From: Eledone cirrhosa
Taxonomy: Eukaryota
Reading direction: 5' to 3'
DNA length: 64,000 nucleotides
Assembly (NCBI GenBank): GCA_964016885.1
Contig: OZ024744.1
Coordinates: 59,148,001 to 59,212,000 of the forward strand
Shown one piece after another: positions 1-64,000 of the stretch. A program made the position numbers and the translations under genes. How positions within the stretch are numbered: position 1 is the stretch's first letter; every line of letters starts with the position of its first letter. The notes below the pieces were generated by a model. It ran no database searches. It saw only the letters and a list, made by a program, of their open reading frames with translations, and was not told where the DNA came from.

Positions 1-1466
1 AACAAGAACTAGATCATGATAAGCCATCCTGCTCATACATTCATCTGGACTCAAATGAAAGTTACAGTGACACCGATACAAATACCAGCGATTACAAACC
101 TTCACCTTCACCTTCACCAGAAAAAAAAACGAAAAAGAGAAAACACAGCTCATGCTGCTAACCTAGTAAGAAATACTAAATTACCTAGTAGAAAAGCAGC
201 AGCAGTTTGCAACGAATTTAAAGGTGGTGGTATTAAGGTGAGCACCCCGAGTCAGTCGGCAGTGCACAAAGCAGAGGTGAGAAACTCATGGAAAAGTGGA
301 AAAAATGAACTCAAAAGGGAAAAATAGAGCCTTCATTTTGATGGAAAACGAATGAGAGACGTAGAATATCAGGTTGTAGTGATAAAAAATGATGAGAAAG
401 AAATACGCCTGAGGCCGATGGCATTAACCGATGGAAAGGTTCTTACTATATTTAATAGATTGAAAGAAGTTATTGACAAATATGAACTGTAGGAATCTAT
501 CGTGATGATAGTCTCCGACACAACTAGTGTCAATACCGGCAAAAAGGCAGGAGTTGTTGCCATGCTCAACAGTGAGTTCGCGCGTCGCGGTTACAGCAAG
601 CCATTATATGTTGGATGCCAGCACCACATTTTAGACCGTGCATTGAAAGTTTATTTTGATTAACTATATAGTAGCAAAACAACTTCGCTATATATCAATT
701 ATTACTTTGTTGAGGCCATTTTAAAGAACTATGACGAACTGAAGCAGAACATTTCAAATGGAACGACGGAAATTAATGAAACCTCGACGCGCTGGAGAAG
801 TGACATGGATTTCCTTCAGCATCTCATGATAGCCGTGCAACATTTCTTTGAAAACGGTGCGTTACCTAAAATAAATTTTTGAGAAATTACCTAATTTGCA
901 CAATGTTCGTTGGAATAGACAAGCAATTTATTTGTTGCTTGGGTTTATTTTGATGCCTGATGAACGAGCGAAGCTGCGCGCTGGTGCCGAATACATCTGC
1001 GGAATGTGGGGGAAAATGTGGTTTTCAAGTCAACTGTATAGAGCTGACAGCAAGCAGAAACTCATTGACCAACTAATTAAGGCCAAGTGTGAAAAGGCTG
1101 CAAACACCGTCAGACAATTTTGGTCTAATAAAGAATCTCCAATTGTGACGCAACGCTCGAACATTTGCGCTGAGCGGGCTGTAAAAGTTGTGCAGGACCT
1201 TTTGCCATTTTGTAAAAGTAGTAGAACCTTAGAGATCAAATTTTGTTTAACTAATAATTAAAACAAATTTTTTATTGTCATAATTTATTGTTTTAGGTAT
1301 TTATTTTATGGGACTGGCTAATTACCAAAAAATTAAAAATATAATTTAGTATGTGCAAGAATTTTTTTCAAGATTTACAAAAAAACTACTGTGATTCTTT
1401 CTTTATGACAAAAACCTCATTAGAAAATAGCATGCTCATATGGGGTTGTAAAAAATCATATGCCTA
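1..1466 (+). mobile_element. 3' part of a degenerate hAT-superfamily (hATm-like) DNA transposon; pseudogenised DDE transposase
   Basis: Translating through stops and frameshifts gives SLHFDGK (~328), IVSDTTSVNTG (~510), YVGCQHHILD (~607) and RSNICAERAVKVVQD (~1154), i.e. the D/D/CxHH/E layout. The sequence ends ...CATATGCCTA at 1466 (reverse complement starts TAGG) and then switches abruptly to a different repeat. Confidence 0.65.
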
Positions 1467-1682
1467 ATATACACATGTACAGATAAATAAGCATATACAC
1501 ATGCACACATACAACTCAAAACATACACATCCACACATACAATAACATCCATATCTACACCTGCATATATACATATCTATCTAGTTGATGTTGTGTAAAT
1601 TCCAATGAGAGTCTTGTGTCTATGTTAGAAACCGACTCTCTCTCTATTGGTAAAACTTTGTGAAATTATAAAACCAGAAGAA
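1467..1682 (+). mobile_element. 3' UTR remnant of an R4/Dong-clade RLE LINE
   Basis: Near-identical to the 3' UTR at 39683-39903. Ends GTGAAATTATAAAACCAGAAGAA, directly before (CATA)n. Confidence 0.8.
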
Positions 1683-1789
1683 CATACATACATACATACA
1701 TACATACATACATACATACACACATACATACATACATACATACATACATACATACATACATACATACATACATACATACATACATACAT
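1683..1789. repeat. (CATA)n microsatellite between a Dong-like 3' end and the 3' end of an RTE-derived element
   Basis: Direct tetranucleotide repeat. Confidence 0.97.
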
Positions 1790-2196
1790 GGTGGCTGCCA
1801 ACTCGTTTTCGAGTACGGCCACTACCTTATATCCATGTAGGAGAACCCCTACCGATGCGCTGAACGAGTGTGACATTTTAGTCCAGCCAGCGACTTGAAA
1901 ACTCTGGTACAAACACTACACTTGTGACAATTATTGACACATAGTGCTGGGCCCATGGTACCATGTAACGACAAGTGCAGAGAGATCTCCAGATATAAAG
2001 CAATGCCTGTGCCGTGAAGCTTTTATAGTGAGCAAAGGCACTGCACAAAGCCAGTCCCACTCTCCTAACCAAGATGATATTTACCAAAAAGAAGAACAAG
2101 TCAACATCATTGGATACCATCAGGGTTGCAGGTGTTATATCAGAGTTTTCCTTCTCCTAGAATTCTGCCTTGACAAAGGCTAAGGGGTCATCTCTC
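1790..2196 (-). mobile_element. RTE-derived bipartite non-autonomous retroelement, 5'-truncated
   Basis: The minus strand carries the RTE-type 5'UTR motif CTAGGAGAAGGAAAACTCTGA, a remnant C-terminal zinc finger ([16 protein letters not shown]), a terminal hairpin CTCG-AAAA-CGAG and an (ATGT)n tail. About nine copies occur in the window. Confidence 0.75.
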
Positions 2197-2281
2197 ATAC
2201 ATACATACATACATACATACATACATACATACATACATACATACATACATACATACATACATACATACATACATACATACA

Positions 2282-2771
2282 TGAAAATTAACCTGAAAAT
2301 AAAAACTGCCACCAACCTGAAAATAAAAACTGCCACCAAATTAAAGCACAACTGGCCTGATATTGTTGTTTGGGACCACACATTGAAAACGTGTTCTGTT
2401 GTGGAGATCAGCTGCCCACTTGTGTAAACGTTGTCAGAAAAATACAGGAGAAGGGGGACATCTACGGACCATTGATGAGGAGTTTACAAATCCATTATCC
2501 AAGATACACCTTTAGCTTCATACCCATCATTATTGGTGCTACGGGTTATATACCAACCCGCTTGGACCAAAGTATGACTGAACTTGGATTTGCGGACAAA
2601 GAGCGCAGCTCCCTAATTCATAGTCTACAAATGGCTGCGATAGCCGGCACCTTCAAAATTTGCAAAACATTCTTGCGATTCAAAGGATGACAATTTCTTT
2701 TCTTTTACAACCTTGCCACCAGGGAGGTGGCCGGTCAAAAGAATATACTCGAAATTAAGAGAAAGAGATAA
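2282..2771 (+). mobile_element. 5'-truncated R4/Dong-clade LINE (second subfamily), RLE domain plus 3' UTR
   Basis: HNWPDIVVWDHTLKTCSVVEISCP (PD..E/D RLE motif), then a frameshift, then PIIIGATG...KICKTF. Homologous to 39256-39675. Flanked by (CATA)n on both sides, with a short tandem duplication at the 5' end. Confidence 0.85.
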
Positions 2772-3292
2772 CATACATACACACATACACACATACATAC
2801 ATACATACATACATACATACATACATACATACATACATACACACATACATACATACATACATACATAGATACACACACACACATTCATATATACATACAC
2901 ACACACATACACACATACATACATACATACATACATACATACATACATACATACATACATACATACAAACAGACACACGCACACAGATACATACATACAC
3001 ACACATACATACATACATACATACAGACACACACACATACATACATACATACACACACATACATACATACATACATACATACACACACACATACATACAC
3101 ACACACGCACGCACACACATACATACATACATACATACATACACACATACATACATACATAGATACACACACACATTCATATATAGATACACACACACAT
3201 ACATACATACATACATACATACATACAAACAGACACACGCACACAGATACATACATACACACACATACATACATACATACATACAGACACAC

Positions 3293-3323
<31 letters not shown>

Positions 3324-3432
3324 TACATACATACATACATACACACACACATACATACACACACACGCACGCACACACATACATACATACATACATACAT
3401 ACATACATACATACATACATACATACATACAT
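2772..3432. repeat. Compound (CATA)n/(CA)n microsatellite with a higher-order internal duplication
   Basis: Direct repeats. The block at ~2870-3130 recurs at ~3160-3430. Confidence 0.95.
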
Positions 3433-4044
3433 GGTGGTGGCTGCCAACTCGTTTTCGAGTACGGCCACTACTTTATATCCATGTAGGAGAACCCCTACCG
3501 ATGCGCTGAACGAGTGTGAATTTTTAGTCCAGCCAGCGACTTGAAAACTCTGGTACAAACATTACACCTGTGACAATTATTGACACATAGTGCTGGGCCC
3601 ATGGTACCATGTGATGACAAGTGCAGAGAGATCTCCAGATATAAAGCAATGCCTGTGCCGTGATGCTTTTATAGTGAGCAAAGGCACTGCACAAAGCCAG
3701 TCCCACTCTCTTAACCAAGATGATATTTACCAAAAAGAAGAACAAGTCAACATCATTGGATACCATCAGGGTTGCAGGTGTTACATCAGAGTTTTCCTTC
3801 TCCTAGAATTCTGCCTTGACAAAGGTTAAGGGGTCATCTCTCCCGGTGATTTTGGATGGCCATTGACTCTTAAGAGCTCCTTTGCCCTTTGACAGGTTTT
3901 GTTTTTAGTCCTGCAGGATGTCCAAAGTCACCCTCCTCACCAAGAAACCTTGGTGGGGTTGCCAGTTTAGTCGCCAACGACCCGACCATGAGACAGGTTG
4001 TACTGGGATACATGTTACCAGTAGCACCAACTGGTGACCTGGCA
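3433..4044 (-). mobile_element. Apparently full-length (~610 bp) RTE-derived bipartite non-autonomous element
   Basis: Longest copy. Its 5' end coincides with those of the copies ending at 11785 and 18250. Confidence 0.8.
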
Positions 4045-4233
4045 TAACATATATATATATACATATACATATATACATATATATACATATACATATATAC
4101 ATATATATACATATACATATATACATATATATACATACATACATACACATACACATATATATATATATATATATACACACATACATACAAACATACACAC
4201 ATACACACATACACACATATACATATATATATT

Positions 4234-4633
4234 GTGGCTGCCAACTCGTTTTCGAGTACGGCCACTACTTTATATCCATGTAGGAGAACCCCTACCGGTG
4301 CGCTGAACGAGTGTGAATTTTTAGTCCAGCCAGCGACTTGAAAACTCTGGTACAAACACTACACCTGTGACAATTATTGACACATAGTGCTGGGCCCATG
4401 GTACCATGTGACGACAAGTGCAGAGAGATCTCCAGATATAAAGCAATGCCTGTGCTGTGAAGCTTTTATAGTGAGCAAAGGCACTGCACAAAGCCAGTCC
4501 CACTCTCTTAACCAAGATGATATTTACCAAAAAGAAGAACAAGTCAACATCATTGGATACCATCAGGGTTGCAGGTGTTATATCAGAGTTTTCCTTCTCC
4601 TAGAATTCTGCCTTGTCAAAGGCTAAGGGGTCA
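4234..4633 (-). mobile_element. RTE-derived bipartite element, 5'-truncated
   Basis: Near-identical to 1790-2196. Confidence 0.8.
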
Positions 4634-4890
4634 TATGTTGATTTAAAACTGCACTATCCACAAGTGTTTTTTAGCCTTCATATCATGTCCTCCTGTTTTA
4701 TCTGATGAAAACACAAATATTATTGCATGATGATGTTTGTTTTTGAAATGCGCATAATAAAATACATGGAACTCCTTTAACCATCTTTTGATCTTATATA
4801 TTATGTAGACTCCAGTCCTACAAACTGTAGAGTGCTTCTTATCCGATATCTGCATTGCTTTATTGTACTACAATAAAACTCACCTCCTAC
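4634..4890 (+). mobile_element. Hammerhead-bearing short element, family A (probably PLE-derived), one arm only
   Basis: Reverse complement of 16189-16445. Followed by (TA)n. Confidence 0.75.
4696..4762 (+). ncRNA. Type I hammerhead ribozyme motif with intact core
   Basis: Stem I TTTTAT (4696-4701) pairs with ATAAAA (4757-4762). CTGATGA 4702-4708; long stem II 4709-4744; GAAA 4745-4748; palindromic stem III ATGCGCAT; cleavage triplet ATA ending at 4756. Confidence 0.8.
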
Positions 4891-4929
<39 letters not shown>

Positions 4930-4996
4930 TATACCAGATAGAAAAATGCGTACAGCAAAAAAAAAGCAACATTGTTGGAACACAAACCTTCAAAAA

Positions 4997-5199
4997 CATA
5001 CATACATACATACATACATACATACATACATACATACATACATACATACATACATACATACATACATACATACATACATACATACATACGTAATATAAAA
5101 TGAAATAACATAAACTGAGCATTTATTGTATTAATCACCGCTATCCTCAACATCGCCGCCGCCACCACAATCACCACCACCACCACCACCACCACCACC

Positions 5200-5244
<45 letters not shown>

Positions 5245-5334
5245 TACCATACAAATACAGCCAATTTTAAGGCCAGTATACAATGGTACCGCCTTCATTC
5301 CCACCACGATCATCATCTTTATCTGGAGGCTATC

Positions 5335-5392
<58 letters not shown>

Positions 5393-5404
5393 GCAACAAC
5401 AACA
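4997..5404. repeat. Cluster of (CATA)n, (CAC)n/(CAT)n and (AAC)n microsatellites
   Basis: Direct simple repeats. Confidence 0.95.
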
Positions 5405-5488
5405 TTGGTGTAATGATAACTGTTTAACATATAAAACAAAAGAGTACAGATAATTATAGACAATGCAAGTATGTAATTTGCCAGTGTA

Positions 5489-5566
<78 letters not shown>

Positions 5567-5648
5567 TATACACCCTACCCCCCCTCTATCTCTCTCTCTC
5601 ACTCAATATATATATATATATGTATATATGTATATATATATATGTATA

Positions 5649-5739
<91 letters not shown>

Positions 5740-5742
<3 letters not shown>

Positions 5743-6190
5743 AAAGTTCTATTTAAAATTGTTGGGATACAACAAGTAAATATTTTTATAACTGATATAA
5801 AGCACTCGACAAGTATTTGGAGTAGATATACGATATTAATAAATGGAAACTATATTTATAAAACCATATTTATTTCATTATACATATTTCAGGGATACCA
5901 AATTAAATTATGGTATGCCTTCATACCGTCTTTTTCTTTCTCTCCGTCTTTTTCTAATTGTCCTTAACACTAAGACTTATTAAAATAATATAAACAATTC
6001 ACTATCCAGATGCCTTCCAAAAATAATGGTTGCATTTTAAAAGGGTACGTCAAAACTTATTTGTAAAACTGTTATATATTGTATTTTGTCTGATGAAGGC
6101 ATACCATAATTTAATTTGGTATCCCTGAAATATGTATAATGAAATAAATATGGTTTTATAAATATAGTTTCCATTTATTAATATCGTATA
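5740..6190. mobile_element. (TA)n-flanked fold-back element with ~98-bp inverted arms (5826-5924 / 6093-6190) and a hammerhead-like core
   Basis: The arms are near-perfect reverse complements. CTGATGA-stem-GAAA lies at 6090-6130. Confidence 0.65.
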
Positions 6191-6193
6191 TAC

Positions 6194-6246
<53 letters not shown>

Positions 6247-6260
6247 TATATATGTATATA

Positions 6261-6350
<90 letters not shown>

Positions 6351-6353
<3 letters not shown>

Positions 6354-6632
6354 TTCAGTTTTTGTTTTAAGCTTTTACCGGTTGCGCATTTCTAATGCTT
6401 TTCAAAAATAATTTTGAGATAGGGCGCCGTGATATATATATATATATATATATATTAGAGCAAACATCACGGGCGCCCTATCTCAAAATTATTTTTGAAA
6501 AGCATTAGAAATGCGCAACCGGTAAAAACTTAAAACTAAAACTGAAACCAATACTTATTACTAATTTTTACTTATTCCTAATTAAACTATTTTTCACTGG
6601 GAACAATTTGTCAGCATTTTCTTTTCCTTTTA

Positions 6633-6635
<3 letters not shown>
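6351..6635. repeat. (TA)n-embedded inverted-repeat element (arms ~6354-6433 / 6466-6546)
   Basis: The arms are reverse complements. Contains GAAATGCGCA, as in the family A stem III. Confidence 0.7.
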
Positions 6636-6663
<28 letters not shown>

Positions 6664-6673
<10 letters not shown>

Positions 6674-6937
6674 AGATCAAAAGATGGTTAAAAGAGTTCC
6701 ATGTATTTTATTATGCGCATTTCAAAAACAAATATCATCATGCAATATCATCATGCAATATCATCATGCAATGACATTTTGTAAGGAGACATGATATGAA
6801 GGTTAAAAAACACTTGTGAATAGTGCAGTTTTAAATCAACATATCATGTTGATTTAAATCAACATATGTTATTGCATGATGATATTTGTTTTTGAAATGC
6901 GCATAATAAAATACATGGAACTCTTTTAACCATCTTT
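6664..6937 (-). mobile_element. Family A fold-back element; hammerhead core deleted
   Basis: Matches 16276-16540, including the hinge GTTGATTTAAATCAAC. The CTGATGA segment is replaced by a 13-bp tandem expansion. Confidence 0.75.
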
Positions 6938-7056
6938 CGAAACGGCTTGAGCTCTACCGTCGGGGTCATACTTTTCCTATTTCCCACTCTACTACCCTAA
7001 GTATTGAGTACTCTGGTGCGTTATGGTCCATCTGGTTCCTTACCACAACTCCTTCG

Positions 7057-7235
<179 letters not shown>

Positions 7236-7554
7236 ATATACAAGTGTCATAGCACAGAGAGGTGTGAGAGGGAAAAATATGGACCCGATGGGGAAGATAA
7301 AGAACATCCGAGGATGGGTATTATTCTTTCTTTTCGTTTTATTTTCCTTTTCGTTTTTGCTGTTGTTGTTGTTGTTGTTTTTTTTGTTTTCTTTTTCTTC
7401 TAAAGTATCCTATCGCTACCACCATCACCAATCTCTCGTTTCCCCTATTCCCACTCTTCAAAACCACTAACACTCCCTCGCCACCAATCTTCTTCTACGT
7501 TACATATATTGACATTTGCGACTTCTAAATATCATAATTGAGATGAGAAAAACA

Positions 7555-7588
<34 letters not shown>

Positions 7589-8089
7589 TACATGAGACGT
7601 GGTGATGTAAGGTGAGGTGTGGGCAGTTTGATGTCAAGGAGGAGCAGGAGGAGATGTTGTGTATGCATATGTATATAAATGAGAAATGAATATACATTGC
7701 ACGCATATGCAGACACATACACATACATCCACAAAGAAACAGACAGACACACACACATGAATATATTCTCAATTAATATATCCTGTTATATACCGTTTAA
7801 ACTTATGCTTGATGCTTTGTACTGACAAACATTTTGGGTATCTATTTTATATGCGTTAATTACACCTAAAATTATATACATATGTATATACACGAATATA
7901 CAGAAATACGTATAATAATAAATGTGATTACGTAACTTCCGTCTTAACGGTTTTTTTTTTTCTTTTTCGTATATGCAGTATCCGTCGTGCCGGGGTTGAA
8001 TAAAATAATGAAATTTTATTCAAAACATATATTTTCTGAATACTTATTGTGATTAGTCATTTTAATAAAACTAATGGAAATGAATAGGC

Positions 8090-8370
8090 GAAAAAATATT
8101 ACAAGCTTCCTTACGTGACAGGAAGAGCAACACCTGGATTTGATGGCAGACTATAACATGAATAACATAATCGAGACCATCAAGAAGGGCTAACATAGAT
8201 GATCTGGCTACGTCTTTCGTCTCAGAGACAGTAGGTGGATTATTATAGATTGGACACCAAGGCAGTGGAGAAGAACCAAAGGGCAGCCAGATGGCGCCAT
8301 GATCTGATACCTCGGCCCCATGTGGCCCAGTATGACAGGAAGCGGTGAAGGTCACCCAGGGAGGCCCCGG
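8090..8370 (+). mobile_element. Decayed RTE LINE 3' fragment
   Basis: Translates to IIETIKKG*HR*SGYVFRLRDSRWIIIDWTPRQWRRTKGQP, an RTE ORF C-terminus pattern. Confidence 0.55.
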
Positions 8371-8387
8371 ATTTGGATTTAGATATA

Positions 8388-8787
8388 CAGGGTGTCCCAA
8401 AAGAATTTGACATAATTTCGCAGGCCATTCTTGGCAATTCTTGTTGAAATAACCTCAAATTTTCACAGAATGTATAGAAACAGATCAAGATTTTATATTT
8501 AATGTTTTATATTTTTCTCTTTTCAGGTTGAGAAATGCCGTTCACTTCCAAAGAAAAGTCATTTTGCGTCTTGGAATATGTCTTCAATGCAAAATTTGGA
8601 AAAAAAGTCACCAACTGGTAAACAGATTTGGACCTGGTACCAAAAATTTAAAGAAGAAGGCTGCTTTTGCAGGGCTAAAGGATCTAGAAGACCATCATCA
8701 ACATCAGAAGAGAAGGTCGAGCAAGTTCGTGAAAAACTCTTGCGAAGCCCTAAGAAGTCCGTAATGAGAACAAGTTTGGAAACCCAA
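8388..8787 (+). mobile_element. Tc1/mariner 5' fragment (TIR plus N-terminal HTH, DUF4817-like)
   Basis: TA|CAGGGTGTCCCA terminus. From ATG 8535, with a frameshift: MPFTSKEKSFCVLEY...PTGKQIWTWYQKFKEEG..RPSSTSEEKVEQVREKLLRSPKKS. Confidence 0.75.
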
Positions 8788-9385
8788 AGATGGATCTCCT
8801 CACCAATGGAGCCTGTTTCTTCCAGAGGAACTTGAAGAGTAGGCGTTCCATCTTGGTGAGGTGTTCGCGGGGACAAAGCACGACTGTCAAGCGGTAGTAG
8901 ATGACGGACGTTATGTAAGTGTTCTCCACCTCCGCTCGACCTTTCAAGGAGAGTTTGCACTCAGCCCACTTCTGGGTGAGTGCAAACACCTTCGCCGTGA
9001 CCTCATTTCAGTTCTTGTCCACCTGGAGGTTTGGACGAAGCCAAACCCCGAGCAATTTCACCGGTCCTTTCGTCCAGCGTCCAACGACACTGTCGGAAGC
9101 CAAAGGTTTGCCTCTCCATGTGCCGAGTTGCAAACCGACGGACTTGTTTGGGTTTAGTCTTGCTCCCGTCAACATTTCGTATTCCTGCAGTAGTTGCCGA
9201 TTACCCCGATTTCCGAGGTTTTCGACACCATTACGGTTACGTCGTCGGCATAAGCCGCCGCTGCTTTCCGCGGTCCTGGTTCGATCGGGATGCTCTGCAA
9301 CAGCTCCAACTTCCGTAGTAATGGATCGAGAGTCAGTACATACAGAATGGAGGAGAGAAGGCATCCCTGACGGATGGAACGCATG
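8788..9385 (-). mobile_element. Tx1-clade LINE RT fragment
   Basis: RSIRQGCLLS...AAYADDVTV...GARLNPNKSVGL..KLLGVW. Homologous to the RT at 21919-23673. Confidence 0.9.
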
Positions 9386-9429
9386 ATAGATAGATAGATA
9401 GCAGTTGACCACTGACCTGTTTATTAAAA

Positions 9430-10004
9430 CTGAGTGAAGGAAAGCTAAGTAGAGAAGAAAATATTAAATGACAATTTTCTCGGCATAATTACAATAAATT
9501 GGTTGTCGCATGACCCTTGTGGTTTCGTATCATGATATATTTACATATATATACACGCATGTGTGTCTGTAGTAAAAGACCAATACTTTTTAAGCCGGTA
9601 CAATGCAGCAGAAAAATACGAAGGACAAATGAAACAAAACAAAAGAAAGTAATGTTTACCCAGTGTATTTTGGCATGTTATTTCAGGGCTATTACCTTCT
9701 TTTCAGATGCGAAGCTGAAACAGTCCAAAACAAAACAAAATGGGCGGGGTCGCGACAGTGATCCATTGTTTCGTACATTTCTGACCTATTATTTATCCCT
9801 GGTTTTATTCGGTGGATTAAAATGACCTCTTTCATCCTTAAATTGCCTAAATTCCTTTCAGTCGCCTCTATAGAGACCTCAATGTCTTGGCTGCGGCATC
9901 TGTCAAGATGCTTTTTTTTAAAGGAAGAGGCTCTCATTTTCACATGTTCCTTGATCTGTATGTGTAGCCTCCTTATGGTACTTCCGATGTATATGAAGCC
10001 GTGA
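9430..10004 (-). mobile_element. Penelope-like element 3' fragment (GIY-YIG C-terminal half plus 3' UTR)
   Basis: GFIYIGSTIRRLHIQIKEH...LRMKEVILIHRIKPGINNRSE, followed by a decayed hammerhead-like motif at 9673-9710. Confidence 0.75.
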
Positions 10005-10616
10005 AACTGGAAAAAGGTGTTGCACTGGTTGAACTAAAAGTCAGAGAAAGGCATGATTTCTAGAAAATGATGTTGGTGGTGGAGGTGTTAAACAACAGAA
10101 GTATATTTACATGTGAGTGCAGAGCTGGCTGTGTCATTAAGAAGTTTGCGTAGTATCCAGGTAGGTTTATGTTCAATCACACTGCACACAACACCTTAGG
10201 CAAGTATCTGGTATATATTTATCTTGAAGGTGGTTTACCACTGAAATACAGAGCTATCAGGGAAGTGGAGATTTTGGTACAAAGAACGAGAATAAGGTTG
10301 TGAGCTATTGTGTTTGACTATGTGGTGGGTGGGGCTCATGTAATGATGGGTATGGATATGATCAATCATCTGGGAGGTGTTAAAGCCAGTGAGAACGGGG
10401 TAGTGTTTTGTAGAATGGGGGTAACATATGCCATGAGGGTGCAATAGGAAAGTGGAGAGAGCCCTGAAGAAAGAAATGCTGCACACACAATTGAAAGACA
10501 AAGACTTCCAGTCTGTGTTCAGTGGTGATTGGTGGACAGTTCAGTCGTATTGGAAAGAGTTGAACGATTATGTATCATGTCACGTACACAGTGAGGTTAT
10601 AGATGTTGGGAAACCT

Positions 10617-10630
10617 AATGATGGTGATGG

Positions 10631-10684
<54 letters not shown>

Positions 10685-10802
10685 CGACGACGACGACGAC
10701 GACGATGATAGAAGAAGAAGAAGAAGAAGAAGAAGAAGAAGAAGAAGAAGAAGAAGAAGAAGAAGAAGAAGAAGAAGAAGAAGGTAGTGGTGGTGGTGAT
10801 GA
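10617..10802. repeat. Compound (GAT)n(GAC)n(GAA)n trinucleotide microsatellite
   Basis: Direct repeats. Confidence 0.97.
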
Positions 10803-11180
10803 GTAATAGAGAGATCATCTCTATTAGGGGAGGCTATATGTTCTGCATTCATTGTGGCCTGGCCTTCTGCAGATGGACAGATGATCCATGATGCTAACAG
10901 CAATCTGTCTCGGTAACTTTTGAATTTTTAAAGGTTTTGAATTTTAAAGGCTCATATTTCATATCGACATTTTGGGAGGGAGATGTGTAAATGTGAACCT
11001 TTAAATGCCATAATACTGGTGCCTGATGCCAGTATTCCAAAAGTTTGCGGAAGAGATTTAACAGAATCTCTCTTTCTTTCTGGTTTTTCTTTCAAGTGAG
11101 TTAAAGTTTGGAGCAGGACTTTTGAGAATTTTTCACAAATTTACATGCACACTTACGCACACACACATACAGACAGACAT

Positions 11181-11785
11181 GATGGCTGCTCCCTCGTTAT
11201 CGAGTACGGCCATTGTACGATATAACATTATTAATAAATATCAATTAATTCTATGGTGCAATGCCTGTGCGTGAAGATATTTTTTAAAGTGAGGAAAGAC
11301 TGTGCACTGAGCCAATCCCACACTCTGAGCGACAGTAGCTATAACCCAAAAAGAAGAAAAGACCAACATCATCGGTAACTACTGAGCCGCAGGTTTTATA
11401 TCGGAGTTATCCCTGTTTCCTGAGTTGCCTTCTCCTAGAAGAATGCCTTGAGAAAGGCTAGGGGTCCTTCAATCCCAATGGTTTAACCGTGCGATCGGGT
11501 GTCCATCCCGACTATTCCCCGCGCATATACACACACATGCACCTATGTATATACACATATATATATATATACATACATATGTACATGTGTATATACATAT
11601 TTACACACTCTTATGAGTTCTTCCGCCCTTTATCAGGTTTTGTTTTTTGTCTTGCAGGGTGTCCAAAATCACCCTCCTCACCAAGTAAACTTGGTGGGGT
11701 TGTCGGATTTGTCGCCGACGACCCGACCATGCGACAGATTGTACTGGGTTACATGTTACCAATAGCACTCAAGAGGGACCTGACA
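11181..11785 (-). mobile_element. Divergent subfamily of the RTE-derived bipartite element, interrupted by a TA/CA microsatellite (11522-11606)
   Basis: Same terminal hairpin (CTCG-ATAA-CGAG), CTAGGAGAAGG motif and 5' end as 3433-4044. Confidence 0.7.
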
Positions 11786-11878
11786 TAAATACATACATAC
11801 ATACATACATACATACATACATACATACATACATACATACATACATACATACATACATACATACATACATACATACAT

Positions 11879-12087
11879 GGTGGCTGCCAACTCGTTTTCG
11901 AGTACGGCCACTACTTTATATCCATGTAGGAGAACCCCTACCTGCGCTGAACGAGTGTGACTTTTAGTCCAGCCAGCGACTTGAAAACTCTGGTACAAAC
12001 ACTACACTTGTGACAATTATTGACACATAGTGCTGGGTCCATGGTACCATGTGACGACAAGTGCAGAGAGATCTCCAGATATAAAGC
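11879..12087 (-). mobile_element. RTE-derived bipartite element, 3' piece
   Basis: Matches 1790-2000; lies between (CATA)n tracts. Confidence 0.8.
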
Positions 12088-12135
12088 ATACATACATACA
12101 TGGATACATATATACACATATACACACATACATTG

Positions 12136-12330
12136 AAATGCTTGAGGTTTGTTTTAAGGTGGGATGCAGTGTACGCGTAACCAGCTCCACCCTTTACACC
12201 TTGGGTTCGTCTGTCGTGGCCAGGCAAGCTGGGACTGTGATAGCGAGGTCCACAGGTTATAGGTTTTACCTTGGAGTGTCCTTTTCCTAGGCAGTTGCCA
12301 ACCTAGGCTAAGGAGTCTGCCTCTCCTGTG
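12136..12330 (-). mobile_element. RTE-type 5' UTR fragment
   Basis: The minus strand reads GGCAACTGCCTAGGAAAAGGACACTCC..AAAACC, a variant of the RTE 5'UTR motif. Confidence 0.45.
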
Positions 12331-12362
12331 ACGCTAAAAAAACAACAGCAAAGAAAAAAAAA

Positions 12363-14998
12363 TACTAGTGTGTGTTTACGTGTTTGTTGTTATTGTACTT
12401 GTGTATATTTTTATTTATTTATTTATATTTCCCTTAGGTCAGTATCGTGTGTTTGGGTATGGTTGTTGTTGTTATTCCATTCGTTTTTTCTGTTTAACTT
12501 TGGTCTTCTAAGCTCTATTTCACTTGCTTCTCTGATTTACCTACCTGTTGAGTCATTTCTATGCTTAGATATTATTTTAATTTCTATGTTGTCTATATTA
12601 CCGTCATGTCTTTGTCTGGCGTGTTCGTATAGTGCTGAACCGTGTTTTTGTCCTTTTAGTTCCTCCCAGTGTTGGTCTCTCTCCCGTTTTGCTGATCAGG
12701 GATTTTATTTTAGTTCCTGGCTTTTCTACCACTTTAATCTTTAGATGAGTCTTTCTTAGGGCCTTTCTATATTGCTTAGCTAATTTCCCTCCAGTTGTAG
12801 CATCCACGAACATGACACTCTGGTATTTCTGGTTGTCATACCATGAAGTGGCTTTCCCTATATTATGATTAGTCCCACCTAAGCTATTCCATTATTTGCT
12901 CCTGTATAATGACCAAACTCCTTTCATGTCCAGTTCTATGAGGGTCTTATATTTCTCCGTGGCTCCTTTGTATACTCTGATTCTGTCTCTTTGGTTGTAA
13001 CCAGAAACTGCATGCGATTGATGAAGTGTTGGATGTGTCTTTCCATTTCAGTTGGGTCACACATGCGGAACACATTCTTCATCACTCTTACCAAGTCTGC
13101 GATCAGAATATTAAACTTAACACTATTGGACATTGCTGAGTTTTTGAGTATCAGGTATTTGGAGGCCATGGGCTTAGCATAATGTCAGTGGAGAATTTGG
13201 ACCCTCTCGTTTATAGTGTTTAACCAGAGTTAATGGCTGCTCCCTCATTCTGGGTGTAAATTTTCTCATTAAATTTAAACATGTGGCCCTTTAGAGTAGT
13301 TTTAATACTAGCCCCTACTGTATGTGCGACCATTTTTCTTACCTGATCGTTGTTTTGGGGTGTCAGTATAGCTTTGGTCCATCAATTCCATTTTCCTACG
13401 GGAATCTTTTTAGCCATTGAGGTTATGGTGAGGGGTCTACCTCTTATAGGTCTACTGGGGCAGAAACAGCTAAAGTCATAATTATCTAATTATTCAGTAT
13501 CATAAGTAAGTCTAAGTAGGAGGCCCAGTTCATCTGTATCAACGTCGCAGAACTCCACTTCTCTCTCACTGATTATTTCCAAACATTTTTCCACGGCAAA
13601 ATCAATGTTAATGGATGGGTACAGGGATACTACATCCATACTGCCTTTTATGCAGTTTAATTTTTTGTTGTTGTTGCATTCATTGATTCTGCTGAGGAGG
13701 TCCTCTGTGCTGTCACATATATCTGGGGACATCTTAATTATGGGGCGTATAATCATAGAGAGGAAGTAGGAGATTCTGTTGTTACTAGCAATATTGGCTC
13801 CGCATACAGGTCTTGTTGGTAGTCCTGTCATAGGGTTCTTAGTTGTCTTATGGTATTTACGGAGTCCATATAAGGGTGGTATGTCATTATTAGACGCTTG
13901 GAAATTATTGGCTGTGTGTCTACTTGGTTTTAGGATGTCGGTCCACATGATCATGTGAGCATTGAGGGATCTTTTCTCTTTCCTCGTGTGTTTGTTGTGT
14001 TGTTTCGCTCATATTGATGATGTGGGTAGCATATCCTTGATGTAGTTCGGCATGCTATCTATTGACATCCTACCAGATTTGTCTGTAGGTAGACACACTA
14101 TCTCTCCATCCCTTGTGCACTGCATGAGGCTAAGTAAGCCTTCCGTAGGTTTTCTTCCAAGTTGTTGAATTTCTGGTCTGTTTTGTCTCCTAGTATATTG
14201 TTCTACTACTTGTCTAAGTTTATTTCTAGCTGTGGTAAACTGTGCCTCTGTTTGGTCATCTATTTGTTGTAGTATACAAACTCTTTTATTAAAAAGTAAT
14301 TTAGTGGGATAAATTTTGTTCATCTTGTATGTTTTGTCAGCTGGGTTGAAGAACAGGTTCTCTAAGGGGTTGTCAACAAATCTACTGTTATAATTGTGTG
14401 TACTATTATTATTGTTATTATAGTTGTTATTGTTGTTATATGTATTGTTGTTGTGTCTATAGTTGTTGTTGTTCTCTCTATTGTTATTGTTGCTGTTGTT
14501 CTCTCTATTGTTATCGTTGTTGTTACTGTTAGTTCTATTATTGTCTTTGTTATATGTATAGTTACGTTTATTGCTGTTATTACTGTAGTTATTGCTGTTG
14601 TTATTTCTATTATTATTATTTCTCTCTCTCCTGCTATTGTTATTGTTATGACTATTATTATTATAGCTGTTATTTCTATAGTCAAAGTTATTGTTTATGT
14701 TACTTTCGTTGTTATTATTATTGTTGTTGTTCGTATTGGTGTTATTTATGTTCGCGTTCCACCGTATTTTAGTGAAGGACTTTTCAATTTCCAGTAAGCA
14801 TTATACTGGGTTTATCTTGTTATATATAGTGAACTTTGGTGGCAGTTGTAGAATATGTTGTTCTTCTTCGCTGGTTGTAGTGTTGTCATATATGTTTAGT
14901 GTCTGGTCTTTGGTAGACTCTGTAGGTAATGTGACATCTGCCATATAAATATTGTCAATCTTGTCAGGGTATTTTTGTAAGTTTTCTTGTCTCTTTTC
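12363..14998 (-). mobile_element. Penelope-like element, internally deleted
   Basis: PLE RT motifs PPLYGLRKYHK, PTRPV and GSMDVVSLYPSI (13490-13954); thumb KPMASKYLILKNSAMS; MFVDATTGGKLAK..KVVEKPG; N/R-rich N-terminus. Neither the RT catalytic motif nor a GIY-YIG domain is seen. Confidence 0.8.
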
Positions 14999-15016
14999 CT
15001 ATGCTCTAAGCATAGG

Positions 15017-15960
15017 GGAGAGACTAGACCAACACTGAGGGAGGGGGACTAAAAGGAAAAAAAACGGTTCAGCACTATACGAACACGCCAGAAAAAGACA
15101 TGACGGTAATATAGACAACATTGTAATTAAAATAATATCTAAACATAGAAATGACTCAACAGGTAGGCAAATCAGAGAAGCAAGTGAAATAGAGCCAAGA
15201 AAACCAAAGTTGAACAGAAAAAACGAATGGAATAACAACAACAACCATACCCAAACAAACAATACTGATTTAAGAGAAATATAAATAAATAAATAAATAT
15301 ATACACAAGTACAATAACAACAAACACACACTAGTGAACAAAGATAGAATACAAAAACACATAGACTCAAACACGAACACACACACCAAAAAGAAAACAC
15401 ACGCAAACGCATGCGTAAACAGAGACAGATAAATAAATTAGATAAAAATGACGTAGGCATTACAATAGAACGGGAAGAAACAATAGTACATGCATAGACG
15501 GCTGTCCCCCTTGCTTCTGTTGGACACCACCAGAGGGCGTTAGTCCCCCTCCCCCTCCCCCGGTGTTTGCATAGCTACGGCTTCCTAAAACCGTATTTGT
15601 TTGGAGATACGAAATTTCTATACATATTGTATAAAGCTATGCTTGAAGCGAAATCTGATTTCTTTTCTAATATAAGTTCAGCCAACTTATGCAGCTTCAT
15701 ATGCAAATGAGATTAATCACCTTATTTACACAGACCAGAAAACTATATATTCTCAACTGTTTTCAAGTCCAGCAGTATCAAGCGGTGGGAGGGACCGTCC
15801 TGACGAAGGACAGTCAAGCCTGAGATATGGTTGTCGCCCTTGCTTCTGCTGGACACTACCAGAGAGCGTTACCCCCCCCCCCCCCCCCCCCCGCCTGTGT
15901 TTGCATAGCTACGGCTTCCTAAAACCGTATTTCTTTAGAAATACGAAATTTCTATACATA
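15017..15960 (+). mobile_element. Inverted copy of the PLE 3' region / pseudo-LTR
   Basis: 15017-15336 is the reverse complement of 12363-12685. It continues into a partial direct repeat (15497-15626 / 15826-15960) with a hammerhead-like core at 15800-15825. Confidence 0.7.
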
Positions 15961-15973
15961 ATATATATATATA

Positions 15974-16146
15974 TAGAAGTGGTTACACAACAGTTAGTTC
16001 ACCATACCGAGAACAATTGTTTCACCTTAGCGGATCATCAACTCGTAATGGACATGGTGAACTAACTGTTGTGTAACCACTTCTACCTAACTCGTCCCAT
16101 GGACTGAGTGCTCTACCACTACGGATATTACCTTCCAATGTTCTAC

Positions 16147-16150
<4 letters not shown>
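15974..16150. mobile_element. (TA)n-flanked mini fold-back element with a minimal hammerhead-like motif between the arms
   Basis: 32-bp inverted arms at 15974-16005 and 16054-16085. On the minus strand the loop reads CGAG-TTGATGA-TCCGCTAAGGT-GAAAC-AATT-GTT-CTCG. Confidence 0.6.
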
Positions 16151-16188
<38 letters not shown>

Positions 16189-16555
16189 GTAGGAGGTGAG
16201 TTTTATTGTAGTACAATAAAGCAATGCATATATCGGATAAGAAGCACTCTACAGTTTGTAGGACTGGAGTATACATAATATATAAGATCAAAAGATGGTT
16301 AAAAGAGTTCCATGTATTTTATTATGCGCATTTCAAAGACAAATATCATCATACAATAACATTTGTGTTTTCATCAGATAAAATAGGAAGACATGATATG
16401 AAGGTTAAAAAACACTTGTGAATAGTGCAGTTTTAAATCAACATATCATGTTGATTTAAATCAACAAATGTTATTGCATGATGATATTTGTTTTTGAAAT
16501 GCGCATAATAAAATACATGGAACTCTTTTAACCATCTTTTGATCTTATATATTAT
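16189..16555 (-). mobile_element. Family A fold-back element (most complete copy), flanked by (TA)n
   Basis: Long arm 16189-16445, palindromic hinge, and an inverted short arm at ~16466-16555 complementary to ~16276-16365. Confidence 0.8.
16315..16385 (-). ncRNA. Type I hammerhead ribozyme motif with intact core
   Basis: Minus strand: TATTTTAT-CTGATGA-[stem II]-GAAA-TGCGCA-TA-ATAAAATA; 8-bp stem I. Confidence 0.8.
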
Positions 16556-16587
16556 ATATTTATATATATGTATATCAGTTGTCTCCT

Positions 16588-16620
<33 letters not shown>

Positions 16621-16816
16621 CAGTGAAATTCTGTTATAACGAAATTCAGAAATTCACGGGGTAATAAAAATAATTTGTTGTAACGAAAAATTCTATATAA
16701 CGGGATCGACCGAAACAAATTGAGCGTTTGTTTGATATTACCTCGGGGCTTAAAAAAAAATTCGTTATACTGAAAAATTCATTATGATGGTATTCGTTAT
16801 AACGGAATTTTACCTG
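16621..16816. mobile_element. Tc1/pogo (Tigger-like) MITE
   Basis: TIRs CAGTGAAATTCTGTTATAACGAA and TTCGTTATAACGGAATTTTACCTG, with TA on both sides. Confidence 0.8.
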
Positions 16817-16818
16817 TA

Positions 16819-17367
16819 TCTCTCTATATATAAACTTCTTTGTCTCTCTGTCTCTCTGTTCCTATACATTCTCTAACGGCTGAACCAAATCAAATCAAAT
16901 TTTACCCCGGGAGTATCAACATGTAATTTTTATTTTCATTTGGATTAAAACAATATAAGATTTTATCTAAAATAATATTTTTATAGTCATCTATAGTAAA
17001 CCACCAGGACGACGACGACGACTCACATTTTGTATATGAGTGTCTATGTGTTTGTGAGTGTGTGTGTGTTTGTACGTTCGTTATGTATGTTAGGCCTCAG
17101 AGAAACACACACATATCTACACATACACACACATAATGTGTGTGAGTGTATGCGAGAGTTAGACGTCACATTTTGTATGTGTATTTGTCTGTCTTAGTAT
17201 CTGTATGTGAATGTATGTTAGAGTGTATGTGTGTGTGAGTGTATGTGAGAGTGTATGTATGTGTGAGTGTATGTGTGTTGACTGACATAGCGATATTTTC
17301 TTCAGTCAACTATAGTAAACCACCACCACTACGTCACATTTTTATATGAGTGTGCACACAGACAATT

Positions 17368-17414
<47 letters not shown>

Positions 17415-17951
17415 GATACATATGTGATGACAGACAGGTGTGCGTGAATGTATGTCTATGTGTGTCTGTCTTAGTGTATATGTGAATGTATGTGAGAGCG
17501 TATGTGTGTGTGAGCGTATGTGTGTGTGAGTGTATGTGAGAGTGTATGTGTGTGTGAGTGTATGAGAGTGTATGTCTGTGTGTGTGTGTGTGTGTGTGAA
17601 TGTATGTGTGATAATTTTAATTTTCATTTGGAGTAAAACAATAGGGCGGCATATTTTGTATATGAATATGTATGTGAGTGTGTGTTTGTGCGTTCATTAG
17701 GTACGTTATTAAATACACACACACATCTACACATACATGAATTATACAATGAATATTGTTTACCATAAAGTGCTTCAAGATTGACAGATTTTCATTTCTA
17801 AATCCTATTATCATTACAGCTTTGATATTTTTTTTTATAAAATATAGATATTTTGAAATAATTATGAGAAAAAAAACATATCTTCATGTTTATTGTTTAC
17901 TAATCTGAATAAGAGCAGCAGTAACACGGGCAACGCCAGGTCATTCAGCTA

Positions 17952-17952
<1 letters not shown>
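16819..17952 (+). mobile_element. Non-autonomous Helitron-like element
   Basis: Starts A|TCTCTCTATATATAAA, followed by AACGGCTGAACC. The 3' end has a GC-rich hairpin-like CGGGCAACGCCAGG, then CTAG|T. Contains internal duplications and GT-rich repeats. Confidence 0.6.
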
Positions 17953-18013
<61 letters not shown>

Positions 18014-18055
18014 GTATACTTATCCACACACAACATATAAATCTGTACACACTAC

Positions 18056-18250
18056 TGGAAGGTCGTTGACACTCCTGGGTTCCTCTGCCCTTTGAGGGGT
18101 CTTGTTTCTTTTATCCCACAGGGGCTTCAAAAATCCTCCTCCTCACCAAACAAGGTTGGTGGGATTGCCAGTTTAGTCATTTACAACCCGACCATGTGAC
18201 AGGTTGTATTGAGTTAAACGTTACTGGTACCACTCGTGAGCCACCTGACA
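18056..18250 (-). mobile_element. Divergent 5' end of the RTE-derived element or its parent LINE
   Basis: Homologous to 3870-4044; abuts (CATA)n. Confidence 0.65.
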
Positions 18251-18529
18251 TACATACATACATAAATACATACATACAGATACACACATACAACACATAC
18301 TCACATACACACACGCGCACGCACACATGCACACACAGACACACGCGCGCGCGCGCGCAAATATGGGCATTTCACAGATACATGTTCTCTCAACATAATT
18401 CTCAGGTAAAGTCATAGTAGAGTGGTTAGGAGAGAGGGTAGAACGATAATGATGATGGGTCTCCTCCTCCTCCTTCTTCCCTCCTCCTCTCCCTTCTTCT
18501 TCTTCTTCTTCTTCTTCTTCTTCTTCGCC

Positions 18530-19140
18530 CAGTTATTTCTGAGAGAGTCGTGGCGGCAGAGTTCTCCAACACCTTTTTATACAACTGACATCTTTCATAC
18601 ACATCACATGTCCATACCAAGTCAGTCTGCTCACTTGCACACTGCATGTGATTCCTTTTATATTCATCTTCTTTTTTCAACCCAGTTGCAATCTTTCTTT
18701 CATGTATATCAATCTTACACATCTAGCAAAGCATAAGCGCTACATTTACTAACACCCTTCAAATATCCCTGCATTCAAGACCCATGTCCCATTACCATGC
18801 ATCATAAATCTGTCTTTTAGTTTGAGAGAATATACACTTTGTTACCGGTGGAGGTACTGTTTCGTGAACTTTGTTGCCCCATCTTACTTTGTTTTTTATT
18901 CTAGCAGAACACCCACTTACAGTGTTAATTAGATCAGCTATTTCATGTATACTCTAACTGCTGGCTACTCTTGTGTATTTGTCTACGTTTTCTGTCAGCC
19001 GGTTCGTGATCGCACTACACCTTATTCATCCATACCTTACACTGCATACACTGTATGAAATTTATATGTACGCTTTATCTTCATATTGAACAAGGCCATT
19101 TTCTTGAGAGCGTCAAGGTTCATTATGCTTTTCTACCTAC
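18530..19140 (-). mobile_element. Decayed RTE LINE 3' fragment(s)
   Basis: GITCSVQVSRLTWYGHVMCM at ~18600-18660, similar to 45440-45829. Confidence 0.5.
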
Positions 19141-19289
19141 TCTTAATTCTAGCTCTGAATTCAAGCTCTGAATTCTAGCTCTGAATTCAAGCTTTTCATC
19201 CTTAATGGGTCGATAAAATAAAGTACCAGCATACAGCTCAACACTATTTGGTAGGCAAAGAAGTTTGGGATCTTATCCATATATTTTAG

Positions 19290-20106
19290 TTTTATGTCCA
19301 CTTCTAGACTTATCCTAGACCAGTTCTCCTACCATTTTCTGCTTTCTTCAAGGAAGGTGTTACTCTTCTCCAGGACAATGCAGGCAAAAGATCTACAAGA
19401 TATCCAACTCCAGTGGGATACCCGAAATCCTGACCTTTATCGTTGTTCTCCATAATTAGGAAGGGAAAAGAACATAACAATCGCTGCGATAGATCACAGA
19501 ATACTTAATGGTGAAGTCTTCACTTTCGAAAAACGCTTTTGGCACCCAAACTGCCTTGCTTTTACAACAAATTGAATGTTATACCATCTTTCTTTTAAGA
19601 CCATCACGATTTAGGTCTGTGGTATCACTTCCCGTCATCTTGTTTTTGTTGTGATGCATTGATACACTAGCGTGATTTTGGCAATTGCTGCTAGAACTTC
19701 AGATGGGATGGTTAATTGGGTCCATCTTTTCCATTTTGATTAATTTGGTCACTTGTGCCAAATATGTGTCTTTATTTAGCAAAGACATTTTAAGCAGTTC
19801 TGCTGCTTTTGTAGCAGTTAATGTGAAAGTGTTGCTGTTATTATTGTTGTTGTTATTGATATTGTTGCCAATGTTTTTATGTTTGTAATTGTAGCGGTGG
19901 CAGTGGCAATAAATAGTAGTGTTAGTTGACTGTCATGCTGGAAAAGAATTGTCATATATTTCTCTGACTTCATGTGTTTTGTAGATGTTGTTGTTGTCTT
20001 CTGCCATGTTGGCAGTAGCGTAATCTTCAGTTCAACTTTGGCTATTTCATTCAGTTAACTGTTCTTTTCTACGGATAATGTAGAAAGTTCCTTCTCCACC
20101 ATGTTT

Positions 20107-20137
<31 letters not shown>

Positions 20138-20335
20138 GGTAAAAAAAGCATGAAGGTATATTTGAAATTAAAACGACAATTTTGTCATTAAGGGTTTAAG
20201 ATTGAGAAAAACTGACTAGTTCTGTAGAATCCCAGTTGATTTAGCCAAGAAACAAGTTAAAACTTACAACAAATAATTGTTTCAAAATACGTCAACAACT
20301 AACAACTTACAGAGAATCATGAGATGTACTGTTCA
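19290..20335 (-). mobile_element. Decayed 5' portion (ORF1) of an older Tx1-like LINE
   Basis: SDCYVLFPS*LWRTTIKVRISGIPLELDIL* (~19385-19485) aligns by eye with SEEIFLVPSYCGQKIVRVKVTQVPPDVPIPW of ORF1 at 25325-25870. It has a similar upstream T/N-rich tract. Confidence 0.5.
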
Positions 20336-20339
20336 AAAA

Positions 20340-20600
20340 CAAATAATACAACAACGAACACGACGACGACGACGATGACGACAATGACGACGATGACGAC
20401 GACGATGACGTTGACGATGACGACAATGACGATGACGACGACGACGACGACGACGACGACAATGACGACGATGACGATGACGACGATGATGACAATGACG
20501 ATGACGACGACGACGAGGACGAAGACGACGATTACGACGATGACCAACACCACCACCTCCACTCCATCACCACCACGATGACGACGACGACGATGGTGAC
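20340..20600. repeat. (GAC/GAT)n microsatellite
   Basis: Direct repeats. Confidence 0.95.
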
Positions 20601-20602
20601 GG

Positions 20603-20775
20603 TGGAAAGTCGATTAAATCGACCCCAGTACATTACTGGTACTTTATTTGATCGATCCCATAAGAATGAAAGGCAAAGTTAACCTCGGCGGGATTTAAAC
20701 TCAGAACGTAAAGGGGCTTAACCCTATGCCGTGAAGCATGGTGTCCAACACTCTACCGATACTGCCAACCCACCT
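20603..20775 (-). mobile_element. tRNA-derived SINE with a Meta/MESC-like core
   Basis: Minus strand shows A-box-like TGGCAGTATCGG, B-box-like GAGTTTAAATCC and core GCCTTTCATT..GGATCGATCAAATAAAGTACC. Many copies occur in the window. Confidence 0.75.
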
Positions 20776-21059
20776 CCCAACAACAATAATAATAATGATT
20801 TCTTTATTGGCCACAAGGGCTGACATTAAGAAAATCATTACAGACGGCACAGGACGGTACAGGACGGTACGATGTGGGTTTTGTGCGTGTAAAGATTTTT
20901 ATTATTTATATAAGAAAAGAAAAAAAGGACATAGAAACATATATATATATATAAACAATAAAAAGGAAAATTGAAACAATTAAAAATTCCCCAATAGGAG
21001 GGAAACCTCCGAGGGTTACTCGTGGCGAAAACCACACAAAAGACCACGGCCACCCTGAC

Positions 21060-24000
21060 CACCAGGGCAAGCGCCCTCTCTCAATTTTTCCATTTCTCAA
21101 ACTACAGGTGTATATTCAGAGCGGTCCCGTTCACTCGGACCATTCTCGCTACATTCACCCACCTTTCAACAAACTTGCTAGAAGGCAGTACTTGCCTCTC
21201 CACCCTGATTTTCCTCTTCAAGTGAAACTTGATAAAGTTAATTAGGGATTCGCCGAAGAGGAAAGTATCTGTCTTTAACCCTTTCAACCTTGTCCACCAC
21301 ACAATCATTTTGCCATGGCCACCAGGCAGATGAAAACCGCCTGCCCTTCCTCCTCGAAGGAAGACGGCGAGACCATCTGCACAATGGACTCAGTCAATAA
21401 CCGGATCAGTCCTACACGCGACAGCAACTGTTCGACAGCTCCACAAGTCAGCAATGCTCGGACACTTAACGAGTGCGTGCACGACGGTCTCGTCGCTCTG
21501 CGCGCATCTCGAACAGGCTCGGCTGACGGCACTTCCGTGCCTGTAGAGCTTATCTCGAACCGGCAACGCTCCCCGGTAGCACTGCCAGGCCAGGGATTTT
21601 TGGAAGTTATCCATAGGCCCTGGGCTGAAAGTTCTCCGGAAGAGAGCAAACAGCTGATCTGCTTCGACGCCCAGGATCTCTCCGAGAACGTCGTCGCTCT
21701 TCCCCTCCACTAGTCCTCTATAGAACGCCGAGGTGGATGTTCCACCGATACTGGTGCCCAGCTGGCAGAGGGCAGTGAGCGCCTGGAGACATTCTAGTTT
21801 CCAAGCGCTATCTTTTCCTGACCCAGGACTGCAGTTCGGGCAAGGAGACGAGCTGTGGGAAAACGTGCCTGGCGAATGGCGACCACACCTGTTCACCGTC
21901 AAGGAAGCACCAGAGATGTCACAGCCTCAGCGCATGTTTGCGCATCATCAGCCATGGCATGCCCAGTCCTCCGCGCAACGGGTGTTGACAGCAGATGGAT
22001 CGTCTGACCATGGGAGCGCGTCCCTTCCACAAAAAGCGGAAGAGGAGGCGCTCCATTTTGGTGAGAGTTGGGCCGGGGCAAGGGACGACGGTGAGGCGGT
22101 AGCAGATGATAGATGCGATGTACGCATTCGCCACTTCCGCCCGGCCTTTCAGGGACAGCTTCCTCTCGGCCCATTTCTGGGTGAGGGAGGCCACCCTGCT
22201 CGTCACCTCGCTCCAGTTTTTCTCCATCTGGAGGTCCGGTCCGAACCAGACCCCGAGAAATTTAACCGGTCTGTCCGTCCAACGCCCCACCATGCTGTCG
22301 GACAGCATGGACTTGCCTCTCCAGGTGCCGAGCTGCAAGCCCACCGACTTTTCCTGGTTTATCTTTGCTCCTGTCACCGCTTCGTATTCCTTGAGAGCGG
22401 TACCAAGCATCTGGACGTGTCTGGTGCTCGACACCACCACGGTGACGTCGTCGGCGTAAGCCGATTCGGATTTCCCGCATCCTAGTTCGCGTGGGACTCC
22501 CCTCATCGCCCCCAGTTTGTGCTGTAACGGCTCGAGAGCCAATACGTACAAGAGGGACGAGAGGGGACAACCCTGGCGGACCGAGCGCATGATGCTGAAC
22601 TGCTGCGACAGGGGACCGTTCACCCTCACAATTGAGCAGATGTTGCCGTACATCGCAGCGATCCAACTCCTGAAAATGGGCCCGAAACCGGCTGCCTCGA
22701 GGACCGCTGCCAGGTACCGATGGTCGATCCTATCGAATGCTTTGGATTGATCCAAGTTGATCAGGGCCCCACCCGTGCCAGGTTCCTTAACCACCCTCTC
22801 TATGATGTATCGAATGAGGTGGAGGTTGTCGTGTATGGATCTGTCCGGAATGGCGCATGTCTGCGCCTCTCCCACCAGACCCTTGACGACAAGCCCCAAC
22901 CTCGTTGCTAACACCTTGGCCCAAATCTTGAACTCTGCGTTTAGAAGGGTTATGGGCCTTAAGTTATCAATAACATCCTCCTTGTTCGAGTTTTTTCTCA
23001 GCAGCGCCACCGCTCCCCGGCTCACAAAATTGGGATTGCTCCCGCTCTGCTGCCAGTTGCAGTAGACGTCTGCCAAGAGGTCACCGAACAAGTGTGGCAT
23101 AAATGCATAAGGCTCGTAGGGCAGACCATCCAAACCTGGCGATTTACCCCTTGTGCAGTCAGCCATCGCTTCCCGTATTTCACCGGCTGTTATTGGCTTT
23201 TCGCAACACTGTTCTGCGGTCGTCGAGAGCCAAGGCAGTCCGTCGAGGTATACACTGAAGACCATACCCCGATCCGGGCTGCCGCTGCTCCCGAACAGTT
23301 CAGCAAAGTGCTGCTGAAAAGCTTCACACATCTGCTCGGGTTCGAGCAACACGCGCCCGTTTTTATCAGATAAAGAGCGAATTGTGGCTTTGTTGCCACG
23401 TCGCGCCTCTGCCACCCGGGCCCATTGGACGGCTTTTGTCACATCGTGTTTCAGAGCACACGCTATAGCTCTGACAACGTAGCCTTCGTGTTTTGCGTTG
23501 AAGAATTGGTCGAGTGCCAATCTCGCCGCAAGCACGTCGGTTGCTAAGCCTGTCCTAAACGCCTCTTCTAGCTTTCTGACTAGCTCTCCCTTTACTCTAT
23601 TTTCCTCTATCACTAGTCCTTTGCTAAACCTAATCAACTCTACTTTAATTGCCTTTTCAGGGCGAACCCCCACCTGTTGTTGACGATCGCTCCCGTCAAC
23701 ACCCGCTTAACTAGTACGCTAATGCGGTCTCTGTAGGCTTTGCGCGCCGGGAAAGACGCGTTCAGCTTCCAATAACCGGGTCCTTGACTATGAAGTCTGT
23801 CTATGTCGATCTCACAGATCACAAATTTGCGTTCTGTGTAGTCGACTATTTTAAATTGTGGACAACTTATACTAGCCTTATCTAGTTCTCTGCAGAATAC
23901 CCTATCGAGATACAATCTGGATGACCCGATGCGGTTTGTCCAAGTCCACATTGGCACATTCGGGTGATCCAGTCGATACCTGTCAGACAGTTCAAAACGT

Positions 24001-24509
24001 CTGAGCAGGTTGGTGAGGCTCTTGCACCCTCCTCCCCTATCTACTAGCCCCACACAATCCCAGCGCGCATCCAAGATACCGTTCCAGTCACCCACTAGCA
24101 CTAAAGAGCGGGACGTTCCAAGAAAGGTCTCTAGACGTCTAAAGAAATCTGGCCGTCCTGTCCCTGTCGGGGCATAGACGGCTACTAGCCTGAAAGCGTT
24201 GCCTTCGGTGACGGTCACGTCCAACACCACCGACTTACCTTCTGGGTCTAGGAAGATGGCCCGTATGGCGAGATCCAAGCCTCTCCGAAAAAGGACGGCA
24301 ACCTCACCCCCCGATCCTGGACGGCTGGGAGATGCGTATACATCGTAGCCGCCGAAGATCGGTGCGAAGGCTCGTGCTTCGGAGATTCTGGTCTCGCTGA
24401 TGGCCACCACATCTATGTTTAGTGACCTGAGGTCGTTGAGCAGGTGACTCTGCTTCCAAGATGACCCCAGACCACGTGTATTTATACTGCCTATTCTGAG
24501 TACGGCCAT
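21060..24509 (-). pseudogene. Tx1 ORF2 (APE endonuclease, reverse transcriptase, zinc finger), disrupted
   Basis: GSINTRGL, ISET, AVYAP, VGDWN, YLDRV; KSPGLDGLP, RPITLLN, LDQSKAFD, RQGCPLS, AYADDV; CSRCAQSDETVVHALVKC. Confidence 0.92.
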
Positions 24510-24541
24510 GTTGGATGAGAAACGGGGCAAGTGAGAAAGGG

Positions 24542-26333
24542 TCACTTACCTTGATGCTCGTGTGGTGAAGGGACAGTAGAACCGTCTCTTTGGCTGGTCA
24601 TGGGTGTTTCCAAGAGGATGTCAGTGTATATCCTCTTGATAACCGACCCTCTGAAGTCTCCAACTGCGTTGGGGGATTTTTGTTTTAAAAGTGTGTACTG
24701 TTCTATTGATATTTCAATGATGCTTATGTTTGTCGGGAGAGTTCTTGGTGTTGGTGGGGTGTAGTAGTTTTTTTCTGTGATGTCTGTGTGCTGCTTTATA
24801 TATTGTATGAGTTCTTTTTTTGCCATGTTTATGACTGTGTACTTTTGGGAGGCAGGGGTGATTTTGTTGCTGTTTTCTTCTTGTTGCTATTTGGTGTGTG
24901 TGTTTTGTTTTGTTTGCGCTGTTGGTGTTTTTGGTGATGCTGGTGGTGGTGTGGTTGTTGTTGGCAGTGGTGCTTGTTCTGGTGATGGTGGTGGTGTTGC
25001 TGCAAGTTTCCTTGCTGCCTTTACCCCTCTTTGTGTGCCTTCGCTTTTGGAGGGCGAAGCTAAGGGTTTTTTTCTTTTTTCTTTTTTGTGGCAGACCGTT
25101 TGTCACTTCACTCCCGCCTCAAACTCCATGTCGGATTCCGCGGCGTCTGGGAGGGGTATGTGCTCCACGGTTGTTGGTGGTGGTAGTGGAGCCCTCTCCG
25201 GCAATTTTGTTGCTGGTGCAGCTACTGCAAATGTATCTATTGGTGTTGCCGCCACTGATGCTGCTGCTTTAGTTGTCCGTGGCCTTGGTACGGGTGCCAC
25301 GGACGTTGCCCTCCTACTTACCGTTTAAGGGGCTTCTGCATTTGTTGCCTGCCCTGCTCTTGGTAGCAGCGGACCAGGTATTGGAAGGAGAGGGGCCTTC
25401 TTCTTCGCTGTCTTCTGCGGGCAAAAGGCCCTGAGGTGACCCTTTGACCCACAGAGATAACATTTTGACAGTCTTCCTTCTACTCTTATAGGGAGTGGGA
25501 GTCCTTCCTCAACGTCTATGATATCGGGGATAGCATCGATACATTCCTGGTCAGTTTGTATAAGCATTTGCATGCCTATACCTGACCAGTTCCCTCTCCC
25601 TATTTTCTCTACTTGCAGCATGGTCGTCCTGTCCTCGATACCAGCAAGGACAGCCGCGGCCAGCCAAGGTATGGGCACGTCGGGTGGGACCTGGGTCACT
25701 TTGACCCTTACAATTTTCTGCCCGCAGTAGGAGGGCACCAAGAATATCTCCTCACTATTTAGGGTTTCCAAAGAGTGAGACTTCGCTTCTTGGGGGGTGG
25801 CGAAAAAAGTACGTTTACTGTGGCGTACTTTCTGCCTCGGGTGATGTGGGTTTTGCGTGCCCAGACGCACCCCAAGGCCTTTTGGATTTGAGCCTCCGTG
25901 GCTCTCTCCACCCGATGTGAGATTTTGCTTACGGTGCGGTAAGTCACCGTCCGTAGCTGCTGGTCCTTGAAAAAATCGGGTGGAGGTTTCAGGGAGACTC
26001 TATTGCTGCTTCTTGTCACCATGGCCCTTGCGACTGCCATCTCCTCCTCTGTGACTAACACTGTTTCGATATTTCGGGCGACACCTGCAAAAGAAGTGGT
26101 CCCTTTTTCAGCAGCACCACTATTGCTGCCGCTACTGGTCTTGCAGGTGGTGCTGAGATCGCTGTTACAGGTATCGATGTCATTGTTGATGTTTTCGTTG
26201 GTAGTGTTGTTGCTGTTGTTGTTTTCGTTGATACTGTTGCTGTTGTTACTGTTATTGTGGCTGTTGTTATTATTGTTGTTTTTGTTGATACTGTTCCTAC
26301 TACTATTGTTGTTGTGGCTGTTGTTATTGTCAT
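24542..26333 (-). pseudogene. Tx1 ORF1 (gag-like), disrupted
   Basis: Zinc knuckle CYLCGSKGHLRAFCP; split over several frames. Confidence 0.8.
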
Positions 26334-26862
26334 TCTTATTGTCGTTCTCGACTTTACCGCTGTTATTTTTGTTGTTGCTGTTGTTATTGATGCTGTTGTT
26401 GTTGGTGTTATTGTTGGTTTTGTTTGTGTTAGAAATATTTGGTAATTTTAAATCTGTAACAATTGTGGGTATGGTGTGGTGTGCGGTGGGCGGAGGCTGG
26501 GGAGTGCTGCCCGGAAGAGTGCTTGACCGGAAGGGTGCTTGACCGGAAGGGTGCTCGACCAGAAGGGCCAGCAGGTCTGCCTCTCTCTAGGGTGGTCAGC
26601 GAACGTGGTAGACGTCAGTTTTGGAGCTCCCGGTTAACGAGTTGGATTGTACGCACGTGGGAGAGGAGAAACCAGCCATTGGATTAGTGGTGCCAGCGAA
26701 AGTGGTAAGTGAGATAGCTTTTTCTAACCACAAGCTATTTCGGCACTGGAAACTGAGATCTGATTGATCAAAAAAAAAGAACTTTCTCGAAAACAAAGCT
26801 ACTGGAAAAACAGAGAGGAGTCAGTTGTTTTTTATTACTTACCGCAAGACAAAATTAGGATA

Positions 26863-29800
26863 TGGCGACGAGATTACGAATGAGCGGAGAAGCGATTAGA
26901 GCATTTACCGGTGAAAGCGATGTTGTCGCTTGGCTGCGAAAAGTCCGGCTGGTCGCAAGCTTACAGAAGATAGATGTGGCTGGCCTCATGGCACTGTACC
27001 TCGAGGGGGATGCGTTGGCACTCTTCCTAGAGATGGGTGAACACAGCCAAAGGGATGCGCAAAAGATTGAGAGGCGTATGATGGAAGCGTTCGCGGAAAG
27101 ACCGTTAGCCGCTTTTGCTAAGCTGGTAAGGATTAGGTGGAACGGTGAACGCGTTGACATTTTCGCAGCGGAAATACGGCGATTGGCCATGTTGGCTGGA
27201 TATCAGGTGGAATGCGAACGCACGGTGCGGTTGGCGTTCATAAATGGATTTCCAGGCGACATAGCGGTGAAACTGCAACAAGTCCCGGGTTACAAGGAAA
27301 TGGAGATGCGTGCACTGGTGGAACAAGCCCGCATCATAGCAGAAGATGCCAAGAAGAGTGTCGCAGCGATAGCAATGACAGAGGCCCAAGGCAGCCGGCA
27401 ACGAAATGGTGAAAGGGAGGTAACCACGGCACGCGGTCGCCCGCGAGCCTTTAAAGGTCGCTGTTTTAGGTGCCAGGGCCCGCACATGGCGAGAGACTGT
27501 AGAGAGTTAAGGCCGGACAAAATATGCTACCGGTGTAAGCGACCAGGCCACATCGCTACTAGCTGCGACCAGGGAAAACGATCCAAGGGGAACTACTGCG
27601 CCGGTAGCTGCCCCTTACGAGTAGAGGCGCTGCCCGTGGTGAAAGTTTTTGTGAGGGCAAAGCCACAGCGAGCCCTCGTGGACACGGGCTGTACGACGAC
27701 ACTTGTGACCGCGGGCTGGCGCAGAGGTGGACAGGGAAGAGCAGCGTAAGGGCAGTCGACAGTAGGAAAATTGAATGCCGAGGTCGCAGAGAGTTGGAGA
27801 TGGCGGTACGGGGAAAGAAAATAAGGCTTTCTGCCATCGTAGTCGACAACATGGTGGATGGGATCGGCGTAGTTATGGGCATGGACGCAATTGGCCGTCT
27901 AGGAGGCATCACAGTGAACAACGCCGGTGTGTCGTTTGGCGGCGCCGCATCTGTATGCGCTGTGAGTATGCGACAGGAGAACCAGAAGGCCCGCGAGGAG
28001 AAATATCCCGCTTACACTGTACTGGACAAAGACTTCAAGGCCGTGTTCGATTGGCAATGATGGGTTGTTGAGTGGTACTGGAAGGGAGAACCACCAACAC
28101 TGAAGACCAAAGTGGGCTGCTATCAACACACATTGAAGGGAGACATTAGGAGCGAGTTCGAGCGAGAGGTAGAGAGATGGATTGAGGAGGGCATACTGCT
28201 TCCCTGGAAAGAGGAGGTGAAGTGCAGAGTATTGCCGTTAATAGCGGTGGCGCAACCCACGAAGAACAAAGTGAGGCTGGTACTGGACTTTGGGGAGCTG
28301 AACGAGCACATGTCATGCCTCACGGGTGGCGAGGTCACGGATGTCTGTGGGGAAACCCTGTGTGAGTGGAGACGCATGACGGGGGCTTCCGCAATCGTCG
28401 ATCTAAAGTCGGCATACTTACAATTACACATAGATGAGAAGCTCTGGCAGTATCAGCTGGTCAGGTATAAGGGCCGGGCATATTGCCTGACCAAGATCGA
28501 TTTCGGGCTGAGCTCTGCACCGAAGATCATGGCGGCGGTCCTCAAGACCATTCTGGGAAAGGCCTACAAGATGAAGAGGCCACTAATTCCTACATTGACG
28601 ACATCCTAGTGGACGAGTCTGTAGTGTCGGCGGCGGAGGTCACGAGCCATTTGCAGAGGTATGGACTGGCTGCGAAGCCGTCAGAAGCGTTGGAGGGAGG
28701 AACCGCGCTGGGACTTAGGCTACGGCGAGACAGGATGGGCGTGTTAGTATTACAGAGGGAAAATGAAGTTCCAGAACTGGGCCCAAGTATGAGTAGGCGG
28801 GAGCTTTTCTCGGCGTGTGGAAAGTTGGTATGTCACTACCCGATTGCTGGGTGGCTCCGGACGGCATGCAGCTATGTCAAGAGACTTGGAGTGACAGAGT
28901 GGGAGAGAGGACGGTGGCCATGATGCAGGAGATCGTAGAGAGGGTGATGGCCGACGACCCAGTGCGGGGACGCTGGTATGTTCCCAAAACGCAGAGCGAG
29001 ACCGTATGGTGCGATGCCAGCAGCATAGCGCTAGGTGCCACGTTGGAGATAGGAGGTGTTGAGTCGAGGATGCGCACCATCGAGATTCGCACCGACTCGG
29101 CTACTGTACTCGGATGGGTGAGATCAGTGCTCACCAGTGAGAAGAGAGTGCGAACGAGAGGGGCGGCGGAGATGCTGATAAAGCGCCGCCATGGAACTTT
29201 AGGAGAGCTGGCCACCGAGTTCGACCTGAGGCTGAGCGTAGTTTTCGTGCCCTCAGAGAAAAATAAGGCGGACGTTTTAACCAGGGTGAAGAAAGCCTGG
29301 ATGGAAGCGCCGGAGGATGTAGAAGTGGAGATAGCTGCCGTGTGTTGGCTGACCGAGTCGGATCTGAAAGGGTTGCATGACATGCACCACATGGGAGTGA
29401 ATAGGACTCTGTTCCTAGCCAGGAGAATCGACTCGGACGTTAAGACACAGTTCAAAAAGTGGTTAGAGGCTGCGTCCGATGTCAGTCCATTGATGCCGCC
29501 CTGTGTGTGCACGAAACGGGAAGCCTCCCGGTGGATCGCGACTGGAAGCGATTGGCGGTGGATGTAACACACTACCGACAGGAAACATACCTCTCAATGG
29601 TCGACTGTGGACCGGGACAGATGGCGATATGGAGGGAGATGAAGACTGGAACGGCCGAGGAAATCACGCGAACGTTGAGAGAGGTGTTCTTGGAGCGGGG
29701 CCCTGTGGACGAACTGCTGATGGACAACAGCGCAGCGTTCCGCTCCGAGGCGCTGAGGGAGATGCTCGATGGATGGAAGGTGGACCGTTTCTTCAGAGCA

Positions 29801-30165
29801 GCGTACAGGCCGAGCGGAAATGGAATCGTGGAGCGACACCACCGGACGATCAAGGCAATGGCGGAGCGGGGCCACATCTCACCAATGGAGGCAGTGTTCT
29901 GGTACAACATGTCCCCTCGGGTGGGACAGCTTGAGGAACGGTGCCACACAGAGCAGTATTCAGATACGAGTGGCGGCACCCGTGCACGCCACCACAACGG
30001 CCAGTGGAGAGAGAGAATGCATTCGTGCAGGTGGGCGAAGAAGTCTGGGTTAAGCCCCAGATGCACGTTGCACATCTCAATGGGGAAGGGGAACGGTGAC
30101 GGCCGTAAATTCCCAGAACAATGTGTCCGTGGACGGAGTACCACGTCATGTCCTGGATGTCTGTA
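26863..30165 (+). mobile_element. Ty3/Gypsy internal region (gag-PR-RT-RH-IN), frameshifted, LTRs not seen
   Basis: Two CCHC knuckles; protease ALVDTG; RT VDLKSAYLQ, FGLSSAP and SYIDDILV; RNase H WCDASS; integrase CVRC..LAVDVTH..LLMDN..SGNGIVER, lying after RT/RH. PBS-like TGGCGACGAG at 26863. Confidence 0.93.
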
Positions 30166-30452
30166 GAATTACTGTGTCAACTCTCTTTCTTGTGTTATCC
30201 ATGTTGAACTTTTTTTTCTTTCAAAAAATATTTTTACACAAATACGACACGCCGTAAAGGGGTGCCGTATTATTTACGAGTGAACCCCTGTATTAGGTGG
30301 GTCACTTCTTTTAAACTTTTATCAAATTTAAAACTTGAATAAAAGGTTTAGAACGGTTGAAAACGAGGTAAAACGTTGAAAAAAACTGGAGGCGATAAGA
30401 AGCGTGGCTTCACCTTCAATAATAATAATAATAATAATGATGATAATAATAA

Positions 30453-33400
30453 TGCTTTCTTTATTAACCACAAGGGTTTACATAAAGTAAACATTAAGGA
30501 CAGTACAGGACAATACAGGACGGTACAAATGGGCATTTCTGCGTGTAAAAAACAAAAAAAACAGGATCTAACAAAGAAAGAAACAATGAAAGATTCCCCA
30601 ATAGGGGGGAGACTTCCGAGGGACATTCGTGGAGAAAGCCCATTAAAAAAGTCACGGTAACCCTGACCACCAGGGCAAGTGCCCTCTCCCAGTTATCCCC
30701 CTTTAATTTACAGACACATACTCAGAGTAGGCCCATTCACTCGGGCCATACTTGCTTCTCTCACCCATCTTTCAACAAAATGCTGGGAAGAGCACTTCCC
30801 TCTCTACCCTGATTTTCCTTTTTAAATGAAATTTGAAAAAGTTAATCAGGGCATCACCGTCTTCAGACCTTTCAAACGTGTCCACCATACTATCTCTTTC
30901 GCCATGGCCACCAGACAGATAAAAACTGCCTGCCCTTCCCGGCTAAAGGAAGAGGGCGGGGCAATCCTCACGATGGACTCAGCTGATAACTGGATCCATC
31001 CTACACGTGACAGCAGGTGTTCGACATAAACCCACAAGTCAGCAATGCTCGGACACTGGACGAGTGCGTGCAGGACGGTTTCGTCGCCCTGCGCGCATCT
31101 CGGACATGCCCGGCTGACGGCACCTCCATGCCTGTAGAGTTTATCCCGAACTGGCAAAGCTCCTCGGTAGCACTGCCAGGCCAGGGATTTCTGGAAGTTG
31201 TCTATAGGCCCCGAAAGTTCTTCCGAAGAGATTGGCTAGTTGATTTTCGTCGACGCTAGAGTTTCTCCAAGTACGTCGTCGCTCTTCCCCTCCACTAATC
31301 CTCTATAGAACGCCAAGGTGGAGTTTCCACCGATCACATTGCCCGATTGGTCGAGGGCAGTGAGCGCCTGAAGACATTCCAGTCTCCAAGCGCTCCCTCT
31401 CGGTCTTCGCTTGACCCAGGACTGCAGCTCCGTCAAGGAGACGAGCTGGGGAAAGACGTGTCTAGCAAACGGCAACCACACCTGATCACCGCCGAGGAAG
31501 AGGTGGAGATGTCGTAGCCTGAGCGCGTGTCTGCGCATCATCAGCCACGGCATGCCCAGCCCTCCACGTAGCGGGTGTTGACAGCAGATGGAACGCCTGA
31601 CCATTGGAGCGCGTCCCTTCCACAAAAAGCGAAAGAGCAAACGCTCCAACGCAGTCAGGCGAGACTTAGGACAAGGCACGAGGGTCAGGCGGTAGATGAC
31701 GGACGCGATGTACGCTTTAGCCACCTCCGCTCGATCTTTCAGGGATAGCTTCCTCTCTGCCCATTTCTGGCTGAGAGAAGCCACCCTGCTCGTCACCTCG
31801 TCCCAGTTTTTGTCCGTCTGGAGGTCCGGACCGAACCAGACCCCTAGCAATTTAACCGGTCCGTCCGTCCAGCGCCCGACGACGCTGTTGGACGTCATGG
31901 ACCTGCCGCTCCAGGTGCCGAGCTGCAGGCCCACCGAATTTTTCTGGTTGATCATTGCCCCTGTCACCGCTTCGTATTCTCTTAGTGTAGTGCCGATCGC
32001 CTCGATGTGTTTGGCGTTCGACACCACTACGGTGACATCGTCCGCAAATGCTGACACGGATCTTCCGCATCCTAGTTCGCGTGGGACCCCCCTTAACGTC
32101 TCCAGTTTGTGCAGTAATTGCTCGGGAGTCAATACCTACAACAGGGACGAGAGAGGACATCCTTGACGGACCGAGAGCATGATGTTGAACGGTTCCAAAA
32201 GGTGACCGTTCACTCTCACCACAGAGCAGATGTCGCTGTGCATGGCAGCGATTCAGCCTCTGAAGACGGGCCTAAAGCCAGCCGCCCTCAGGACTGCCGC
32301 CAGATAACAATGGTCGACCCTATCGAAAGCTTTCGACTGATCTAAATTGATCAAGGACCCACCCATGCCAGGATCCCTAGCTAACCTCTCCACGATGTAT
32401 CGCATGAGGTGGAGGTTGTCGTGGATGGATCTGTCCGGAATGGCGCATGTCTGCGCCACTTCCACCAGACCACCAACGACAAGCGCCAACCTCTTTGCTA
32501 GCAACTTGGTCAAAATCTTGAACTCTGTGTTTAGCAGAGTTATGGGCCTGAAATTATCTATGTTATCCCCCTTGTTCGGATCCTTTCTCAGCAGCACCAC
32601 AACTCCTTGGCTCACAGAGCTGGAAATTCTCCCGTTCTGTTGCCAGTTGCAGTAGACGCCCGCCAAGAGGCCTCCGTAAAGTTCATAGGGCAGACCATCC
32701 AAACACAGGCGATTTACCCCTTGTGCAGCCAGTCATTGCCTCCTATACTTCAGCGGCTGTTATCGGCTTTCCGCAACAATCCTCCTCAGTGGCCGAAAGC
32801 CGCGGTAGTCCGTCGAGGTAGACACTAAAGTCCATCCCTCGATCCGGCCCGCCGCTGCCCCCGAACAGCTGAGCGAAGCGTCGCTGAAAAGCTTCACACA
32901 TTTTCCCGGGATCGAGTAGCATGCGCCCGTGGTGGTCCACCAAAGGCCGGATCGTGGCTTTGTTGCCACGACGCGCCTCCGCCACTCGGGCCCATTGAAC
33001 GGCTTTCGTCCCCTCGTGTCTGAGAGCACGCACCCTAGCTCTGATAACGCAGCCTTCGTGCTTTGCATTGAAGAATTGGTCAAGGGCCAATTTCGCCGCA
33101 AGTACGTGGGTCGCGATGCCTTTACTAAGCGCCTCGTCTAATTTTCTAATTAGTTCTCCCTCTGCTCTATTTTTCTCTATAGCTAAAGCCTTACTAAACC
33201 TAATGGACTCTATTCTAATCGCTCTTTTCAGAGCAAACCACCATTTGTTGTTGACGATGGCCCCCGTCAACGCCCGCTTAACTAGCTCGCTAATCCGGTA
33301 TCTGTAGGCCTTACGCACTGGTAAGGACGCGTTTAGCTTCCATTATCCGGGTCCTCGTCTATGAAGCCTATCTAAGTCAAGCATACAGATCACGAATTTG

Positions 33401-34823
33401 TGGTCCGTGTAGCTAACTATCTTGAATTGTGGACAGCCTATGCTAGACCTATCTATTTCCCCGTCAAAATACTCTATCTAGATATGATCTGGATGACCAT
33501 ATGCGATTTGTCCAAGTCCACATTGGCACATTCGGGAAATCCAATCGGTACCTGTCAGACAGTTCAAAACGCCTGAGCAGGTTGGTGAGGCTCTTGCACC
33601 CTCCTCCCCTATCCGCTAATCCCACACAGTCCCAGCGTGCATCTAAGATCCCGTTCCAGTCGCCCACTAACACTAAAGAGCGGGAAGTTCAAAGAAAGGT
33701 CTCCAGACGCTGGAAGAAATCAGGCCGCCCTGCTCCTGTCGGGGCATAGACGGCCACTAGCCTGAAAGCTTGCCCGTCTCCGCTGGTTACGTCCAGCACT
33801 ACCAACTTACCTTCTGGGTCCAGGAAGATGGCCCGTATGGCGAGATCCAAACCTCTCCGAAAAAGCACAGCAACTCCCCCCCCCCCGATCCAGGACGGCT
33901 GGGAGATGCGTACACATCGTAGCCGCCGAAGATCGGTGCGAAGGCCCGTGCTTCGGAGATTCTGGTCTCGCTGATGGCCACTACATCTATGTTTAGTGAC
34001 CTGAGGTCGTTGAGCAGGTGGCCCTGCTTCCATGACGACCCCAAGCCACGTGCATTTATGCTTCCTATTCTGACTGAGGTCATGTTGAAAAGGAGTGGAA
34101 AAGATGGGAAAGACCAATTACCTTACTTCTCGTAGAGGAAGGATGGTTTCTCCATCCTTCTCACTGCTTGTGGCCTCCTCCGGAAGGATGTCTTTATAAA
34201 TCCTCCTGGAGAGTGCTTGTCGGAAGTCTCCGATGTCCTTGGGGAATTTTTGTTTTAGTGTCGTGTACGTTTTCTGTGTGATGCGAGTGATTTGTATGTG
34301 TGGAGGTTGTGTGAATTTTTGGGGTGTTGTGTAGTCTTTTTCTGTGATGCTGGTGTTGTGTTGGATGTAGTGTAATAATTGTTTGCTGTTCAAATTTAAT
34401 GCTGTGTAGTGTGTAACGTTTTGGTTGTTTTGTTTTGTTTGCGTTTGTTGTGGGTTTGTTTCTGTTTCGCTTTTTGGTGACTTTTGTGGTGTTGGTGATG
34501 GTGGTGTTGGGGTTAATGATGGTGATGGTGTTGGTGATGCTGGTGTGGATGGTGGCATAGCTGTCCTAACTTGGTGTTGGTCTGTTAAAACCAGTAAATT
34601 TGTCGTTCATGTTTTTTTTTTCAAAGAAATATTTTGTTTGATAAATAAAAAGTTTAAGTTTTGGGCTCAAGGCCCCAATATTTTTTGTCCTTTTCAGAAA
34701 GCAATATATGTGAACTTATAAACACTTAACAACAAATATTTTCCATAACTGGCAATTTGAAACAACTGAAAACAACAAAACTTTGCGGAGCTCACGATAA
34801 TACGATTTCCTACGTAGGTCACC
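30453..34823 (-). mobile_element. Second Tx1-clade LINE; ORF2 present but disrupted, most of ORF1 deleted
   Basis: ORF2 from 34083 (MTSVRIGSINARGL) through AFADDV to the zinc finger CPRCAQGDETVLHALVQC. (AAT)n on both flanks (30418-30452 and 34824-34876). Confidence 0.92.
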
Positions 34824-34876
<53 letters not shown>

Positions 34877-34878
<2 letters not shown>

Positions 34879-34901
34879 GTTTCTTTATTGGCCACAAGGG
34901 C
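34877..34901 (-). mobile_element. Tiny 3'-terminal Tx1 insertion in (AAT)n
   Basis: TTTCTTTATTGGCCACAAGGGCT is identical to the terminus at 20799-20821. Confidence 0.65.
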
Positions 34902-34912
34902 TATAATAATAA

Positions 34913-35098
34913 TTGTTTCTATTTTTGGCACAAGGCCAGCAATTATCCCAGTGTATTACTGGTATTTTATTTTATCGACCCCGTAAGGATGAAAGGCAAA
35001 GTTAACCTCGGTGGGATTTGAACTCAGAATGGCAAGGGCCGCAACTCTATGCGTCAAAGCATGGCGTCCGACCCTCTATCGATACTGCCAATCCATCA
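34913..35098 (-). mobile_element. tRNA-derived Meta/MESC-like SINE, full length
   Basis: Same family as 20603-20775; (AAT)n at both ends. Confidence 0.8.
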
Positions 35099-35284
35099 GC
35101 TATAATAATAATAATGGTTGGTTGCGCAATCACAGTTTTATTTCAATTTGAAAGATATTTATCATCTGACTAAAAAGGTCACGGTACTTTATTGCACCTT
35201 ACAGTCATCAATAAAGAAATTTAGTTTCCGCTGAAGCAAATTATGTTCAGATTGTATTACGAAAGTAGCAGGCAATGTCTGGAA

Positions 35285-35650
<366 letters not shown>

Positions 35651-35714
35651 ACTTAACATCCGTTTCCTTGCAAGCAAGGGTTGGATGGATTGTCACAAAC
35701 CAGCCAGCCAGCCA

Positions 35715-36260
35715 GTATTTAACCAGAACTACCCTTTCAACAACTTTCATGACCTGGTTAATCAACTTAATACATCTGTAGTTACTGCTTTCTGGTGCAT
35801 CTCCTTTGCCCTTGTAGCAATTTACAATTATACTACTATGCCAGTTATTGGGTATGACATTATCCTCTATGATTTGATTAACTATTCATCTGATGCCAGA
35901 TGCTTTTAGCATCTTAGTCACTATACTGGATGGTCTAGCTGCTTTCCCTTCCTTCATGTCCTTAATTTCTTTATCTATCATACTGCTGTCAACTTTAATG
36001 GCTGACCCTTCAAATGGGTCCACATTGGTTTGGCCATCACTGTCCCATTTATTTTTCCTCATTCAGCAGTCTCTCATAGTATGTCTTCCATACTTCCTTC
36101 TCTTCAACATCAAACAGGGTAAGTGCTCCACTATCATTTCAGACACAATTTTCACCAACCACATCACAATTTTCTCTAGCATATTGTCTTACAATGTTGA
36201 ACACTTCACGCTTCTGATCTTCACTCTGCAATGCTGAAGAAGATCCGACCTGTAGCATAC
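35715..36260 (-). mobile_element. Decayed RTE LINE fragment (EN-RT linker and RT N-terminus)
   Basis: VWKTYYERLLNEE and [28 protein letters not shown]. Confidence 0.7.
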
Positions 36261-36334
36261 AATGTGACCTCACCTACCCTCCACCATCACTACTTGAACC
36301 ACTCCCCACTCGCGTAGACCTCCCCCCATCCACT

Positions 36335-36725
36335 GTGAAGTGGTTGGTGATAGGAAGTGCATTCAGCCATGAAGGCCTTGCCAAACAAAGGGTTGAGAGG
36401 ACCCTTCAGTTGCGTCAAGAACATGGCAGCCTCCCTACTGTTGGTGATCTACACAATAAACACACCCAGTACACACTATAAACTAGTTGGTGATAGGAAG
36501 AGCATCCAACCATAGAAATCTTGCCAAAACAAAGGGTTGGAAAGACTCTTAGTAGTGTCAAAGGCATGACAACCTCTCCTGAGTACTCGGTGAAACTTGA
36601 GACTACATAAGCAAGACACAGATCCCTGGCCTGCCTGAGAGATCGGTGGCTCTACTTCTGTACTGACTTGGTCTATATAGACACATCTAACTCTTGCTAG
36701 CAGGGAAAACGATGACGATGATGAT
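36335..36725 (+). mobile_element. RTE-related SINE/LINE tail family with a (GAT)n tail
   Basis: GTTGGTGATAGGAAG.GCATCCA motif (duplicated) and terminal CTTGCTAGCAGGGAAAAC(GAT)n. Confidence 0.6.
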
Positions 36726-36803
36726 GACACACACACACACACACACACACGCATACACATATATATATCATCATCATCATCATCATCATCATCACCATCA
36801 TCA

Positions 36804-37325
36804 GCGTTTTACTTACATTTTTCCACGCTAGCATGGGTTAGACAAGTTGTCCTGTTGTGGGCAATGTTAGGTCAGGAGACCATGTCTTGCTCATACAGAA
36901 CTGATTCTGGCTTTATTTCTACAGTTGGATGCCCTTCCTAACACCAACCTCATTTACAATCTGTACTGGGTGCTTTTTGTCTTGACACCTACATAAACAC
37001 TTACAGTGTGGGTCTGGGTGCTTTTTGTCTTGACACCTACATAAACACTTACAGTCTGGGCTGGGTGCTTTTTGTCATGTCACCATCATAACCACTTTAC
37101 AGTGTGGGCTGGGGGCTTCACTGGATGCATATTTCGGCCCGTCCTCATGGAAATGTATGGGAGAGTGGGGTGGGGCATATTGTCTATATGCTTCAGCTTC
37201 AGCCTGTGTCCGTGTGAAGTCGGGACTTCTGTATTACTGCGTAACACCAGAGATCTCGGTCCGGTGTCATCGCCTTTGAGAGGTGCAATTGAGCAAGGTC
37301 AGCTTTTACCACACTATCTCAAGTC
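36804..37325 (-). mobile_element. RTE LINE 3' end with the shared (GAT)n-tailed 3' module
   Basis: Similar to 45150-45560. Confidence 0.65.
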
Positions 37326-37613
37326 TTCCTGCACCATCAGTGTTTAACGTCCATTTTCCACACTTAGATGGGTTAAACATGAAACCGTACATATACGAGA
37401 AATCAGTGGCTCTGCTACAGTACAGACTTGGTCTATATAGACCCGTCCAACCCTTGCTAGCAGGGAAAACAGAAATTAAAACAACGACGATGATAATGAT
37501 GATGATGATGATATATAAGGAGTCTACTAAAGAGAATCAAATTTGCTAATGCCAATTAATAACATATTTAAGCTCAATGTGTTTATGTCATTATAGATAG
37601 AAATATAAATCAC

Positions 37614-37750
37614 GCCGAGGTTACGGCCCTTTACATTCTGAATTCAAATCCTGTCGAGGTTAGCTTTACCTTTCAGCTTTACGGGGTCGATAAAATAAAG
37701 TACCAGTAATGTACTGGAGTAATTGCTGGCCTTGTGCCAAAAGTAGAAAT
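37614..37750 (+). mobile_element. Meta/MESC-like SINE fragment
   Basis: GGGGTCGATAAAATAAAGTACCAG core. Confidence 0.75.
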
Positions 37751-38066
37751 ATAGAAAGTTGTATTAATGTGACAAGACATTTTACTGTTATATCAGGGTA
37801 ATTTGTCTGCTATTTCTAGCATGTCGTAAAACTCTTGTTTGTTCACACACACACATACACATGCACACACACACACACATACATATATTCATACATACAT
37901 ACATATGTACGTACATACGTACATACATACACACTTACATGCAAACACACACATATATAGATACATGCGTACGTACGTATGTACATACATACATACTTAC
38001 ATACATGCATACATACATACATGCATGCATGCATGCATGCATACATACATATATACATACATACAT

Positions 38067-38304
38067 AAAAAATTTTGCATCTAATAACTGCATATACACA
38101 TGTACAGATACAAAGCATATACACATGCACACATACAACTCAAAACATCCACATCCACACATACAATAACATCCATATCTACACATGCATGCATATCTAC
38201 CTAGTTGATGTTGTGTAAATTCCAATGAGAGAGTCTTGTGTCTATGTTAGAAACCGACTCTCTCTCTATTGGTAAAACTTTGTGAAATTATAAAACCAGA
38301 AAAA
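38067..38304 (+). mobile_element. Short 3' copy of the Dong-like LINE
   Basis: Matches 39658-39903; lies between (CATA)n tracts. Confidence 0.85.
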
Positions 38305-38328
38305 CATACATACATACATACATACATA

Positions 38329-39903
38329 GGGGCTAGATGAGAACATATCCTATAATGGTATCTGTAATAAAGAACGTGTAACCAGGGAATACTACACCCG
38401 ATTAAGAAAGATCTGGTCATCGGAACTCTCTGCGCAAAACAAAACAGTGGCTCACAATGTGTTTGATGTGCCTGTCCTAACACCAACGTTTGGAATACTC
38501 AATTGGACGATAGATGTAATCCGAGCAGTTGATGTTGGAACTCGAAAAATACTGAACAACACCGGAAACTTCCACATCAACAGTGACATAGACCGCCTTT
38601 ACTTGAAACGTAAGCAGGGAGGCAGAGGCCTAACATCAGTCCAGACAACATTTGAATGTTGCATCATATCTCTCCAACAACATCTACGAACCTCGAAGCG
38701 TAGGAGCCCGTTTCTCGAGCAAGTCTATCTGCATGAAACAGATAAGATCATGAGAGTTGGGAAGGAACTCCTTGAGAGATATTCCCTGTGTGATAATCAA
38801 AAACTCACACCCAGGGATGTCACTCAGCAGTATCGCAGTGAATCCATGGATGAAAAACTGCATGCCTATCAGCAAAAAATCATGCATGGATATGTTGCCA
38901 GGAAGCTCCAGAGTGAGAGTAATATAGATAAGGAAAGTAGTCTATCTTGGACCAACAACCGCTATATTGGCTCCCACTTTGAAGGATATGCTTTTGCAAT
39001 CCAGGAACAGGAGATTAGCACGAAATACCTGATTCACAAAAGAGATAGGGATGCAGGCAAAACACCTAGATGTGATAACAAGTGCAGACTCTGCAGAACT
39101 AACATCGAGGATATCACCCATGTCATCAGCAGCTGTCCAAAGATGTCATCGCGGTACTATCTACCTATGAGGCATGATGTAGTGGCCAAAACACTGTACA
39201 ATGCAGTTCGTATAAAGATAGCCCCGATAATAAACACATTAAAAGCTACAACAATGTGGAAGACATCCAAGTACATAATATGAAAGAGTACTGGTGGAAT
39301 GTTCCAGTAAAAACCCCAATAAAATGCAGGCATAACAGACCAGATATTATGATATGGGACAGGGAGAAGAAAGCATGCACAGTAGTGGAAATTAGTTGCC
39401 CAGCAGATGCCAATATAATATCAAAGATTAGTGAAAAGGAGAATATTTATGCAGAACTGATGAGAAATCTGCAGATACTCCACCCTGATTACACCTTCAG
39501 ATTTATGCCTGTGATTATTGGGGCACTGGGATATGTTAGTAACTGCCTCAATACAAATCTTGAGAAGCTAGGCTTCACAGGAACAGAAAGAACACAACTA
39601 GTTAGGAAACTACAAGTACAATCCATTAATGGAACAGTAAAAATATGTAAAACATTCCAAATATTTTGCATCTAATAACTGCATATACACATGTACAGAT
39701 ACAAAGCATATACACATGCACACATACAACTCAAAACATCCACATCCACACATACAATAACATCCATATCTACACATGCATGCATACATACATATCTACC
39801 TAGTTGATGTTGTGTAAATTCCAATGAGAGAGTCTTGTGTCTATGTTAGAAACCGACTCTCTCTCTATTGGTAAAACTTTGTGAAATTATAAAACCAGAA
39901 GAA
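38329..39903 (+). mobile_element. 5'-truncated R4/Dong-clade RLE LINE (RT thumb, CCHC, RLE, 3'UTR)
   Basis: RLYLKRKQGGRGL; AIQEQEI; CRLC..EDITHVISSC; RHDVVA; HNRPDIMIWD..VEISCP. One frameshift near 39230. (CATA)n on both sides. Confidence 0.9.
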
Positions 39904-39966
39904 CATACATACATACATACATACATACATACATACATACATACATACATACATACATACATACAT

Positions 39967-40998
39967 GGTGGCTGCCAACTCGTTTTCGAGTACGGCCACT
40001 ACTTTATATCCATGTAGGAGAACGCCTACCGATGCGCTGAACGAGTGTGACTTTTCAGTCCAGCCAGCGACCTGAAAACTCTGGTACAAACACTACTCTT
40101 GTGACAATTATTGACACATAGTGCTGGGCCCATGGTACCATGTGAGGACAAGTGCAGAGAGATCTCCAGATATAAAGCAATGCCTGTGCCGTGAAGCTTT
40201 TATAGTGAGCAAAGGCACTGCACATACATACATGGTGGCTGCCAACTCGTTTTCGAGTACGGCCACTACTTTATATCCATGTAGGAGAACCCCTACCGAT
40301 GCGCTGAACGAGTGTGACTTTTTAGTCCAGCCAGCGACTTGAAAACTCTGGTACAAACACTACACTTGTGACAATTATTGACACATAGTGCTTTACCTTT
40401 GGTACCATGTGAGGACAAGTGCAGAGAGATCTCCAGATATAAAGCAATGCCTGTGCCGTGAAGCTTTTATAGTGAGCAAAGGTACTGCACATACATACAT
40501 GGTGGCTGCCAACTCGTTTTCGAGTACGGCCACTACTTTATATCCATGTAGGAGAACCCCTACCGATGCGCTGAACGAGTGTGACTTTTCAGTCCAGCCA
40601 GCGACCTGAAAACTCTGGTACAAACACTACACTTGTGACAATTATTGACACTTAGTGCTGGGGCCATGGTATCATGTGAGGACAAGTGCAGAGAGATCTC
40701 CAGATATAAAGCAATGCCTGTGCCGTGAAGCTTTTATAGTGAGCAAAGGCACTGCACAAAGCCAGTCCCACTCTCTTAACCAAGATGATATTTACCAAAA
40801 AGAAGAACAAGTCAACATCATTGGATACCATCAGGGTTGCAGGTGTTATATCAGAGTTTTCCTTCTCCTAGAATTCTGCCTTGACAAAGGCTAAGGGGTC
40901 ATCTCTCCCAGTGATTCTGGATGGCCATTGACTCTTAAGAGCTCCTTTGCCCTTTGACAGGTTTTGTTTTTAGTCCTGCAGGATGTCCAAAGTCACCC
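39967..40998 (-). mobile_element. Three tandem copies of the RTE-derived bipartite element (39967-40222, 40234-40489, 40501-40998)
   Basis: Direct repeats with a 267-bp period, separated by short CATA runs. Confidence 0.85.
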
Positions 40999-41235
40999 TA
41001 CATACATACATACATACATACATACATACATACATACATACATACATACATACATACATACATACATACATACATACATACATACATACATACAGATAAT
41101 ATTGTTATTTATTATAGGAAATCAAAAGCAAATGAATGTGACTGCAAGAAGGGAGGTAATAAAGGTATGTATGTTGATGTAAATGTACATTTTGTAGTAT
41201 CTGAATAAAATGCAGACAATTTTCTCTCACGGCTA

Positions 41236-41297
<62 letters not shown>

Positions 41298-41349
41298 ATA
41301 TATATATATACATATATATATGTATATATATATGTGTGTGTGTATGAAT

Positions 41350-41380
<31 letters not shown>

Positions 41381-41531
41381 CTGTTTTACGTCCATATATA
41401 AACTTAAGAAAATTAACTAAGGAGGCCAAGACGGTGGTTGGGTAGCTTCGTGGCTTACTGAAGACGATACCAAAATCAGCAGTCTATTATGCTAAGGGAG
41501 AGTGTATATATTGAAAACAAACCGCTCTTTT

Positions 41532-41578
<47 letters not shown>

Positions 41579-42379
41579 AACAAATAGTAGAAAGGAAAAA
41601 GATTCTTTCAGTAGAAATTGTTGAAGAGATTTTTATGTTTTGTCAATTGCGGATATGCAGAATATTGTTAAGTTGCATATTTGTACAAATAGTGATAATA
41701 ATAATAATAAAAATAAAAAGGGAAGAAAAATTAATTTTCACATACATGTTCATTCAGAGAAGAGAGTTCATTTCTCTGTCCATCCTTCTCTGCTTATAGC
41801 TTGGTTGGGACTGGTAGTAGGAGAGGGTAGAAGAAGGAGGGGAGAGGAGAAGAAGAAGGAGGAGGAGGCAGGGGATAGTTGTGTTGGCAGACTGCTGTGA
41901 GAGACCCTTTGAGGAGTGGATACAAGGTCTAGCTAGGATTGGTTTGAAAGGCCGGGTGACCTTAGAGTTGACTTGCTGTGATTGTTTCTAAAAAATCTAT
42001 CTTGGTATTTATTCTTAGAAGAAATCATCAACATTGACCTTGTTTTATTGCCACAAAGATTCAGAGTTATTGAAATACTAATTCCATTCCTAGCAGAAAT
42101 TTCAGATTTAGGGGAATGGAGAAACTTTTTCCACAAAAAGGGGTTCAGAGCCACTGGAATACCCATTCTATCTTTAGCAGAAACCTTCAGATTCAGGGGA
42201 ATGTAAAGCATTTAGTTTGACACCTGAATGCTTCCATTTATCCGATTATCTTCGTGGAAGTCCTCCAGGACTTGCTAATGTGGGTATTACTATGTGGTTG
42301 CTTGGTCTACATTATATAGTTGTCAGAGGTTGCTGGAATCTTGGAGAAGGATACATTGCTAAAGGGTTAATTTTTCTAG

Positions 42380-44815
42380 GGTGTTAATTTTAAAGTGTGC
42401 CAGCTTTAGTTTAGTCCAAAGTGGAGGCACTTAGAAAGGGTTCTTATTTGGTGATACATTGTGATTCCTTGCTAATGCGCTGGATGTAGGAAGCGTTGTC
42501 TTTAAATTTGTAGATGGGAAAAATTCTAGAATTGGGTTGTTCATTAGATGCACAGGTCGCAATGTGTTCACTCTGCTATCTTTCTGTATTCCCGTATTTT
42601 GATTTTGGATCTATGGACGGTCATACGTTGTCGGAGGCTATTTTTGGTCTGTCCTATGTAGTGCTCTTGACAACCTGAGCAGGTCAACACATAGACCAGG
42701 TTTTCTGATGCACATGTGAAATTGTATTTAACTGTAAAGTGTTGTCCTTGTTTGAAATGGAACTCCAATCCCTCTATTAGATAGATACATATACCACAGA
42801 TGGGTCTTCGGCATTTTTTTACTGTAGGGTTTATTGTGAGGGTCGGCTGGACTTTGGCTTGTGTAAGGATATTTTTTATTGATTTCGGTTGTCTTTTGCT
42901 CTTTATGATATTGTGCATTTGGAGGAATTGATTCATTCTTAGGTTTCTTTTTAGTAAGGATATGTTTTGGAGGATGGTGTCGAATGCCTCATTGTTAAGG
43001 GGGTTGTGTGTGGAGATGTATGGTAGAGTTTTCAGTTTTGATTCGTTCCTTGGGGTGTCTAAGTTCCTGGATGTTGAGTTTTAGAGCATGTTAGAATCCA
43101 TTGTTGATTAGGGATGGTGGGTAATTCCTGCTAATAAGTGTGTTCTTTAATTCTTCTAGTCGTATGTAACATATATATTTATCAGATACTATTGTGCAGA
43201 TCCTTTTGGCTAGGTTGTAAGGAATGCTCATTTTGGTGTGTCTAGGGTGGCATGAGTTGAATGGAAGATACTGTTTGGAATCTGTGGGTTTATAGTATAT
43301 GTCTGTTTCTAATTTGTTGTTGGTTTTCTTGATAAGGATGTCGAGGAAAGGAAGTTGTTCATGGCTGTATTCCATTGTAAATTGAATGTTTGTGTTGAGT
43401 CCATTTAGAAGTGTTTTAAATTCAATAAGTCTTTCTGTACTTTCATGCCAGAAGATGAAGCAATCATCCAGATATCTCTTCCAGTTTTTTCTATGTGGAG
43501 GTAGAGGGGGTTTCCGTATTTATCTAGTACTTTTCGGTAGAGGGTGATTTCCAAGTATCCCATAACAAGGTTGGCGTAAAAGGGGGCCGTTTTCGTGCCC
43601 ATGGCAGTGCCGGATTTCTGTCTGTAGAGTTTGGCATCGAATTCTCCATAAGAACTACCCACTCCCTTAATCTGCCTCTTTGATTGTTAAAATGTTATCA
43701 TTCTTTAAACTGTTCAGCTCATCCCATTCTTTCTAGTTGAGGTTTGGCTTGTGTTTATGTCTGTGTAGGTGTTGATATGGGTAATTTGCAAAGTGTTTAC
43801 AGAATTGGTCAAGGAATTTTTACTTACCCTTTGATGGGGTGTAGTTGCTTCTATTTCTAGCTAGTGAGTCATCCTCATTGTACTTGTCGTGTAGTTCCTC
43901 GCTAAGTCTTAGTTTTCTACAGAATTCCGCAATGTCCTCCTTCATTTCGGGGTAGTTTGGGCGTTGGGGGGGTCGGTGTAAAATTTAGCCCTTTGTAGAG
44001 TATGTTGATTTGGTCTGTTGTTAGTTCTTTAGTGGCTAAATTACTTTTGGTCTCTCTTGTATGTCTTGTGTCATCTCGTTTCCCTGTGTCTGTGTACTGG
44101 GTCTAAAAAATGATTAAGATAGTTGTGATGGTTGTTGATGTTGGGTTGTCTCCTGTGGTTGTATTGTTCCCTGCTGTTGTTATTGAAGGTTCGGGTTCGT
44201 GGATGTGGGTTGATTAGGGTGTCTCTGTGTCCCAATATATCATGTGTGGTAGTTGTGTTTTAGGGGCCCTTCGTTGCTGAATATATCGAGTGGTTTGGGT
44301 TTGTTGTGTGTAGAGGTGGGGGAGGGGGGGGGGGGTTGTAAGAATGGAGGTTTCCTTGGTATCTCCTAGTAGGAGAGGAGCTGTAATGTCCATCTTGGAG
44401 GTGATGTTTTCTTATTTCTTTGTGTGTTGCAGGGGTGTCTGCGTAGTTGCTGTGTGCGGTTGGGTTCAGAGGTAAGGGTAAGGTGTTGCCATCTTTTGGG
44501 GGTAGGAGGGAGGGGGTTGTTGAACAGTGTTTGAGTGGTGTTTAGGTTTTCTTGTTTTTATGAAGGGGTTGTTGGAACGTATTCTGTTTGAAAGATTGTT
44601 CCATAGTTTAAGAACAAGTTTTGCTTTTTTCCCAGCGTTGAAGGGGATTTCAGTTCCTCCTTGTTGCAATCCTCTATCCATAGTTTAAAGATATTTTCTA
44701 GGTTGGTGCTTTGAGTCTTTTTGTTAATTTTATCCTCATTTGTCTGAGCTCTCAATTTTAGAAGTTCAATTTCTGTCTTCATTTGTTCCAGTGCCATTTT
44801 TTCCCTAAGTCGTCT
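42380..44815 (-). mobile_element. Penelope-like element (RT plus C-terminal GIY-YIG), disrupted
   Basis: YRQKSGTAMGTKTAPFYANL; KRYLDDCF; LPFLD..YYKPTD..SCHP; CRRPICGIC..NLVYVLTCSGCQEHYIGQT..LRQRMTVH. Confidence 0.9.
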
Positions 44816-44889
44816 TAGTGCACTCTGTAAGGTGGTTATGTTGGTGACAAAAGAAAAATACAGTGAGTCCATACTGTAGGGTTGTCGTG

Positions 44890-45112
44890 CTGGTAACACG
44901 ACAAAAAAGTGCACACTCCACCCTGTTGTTTTTGTGCCATGATAAATAGCACCCAATCAATTCTGTAACATGATTGGCATTAAGAAGGGCATTAAGCTGT
45001 AGAAACCAAGCCAAAATTCATATCCATATGAGTAAGATGCGATCACCTGTCCTTATTTGTCTCATATCATGACAACCCGTCTAACCCATGCAAGCGTGGT
45101 GAAATAGACGTC
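44890..45112 (+). mobile_element. RTE-related SINE tail family copy
   Basis: TTGGCATTAAGAAGGGCAT..GCTGTAGAAACC and CCCATGCAAGCGTGG terminal motifs. Confidence 0.55.
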
Positions 45113-45149
45113 ATATATATATATATTTAACTCATCATCATAATCATCA

Positions 45150-45829
45150 TCACCGTTTTACGTCCGTTCTTCCATGCTAGCATGGGTTAGATGGGTTGTC
45201 CCGTTGTGGGCAGTGTCTGGTCGGCTGACCATGCCTTGCTCATACAGGAACTGATTTTGGCTTGATTTCTACAGCTGGATGCCCTTCCTAACACCATCCT
45301 CATTTACAGTGAGTGCTGAGTGCTTTTTTCCGTGGCGCCTACATGCCCACTTTACAGTGTGGGCTGGGTGCTTTTTTGCCGTGGCACCTCCACGACCACC
45401 ATTCAATGGGAGGCTGTGGGGGCATATTGTCTATATGCTTCAGCTTGTACCCATGGGAGGTCGGGTACTCTGTATTACTGCGTGATGCCAGAGGTCACGG
45501 TCATGTGTCATCGCCTTTGAGAGGTGTAATTGGGTAAGGTCAGCTTTTATCACCCCATCCCAGGTCTTCTTGGGTCTCCCCACTCCGCAGTTTCCATTGA
45601 CTTCTAGTGCTCTGCACCTTTTTATGCAGCTGTCATCCTTCATACGCATCACATGTCCATACCAACGCAACTGCCTCTCCTGCACGCAGCATTTGATTCC
45701 TCTAATGCTCAGTCTCTCTCTCAATTCATTTATGCTTTGTCGTTCGCGTATATTACTGTTACACATCCATCGGAGCATGCAGGCTTCATTTCTTTCTAAT
45801 CTATGTAAGTCTTCCACCTTCAGCGTCAA
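45150..45829 (-). mobile_element. RTE LINE 3' end (ORF C-terminus, 3' module, (GAT)n)
   Basis: LERNEACMLRWMC..ELRERL..LRWYGHVMRM..GRPKKTW. Confidence 0.85.
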
Positions 45830-45957
45830 TAATTGAAAAACATTGATTGTCAGTTAAATTAACTATAGTGATATAAAATAGACGGAAGCGAAAACCAACC
45901 CCGATAAAAGCGTGCTTTATTATATATTTCTGGCAATAAAATAACAATATGACCCTC

Positions 45958-45960
<3 letters not shown>
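45830..45960. repeat. Diverged copy of the arm sequence at 51900-52030
   Basis: Shares GAAGCGAAAACCAACC and TCTGGCAAT..AATATGACCCTCCC; abuts (TA)n. Confidence 0.6.
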
Positions 45961-46042
<82 letters not shown>

Positions 46043-46047
<5 letters not shown>

Positions 46048-46225
46048 GGGTAATAATAAATATTACCCAGTTACAAGTATGAAAATAGCTCGATGTAAAA
46101 TAACAGGTATACTACAGAGCCGAAATACAATGTAAATGACGAGTGAAAAGAGTGTTTAAAATATTTAATCACTTACAATCGTTTCATCTTAGCACAAGGC
46201 CGGATTCATCGATCCTAGACCATAC

Positions 46226-46315
<90 letters not shown>

Positions 46316-46330
46316 GTATGGTCTAGGACT
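46043..46330. mobile_element. (TA)n-embedded PLE-like terminal fragment with short inverted arms and a truncated hammerhead-like motif
   Basis: CCTAGACCATACCCA..(TA)n..TGGGTATGGTCTAGG. Minus strand at 46170-46210 reads GATGA-ATC..GAT-GAAAC-GATT-GTA. Confidence 0.5.
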
Positions 46331-46346
46331 GTTTTAAGCTAAAATT

Positions 46347-46700
46347 CTAATTGCACCTCTCCTTATTTAGACATCCTATCATGAAAACCACCACAGCACT
46401 AGCAAGAAGGGTCTGGCAGCTAAAAGAAAAAGGAATACCGCATGACATTACATGGAAACTGCTTGAAAAGTCCATGCCATATAAAAACGGTAGCAAGAAA
46501 TGCCTGCTCTGTGTAAGTGAAAAATTTATACTCACCGGATAGATACTTCAACTCAAAACAAAAATCTGCTTGCATCAAACGCCAACTTTTTATCCAACTG
46601 GAAACCTACACTGCAAGGCGCCCTCTCACCTGATTTGCTGAATCTTCCGTTATACTACTCTAATACCTTTTGACCAGCACACCCCACCCACACAAAATAA
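46347..46700 (+). mobile_element. PLE GIY-YIG C-terminal fragment (a different PLE group)
   Basis: HLSLFRH..TALARRVWQLKEKG..ITWKLLEKSMPYKNGSKKCLLCVSEKFIL. Confidence 0.7.
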
Positions 46701-46799
46701 CAACTTGTTAAGAAAGATCTTAAGATTACAATATTACGTTGTACACGCATACATTTACATCTCAGAATTTAAGTATTGGAGAAACACCAGTTTGTATAT

Positions 46800-46886
<87 letters not shown>

Positions 46887-47364
46887 TAATTATTTGTATT
46901 TTTATCTTAAATTACTTTAACTATTTACAAAATAGTAGAAAATAGTAGAAAAGTCAAAAACCTCGAAAGTTGCCTCCCTTGATCCCCCATTTCAGTCAAG
47001 GAAATCAAAAGCTTGAATAATTATAATACACAGGTAATTCAAGCCAGAATTACCTCCCTTGTTTCCAATATGAAACTTTCCTCTGTTTGGACCAAAAATT
47101 ATTAAGTTTTAAGGGGTTATTTATCGTGTAAATGAGAGGGGGAAGTAACTCTATGATGGGTAAAAAATGAAAAATAAACCTTCAAGTAGGCCATCTTTTA
47201 AGAGGTACGTGAAAGCATGAGGACAGCAATTTACAAAATCTAGACGAGAGTTTAGGGATCTATTGTTGGAAAATTTTCTGAGGATAAACCACATTTCATT
47301 GGAACATAAATTGCTGATTTTTTTATCTGTTTATATACGGCCTACATTTTTCGAGTATTTTCTA

Positions 47365-47600
47365 TTTTATGTGAGACAACTGCAGGATAAGTATTTAGCT
47401 AACAGTAAGCTTTCATTAACCCAGAGAAAGCTTTTGACGAAGCACCTCACCCTTAATTTGAGGGTGTTCTCAGGAAATAGAAGTAAATGAATTGCTTGAG
47501 AGCTGTACAAACCATGTACAGAAATGCGGTCAATGAGTACAGCAATGAATTTAGTGTGCATGTAGGGTATCTACCTGGGCTCTGTCCTCAGCCACATCCT
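47365..47600 (+). mobile_element. Decayed RTE RT fragment
   Basis: VRQLQDKYL..AFINPEKAFD..RAVQTMYRNA..NEFSVHVG..GSVLS. Confidence 0.65.
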
Positions 47601-47619
47601 GTGCACCTTACCTCCCCAC

Positions 47620-48780
47620 GCATATCTTCTCGGGGAACTTGACGCCGCCATTCGACGCTGTGCGGAACTCAGTTTCGACAGCGCAGGCTGGCAACAGGCG
47701 ACACTCCCAGCGAGGTTCGGTGGTCTCGGCCTCCGATCAGATTCGGACCTATCTTTACCTGCCTACCTTGCCTCTATCTTCTGCTGTTGCGCTCTCGTCA
47801 GCGAGGTTCTCAGCCAGACGGCCGAACCTGAGATGGAACAGGCTTTGCCCTACTGAAGACCTCTCTATCTTCCAGTATACTACGGTCCAACGTAACATGG
47901 ACGACATCAATTGCTGGTCTTCTGTCAGGTGGATCGATTCTGGCTTGGACCAACACCGCGTCATCTGCCTCCGCTCCGCTTCTCAGCCCAACAGTGGAGC
48001 GTGGTTCAATTCGCTGCCCTCCTCATCAACCGATACTCTTCTTGATAATAAGTGCAGTCGCATCGGAGTAGCCCAGCGCCTTGGCCTCCGCGTGTGTGTC
48101 ACATAAATGCCGCTGTGGAGTGGTTGTTTACAAGTACGGAGTGTAACCTCTGTCTAGCCGCTAGAGTGCAGGCCGGTTCCCCCGACACGCCGCTCTCAAC
48201 GACATATTGAGAAGAAGCCTGGTCGCAGCTGGCTTTCCATCTCAACTGGAGCTAGCAGGCCTGGACCGAATCAGCCTCTTCTCATTCGAAGGAGGGGCGC
48301 CATCTGCTGTGACACATCTCCGCCTCCAACTTCGTCGCTTTGGCCACAAACCCCGGCATCGCAAAAGAACGTGAAATAAACAAATACCAGGGTTTGTCCG
48401 GCCGCTTCCTCTTCGCATCGGTCGCCGTCGAGACCTCAGGCGTACTTGGACCCGGTATTTCCGAGCTCTTCCGCAAGGTCGGAACGTCAGGTGCCCGTCT
48501 GAGGAGGGAGCCCCACAAGGTTGGGTGGCTGTTGCAGTGGGTGTCACTGGCCATCGTCCGCGGAATGCTTTTGCTGTCTTATCCGCGTGGCGCAGCACTT
48601 CTACCCTCTTGCCCCAGACCCAAAGCCCAGTCATCCTCCCCTTCACACTCACCCTCTCTTCTGCGACACCAGAGCACTTGCCACCGTTCTTTTTTTCTTT
48701 CTTTCTCTCTTTTTTCTCTATACTTCCCTATTCTTTCTTTACTTGTTTCCCTTTTTGTAAAATATTTCCCCTCATTATAG
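47620..48780 (+). mobile_element. CRE-clade RLE non-LTR retrotransposon 3' fragment
   Basis: WQQATLPARFGGLGLR; SGAWFNSLP; KCRCG; [13 protein letters not shown]; FASVAVETSGVLG; SLAIVRGNA. Confidence 0.8.
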
Positions 48781-48785
48781 TTGTC

Positions 48786-49003
48786 AGGTTAACTTTGCCT
48801 TTCATCCCTACGGGGTCGATAAAATAAAGTACCAGTCACGCGCTGAGATAACTGCTGGCCTTGTGCCAAAAGTAGAAACAATTATTGTTATTATTATTCA
48901 AAGTACCAGTAATGCACTGAATAATAGCTGGCCTTGTGTCAAAAGTAGAAACAATTATTGTTACGTCCCTTTACGATCTGAGTTCAAATCCTGCCGAGGT
49001 TAA
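48786..49003 (+). mobile_element. Rearranged Meta/MESC-like SINE pieces
   Basis: Core plus a duplicated 3' part. Confidence 0.7.
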
Positions 49004-49024
49004 CATAATAGTAATAATAATAAT

Positions 49025-49995
49025 AATGAAATTATTGTGTAAAGTACTCAGGTACACTACAACTCGTCAAAGGTGCATGTATAGTACATAGAATAATACA
49101 CAAATGTCAGGGGAGTGAATAGTGTATGAGTCATGGTATACATGTGTGTATGTGTATGGAGGGGGAACATTAGGTGTAGTGTTGGCAAATCTCGGGAAGC
49201 ATGGAGGTTTTAAAGGATGCAGTGTCTTGACAACTAACAACCGAAGCAGGTAGTTTGTTCCATGCTTCAGCAACTCTGAGCGTGAAAAAATGTTTCCGAA
49301 AGTCATGGGAACTGTGCTCTTTTCTGACTTTGTGGGCATGCCCACGTGTGTTAGGCACATGTAAACCAAAAAGGTACTCAGAGTTGTTGTTGGCAAGATG
49401 GTTAACAATTTTGTGGGTGTTTACCAAGTCAGTTGCCAGGCGTCGGAGCTTCAATGTATATCCAAGCCCAGGGAAGCAAGGCGCTCAGAGTATGGTAGAT
49501 GCCTGATGGAGGGTATTCGCTTGGTTGCACCTCTCTGAACAGTTTCCAGGCGGTCAATGTTCTGAGCAAGATAGGGGTTTCAGATTGGTGATGCAAATTC
49601 TAAGTGTGGCCGCACCATAGCCATGTACAGTCTTAAATAGATAGCTGGAGAGCGGCTGACAAAGGTCTTGCTGAGTGATGCTAAGACACCCTCGGCCCTC
49701 TTGGCAATTTTAGAGACGTGCTTCGTCCAACGCAAATCGCTGCTGACTGTAATGCCCAGGTCACGTTCACAAGAAGACTTCTTGATATTAGTGCTGTGGA
49801 GGGAGTATGTTGACGCTGGGTTTTTACTCCCAAAATGCATGGTGGTGCACTTGTCCACAGCTCTGAGATCCATTGTTGCATTGTGTCCAGGTCAGACTGC
49901 AAGCAAGATCAATAGTGTTCAGTATCTATCCCAAGGTACAGCTTGATGTCATCTGCGTACTTTAGTACCGTGGCATTCTTTAAGTTGGTATCTCT
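49025..49995 (-). mobile_element. CR1-clade LINE 3' part with an (ATT)n tail
   Basis: KYADDIKL; ERDLGITVSSDL; LYMAMVRPHLEFA; TRGH; FFTLRVAEAWNKLP. Confidence 0.9.
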
Positions 49996-50092
49996 AACTT
50001 TGCCTTTCATCCTTACGGGGTCGATAAAATAAAGTACCAGTAATGTACTGGATAATTGCTGGCTTTGTGCTAAAAGTAGAAACAATTATTAT
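49996..50092 (+). mobile_element. Meta/MESC-like SINE 3' half
   Basis: Same core as the other copies. Confidence 0.75.
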
Positions 50093-50479
50093 TGTTACTG
50101 TAAATAATATTATGTTTATACTGATTTTATCATAAATAAATTGATGTAACACGTTTTGTTGAACGGAAACAAGCGTTGAAGAAATCAATCACACAACCAC
50201 ACATACACAACACACACCACTTGCTTCACATAACTACATATATCACTCACATAAACAACTACACATCAATACATATACACCAACACACACAACTACACAT
50301 ATACCATTAACACATAAACAACTATACATCAACTGTGTGTGTGTTTACACGCGAGCGTTAGACTTCTTCAGATTTAGTTGTTGATGCTAAAATTCATGCA
50401 TCTTTATTTACAGAAATGAATTCTGAATTTTTAACGCAAGCTACAGCTTTATGTCAAAGGTGAAGCTCTACCATCATTA

Positions 50480-50698
50480 ATTAAAACTGGTTTGAGTGGG
50501 AGTAATCGATTTCATCCTGTTGGTCGGCTGGTGAAAAAGTGGGCTAATCGGTGTCAGCCGAAATAGTTGTCTCTTCCTGTTGCGTTCAGTTTCTCTCGTT
50601 CATACGGTCTGTAGCATTCGCGAAGGTCTTTTCGTGATATCATAACTCCCTCTTATTTCGTTGGTATTTACCGTCGTATATCTATCTACATCTTCAAG
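50480..50698 (+). promoter_or_regulatory. Probable promoter and 5'UTR of the TOM5-like gene
   Basis: Unique, CpG-containing sequence with ETS-like CTTCCTG (~50574) and Inr-like TCAGTT (50586-50591) upstream of ATG 50699. Confidence 0.45.
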
Positions 50699-50813
50699 AT
50701 GATGCGAACGCAGAAGGACCGTGTCGATCCAGAAGAAGAGAAAAAGAAGGCCAGGCAACAAACAATGCAGACGGCCGCTTTCTTCGTAATGGTCTGTGGC
50801 TTTATACGAGCAA
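50699..50813 (+). CDS. TOMM5: Mitochondrial import receptor subunit TOM5-like, coding exon 1
   Basis: MMRTQKDRVDPEEEKKKARQQTMQTAAFFVMVCGFIRA plus 1 nt, then donor GTGAGT. The DPEE-basic stretch followed by a hydrophobic segment and R resembles TOM5 (LDPEEMKRK...ALLRVTP). Confidence 0.75.
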
Positions 50814-51635
50814 GTGAGTGACCTTAATTAACCCTTTCACCTTCACTTTACAAATACACTTTCTTTAATTCATATTAATACAATTAAGATTTGTCGTTTC
50901 GTCTACTTTTTCAATAGAGATCATTATTACTATATATATGTCTATGTCTTTGTTTAAAGTTCATTACTTTCTTTGGACTTCCCACTAACTGTTATTTATT
51001 TAGTTTAACACATTCTTAATGTAAACATTAAAACCATGGTTATATTTATATTTGAACTGCGCTAGTAGTTCAAATATAAACTGTTCAAATTTGAACTGCG
51101 CTAGTAGTGAGTGTATTATTCGTTGTTTGAAATAATTTATAATGTCTATATTACTAATTAGTAAGTGACATTTACTACAAAATAAGACTATCCAGTTTTT
51201 CTAAGACATTAATTTTCAAAATATGATATAACCTTTAACAATTATTTCTATATTATTATTTCATTTTATCTTCTTTTTATTTAAAACATTTGAATTTTAT
51301 TAAAAATAATTCCGGTTGATATTTCAGTTTAATATTATTGAACCGAATAAGCAATTAGTTGGCAGTGCCCTAACATGGCCACAGCCCACCAATTGAATAC
51401 TGTAAACGATTAAAAGAATTTATGTAATATTAATAAGAATAATTAATCATGTTTCATTCCGGTTGAAAATGTGTTTAAAATAAAATAACTTGAATAACAG
51501 ATGACAACTTTGTCTTTCTCACCCACGCCTGAAACTCACCACGTGTTTTTGTTTCGCGTGACATTACACAACTTTTGAATATATATTATATATAGTTTTG
51601 CGAGGTTTTTTATATGAAATCGTGTGTCGAAACAA

Positions 51636-52037
51636 ATATTGTTATACTTGGGGAGGGTCATATTTGTGTAATAATATTGCCAGAATTAATAACAGAACAC
51701 ACTCACTGTTTGGTTGGTTTTCGCTTCTGTATCTTTTATATCGGTTAATTTAATTTATTCGGTCCTCAATGTTGCCATTGCCTGACCAACGGTCAAAAAT
51801 ACAGATACAATATAGACACAAACACATATATATTCGGTATATATATATGTGTTTGTGTCTATATTGTATCTGTATTTTTTACCTTGGTCAGTCAATGGTA
51901 ACATTGAGGACCGAATAAATTAAATTAACCGATATAAAAGATACAGAAGCGAAAACCAACCAAACAGTGAGTGTGTTCTGTTATTAATTCTGGCAATATT
52001 ATTACACAAATATGACCCTCCCCAAGTATAACAATAT
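51636..52037. repeat. ~195-bp near-perfect inverted repeat in the TOM5 intron
   Basis: 51636-51832 is the reverse complement of ~51843-52037, around a TA-rich loop. Confidence 0.92.
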
Positions 52038-52269
52038 ATATATGTGTGTAATTCTTTCTGTATGGCCTGAATATCGAATAACGTGCATTAAAAACACACT
52101 AGCTTTAATAGGTACCTATTTACAATCAACTTGTCCTTCAAGGTCATTCCATGAATCCAAGGAAATAAAACCGTTACAGCGCGCACGCATATATGTCTAT
52201 GTGTGTGTCTTGTGGGTGAATTTTGTAAAAGAAAACCGTGTAGACACCCGTAATATATATATCAAGATA

Positions 52270-52716
52270 CCGCACAAACTGAATATTTTTCATTCCTCCC
52301 AACCGCGACATTTAAACTGATTTGAAGACTGAGAATTCTTATGTAACAACACGGACATGTGTATATTATCTAAACGAATCAAAAAATATTTGTGTGCATA
52401 GAAACGATGTAGGTTATAAAAAAAATCATCTAGAATATTGCAATAACAAAATGTGACAGATATTAAGTTTTGCTGTAGGCCATAAATGTGGGAGATTAGA
52501 ACCATTTCGAGAAATGAAAAACGAAACATCACTGCTTACTTAAATGGTGCCAGTGTGAAAACGCACGGAGACAGACATGCATATATATATATGCACACAA
52601 ATATTTTTTGATTAGTTTAGATAATATACACATGTCCATGTTGTTACATAAGAATTCTCAGTCGTCAAATCAATTTAAGTGGTTGGGAGGAATAAAAAAA
52701 ACATTCAGTTTGTGCG
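52270..52716. repeat. Imperfect inverted repeat (~52270-52400 / ~52590-52716)
   Basis: GACTGAGAATTCTTATGTAACAAC versus GTTGTTACATAAGAATTCTCAGTC. Confidence 0.8.
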
Positions 52717-52779
52717 ATATCTTGGCCAGGTGTTTTCTATCATATCTTCGGATTTACCTAACAAATCACCATCAACAAC

Positions 52780-52940
52780 ATTTTACGTCCGCCTACCATG
52801 GTAGCATTGGTTAGATGGATGGTCCAATCCTTCTAGTGTTGGAGAGCCACGTCTTGCTCATACATTCGGGGTTTTTTTTGCATGGTTTCTATGGCTGGAT
52901 GCCCTTCCTTAATGTCAACACTTTTACAGTGTTCTGGTGC
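52780..52940 (-). mobile_element. RTE-related SINE tail family copy
   Basis: GCTGGATGCCCTTCCT and CCATGGTAGCAT motifs. Confidence 0.6.
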
Positions 52941-53689
52941 ATTTTATTGTTTGACAAACTCTAGCACTGCATTTTACCATGGCATCAGCACTAGTGAGGT
53001 TGTCATGAACTTGTCAACATTGAAAATTTGGTAGATGGAGACTGAAATCCTATCTGACAATCTGTTCATTTTCTTTAAAGCCACCGCTGTCTTGTCTTTA
53101 GGTGCTTTAGCTAAGTCTACTATTGAAAGCATTCTCTGTAAGGAAAGCATCCTCTGTCCTACATTCTGCCTATAAGGAAAGGTAGGTAGCTGATCATCAG
53201 ATTGGACCAAGGAAAAATGTACCTGTTGGTACTACCTGTTGATATTATCTGCTGGTCACAACACCTGGCAGAAGGGGGTTGGATTTGAATTCAGAATGCA
53301 CAGAGTTAGATTCATACTTAATTTATCAACTCCAAAAGGCAAAGTTTACCTTGGCTCAATTTGAACTCAGAGCACAGAGTTGGAAGAAATATGCTGTAAC
53401 AACCTCTGCCAATTTTCTACTTCTATGTCTAAAACAAAGTATAAAATAATAAAAGTTGTTGACTGCATTCAATTTGTGCACCTCAATTAGCTCCAATAAT
53501 TATTCTAACCAAACAATCATACTACCACATGTCTCACGGATTGAAAATATATTGGGATTACCACAGAAAATCATGATCATTATTAATAGTTATTTTAATT
53601 GCATAAATCTTAGATGTGTGTCTTCAAATTGTACAAGACTGAGCGATTGCCCCCGGTACGACTGTAAGTGGTAGTGCCGATGGCAGGAT

Positions 53690-53995
53690 AACATGTACTC
53701 AGTACACTTTGTAGAGTGGTTCTAGTAGTGCTGGTACATAATAAAATGTGCTGAGTACTCTCTGTAGAGTAGATGTGCTAGCCATGATAAAATGCACCTG
53801 ATACACTCTATAGAGTGGTCGTGCTGGTGCCATGATAAAATGCACCCAGTACACTCTGTAAAGTAGTTGGTATTGGAAAGGGCATCAAGTTGTAGATATC
53901 TTGCCAAAAATAGAACATATGAGCGAGACTTAGTCCCCTCAACCCATACAATCTCTGTAACAACTTGTCCAACACAAACCTGTGATGAGAAAACA
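53690..53995 (+). mobile_element. RTE-related SINE tail family copy with ~43-bp tandem subrepeats
   Basis: Repeated ATAAAATGCACC..TACACTCTGTA, then GTTGGTATTGGAAAGGGCATC. Confidence 0.55.
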
Positions 53996-54039
53996 AACAT
54001 TTGAGAATTTATCAAAAACTCTTTAATGTCAGCAAAATC

Positions 54040-54505
54040 GAAATTTATATAACAAAGATAAGGTTGTCCCCAGCCACAGTTGAATCTGTGCTGTTATGGC
54101 AGTGAGACATGGACACTTCCAAAATGAACATAAAATAGTTTTAATGGTTGCTAGAAAAGAGTATTATCAGTGGTTCTTGATATCAAGTAAGTGCTGCTCA
54201 TGAAAAATGAATGCCTGTATGTAAACCTCCCAAAATAGAGTGAGAAGATCATAAAACGTTGACTGCATCCATCCAGACATTATATAAGACATCTAAAAAG
54301 GGAGATGTTGAAGTTAGTCGTGTGAGATCGATGGAGTGGTAAAGTGTAGTGAACGTCATATCACATATATTGACAACCTGGAACAGGATACTGGCCTAGA
54401 ATCTATCCAGGCACTGAAGGTGGCAATAATGGACAGTGAAGTGTGGTGGATGTCATGCCAAATACATTGACAACCTGGAGCAGAATACTGGCCTAGAATC
54501 TATCC
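54040..54505 (+). mobile_element. Highly decayed RTE 3' fragment
   Basis: TVESVL..GSETWTL motif at ~54077-54120. Confidence 0.45.
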
Positions 54506-54685
54506 AGGTGGAAATAGTGTAGAGCAAACAGATATATCATGGCACCAATGGTACATCATTGGAATTATTAACATAGTTTTCTTTTTATAGAGATTGACAA
54601 AATTAGTAGTTGGGATGTAAAAATCTTTTGAAGCAGTTTCAATACACCTGCTAACACCAATAAATATAAACACTATATATATTGT

Positions 54686-55137
54686 CCTACCCATGCTAGC
54701 ATGGAAGATGGACGTTAAACGATGATGATGATGATGATATCATCATATCATCATTTAACATCCATCTTCCACGCTAGCATGGGTTGGATGGTTTTGTCCC
54801 ACTTGATGCGGGAATGGTCGGAAGACCATATCTCACTCGTACAGAACTATTTCTGGCTTGTTATTCTTTAGCTGGATGCCATTCCTAACACCAACCACAT
54901 TTACAGTGTGAACTGGGAGCCTTTTTACCGTGTCTCCTACATGACCACTTTACTGTGTGGACTGGGTGCTTTTTGTCATGACACCTACACGACCACTTTA
55001 CAGTGTGGACTGGGTGCTTTTTTGTTGTGACACCTACACGACCACTTTACAGTGTGGACTGGGTGCTTTTTGTTGTGACACCTACATGACCACTTTATAG
55101 CATGGACTGGGTGCTTTTTGTTGTGACACCTACACGA
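54686..55137 (-). mobile_element. Tail-to-tail RTE-related tail elements around (GAT/CAT)n, with 42-bp tandem subrepeats
   Basis: CCCATGCTAGCATGGAAGATGGACGTTAAA on + faces its complement. GACCACTTTACAGTGTGGACTGGGTGCTTTTTG..GACACCTACAC occurs four times. Confidence 0.7.
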
Positions 55138-55261
55138 AATTGTAGGATGAAGTAGGGTGGGTTGTATATTGAGTTAAGAGGTACCTACTGACTAGGTTTA
55201 TATATATATAGTAATAATAATAATTATGAAAACCAAAATCCGAAGAGGGTCCGATAAAGAT

Positions 55262-55428
55262 TATATATATATTTATTATTAGTACAGATTAAAGTTTAAG
55301 CAAAGAATCGCTGCTTTCATCCTTTTACAGGATCTTTTGAGTTTCAGAAGATCCCATAAAAGGGTGAAAACAGCGATTCTTTGCTTAAACTTTAATCTGT
55401 ACTAATAATAAATATGTATATATATATA
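55262..55428. repeat. Fold-back element with ~72-bp arms and a decayed hammerhead-like motif
   Basis: Arms at 55262-55336 and 55348-55428. Confidence 0.8.
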
Positions 55429-56489
55429 AATACACATACACACACACAAACACATGATGGGCTTCTACGCTGTTTTCATCTATTGAATTCCACTTACAAG
55501 GTATTGGTCAACCCAAAAGAAGACACTTGTTGAAAATGGCACACAGTCAAATCAAACATAGTTACAAAGCAAATTTCTTAACCTCACGCCTATGTTTTAT
55601 TTATTTTTTATTTTTTTATTGCATCCATTCTTTTTCAACAATTCTTCACAGCTGGAATAAACTCCATTGGTTTTGACAATGAGTTTTCTAGTTATTCAAT
55701 CAACAGAAATTAATGTGCCAGTGACTGCTGTGCCCTTAATGTAGTTCTCAGGAAGATTTACTATGACTAGCCCTTGAGTTACAAGTACTGCTCATCTTTG
55801 GCTATGATAAACGATACTTGCTCAAGATGTCATGCCATGTGATCAAACCTGGAATCTTATGATTGCAAAGCAACCAGATACTATTCTTATTACTAATCAC
55901 TCAATAAATTCCAACCTAATTTCACAATTATCTAGTTTTGATGGGTTGAGGAAAGCTGTATTATGTATATTAGCTGGGACACAATATGTGAGTCATAGTG
56001 ATGTTTGAACAGACATCTTGAAATGATTTAGTAGAAAATATCCAAATACTACTTTAATTCAAACCTTTACATTGTTTTCACTTTGTGAAAATTTAAAGTA
56101 TTAGAGTAATGCAGTTTCATGTGGTACAGGACATTAAGAGATAATAATCTCACAGCTATTGTATTTTAACCTTTTTGTGATTATGTTTCTAATAGTGTTG
56201 GTGCCACAATAAAATGCACCTAGTACATGCTGAAAAGTGGTTGGCGATAAGAAGGGTATCCAACCTTATAAATCCTGACAAAATGGAACGTATGAGCAGG
56301 ACATGGTCATTTGACGTGTCTAGGCACAGAACATGACAGCCTGTTCAATGCATGCCAACATGGAAAGAAGACAAAAATGATGGTGATGATGATGATGTTA
56401 TTTCATGGGAGTAAATCACCAAAAAATAGATGGCAGGACAAGCCTTAACCGGTTTCATTTTTGTTTGTGACATTGAATGAGTATCCTCT

Positions 56490-57180
56490 GCCTCCGGGTT
56501 CTGACCAACATGATGGTGAATACATTGCCTCGGAGGACGGCAAGAGAGACATGCTGAAACAGCCACTCCACCTTGCAGGGCTTGCACCTGCGGGCAGCCT
56601 GCTCCACTCTGATAGCAGTGGTCCCAGGGGCAAGAGCCTGCTACAGGCTCTACCACAAATCTGTAACAGAGCAGCTGATAATTGGATAGTTTGTCCTTTC
56701 GGCTTGGCTGGTAGCCGAACGCACCAGGTTGCCACTAGAATATGTGTTAGATGAGGGGTCTACCACTGTGGAACAAGAAGACTGTGATGCTGTCAGGCCT
56801 TTTGTCCTCCCCACTGGTTCAAGCTGGGAAGGGAAGCCTGTGTTATCCAGGCCATGCTTTTTGATCTTGTTGAGAGCAGCAAGGCATGTGAGTTGGCCAG
56901 CACTATAATGGCATGACAGTGGTTGGAGACCAAAAGAATCCACAGTGGTACCGCAGTGGCATTTGTGAGACTCACATATGCAGAGGCTGAGCCTCTGGAA
57001 AACACCAATGCTCAAGCAGTCACTGTCCAGCTGAGTGCCAGATGCAAATGATGAAACTGAGTTCAGCTGATGCACCAGCCCATCTGAAACCATTTAGCAA
57101 AGGATGGCATCCTATTGGTTTTGGAGAGCCTGGACGTCTTCAAAGGGGAGAGGGTGATCTTCTCAACGCGGAAGTTCAGC
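56490..57180 (-). mobile_element. Decayed CRE-clade RLE fragment
   Basis: SIGVFQRLSL..HKCHCG..LAALN..GFPSQLEPVG; homologous to 48000-48260. Confidence 0.7.
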
Positions 57181-58215
57181 TGGTTCCATGTCTCACGTTA
57201 CTCAATCACAGAAGATTTACTTGTATCTATGTTTTCAATAAATTTTGAAAATAAGAATTTGGAAGGATTTAATAAAATAACTTAATTGAATGTTCTTACA
57301 TCAAAGTATGAGGGAATGTTTTCATTTAAATATATATAGACAAATAACTAACAAATAGTTATTGCTCTACATGGCTGAATACAATAAATGTAATATGAGT
57401 TTTTCGAATATTAATAATATTCGATTTGTTTGCGATTATGCAATTATACAAACAGCCAGTGAAAATATATATTTTCTGAAATATACAGTGACTGGTCGGC
57501 CTAATTTGCATATTAGACTGGCTGATCAGTCAGATCTGCATATTAACAGACCCACTGATCAGCCAGATTTGCATATCAGCAGATAGGCCAGTCAGTTTCA
57601 TGTATACAAATGATTAATGGGCAGCTTTGTCATATTCAAATAACTAACAACTAGTTATCGCTCTATATGGCTTTAATGTCTGCTTTTTCTATTAGCAAGG
57701 GATGGATGGATCTATATAGACCAAGAGATATCAGTACTGAAGTGGGGCTACTGATCTCCCAAACAGGCACACATTCTACTGTGTGCACAGAAGTTGTCAT
57801 GTCTTTGACTCAACTGAAGGGTCCTCCCAACCCTTTGTTTGGCAAGCTCTACAGCTAGATGCCCTATCAGATTAAAACAGAGTTAGTAGATTTTTGTTAG
57901 AAATGTCACAAAAGGCTTAAAACAGACAGTTTTGTATCTTTAAAGTGTTTAGACATATTAATTTTCTATAAGAGATTTTTGTTAAGTAATTTTCGAAACA
58001 CCAGCTTCTATGAAATAAAACTACCTATTTTAAAAGGTTCTATAAAAATTAAAATATTCTAATATAAATTGATATAAGAAACTTTTGTGGAGTTATGTTA
58101 CAAATAGCATCTTGATAATGAAATAGTAACTATAGTAAATTTTTCCAGATTCTTCATACATTAATTTAAATGCAGTGTATAGCATTACTAAATTTTCTTT
58201 TTATTTCCATTTCAG

Positions 58216-58244
58216 TTCCTATTATGATAGAACGGTTCAATTAA
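58216..58244 (+). CDS. TOMM5: TOM5-like coding exon 2
   Basis: Branch-like ACTAAAT, pyrimidine tract and TTTCAG acceptor. The phase-1 join gives ...IRA-IPIMIERFN*, which restores the conserved R-x-x-P and a short C-terminal tail. Confidence 0.65.
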
Positions 58245-58899
58245 ATATACTTTAATAAGGAGAGAGAAAGAAAGAAAGAAAGAAAGAAATATTTCTAGAA
58301 GAGACAGTTCAATGACTTTAGAATGAAGTGAACAATATCTGCTGCTTGGTGCCGATGACAGTTTATGTCTTCTTCGTATGTTCAGCACCAGTTCAGGATA
58401 TGGAAGGTGTGCCATGTTCTGGAATGTACTCATGTCCTCAAAGCTTCTTTTTTACTGAAAGAATGGATGGTTTGGTGCAATATTGTGTGTTACAGTTTTT
58501 ATTCATTAGAATTCATTCCAAGCATTAAAAATACCTGTTAATTATAACTTGTTTTTGGTCTTTCTTTATTCAGAACTTTTTGTTGTTTTTCTTTTAATGG
58601 CTTCATTTTCCAATACTCCAGTTCATTCAGATGAAATAATAAGGACCCACATGTGACCATTCTAAGGTCTGAGCACTCCGACTCATGTTTGATCTCTAAT
58701 GAATCCTGCTTGGTAATCAGATATGGTCCATGGTATAGACACTTCACCTTCTATCATGACAGGTACAACAAACTGCCATTACTCCAAAAAGGAAACTCAA
58801 CCCTTCTCCTAATTCTAACAATTCATACACTTCAAACAAATCTTCCAACCTATCATAAACTGCCACCCATCTTCTAATTTTACAAAGAAATCATCATCA

Positions 58900-59463
58900 T
58901 CTTCATCCATCTTCCACGCTAACATGGGTTAGACGGGAGTTGTCCCACTTGAGGCAAGGTTGGTCGGGTAACCGTGTCTCGCTCATATAGGACTATCTGG
59001 CAGGTTTTCTACGGCTGGATGCCCTTCCTAACACCAACCACATTTACAGTGTGGAACTGGGAACTTTTTACCGTGCTACCTACACGGCCACATTACAGCG
59101 TGGACTGTGTGGTTTTTTTCTTGTGACACCTACACGATCTCCATCTCATTTATCTCATTTATTTGAACTGGATGTTGTGGTACCAACTTTATAGAGCGAG
59201 GTTGGTAGGAGTGGGAGGATAGGGTAGAGGTAGTGGATTGGGGTAGACATTTGGTTAAGAGGTGCCTTCTGACTGTAGGTATCGCTTTGTACATAGGCAA
59301 GGCGGGTCTTCTGTATTACTGCGTAGCGCCAAAGATCTCGGTCCAGTGACATTGTCTTAGAGAGGTGCAAGTGTGTAAGGTCGGAATTTATCAGATCGTC
59401 CCAGGTTTTTCTGGGTCTACCTACGCAGCTGTCGTCTTTCATGCGCATCACGTGGCCATACCA
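58900..59463 (-). mobile_element. RTE LINE 3' end with the shared 3' module
   Basis: WYGHVMRMKDDSCVGRPRKTWDD, followed by the (GAT)n-tailed module. Confidence 0.8.
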
Positions 59464-59829
59464 AATAGATTCCTTATTCAGTCAAGTGTAAGCTTTCTTG
59501 TTTTTCTTTGCCCTTCCCTCTTCTTAAATCTACTCTGAGGCCCCTTAATCAATATGGAGAGCCATGAGCTTTAATGAGCGGCCCTGATAAGGAAAGCAAT
59601 AACTCATGAAATTCCACATGGAGTGAGGCGTTGATCCAGCTAACTGCAGTGAAAGCAACCTGTCTAGGAGAGCTGTAACTAAATAAAATCTGACACTGTA
59701 CAGAAGATACTTTAGTTCTGTTAGTGATGTACTCAGTTGTGAGGTGGTTGGATGGGAACATCAAACAGTCATACCAACTCACTTTCTCTCAGATGCTGAA
59801 AATAGGTATCAAACTACCCATCTTTTCCT

Positions 59830-60340
59830 ATCAGCTGCAAAATGTGTCGCCTTACAATAGCAAGCTAACCGCAGAACTTGAAGCAACTGGGAGGCTGAAA
59901 GAACTAAAGCTCTATTCCCTGGAATGAAGATGGGAGATATGCAGTGATATACATATGGAGGATCCTGGAAAGACTAGCACCAAACTTTGACATTGAGAGT
60001 TGGACCAATCCTTGAACAGGATGCTGCTGTGTAGTACCAAAGGTTACATCCAGAGTAAGGAACAGATACTGCCATACTTTGGGGTTTCAAAGGGCCTCAC
60101 CTCTTTAATAAGCTGCCAAAAAACATGAGAGATCAACATGGAGTGGATGTAGATGTTTTCAAGAAACATCTTCACATTATGCTAACCAGGATCCCAGATG
60201 AACCCAGAACACAAAATGAAGTACAAATAAAGACGGCAGTGACAAACTCCCTTTTTCATCAATGGTCAACCAATGAAAGTGTTGCAACAATGGCAGTGTC
60301 CCAGCCTGGCCTCTGCCAGTTAGCTGGAACAGGTTAAAAG
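59830..60340 (+). mobile_element. Decayed CR1/L2-group LINE 3' fragment
   Basis: RLKELKLYSLE; KGPHLFNKLPKNMR..VDVFKKHL..IPDEP. Confidence 0.65.
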
Positions 60341-60359
60341 AATATTCAAGGTATAAATG

Positions 60360-60532
60360 TTTGTTAAATCAATAAAAAAATTATTGTATCTTTATTTTTG
60401 GCATGAACATCAGCTTAATAACAAGAAAATTAGTTATGTTACTAAATACCCCCAAATTCTTGATTATTTAAAAAATTATTTGGAAATCATAGGCAGTGTC
60501 TTTCATTAGAAATATGGTATTGAATGGGTTAA
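60360..60532. mobile_element. Right part of a TTAA-bounded (piggyBac-like) non-autonomous element
   Basis: Ends GGTATTGAATGGG|TTAA. Shares AAATTCTTGATTATTTAAAAAATTATTTG with 62906-63140, which begins TTAA|CCCTCTTGATACC. Confidence 0.45.
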
Positions 60533-61334
60533 TTTCTTTATATTAGTGGTTCTTATTTTTCATGAATTATCCGAAAGAAGATTTGGAACATTGGTAATCT
60601 TGAAGTTGAGCAGATGTTGACCCAAGGCTTTTCCCTATAATTAAAAAGAAACAACAAAAATATAGAGTAAATTGTATAATTTTCTTTTTTCAAATTAAGC
60701 ATACTGAGGTTGGATAAATTCAATTTAATCTGCATTAATTAACCACCATATATACTTGTGTATAAGTCACACTTTCCTATGAGTTAACTACTGAACCTAC
60801 AAAACCTCAAATTAAAATGTGGTATCCCATGCAAACATTAACCAGTGATGATGATGATTGGAATGTCATTGTTTTCATGTTTGCATTTCCATTCTGACAT
60901 CCCTATTTTGCCCTTGCAATTGTTCAGAATATTTTTACAAACAATTAGTAATTGACATTAAGCTATTTACTGAGAAACAGTGCACCCTATAAAGTGGTTG
61001 GTATTAGGAAAAGCATTCAGTTGTAGAAACCATGACCACAGCAGTGTTAAGGAATTGATAATATCTCTAATACTGATGCAGTGATAAAATACATCCAGCA
61101 CACTCAATAAAATGGTTGGTGTTTGATGTTAACAAAATCATGCTTAAAATAGAACATTTTTTAGTAGGATGTCCGATCTTTCTAGAAGAATGATAATTCC
61201 AAATAAGAACTCACTCAGATTGTGACATTTTCAACCCACAAACCTGCCAACCTTTAAAAACCCAAAAGGGGAGTACCATGAAAAAAAGTGCCCCAAAACT
61301 GGAAGAAATGAAGCAAAATGGGGAGATTTTACAT

Positions 61335-61521
61335 AATTGTTTCTACTTTAGGCACAAGGCCAGCAATTATCCCAGTGTATTACTGGTACTTTATTTTATC
61401 GACCCCGTAAGGATGAAAGGCAAAGTTAACCTTGGCGGGATTTGAACTCAGACCATAAAGGGCCGTAACTCTTTGCTGCAAAGCATGGCGTCCGACCCTC
61501 TACCGATACTGCCAATCCACC
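61335..61521 (-). mobile_element. Meta/MESC-like tRNA SINE, full length
   Basis: Near-identical to 34913-35098. Confidence 0.8.
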
Positions 61522-62028
61522 GAATGAAAGCTATACCCATTTATACAAGAAAAGGCATCTCTCTCACCCACCCCAAAGGCTATTCCTGCTGTGCGTCTGT
61601 ATAGATGCTTACATTTGAGTAGGTGCCGTGCTGGGAGTGAGAAATGGAATTTTGTTTCATTCTATACCATTTATCGTTTTCAGTGTGCCCAGCCGACTAA
61701 ACTCACTGGATATGCAATAGGCTTGAAACTAGTGCATCGTTCCTGTGTCAGTGTTGAGCAGAAGGGTGGCGTGGTTGCATAAACACTGTACGGCGTAGTT
61801 AGGGCTGTTTGTTTGTTTACAAACAAACAAACCAAGCATTGTATAATAAATGTTCGGTGAACCGATGCGTGCATATATATATGTGTGTGCATGTATGTAT
61901 ATATATATACATACTGCTGTATGTCTGTATACATATATGTATGTACGTATACATACATACATACATACTTACATTTAAGTAAGTGCCGTACTAAGAGTGA
62001 GAAATGAAATTTTGTTTCATTCTATTCC

Positions 62029-62070
<42 letters not shown>

Positions 62071-62073
62071 AAT

Positions 62074-62457
62074 GGAGGCACATGGCTTAGTGGTTAGAGC
62101 TTTGGCCTTGCAATCGAAAGTTTGTGAGTTCAATTCAGACCGGGTGATGTGTTGTTTCCTTGAGCAAGACACTTTATTTCACATTGCTCCAGTTTACCCA
62201 GCTGTAGAAATGAGATGATAGGGACTGGGGCCCCTATCATTCCACTGCAAAGTGGTCGGGGAGGTGCCACGGCTGAAAAGCACCCAGCCCACACTGTAAA
62301 GTGGTCGTGTAGGCGCCACGGAAAAAAAAGCACCCAGTACTCACTGTAAATGAGGTTGGTGTTAGGAAGGACATCCAACTGTAGAAATCAAGCCAGAATC
62401 AATTCCCGTCCCACCCTTGCAAGCAGGGAAAAGTGGACGTAAAATGATGATGATGAT
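62074..62457 (+). mobile_element. tRNA-derived SINE (CORE/V-like centre) with the RTE-related (GAT)n-tailed 3' module
   Basis: A box TGGCTTAGTGG, B box GAGTTCAATTC, centre CCTTGAGCAAGACACTT, and a tail as in 45150-45400. Confidence 0.75.
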
Positions 62458-62541
62458 ATGAATATATTTATATTAGTATACTAAAACGTAGATGAGTTAC
62501 CCCCCTTTGCGTGACGTACAAAAACACGAGCATTATATAAT

Positions 62542-62660
62542 AATTGTTTCTACTTTTGGCACAAGGCCAGCAATTATCTCAGTGCATTATTTATCGACCC
62601 CATAAGGATGAAAGGCAAAGTTAACCTCGGTGGGATTTGAACTCAGACCATAAAGGACCG
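62542..62660 (-). mobile_element. Meta/MESC-like SINE, truncated
   Basis: Same core as the other copies. Confidence 0.75.
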
Positions 62661-62905
62661 TACAGTGCTCAGGTGCACTACAACTATTTAGTAGATGATC
62701 ATAACAGTTCGTCTGCTTGCCTTAATTTACCTTGAATGACAGAAGGCTTCATGTAAGTCATATTACACTGACAACCTCCACATGATTAAATGAATAACCT
62801 ACCCAACTTCACACACATGCACATGTGTATATTTATATGAGGTAAGCAGTAGGCAGATTGTGCAGAGGAGTCTCCCTACCATCCTAAAGAAAATACTGGG
62901 GACAT

Positions 62906-63140
62906 TAACCCTCTTGATACCAACCTGGCTCAAATCTCCCTTGGTTCTATGATGAAAAATTATTATTTGTTTTATAATGTCTGTATTTAAATTTAAACTT
63001 ACTTTAATAATTCTATGTAAGAACCTTTAAGTTATATTCCAAGCACCAATAACAACAAAGTTAATTATATTATTAATTCCCTTTAAATTCTTGATTATTT
63101 AAAAAATTATTTGAAAATCATTAGAAATATGGTAATGAAT
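62906..63140. mobile_element. TTAA-bounded (piggyBac-like) non-autonomous element
   Basis: Starts TTAACCC; homologous to 60360-60532. Confidence 0.45.
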
Positions 63141-63169
63141 TTGCAAATGACATGGTGTAACTTAACTCA

Positions 63170-63870
63170 AAAGAAGGTGATCTCTGGCTTACACTTGACA
63201 GCATAGCTGGAATGAAAATCAGTGCAGCAAAAACTGAGGCACTCATCCTCTCAATGAAGCCTGCGCAGTGCATTCTACATGTAATTGGAGTTCCACTGAA
63301 GCAGGTAGAGAAATTTAAGTCTCTTGGGGCTGTATTCATAAGTGATGGAAGGCAGGAGGTTGAATTAAGTGCAGGATCTGGTGCAGTAATGCGCCAGCTT
63401 CAGCATTCAGAAGAAGGGAGGTAGAGGTAAAAGCCAAACTCGCTATCTTCAAATCGGTATTCATGTCAACCCTTACCTAAAGTCATAAATCTTGGGGAAT
63501 GACCAAAAAAATACGATTGTAAATACACCCGAGATTGGGTTTATCCGAAAGGTCTTTGGAATAATGTTACTCAATAGAGTGCATAGTTTGGAGAACAGAG
63601 TGTCACTCCAGCTAGAGCCACTACTTCTCCAAATAGAGAGATTACAGCTCCAATACTATAGGCATGTGGTTAGAATGTCTCAGGAAAGAATCACTGGACA
63701 GATTTTACAGGCAAAACCAGCTGGCAGGAGACTCAGGAGTAGATCTCGAGCAAGATGTTTGGGGTGACAACCAGATCAGCTGGAGACAGTTACTTCTGAC
63801 AGGACCCACTGGAAGGAGTGTTTGAGGACTCTGCCCCCACAACCCTCTCAGGAATAAGTGGGCGAAGAAG
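63170..63870 (+). mobile_element. Decayed RTE (Expander-like) LINE 3' part
   Basis: GMKISAAKTE..LKQVEKFKSLG..KAKLAIFKS..LEPLLLQIERLQLQYYRHVVRM. Confidence 0.8.
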
Positions 63871-64000
63871 TTTAAATAATGTAATCCTTGACACATTATA
63901 AAAAGTAGTAAATTGGCAGAGTTGTTAGAGCATCAGATTAAATGCTTCCCAATATTTTGTATGGGTCTGCACACTGTTTTGAACTTGCAATCTGAATTCA

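Follow-up and report, generated by a model that had tools for sequence, protein, structure and literature searches.

Two R4/Dong-type LINE families flanked by (CATA)n repeats in the Eledone cirrhosa genome, with relatives in CATA or CTTA repeats

Introduction

R4 elements occupy large-subunit rDNA and leave a short target-site duplication (TSD) of 13 bp. Dong elements carry a Myb-like domain and target TAA in most insects, molluscs and cnidarians (PMC7998251), and the targets given for Dong and for Waldo are TAA and ACAY, respectively (PMC3812793). In the 64,000-nucleotide stretch of Eledone cirrhosa DNA analysed here (the window), pieces of two LINE families, which we call A and B, lie embedded in arrays of CATA. 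Is this repeat a target that the elements' own protein recognises, a tail that the elements bring along, or a neighbourhood in which insertions happen to survive? The literature base also takes in PMC8967140, PMC10294476, PMC7650587, PMC5035012, PMC13580325 and PMC13708176.

Results

Nested elements and repeats in the window

Four element ends on the plus strand run directly into CATA repeats. Bases 1682, 2771, 38304 and 39903 each open with ACATACATAC, and the element sequences before them end in ..CCAGAAGA, ..GAAAGAGATA, ..CCAGAAAA and ..CCAGAAGA, respectively; no poly(A) stands at any of these four junctions. Family A accounts for three of the ends (1467-1681, 38068-38303 and 38329-39902), family B for the remaining one (2283-2770). 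CATA arrays precede three 5' junctions, at 2282, 38067 and 38328/38329. The preliminary description of the window had located both sets of junctions correctly, and its reading of the 3' ends as ..AA| holds for the position, with the boundary also readable as A|ACAT. A DNA transposon flanked by an 8-bp duplication has split the copy ending at 1681 and thereby conceals the fourth 5' junction.

The window opens inside this transposon (1-1466, unoriented; TIR TAGGCATAT, duplication ATATACAC). With L295:8076-10000 it measures ~2.4 kb; it carries a decayed ORF, sits in a family A 3' UTR and is probably hAT-like, judging by the length of its duplication. The older A copy that it splits has its other part upstream of the window (L295:7193-8075), preceded by a 17-nt imperfect CATA run, and its 3' UTR resumes at 1467-1681. 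An (ACAT)27 array (1682-1789), a truncated minus-strand copy of a short element C (1789-2196) and a (CATA)22 array (2196-2282) separate it from the B copy. This copy (2283-2770) is 5'-truncated, retains the RLE end and the 3' UTR, and is 96.5% identical to the full-length copy L285; its 5' end carries a duplication of 24 nt as well as 7 extra bases. A long imperfect (ACAT)168 array (2771-3432) forms its 3' flank and leads to a full-length element C (~612 bp, 3433-4046, minus strand).

In the second cluster, a degenerate (CATA)n array (37890-38067) flanks a 5'-truncated A copy that holds only the last codons and the 3' UTR (38068-38303; 96% to 38330-39902 and 95% to the full-length L094). (CATA)6 (38305-38328) separates it from another 5'-truncated A copy (38329-39902), the last ~1.57 kb of the 4.1-kb element, whose ORF lies in two pieces (38330-39283 and 39178-39675) with a 1-bp deletion near 39211. 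The pieces encode a CCHC zinc knuckle (CRLC..H..SSC; 39083-39136), which matches Pfam zf-RVT at E 0.0074, below its cut-off, and a motif (RPD..WD..E.SCP..K; approximate limits 39337-39450) that we take, by eye and from established knowledge of RLE LINEs, to be the core of the restriction-like endonuclease (RLE); the whole-protein fold matches R2. Downstream follow (CATA)15+ (39904-39966), three truncated element C copies (39966-40224, 40233-40491 and 40500-40999), placed on the minus strand on the reasoning that one of their ends is fixed and the other variable, and (CATA)23 at the end of the cluster (41001-41092).

The family A 3' UTR itself opens with a degenerate CA/TA-rich stretch (39676-39800 in the window), and the very short A copies L029, L075, L106 and L108 begin inside this stretch. 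The window also holds L1/Tx1-type LINE copies (21919-24545 and 30846-34122, minus strand) and a decayed LTR-type, Gypsy-like element (26859-30166) with a zinc knuckle and weak protease matches.

Element C is 612 bp long, non-coding and oriented opposite to A and B. CATA or TA repeats flank it on both sides in 27/29 genomic copies, and the window contains at least six pieces besides the full copy. BLAST gave no match of element C to the A or B pieces of the window; judged by a 5' motif, it may be of RTE-like origin.

One protein architecture, two families

Full-length copies measure ~4.1 kb (A) and ~4.2 kb (B), and copies within each family are 95-97% alike. Between the families the DNA matches in just three patches (64-73%), and protein identity across 961 residues is 49%. 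At this distance A and B are separate families, not the two subfamilies of the preliminary description, and they are not each other's nearest relatives in the RT tree. Both encode a single ORF with a putatively Myb-like N-terminus, RT, a CCHC motif and a PD..E..K RLE. None of 20 long A loci keeps the full ORF unbroken; in three B copies, which have CATA on both flanks, a frame of 1174 codons is intact. Pfam RVT_1 and zf-RVT are present in relatives. The model of the family A protein (968 residues, pLDDT 79.6) is nearest in fold to R2 (9nl3, E 2e-34, TM 0.66), and R2 chains match strongly in the RT portion only.

The N-termini of A and B show no C2H2 or CCHC zinc-finger pattern by eye. They align with those of TAA-flanked elements, and an N-terminal profile picks up the N-termini of the TAA clade (best E 2e-14, 30 sequences). 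An N-terminal domain of diverged Myb/SANT-like type characterises the R4 clade (PMC7998251). Here three helices are predicted, and the top structure matches are mostly Myb/SANT/trihelix domains, weak at a best Z of 5.7 against the tool's guide of 8; Foldseek with the N-terminal model gave no match at E<=0.001. Atlas Myb rows for the relative P0134 score 0.76-0.84, a lead only. Ahead of the first tryptophan, R-x(0,1)-NR occurs in 6/6 rows of the tetranucleotide clade described below, five with a following Y, and in 0/6 TAA-clade rows.

At the 5' ends, Rfam matched no HDV-like ribozyme in L094, L115, L182 or L183, and an HDV ribozyme descriptor found none in six test leaders, a weak test given that it recovered just 1/8 control leaders. 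The word GG[A/C]?YGTG stands near the 5' end in 5/6 clade members and, speculatively, is possibly an internal promoter element. Leaders that look tRNA-like by eye occur at the 5' ends of the TAA-clade elements L190, L198, L199, L201 and L203.

CATA flanks throughout the genome

We surveyed the flanks across the 3.0-Gb genome with three flank-free queries, taking the best 30 of 40 scored matches for each and adding 40 longer stretches: 20 for A picked by length, and 20 for B made up of 12 of the A-chosen loci and 8 further rows. Window loci were excluded and copies de-duplicated by flank. Because the copies are best-scoring matches, old copies are under-sampled. Outside the window, 96 of 115 3' ends lie at (CATA)n with a match of >=14/16 (A 59/67, B 37/48). 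A strict test finds (CATA)n at 95 of 129 5' boundaries (A 53/68, B 42/61), a count that retains the tandem near-duplicate pair L076/L077. Full-length 5' ends adjoin (CATA)n in 16 of 19 cases (A 10/12, B 6/7), and the three misses have a short CATA spacer behind a previous copy. By the terms of the preliminary description, a lack of 5' CATA in most genomic copies would have refuted its reading; most of the surveyed boundaries have it, and the frequency of 5' CATA, full-length ends included, argues against a mere repeat tail.

These rates stand far above background. Among 396,800 positions in 20 arbitrary 10-kb genome stretches, 0.31% pass the 3' test and 0.79% the 5' test, and no A or B copy lies in this 200-kb sample. 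TA repeats outnumber CATA there (4560 vs 268 bases), and a TA test is passed by 2.6% of background positions, yet by merely 6/115 A and B 3' ends.

Eight of the 34 5' boundaries that fail the strict test have same-family sequence upstream; the others, by eye, include tandem copies separated by a short CATA spacer, chimeras of A and B, arrays of TA and breaks by other elements, and a handful have unique flanks (for example L013, L116, L072 and L125). Some of the 19 failing 3' ends lie in (TA)n or (CA)n, so the specificity is not absolute. By eye, ACAT also follows each of a further 12 B copies outside the census counts, giving way to TA-rich arrays in two of them. A C-type end is reached by 24/115 of the 3' arrays. 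Family A is joined directly to family B at L055:1984 (minus) and L069:1227 (plus), possibly through template switches between the two RNAs.

A fixed 3' phase and free 5' phases

At their 3' ends, 53 of 67 A copies read AGAACATAC, and five more stop a few bases earlier but likewise continue into ACAT; among the B copies, 29 of 48 read ATAACATAC or AAAACATAC. The 3' phase is therefore fixed with an ambiguity of 1 nt: one A can be assigned to element or target, and the junction reads as A|ACAT or AA|CATA. In the two CTTA-flanked relatives with a 3' junction, C or G stands before CTTA, which favours a flank beginning at C. By contrast, all four phases occur at the 5' junctions. Among truncated copies, 38 of 74 5' junctions are free of overlap (last four bases of the repeat: CATA 18, ACAT 10, TACA 6, ATAC 4) and 35 of 74 share 1-5 nt of microhomology; long 'extra' stretches at such junctions partly represent mismatches to the reference copies. 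A fixed 5' phase was accordingly rejected, and the earlier description of insertion as in register stands for the 3' junction and falls for the 5' junction.

No convincing TSD was found among 79 copies with paired ends, of which those with imperfect 3' flanks were inspected. The two flanks differ in length. Of 76 paired copies, 47 have runs of at least 8 nt on either side; in these, the perfect CATA run has a median of 54 nt upstream vs 17 nt downstream, and is longer upstream in 33 and downstream in 13 (Wilcoxon p 3e-4). Where no nested element lies downstream (n=34), the upstream run is longer in 23 and the downstream run in 10 (p 0.002). The elements may prefer targets with a long array upstream, or integration may lengthen that array.

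A TAA-flanked family in the same genome

With a TAA-clade protein as query we found a third family, D, a canonical Dong family whose 1216-codon ORF is 32% identical to A. Its 3' flank is (TAA)n in all 16 copies (11/11 short and 5/5 long loci) and never CATA; a divergent match, L261, has an imperfect TAA run. Family D is young, with many unbroken 1216-codon frames (L262-L272, L289-L293). In L291 a Tx1-like piece, resembling the L1/Tx1 copies of the window, adjoins the TAA array ahead of the element.

Relatives and their targets

A metagenome scan gave at least 80 loci; among the matches listed, eight fall in the clade of A and B (FastTree, 59 rows). Five of them have visible flanking repeats: L182 has CATA on both sides, L183 has CTTA on both sides, L181 and L184 have CTTA at the 5' end and L185 at the 3' end, these four CTTA loci sharing similar record prefixes that may point to one host. 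L186, L187 and L206, also clade members, show no flanking repeat. Among the more distant loci, those whose 3' repeat can be seen carry (TAA)n in most cases. One TAA-clade element, L223, is followed by (CAA)n and then (CAG)n instead of TAA. Viral contigs yielded no relative.

An IQ-TREE analysis of the RT region (35 hand-chosen rows, 452 columns), rooted on one long L1/Tx1 branch with its row from the window, recovers the tetranucleotide clade that includes A and B at 100/100, the TAA clade at 97/96 and the two as sisters at 96/96. An rDNA R4-like clade (98/95) lies outside them, so that each of the three target groups forms one branch. Together with the architecture, this tree supports the R4/Dong membership that had been proposed, its anchors being set by target and by named nematode RTs, and R2, NeSL, HERO, Rex6 and Bombyx Dong lying outside its rows. 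B groups with an Argonauta protein (100/97); the closest named protein is that of Argonauta hians, at 65% RT identity. Since A has no settled place among the CTTA users, CATA and CTTA users are mixed. The proposed lineage with CATA specificity is thus supported by the CATA flanks genome-wide and needs widening, as the larger lineage uses CATA or CTTA.

L225 and L235 interrupt 28S rDNA, show a duplication of 13 nt and cluster with the named nematode RTs. A reading of them as R2 was dropped, and they were reread as R4-like; from the insertion site and the length of the duplication, we take them to be R4 proper. Their identity to the nematode RTs is 33-34%, and their nearest named relatives (P0252, P0257 and P0260) come from the rotifers Adineta and Rotaria, at 44-50%.

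Discussion

These observations make it probable that A and B are R4/Dong-type LINEs inserted inside (CATA)n genome-wide, in one orientation and with a fixed 3' phase, through recognition and nicking of the repeat by the protein that they encode. Because relatives also lie in CATA or CTTA repeats, the branch likely cuts its own four-letter target; for A and B, flanks and phase point to a cleavage specificity for (CATA)n. By analogy with R2 biochemistry, the RLE would nick the (TATG)n strand opposite A|ACAT or AA|CATA, and the freed 3' end would prime reverse transcription on the tail-less end of the RNA (TPRT). The 5' end, full or truncated, would then be joined to the repeat upstream, whatever its phase, in many cases with the help of the 1-5 nt of microhomology. 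The Myb-like domain, with its clade-specific R-x(0,1)-NR-x-Y arm before the first helix, could help to pick C[A/T]TA over TAA; that domain and arm set the target is a weaker suggestion, and an RNA extension may contribute to the choice. Fresh 3' flanks and the co-resident short element would supply further targets, and a continual supply of this kind would lead to nested clusters such as those of the window.

The RNA rather than the protein could choose the site. A read-through (CAUA)n tail would pair with loosely nicked (TATG)n, the protein having little base preference, and this would place the repeat on either side and fix the 3' phase. R2 can be redirected by homology arms (PMC13586686), and the interleaving of CATA and CTTA users in the tree implies that the target changes easily. 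However, some 3' flanks keep to the repeat for 3-4 bases before changing to TA or CA, and in others variant units lie beside the junction, as expected of a genomic target and not of a copied tail, and target class follows protein clade, with three groups on one branch each. Although compatible with recognition by the protein, guidance by RNA therefore seems to us unlikely.

Two simpler accounts would dispense with targeting altogether. If CATA were the elements' own 3' microsatellite tail, such as RTE-type LINEs make (PMC9115989), 5' CATA would arise through clustering, as copies landed in their neighbours' tails, and 8/115 3' arrays indeed lead into another full-length A or B. But 5' CATA at 95/129 boundaries, against 0.8% in the background, contradicts this account; the upstream run exceeds the downstream one, the reverse of what a tail would give, and landing in tails so frequently would itself be targeting. 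We regard it as very improbable. The other account, in which insertion is random and copies persist only where the DNA is neutral and rich in repeats, fits a microsatellite-rich genome, yet cannot yield a fixed phase, a fixed orientation or avoidance of the commoner TA. It is refuted by the phase and by family D, with its TAA/CATA split in one genome, and we give it next to no credence.

Target recognition by the proteins of A and B also allows a bolder and more tentative extension, for which we see perhaps a modest chance: an old, unnamed sister lineage of Dong in several animal groups, in which a Myb domain with a basic arm reads C[A/T]TA and CATA and CTTA have been switched more than once. 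Were the upstream repeat, whose runs are three times the length of those downstream, lengthened at integration, such a lineage would make its own targets and, with them, many long CATA arrays.

A and B are thus R4-clade members that work like Dong, and not Dong in the strict TAA sense. Like Bombyx Dong, DongAg, the snail DongBg and the ostracod Dong1/2, they combine a single ORF, a putatively Myb/SANT-like N-terminus without zinc fingers, RT and RLE, and like Dong they lie in a microsatellite (PMC7998251, PMC3812793). They differ in the repeat, (CATA)n or (CTTA)n in place of (TAA)n, in forming a clade of their own beside the TAA-flanked elements (35-43% RT identity) and in the arm ahead of the Myb-like helices. 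Dong also carries a 5' HDV-like ribozyme (PMC3774820), of which our weak test found none. The nematode R4 elements share clade and architecture with A and B, whose fold, in family A, is like that of R2, but they target rDNA and show 25-31% RT identity, whereas A and B are flanked by microsatellite; the 13-nt duplication of L225 and L235 has no readable counterpart in A or B. The R2 clade combines N-terminal zinc finger(s) with Myb and targets 28S; A and B have neither zinc finger nor rDNA flanks.

Waldo (WaldoAg1/2, WaldoFs1; R1 clade) targets ACAY, which includes ACAT (PMC3812793), with an APE endonuclease of a class unrelated to the RLE, and a common target would be convergence. Togen (NeSL-related, (TG)n) and the HERO microsatellite families are, like A and B, RLE elements aimed at microsatellites (PMC4640811), but belong to other clades and use other repeats. 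Fell 2025 screened 4,464 animal assemblies for such target preferences (PMC13586686). We came across no main text in the searchable literature, a body apart from Repbase, Dfam and Fell 2025, that assigns CATA or CTTA to an R4-clade element as its target. Microsatellite (TAA) targeting by Dong is known already, and the CATA/CTTA-flanked sister clade may be new. The 'Dong-R4' elements of O. vulgaris comprise five recently active families with 1129 insertions and 4.73 Mb, at ~4.2 kb each (PMC13282606, Table 1); this is near A and B, a likeness of length alone, and a term search of the available main text found no stated insertion target.

With these families, a genome that houses a TAA family also contains members of a strongly supported sister clade whose targets are four letters long, and a single zinc-finger-free scaffold spans a natural series of targets (TAA, CATA, CTTA and rDNA). 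It thereby becomes testable what sets the target of R4-clade elements: the Myb domain, the RLE or homology of the RNA. Targeting by A and B also accounts for nested repeat clusters in the genome, and CATA microsatellite markers designed there will often have multicopy flanks.
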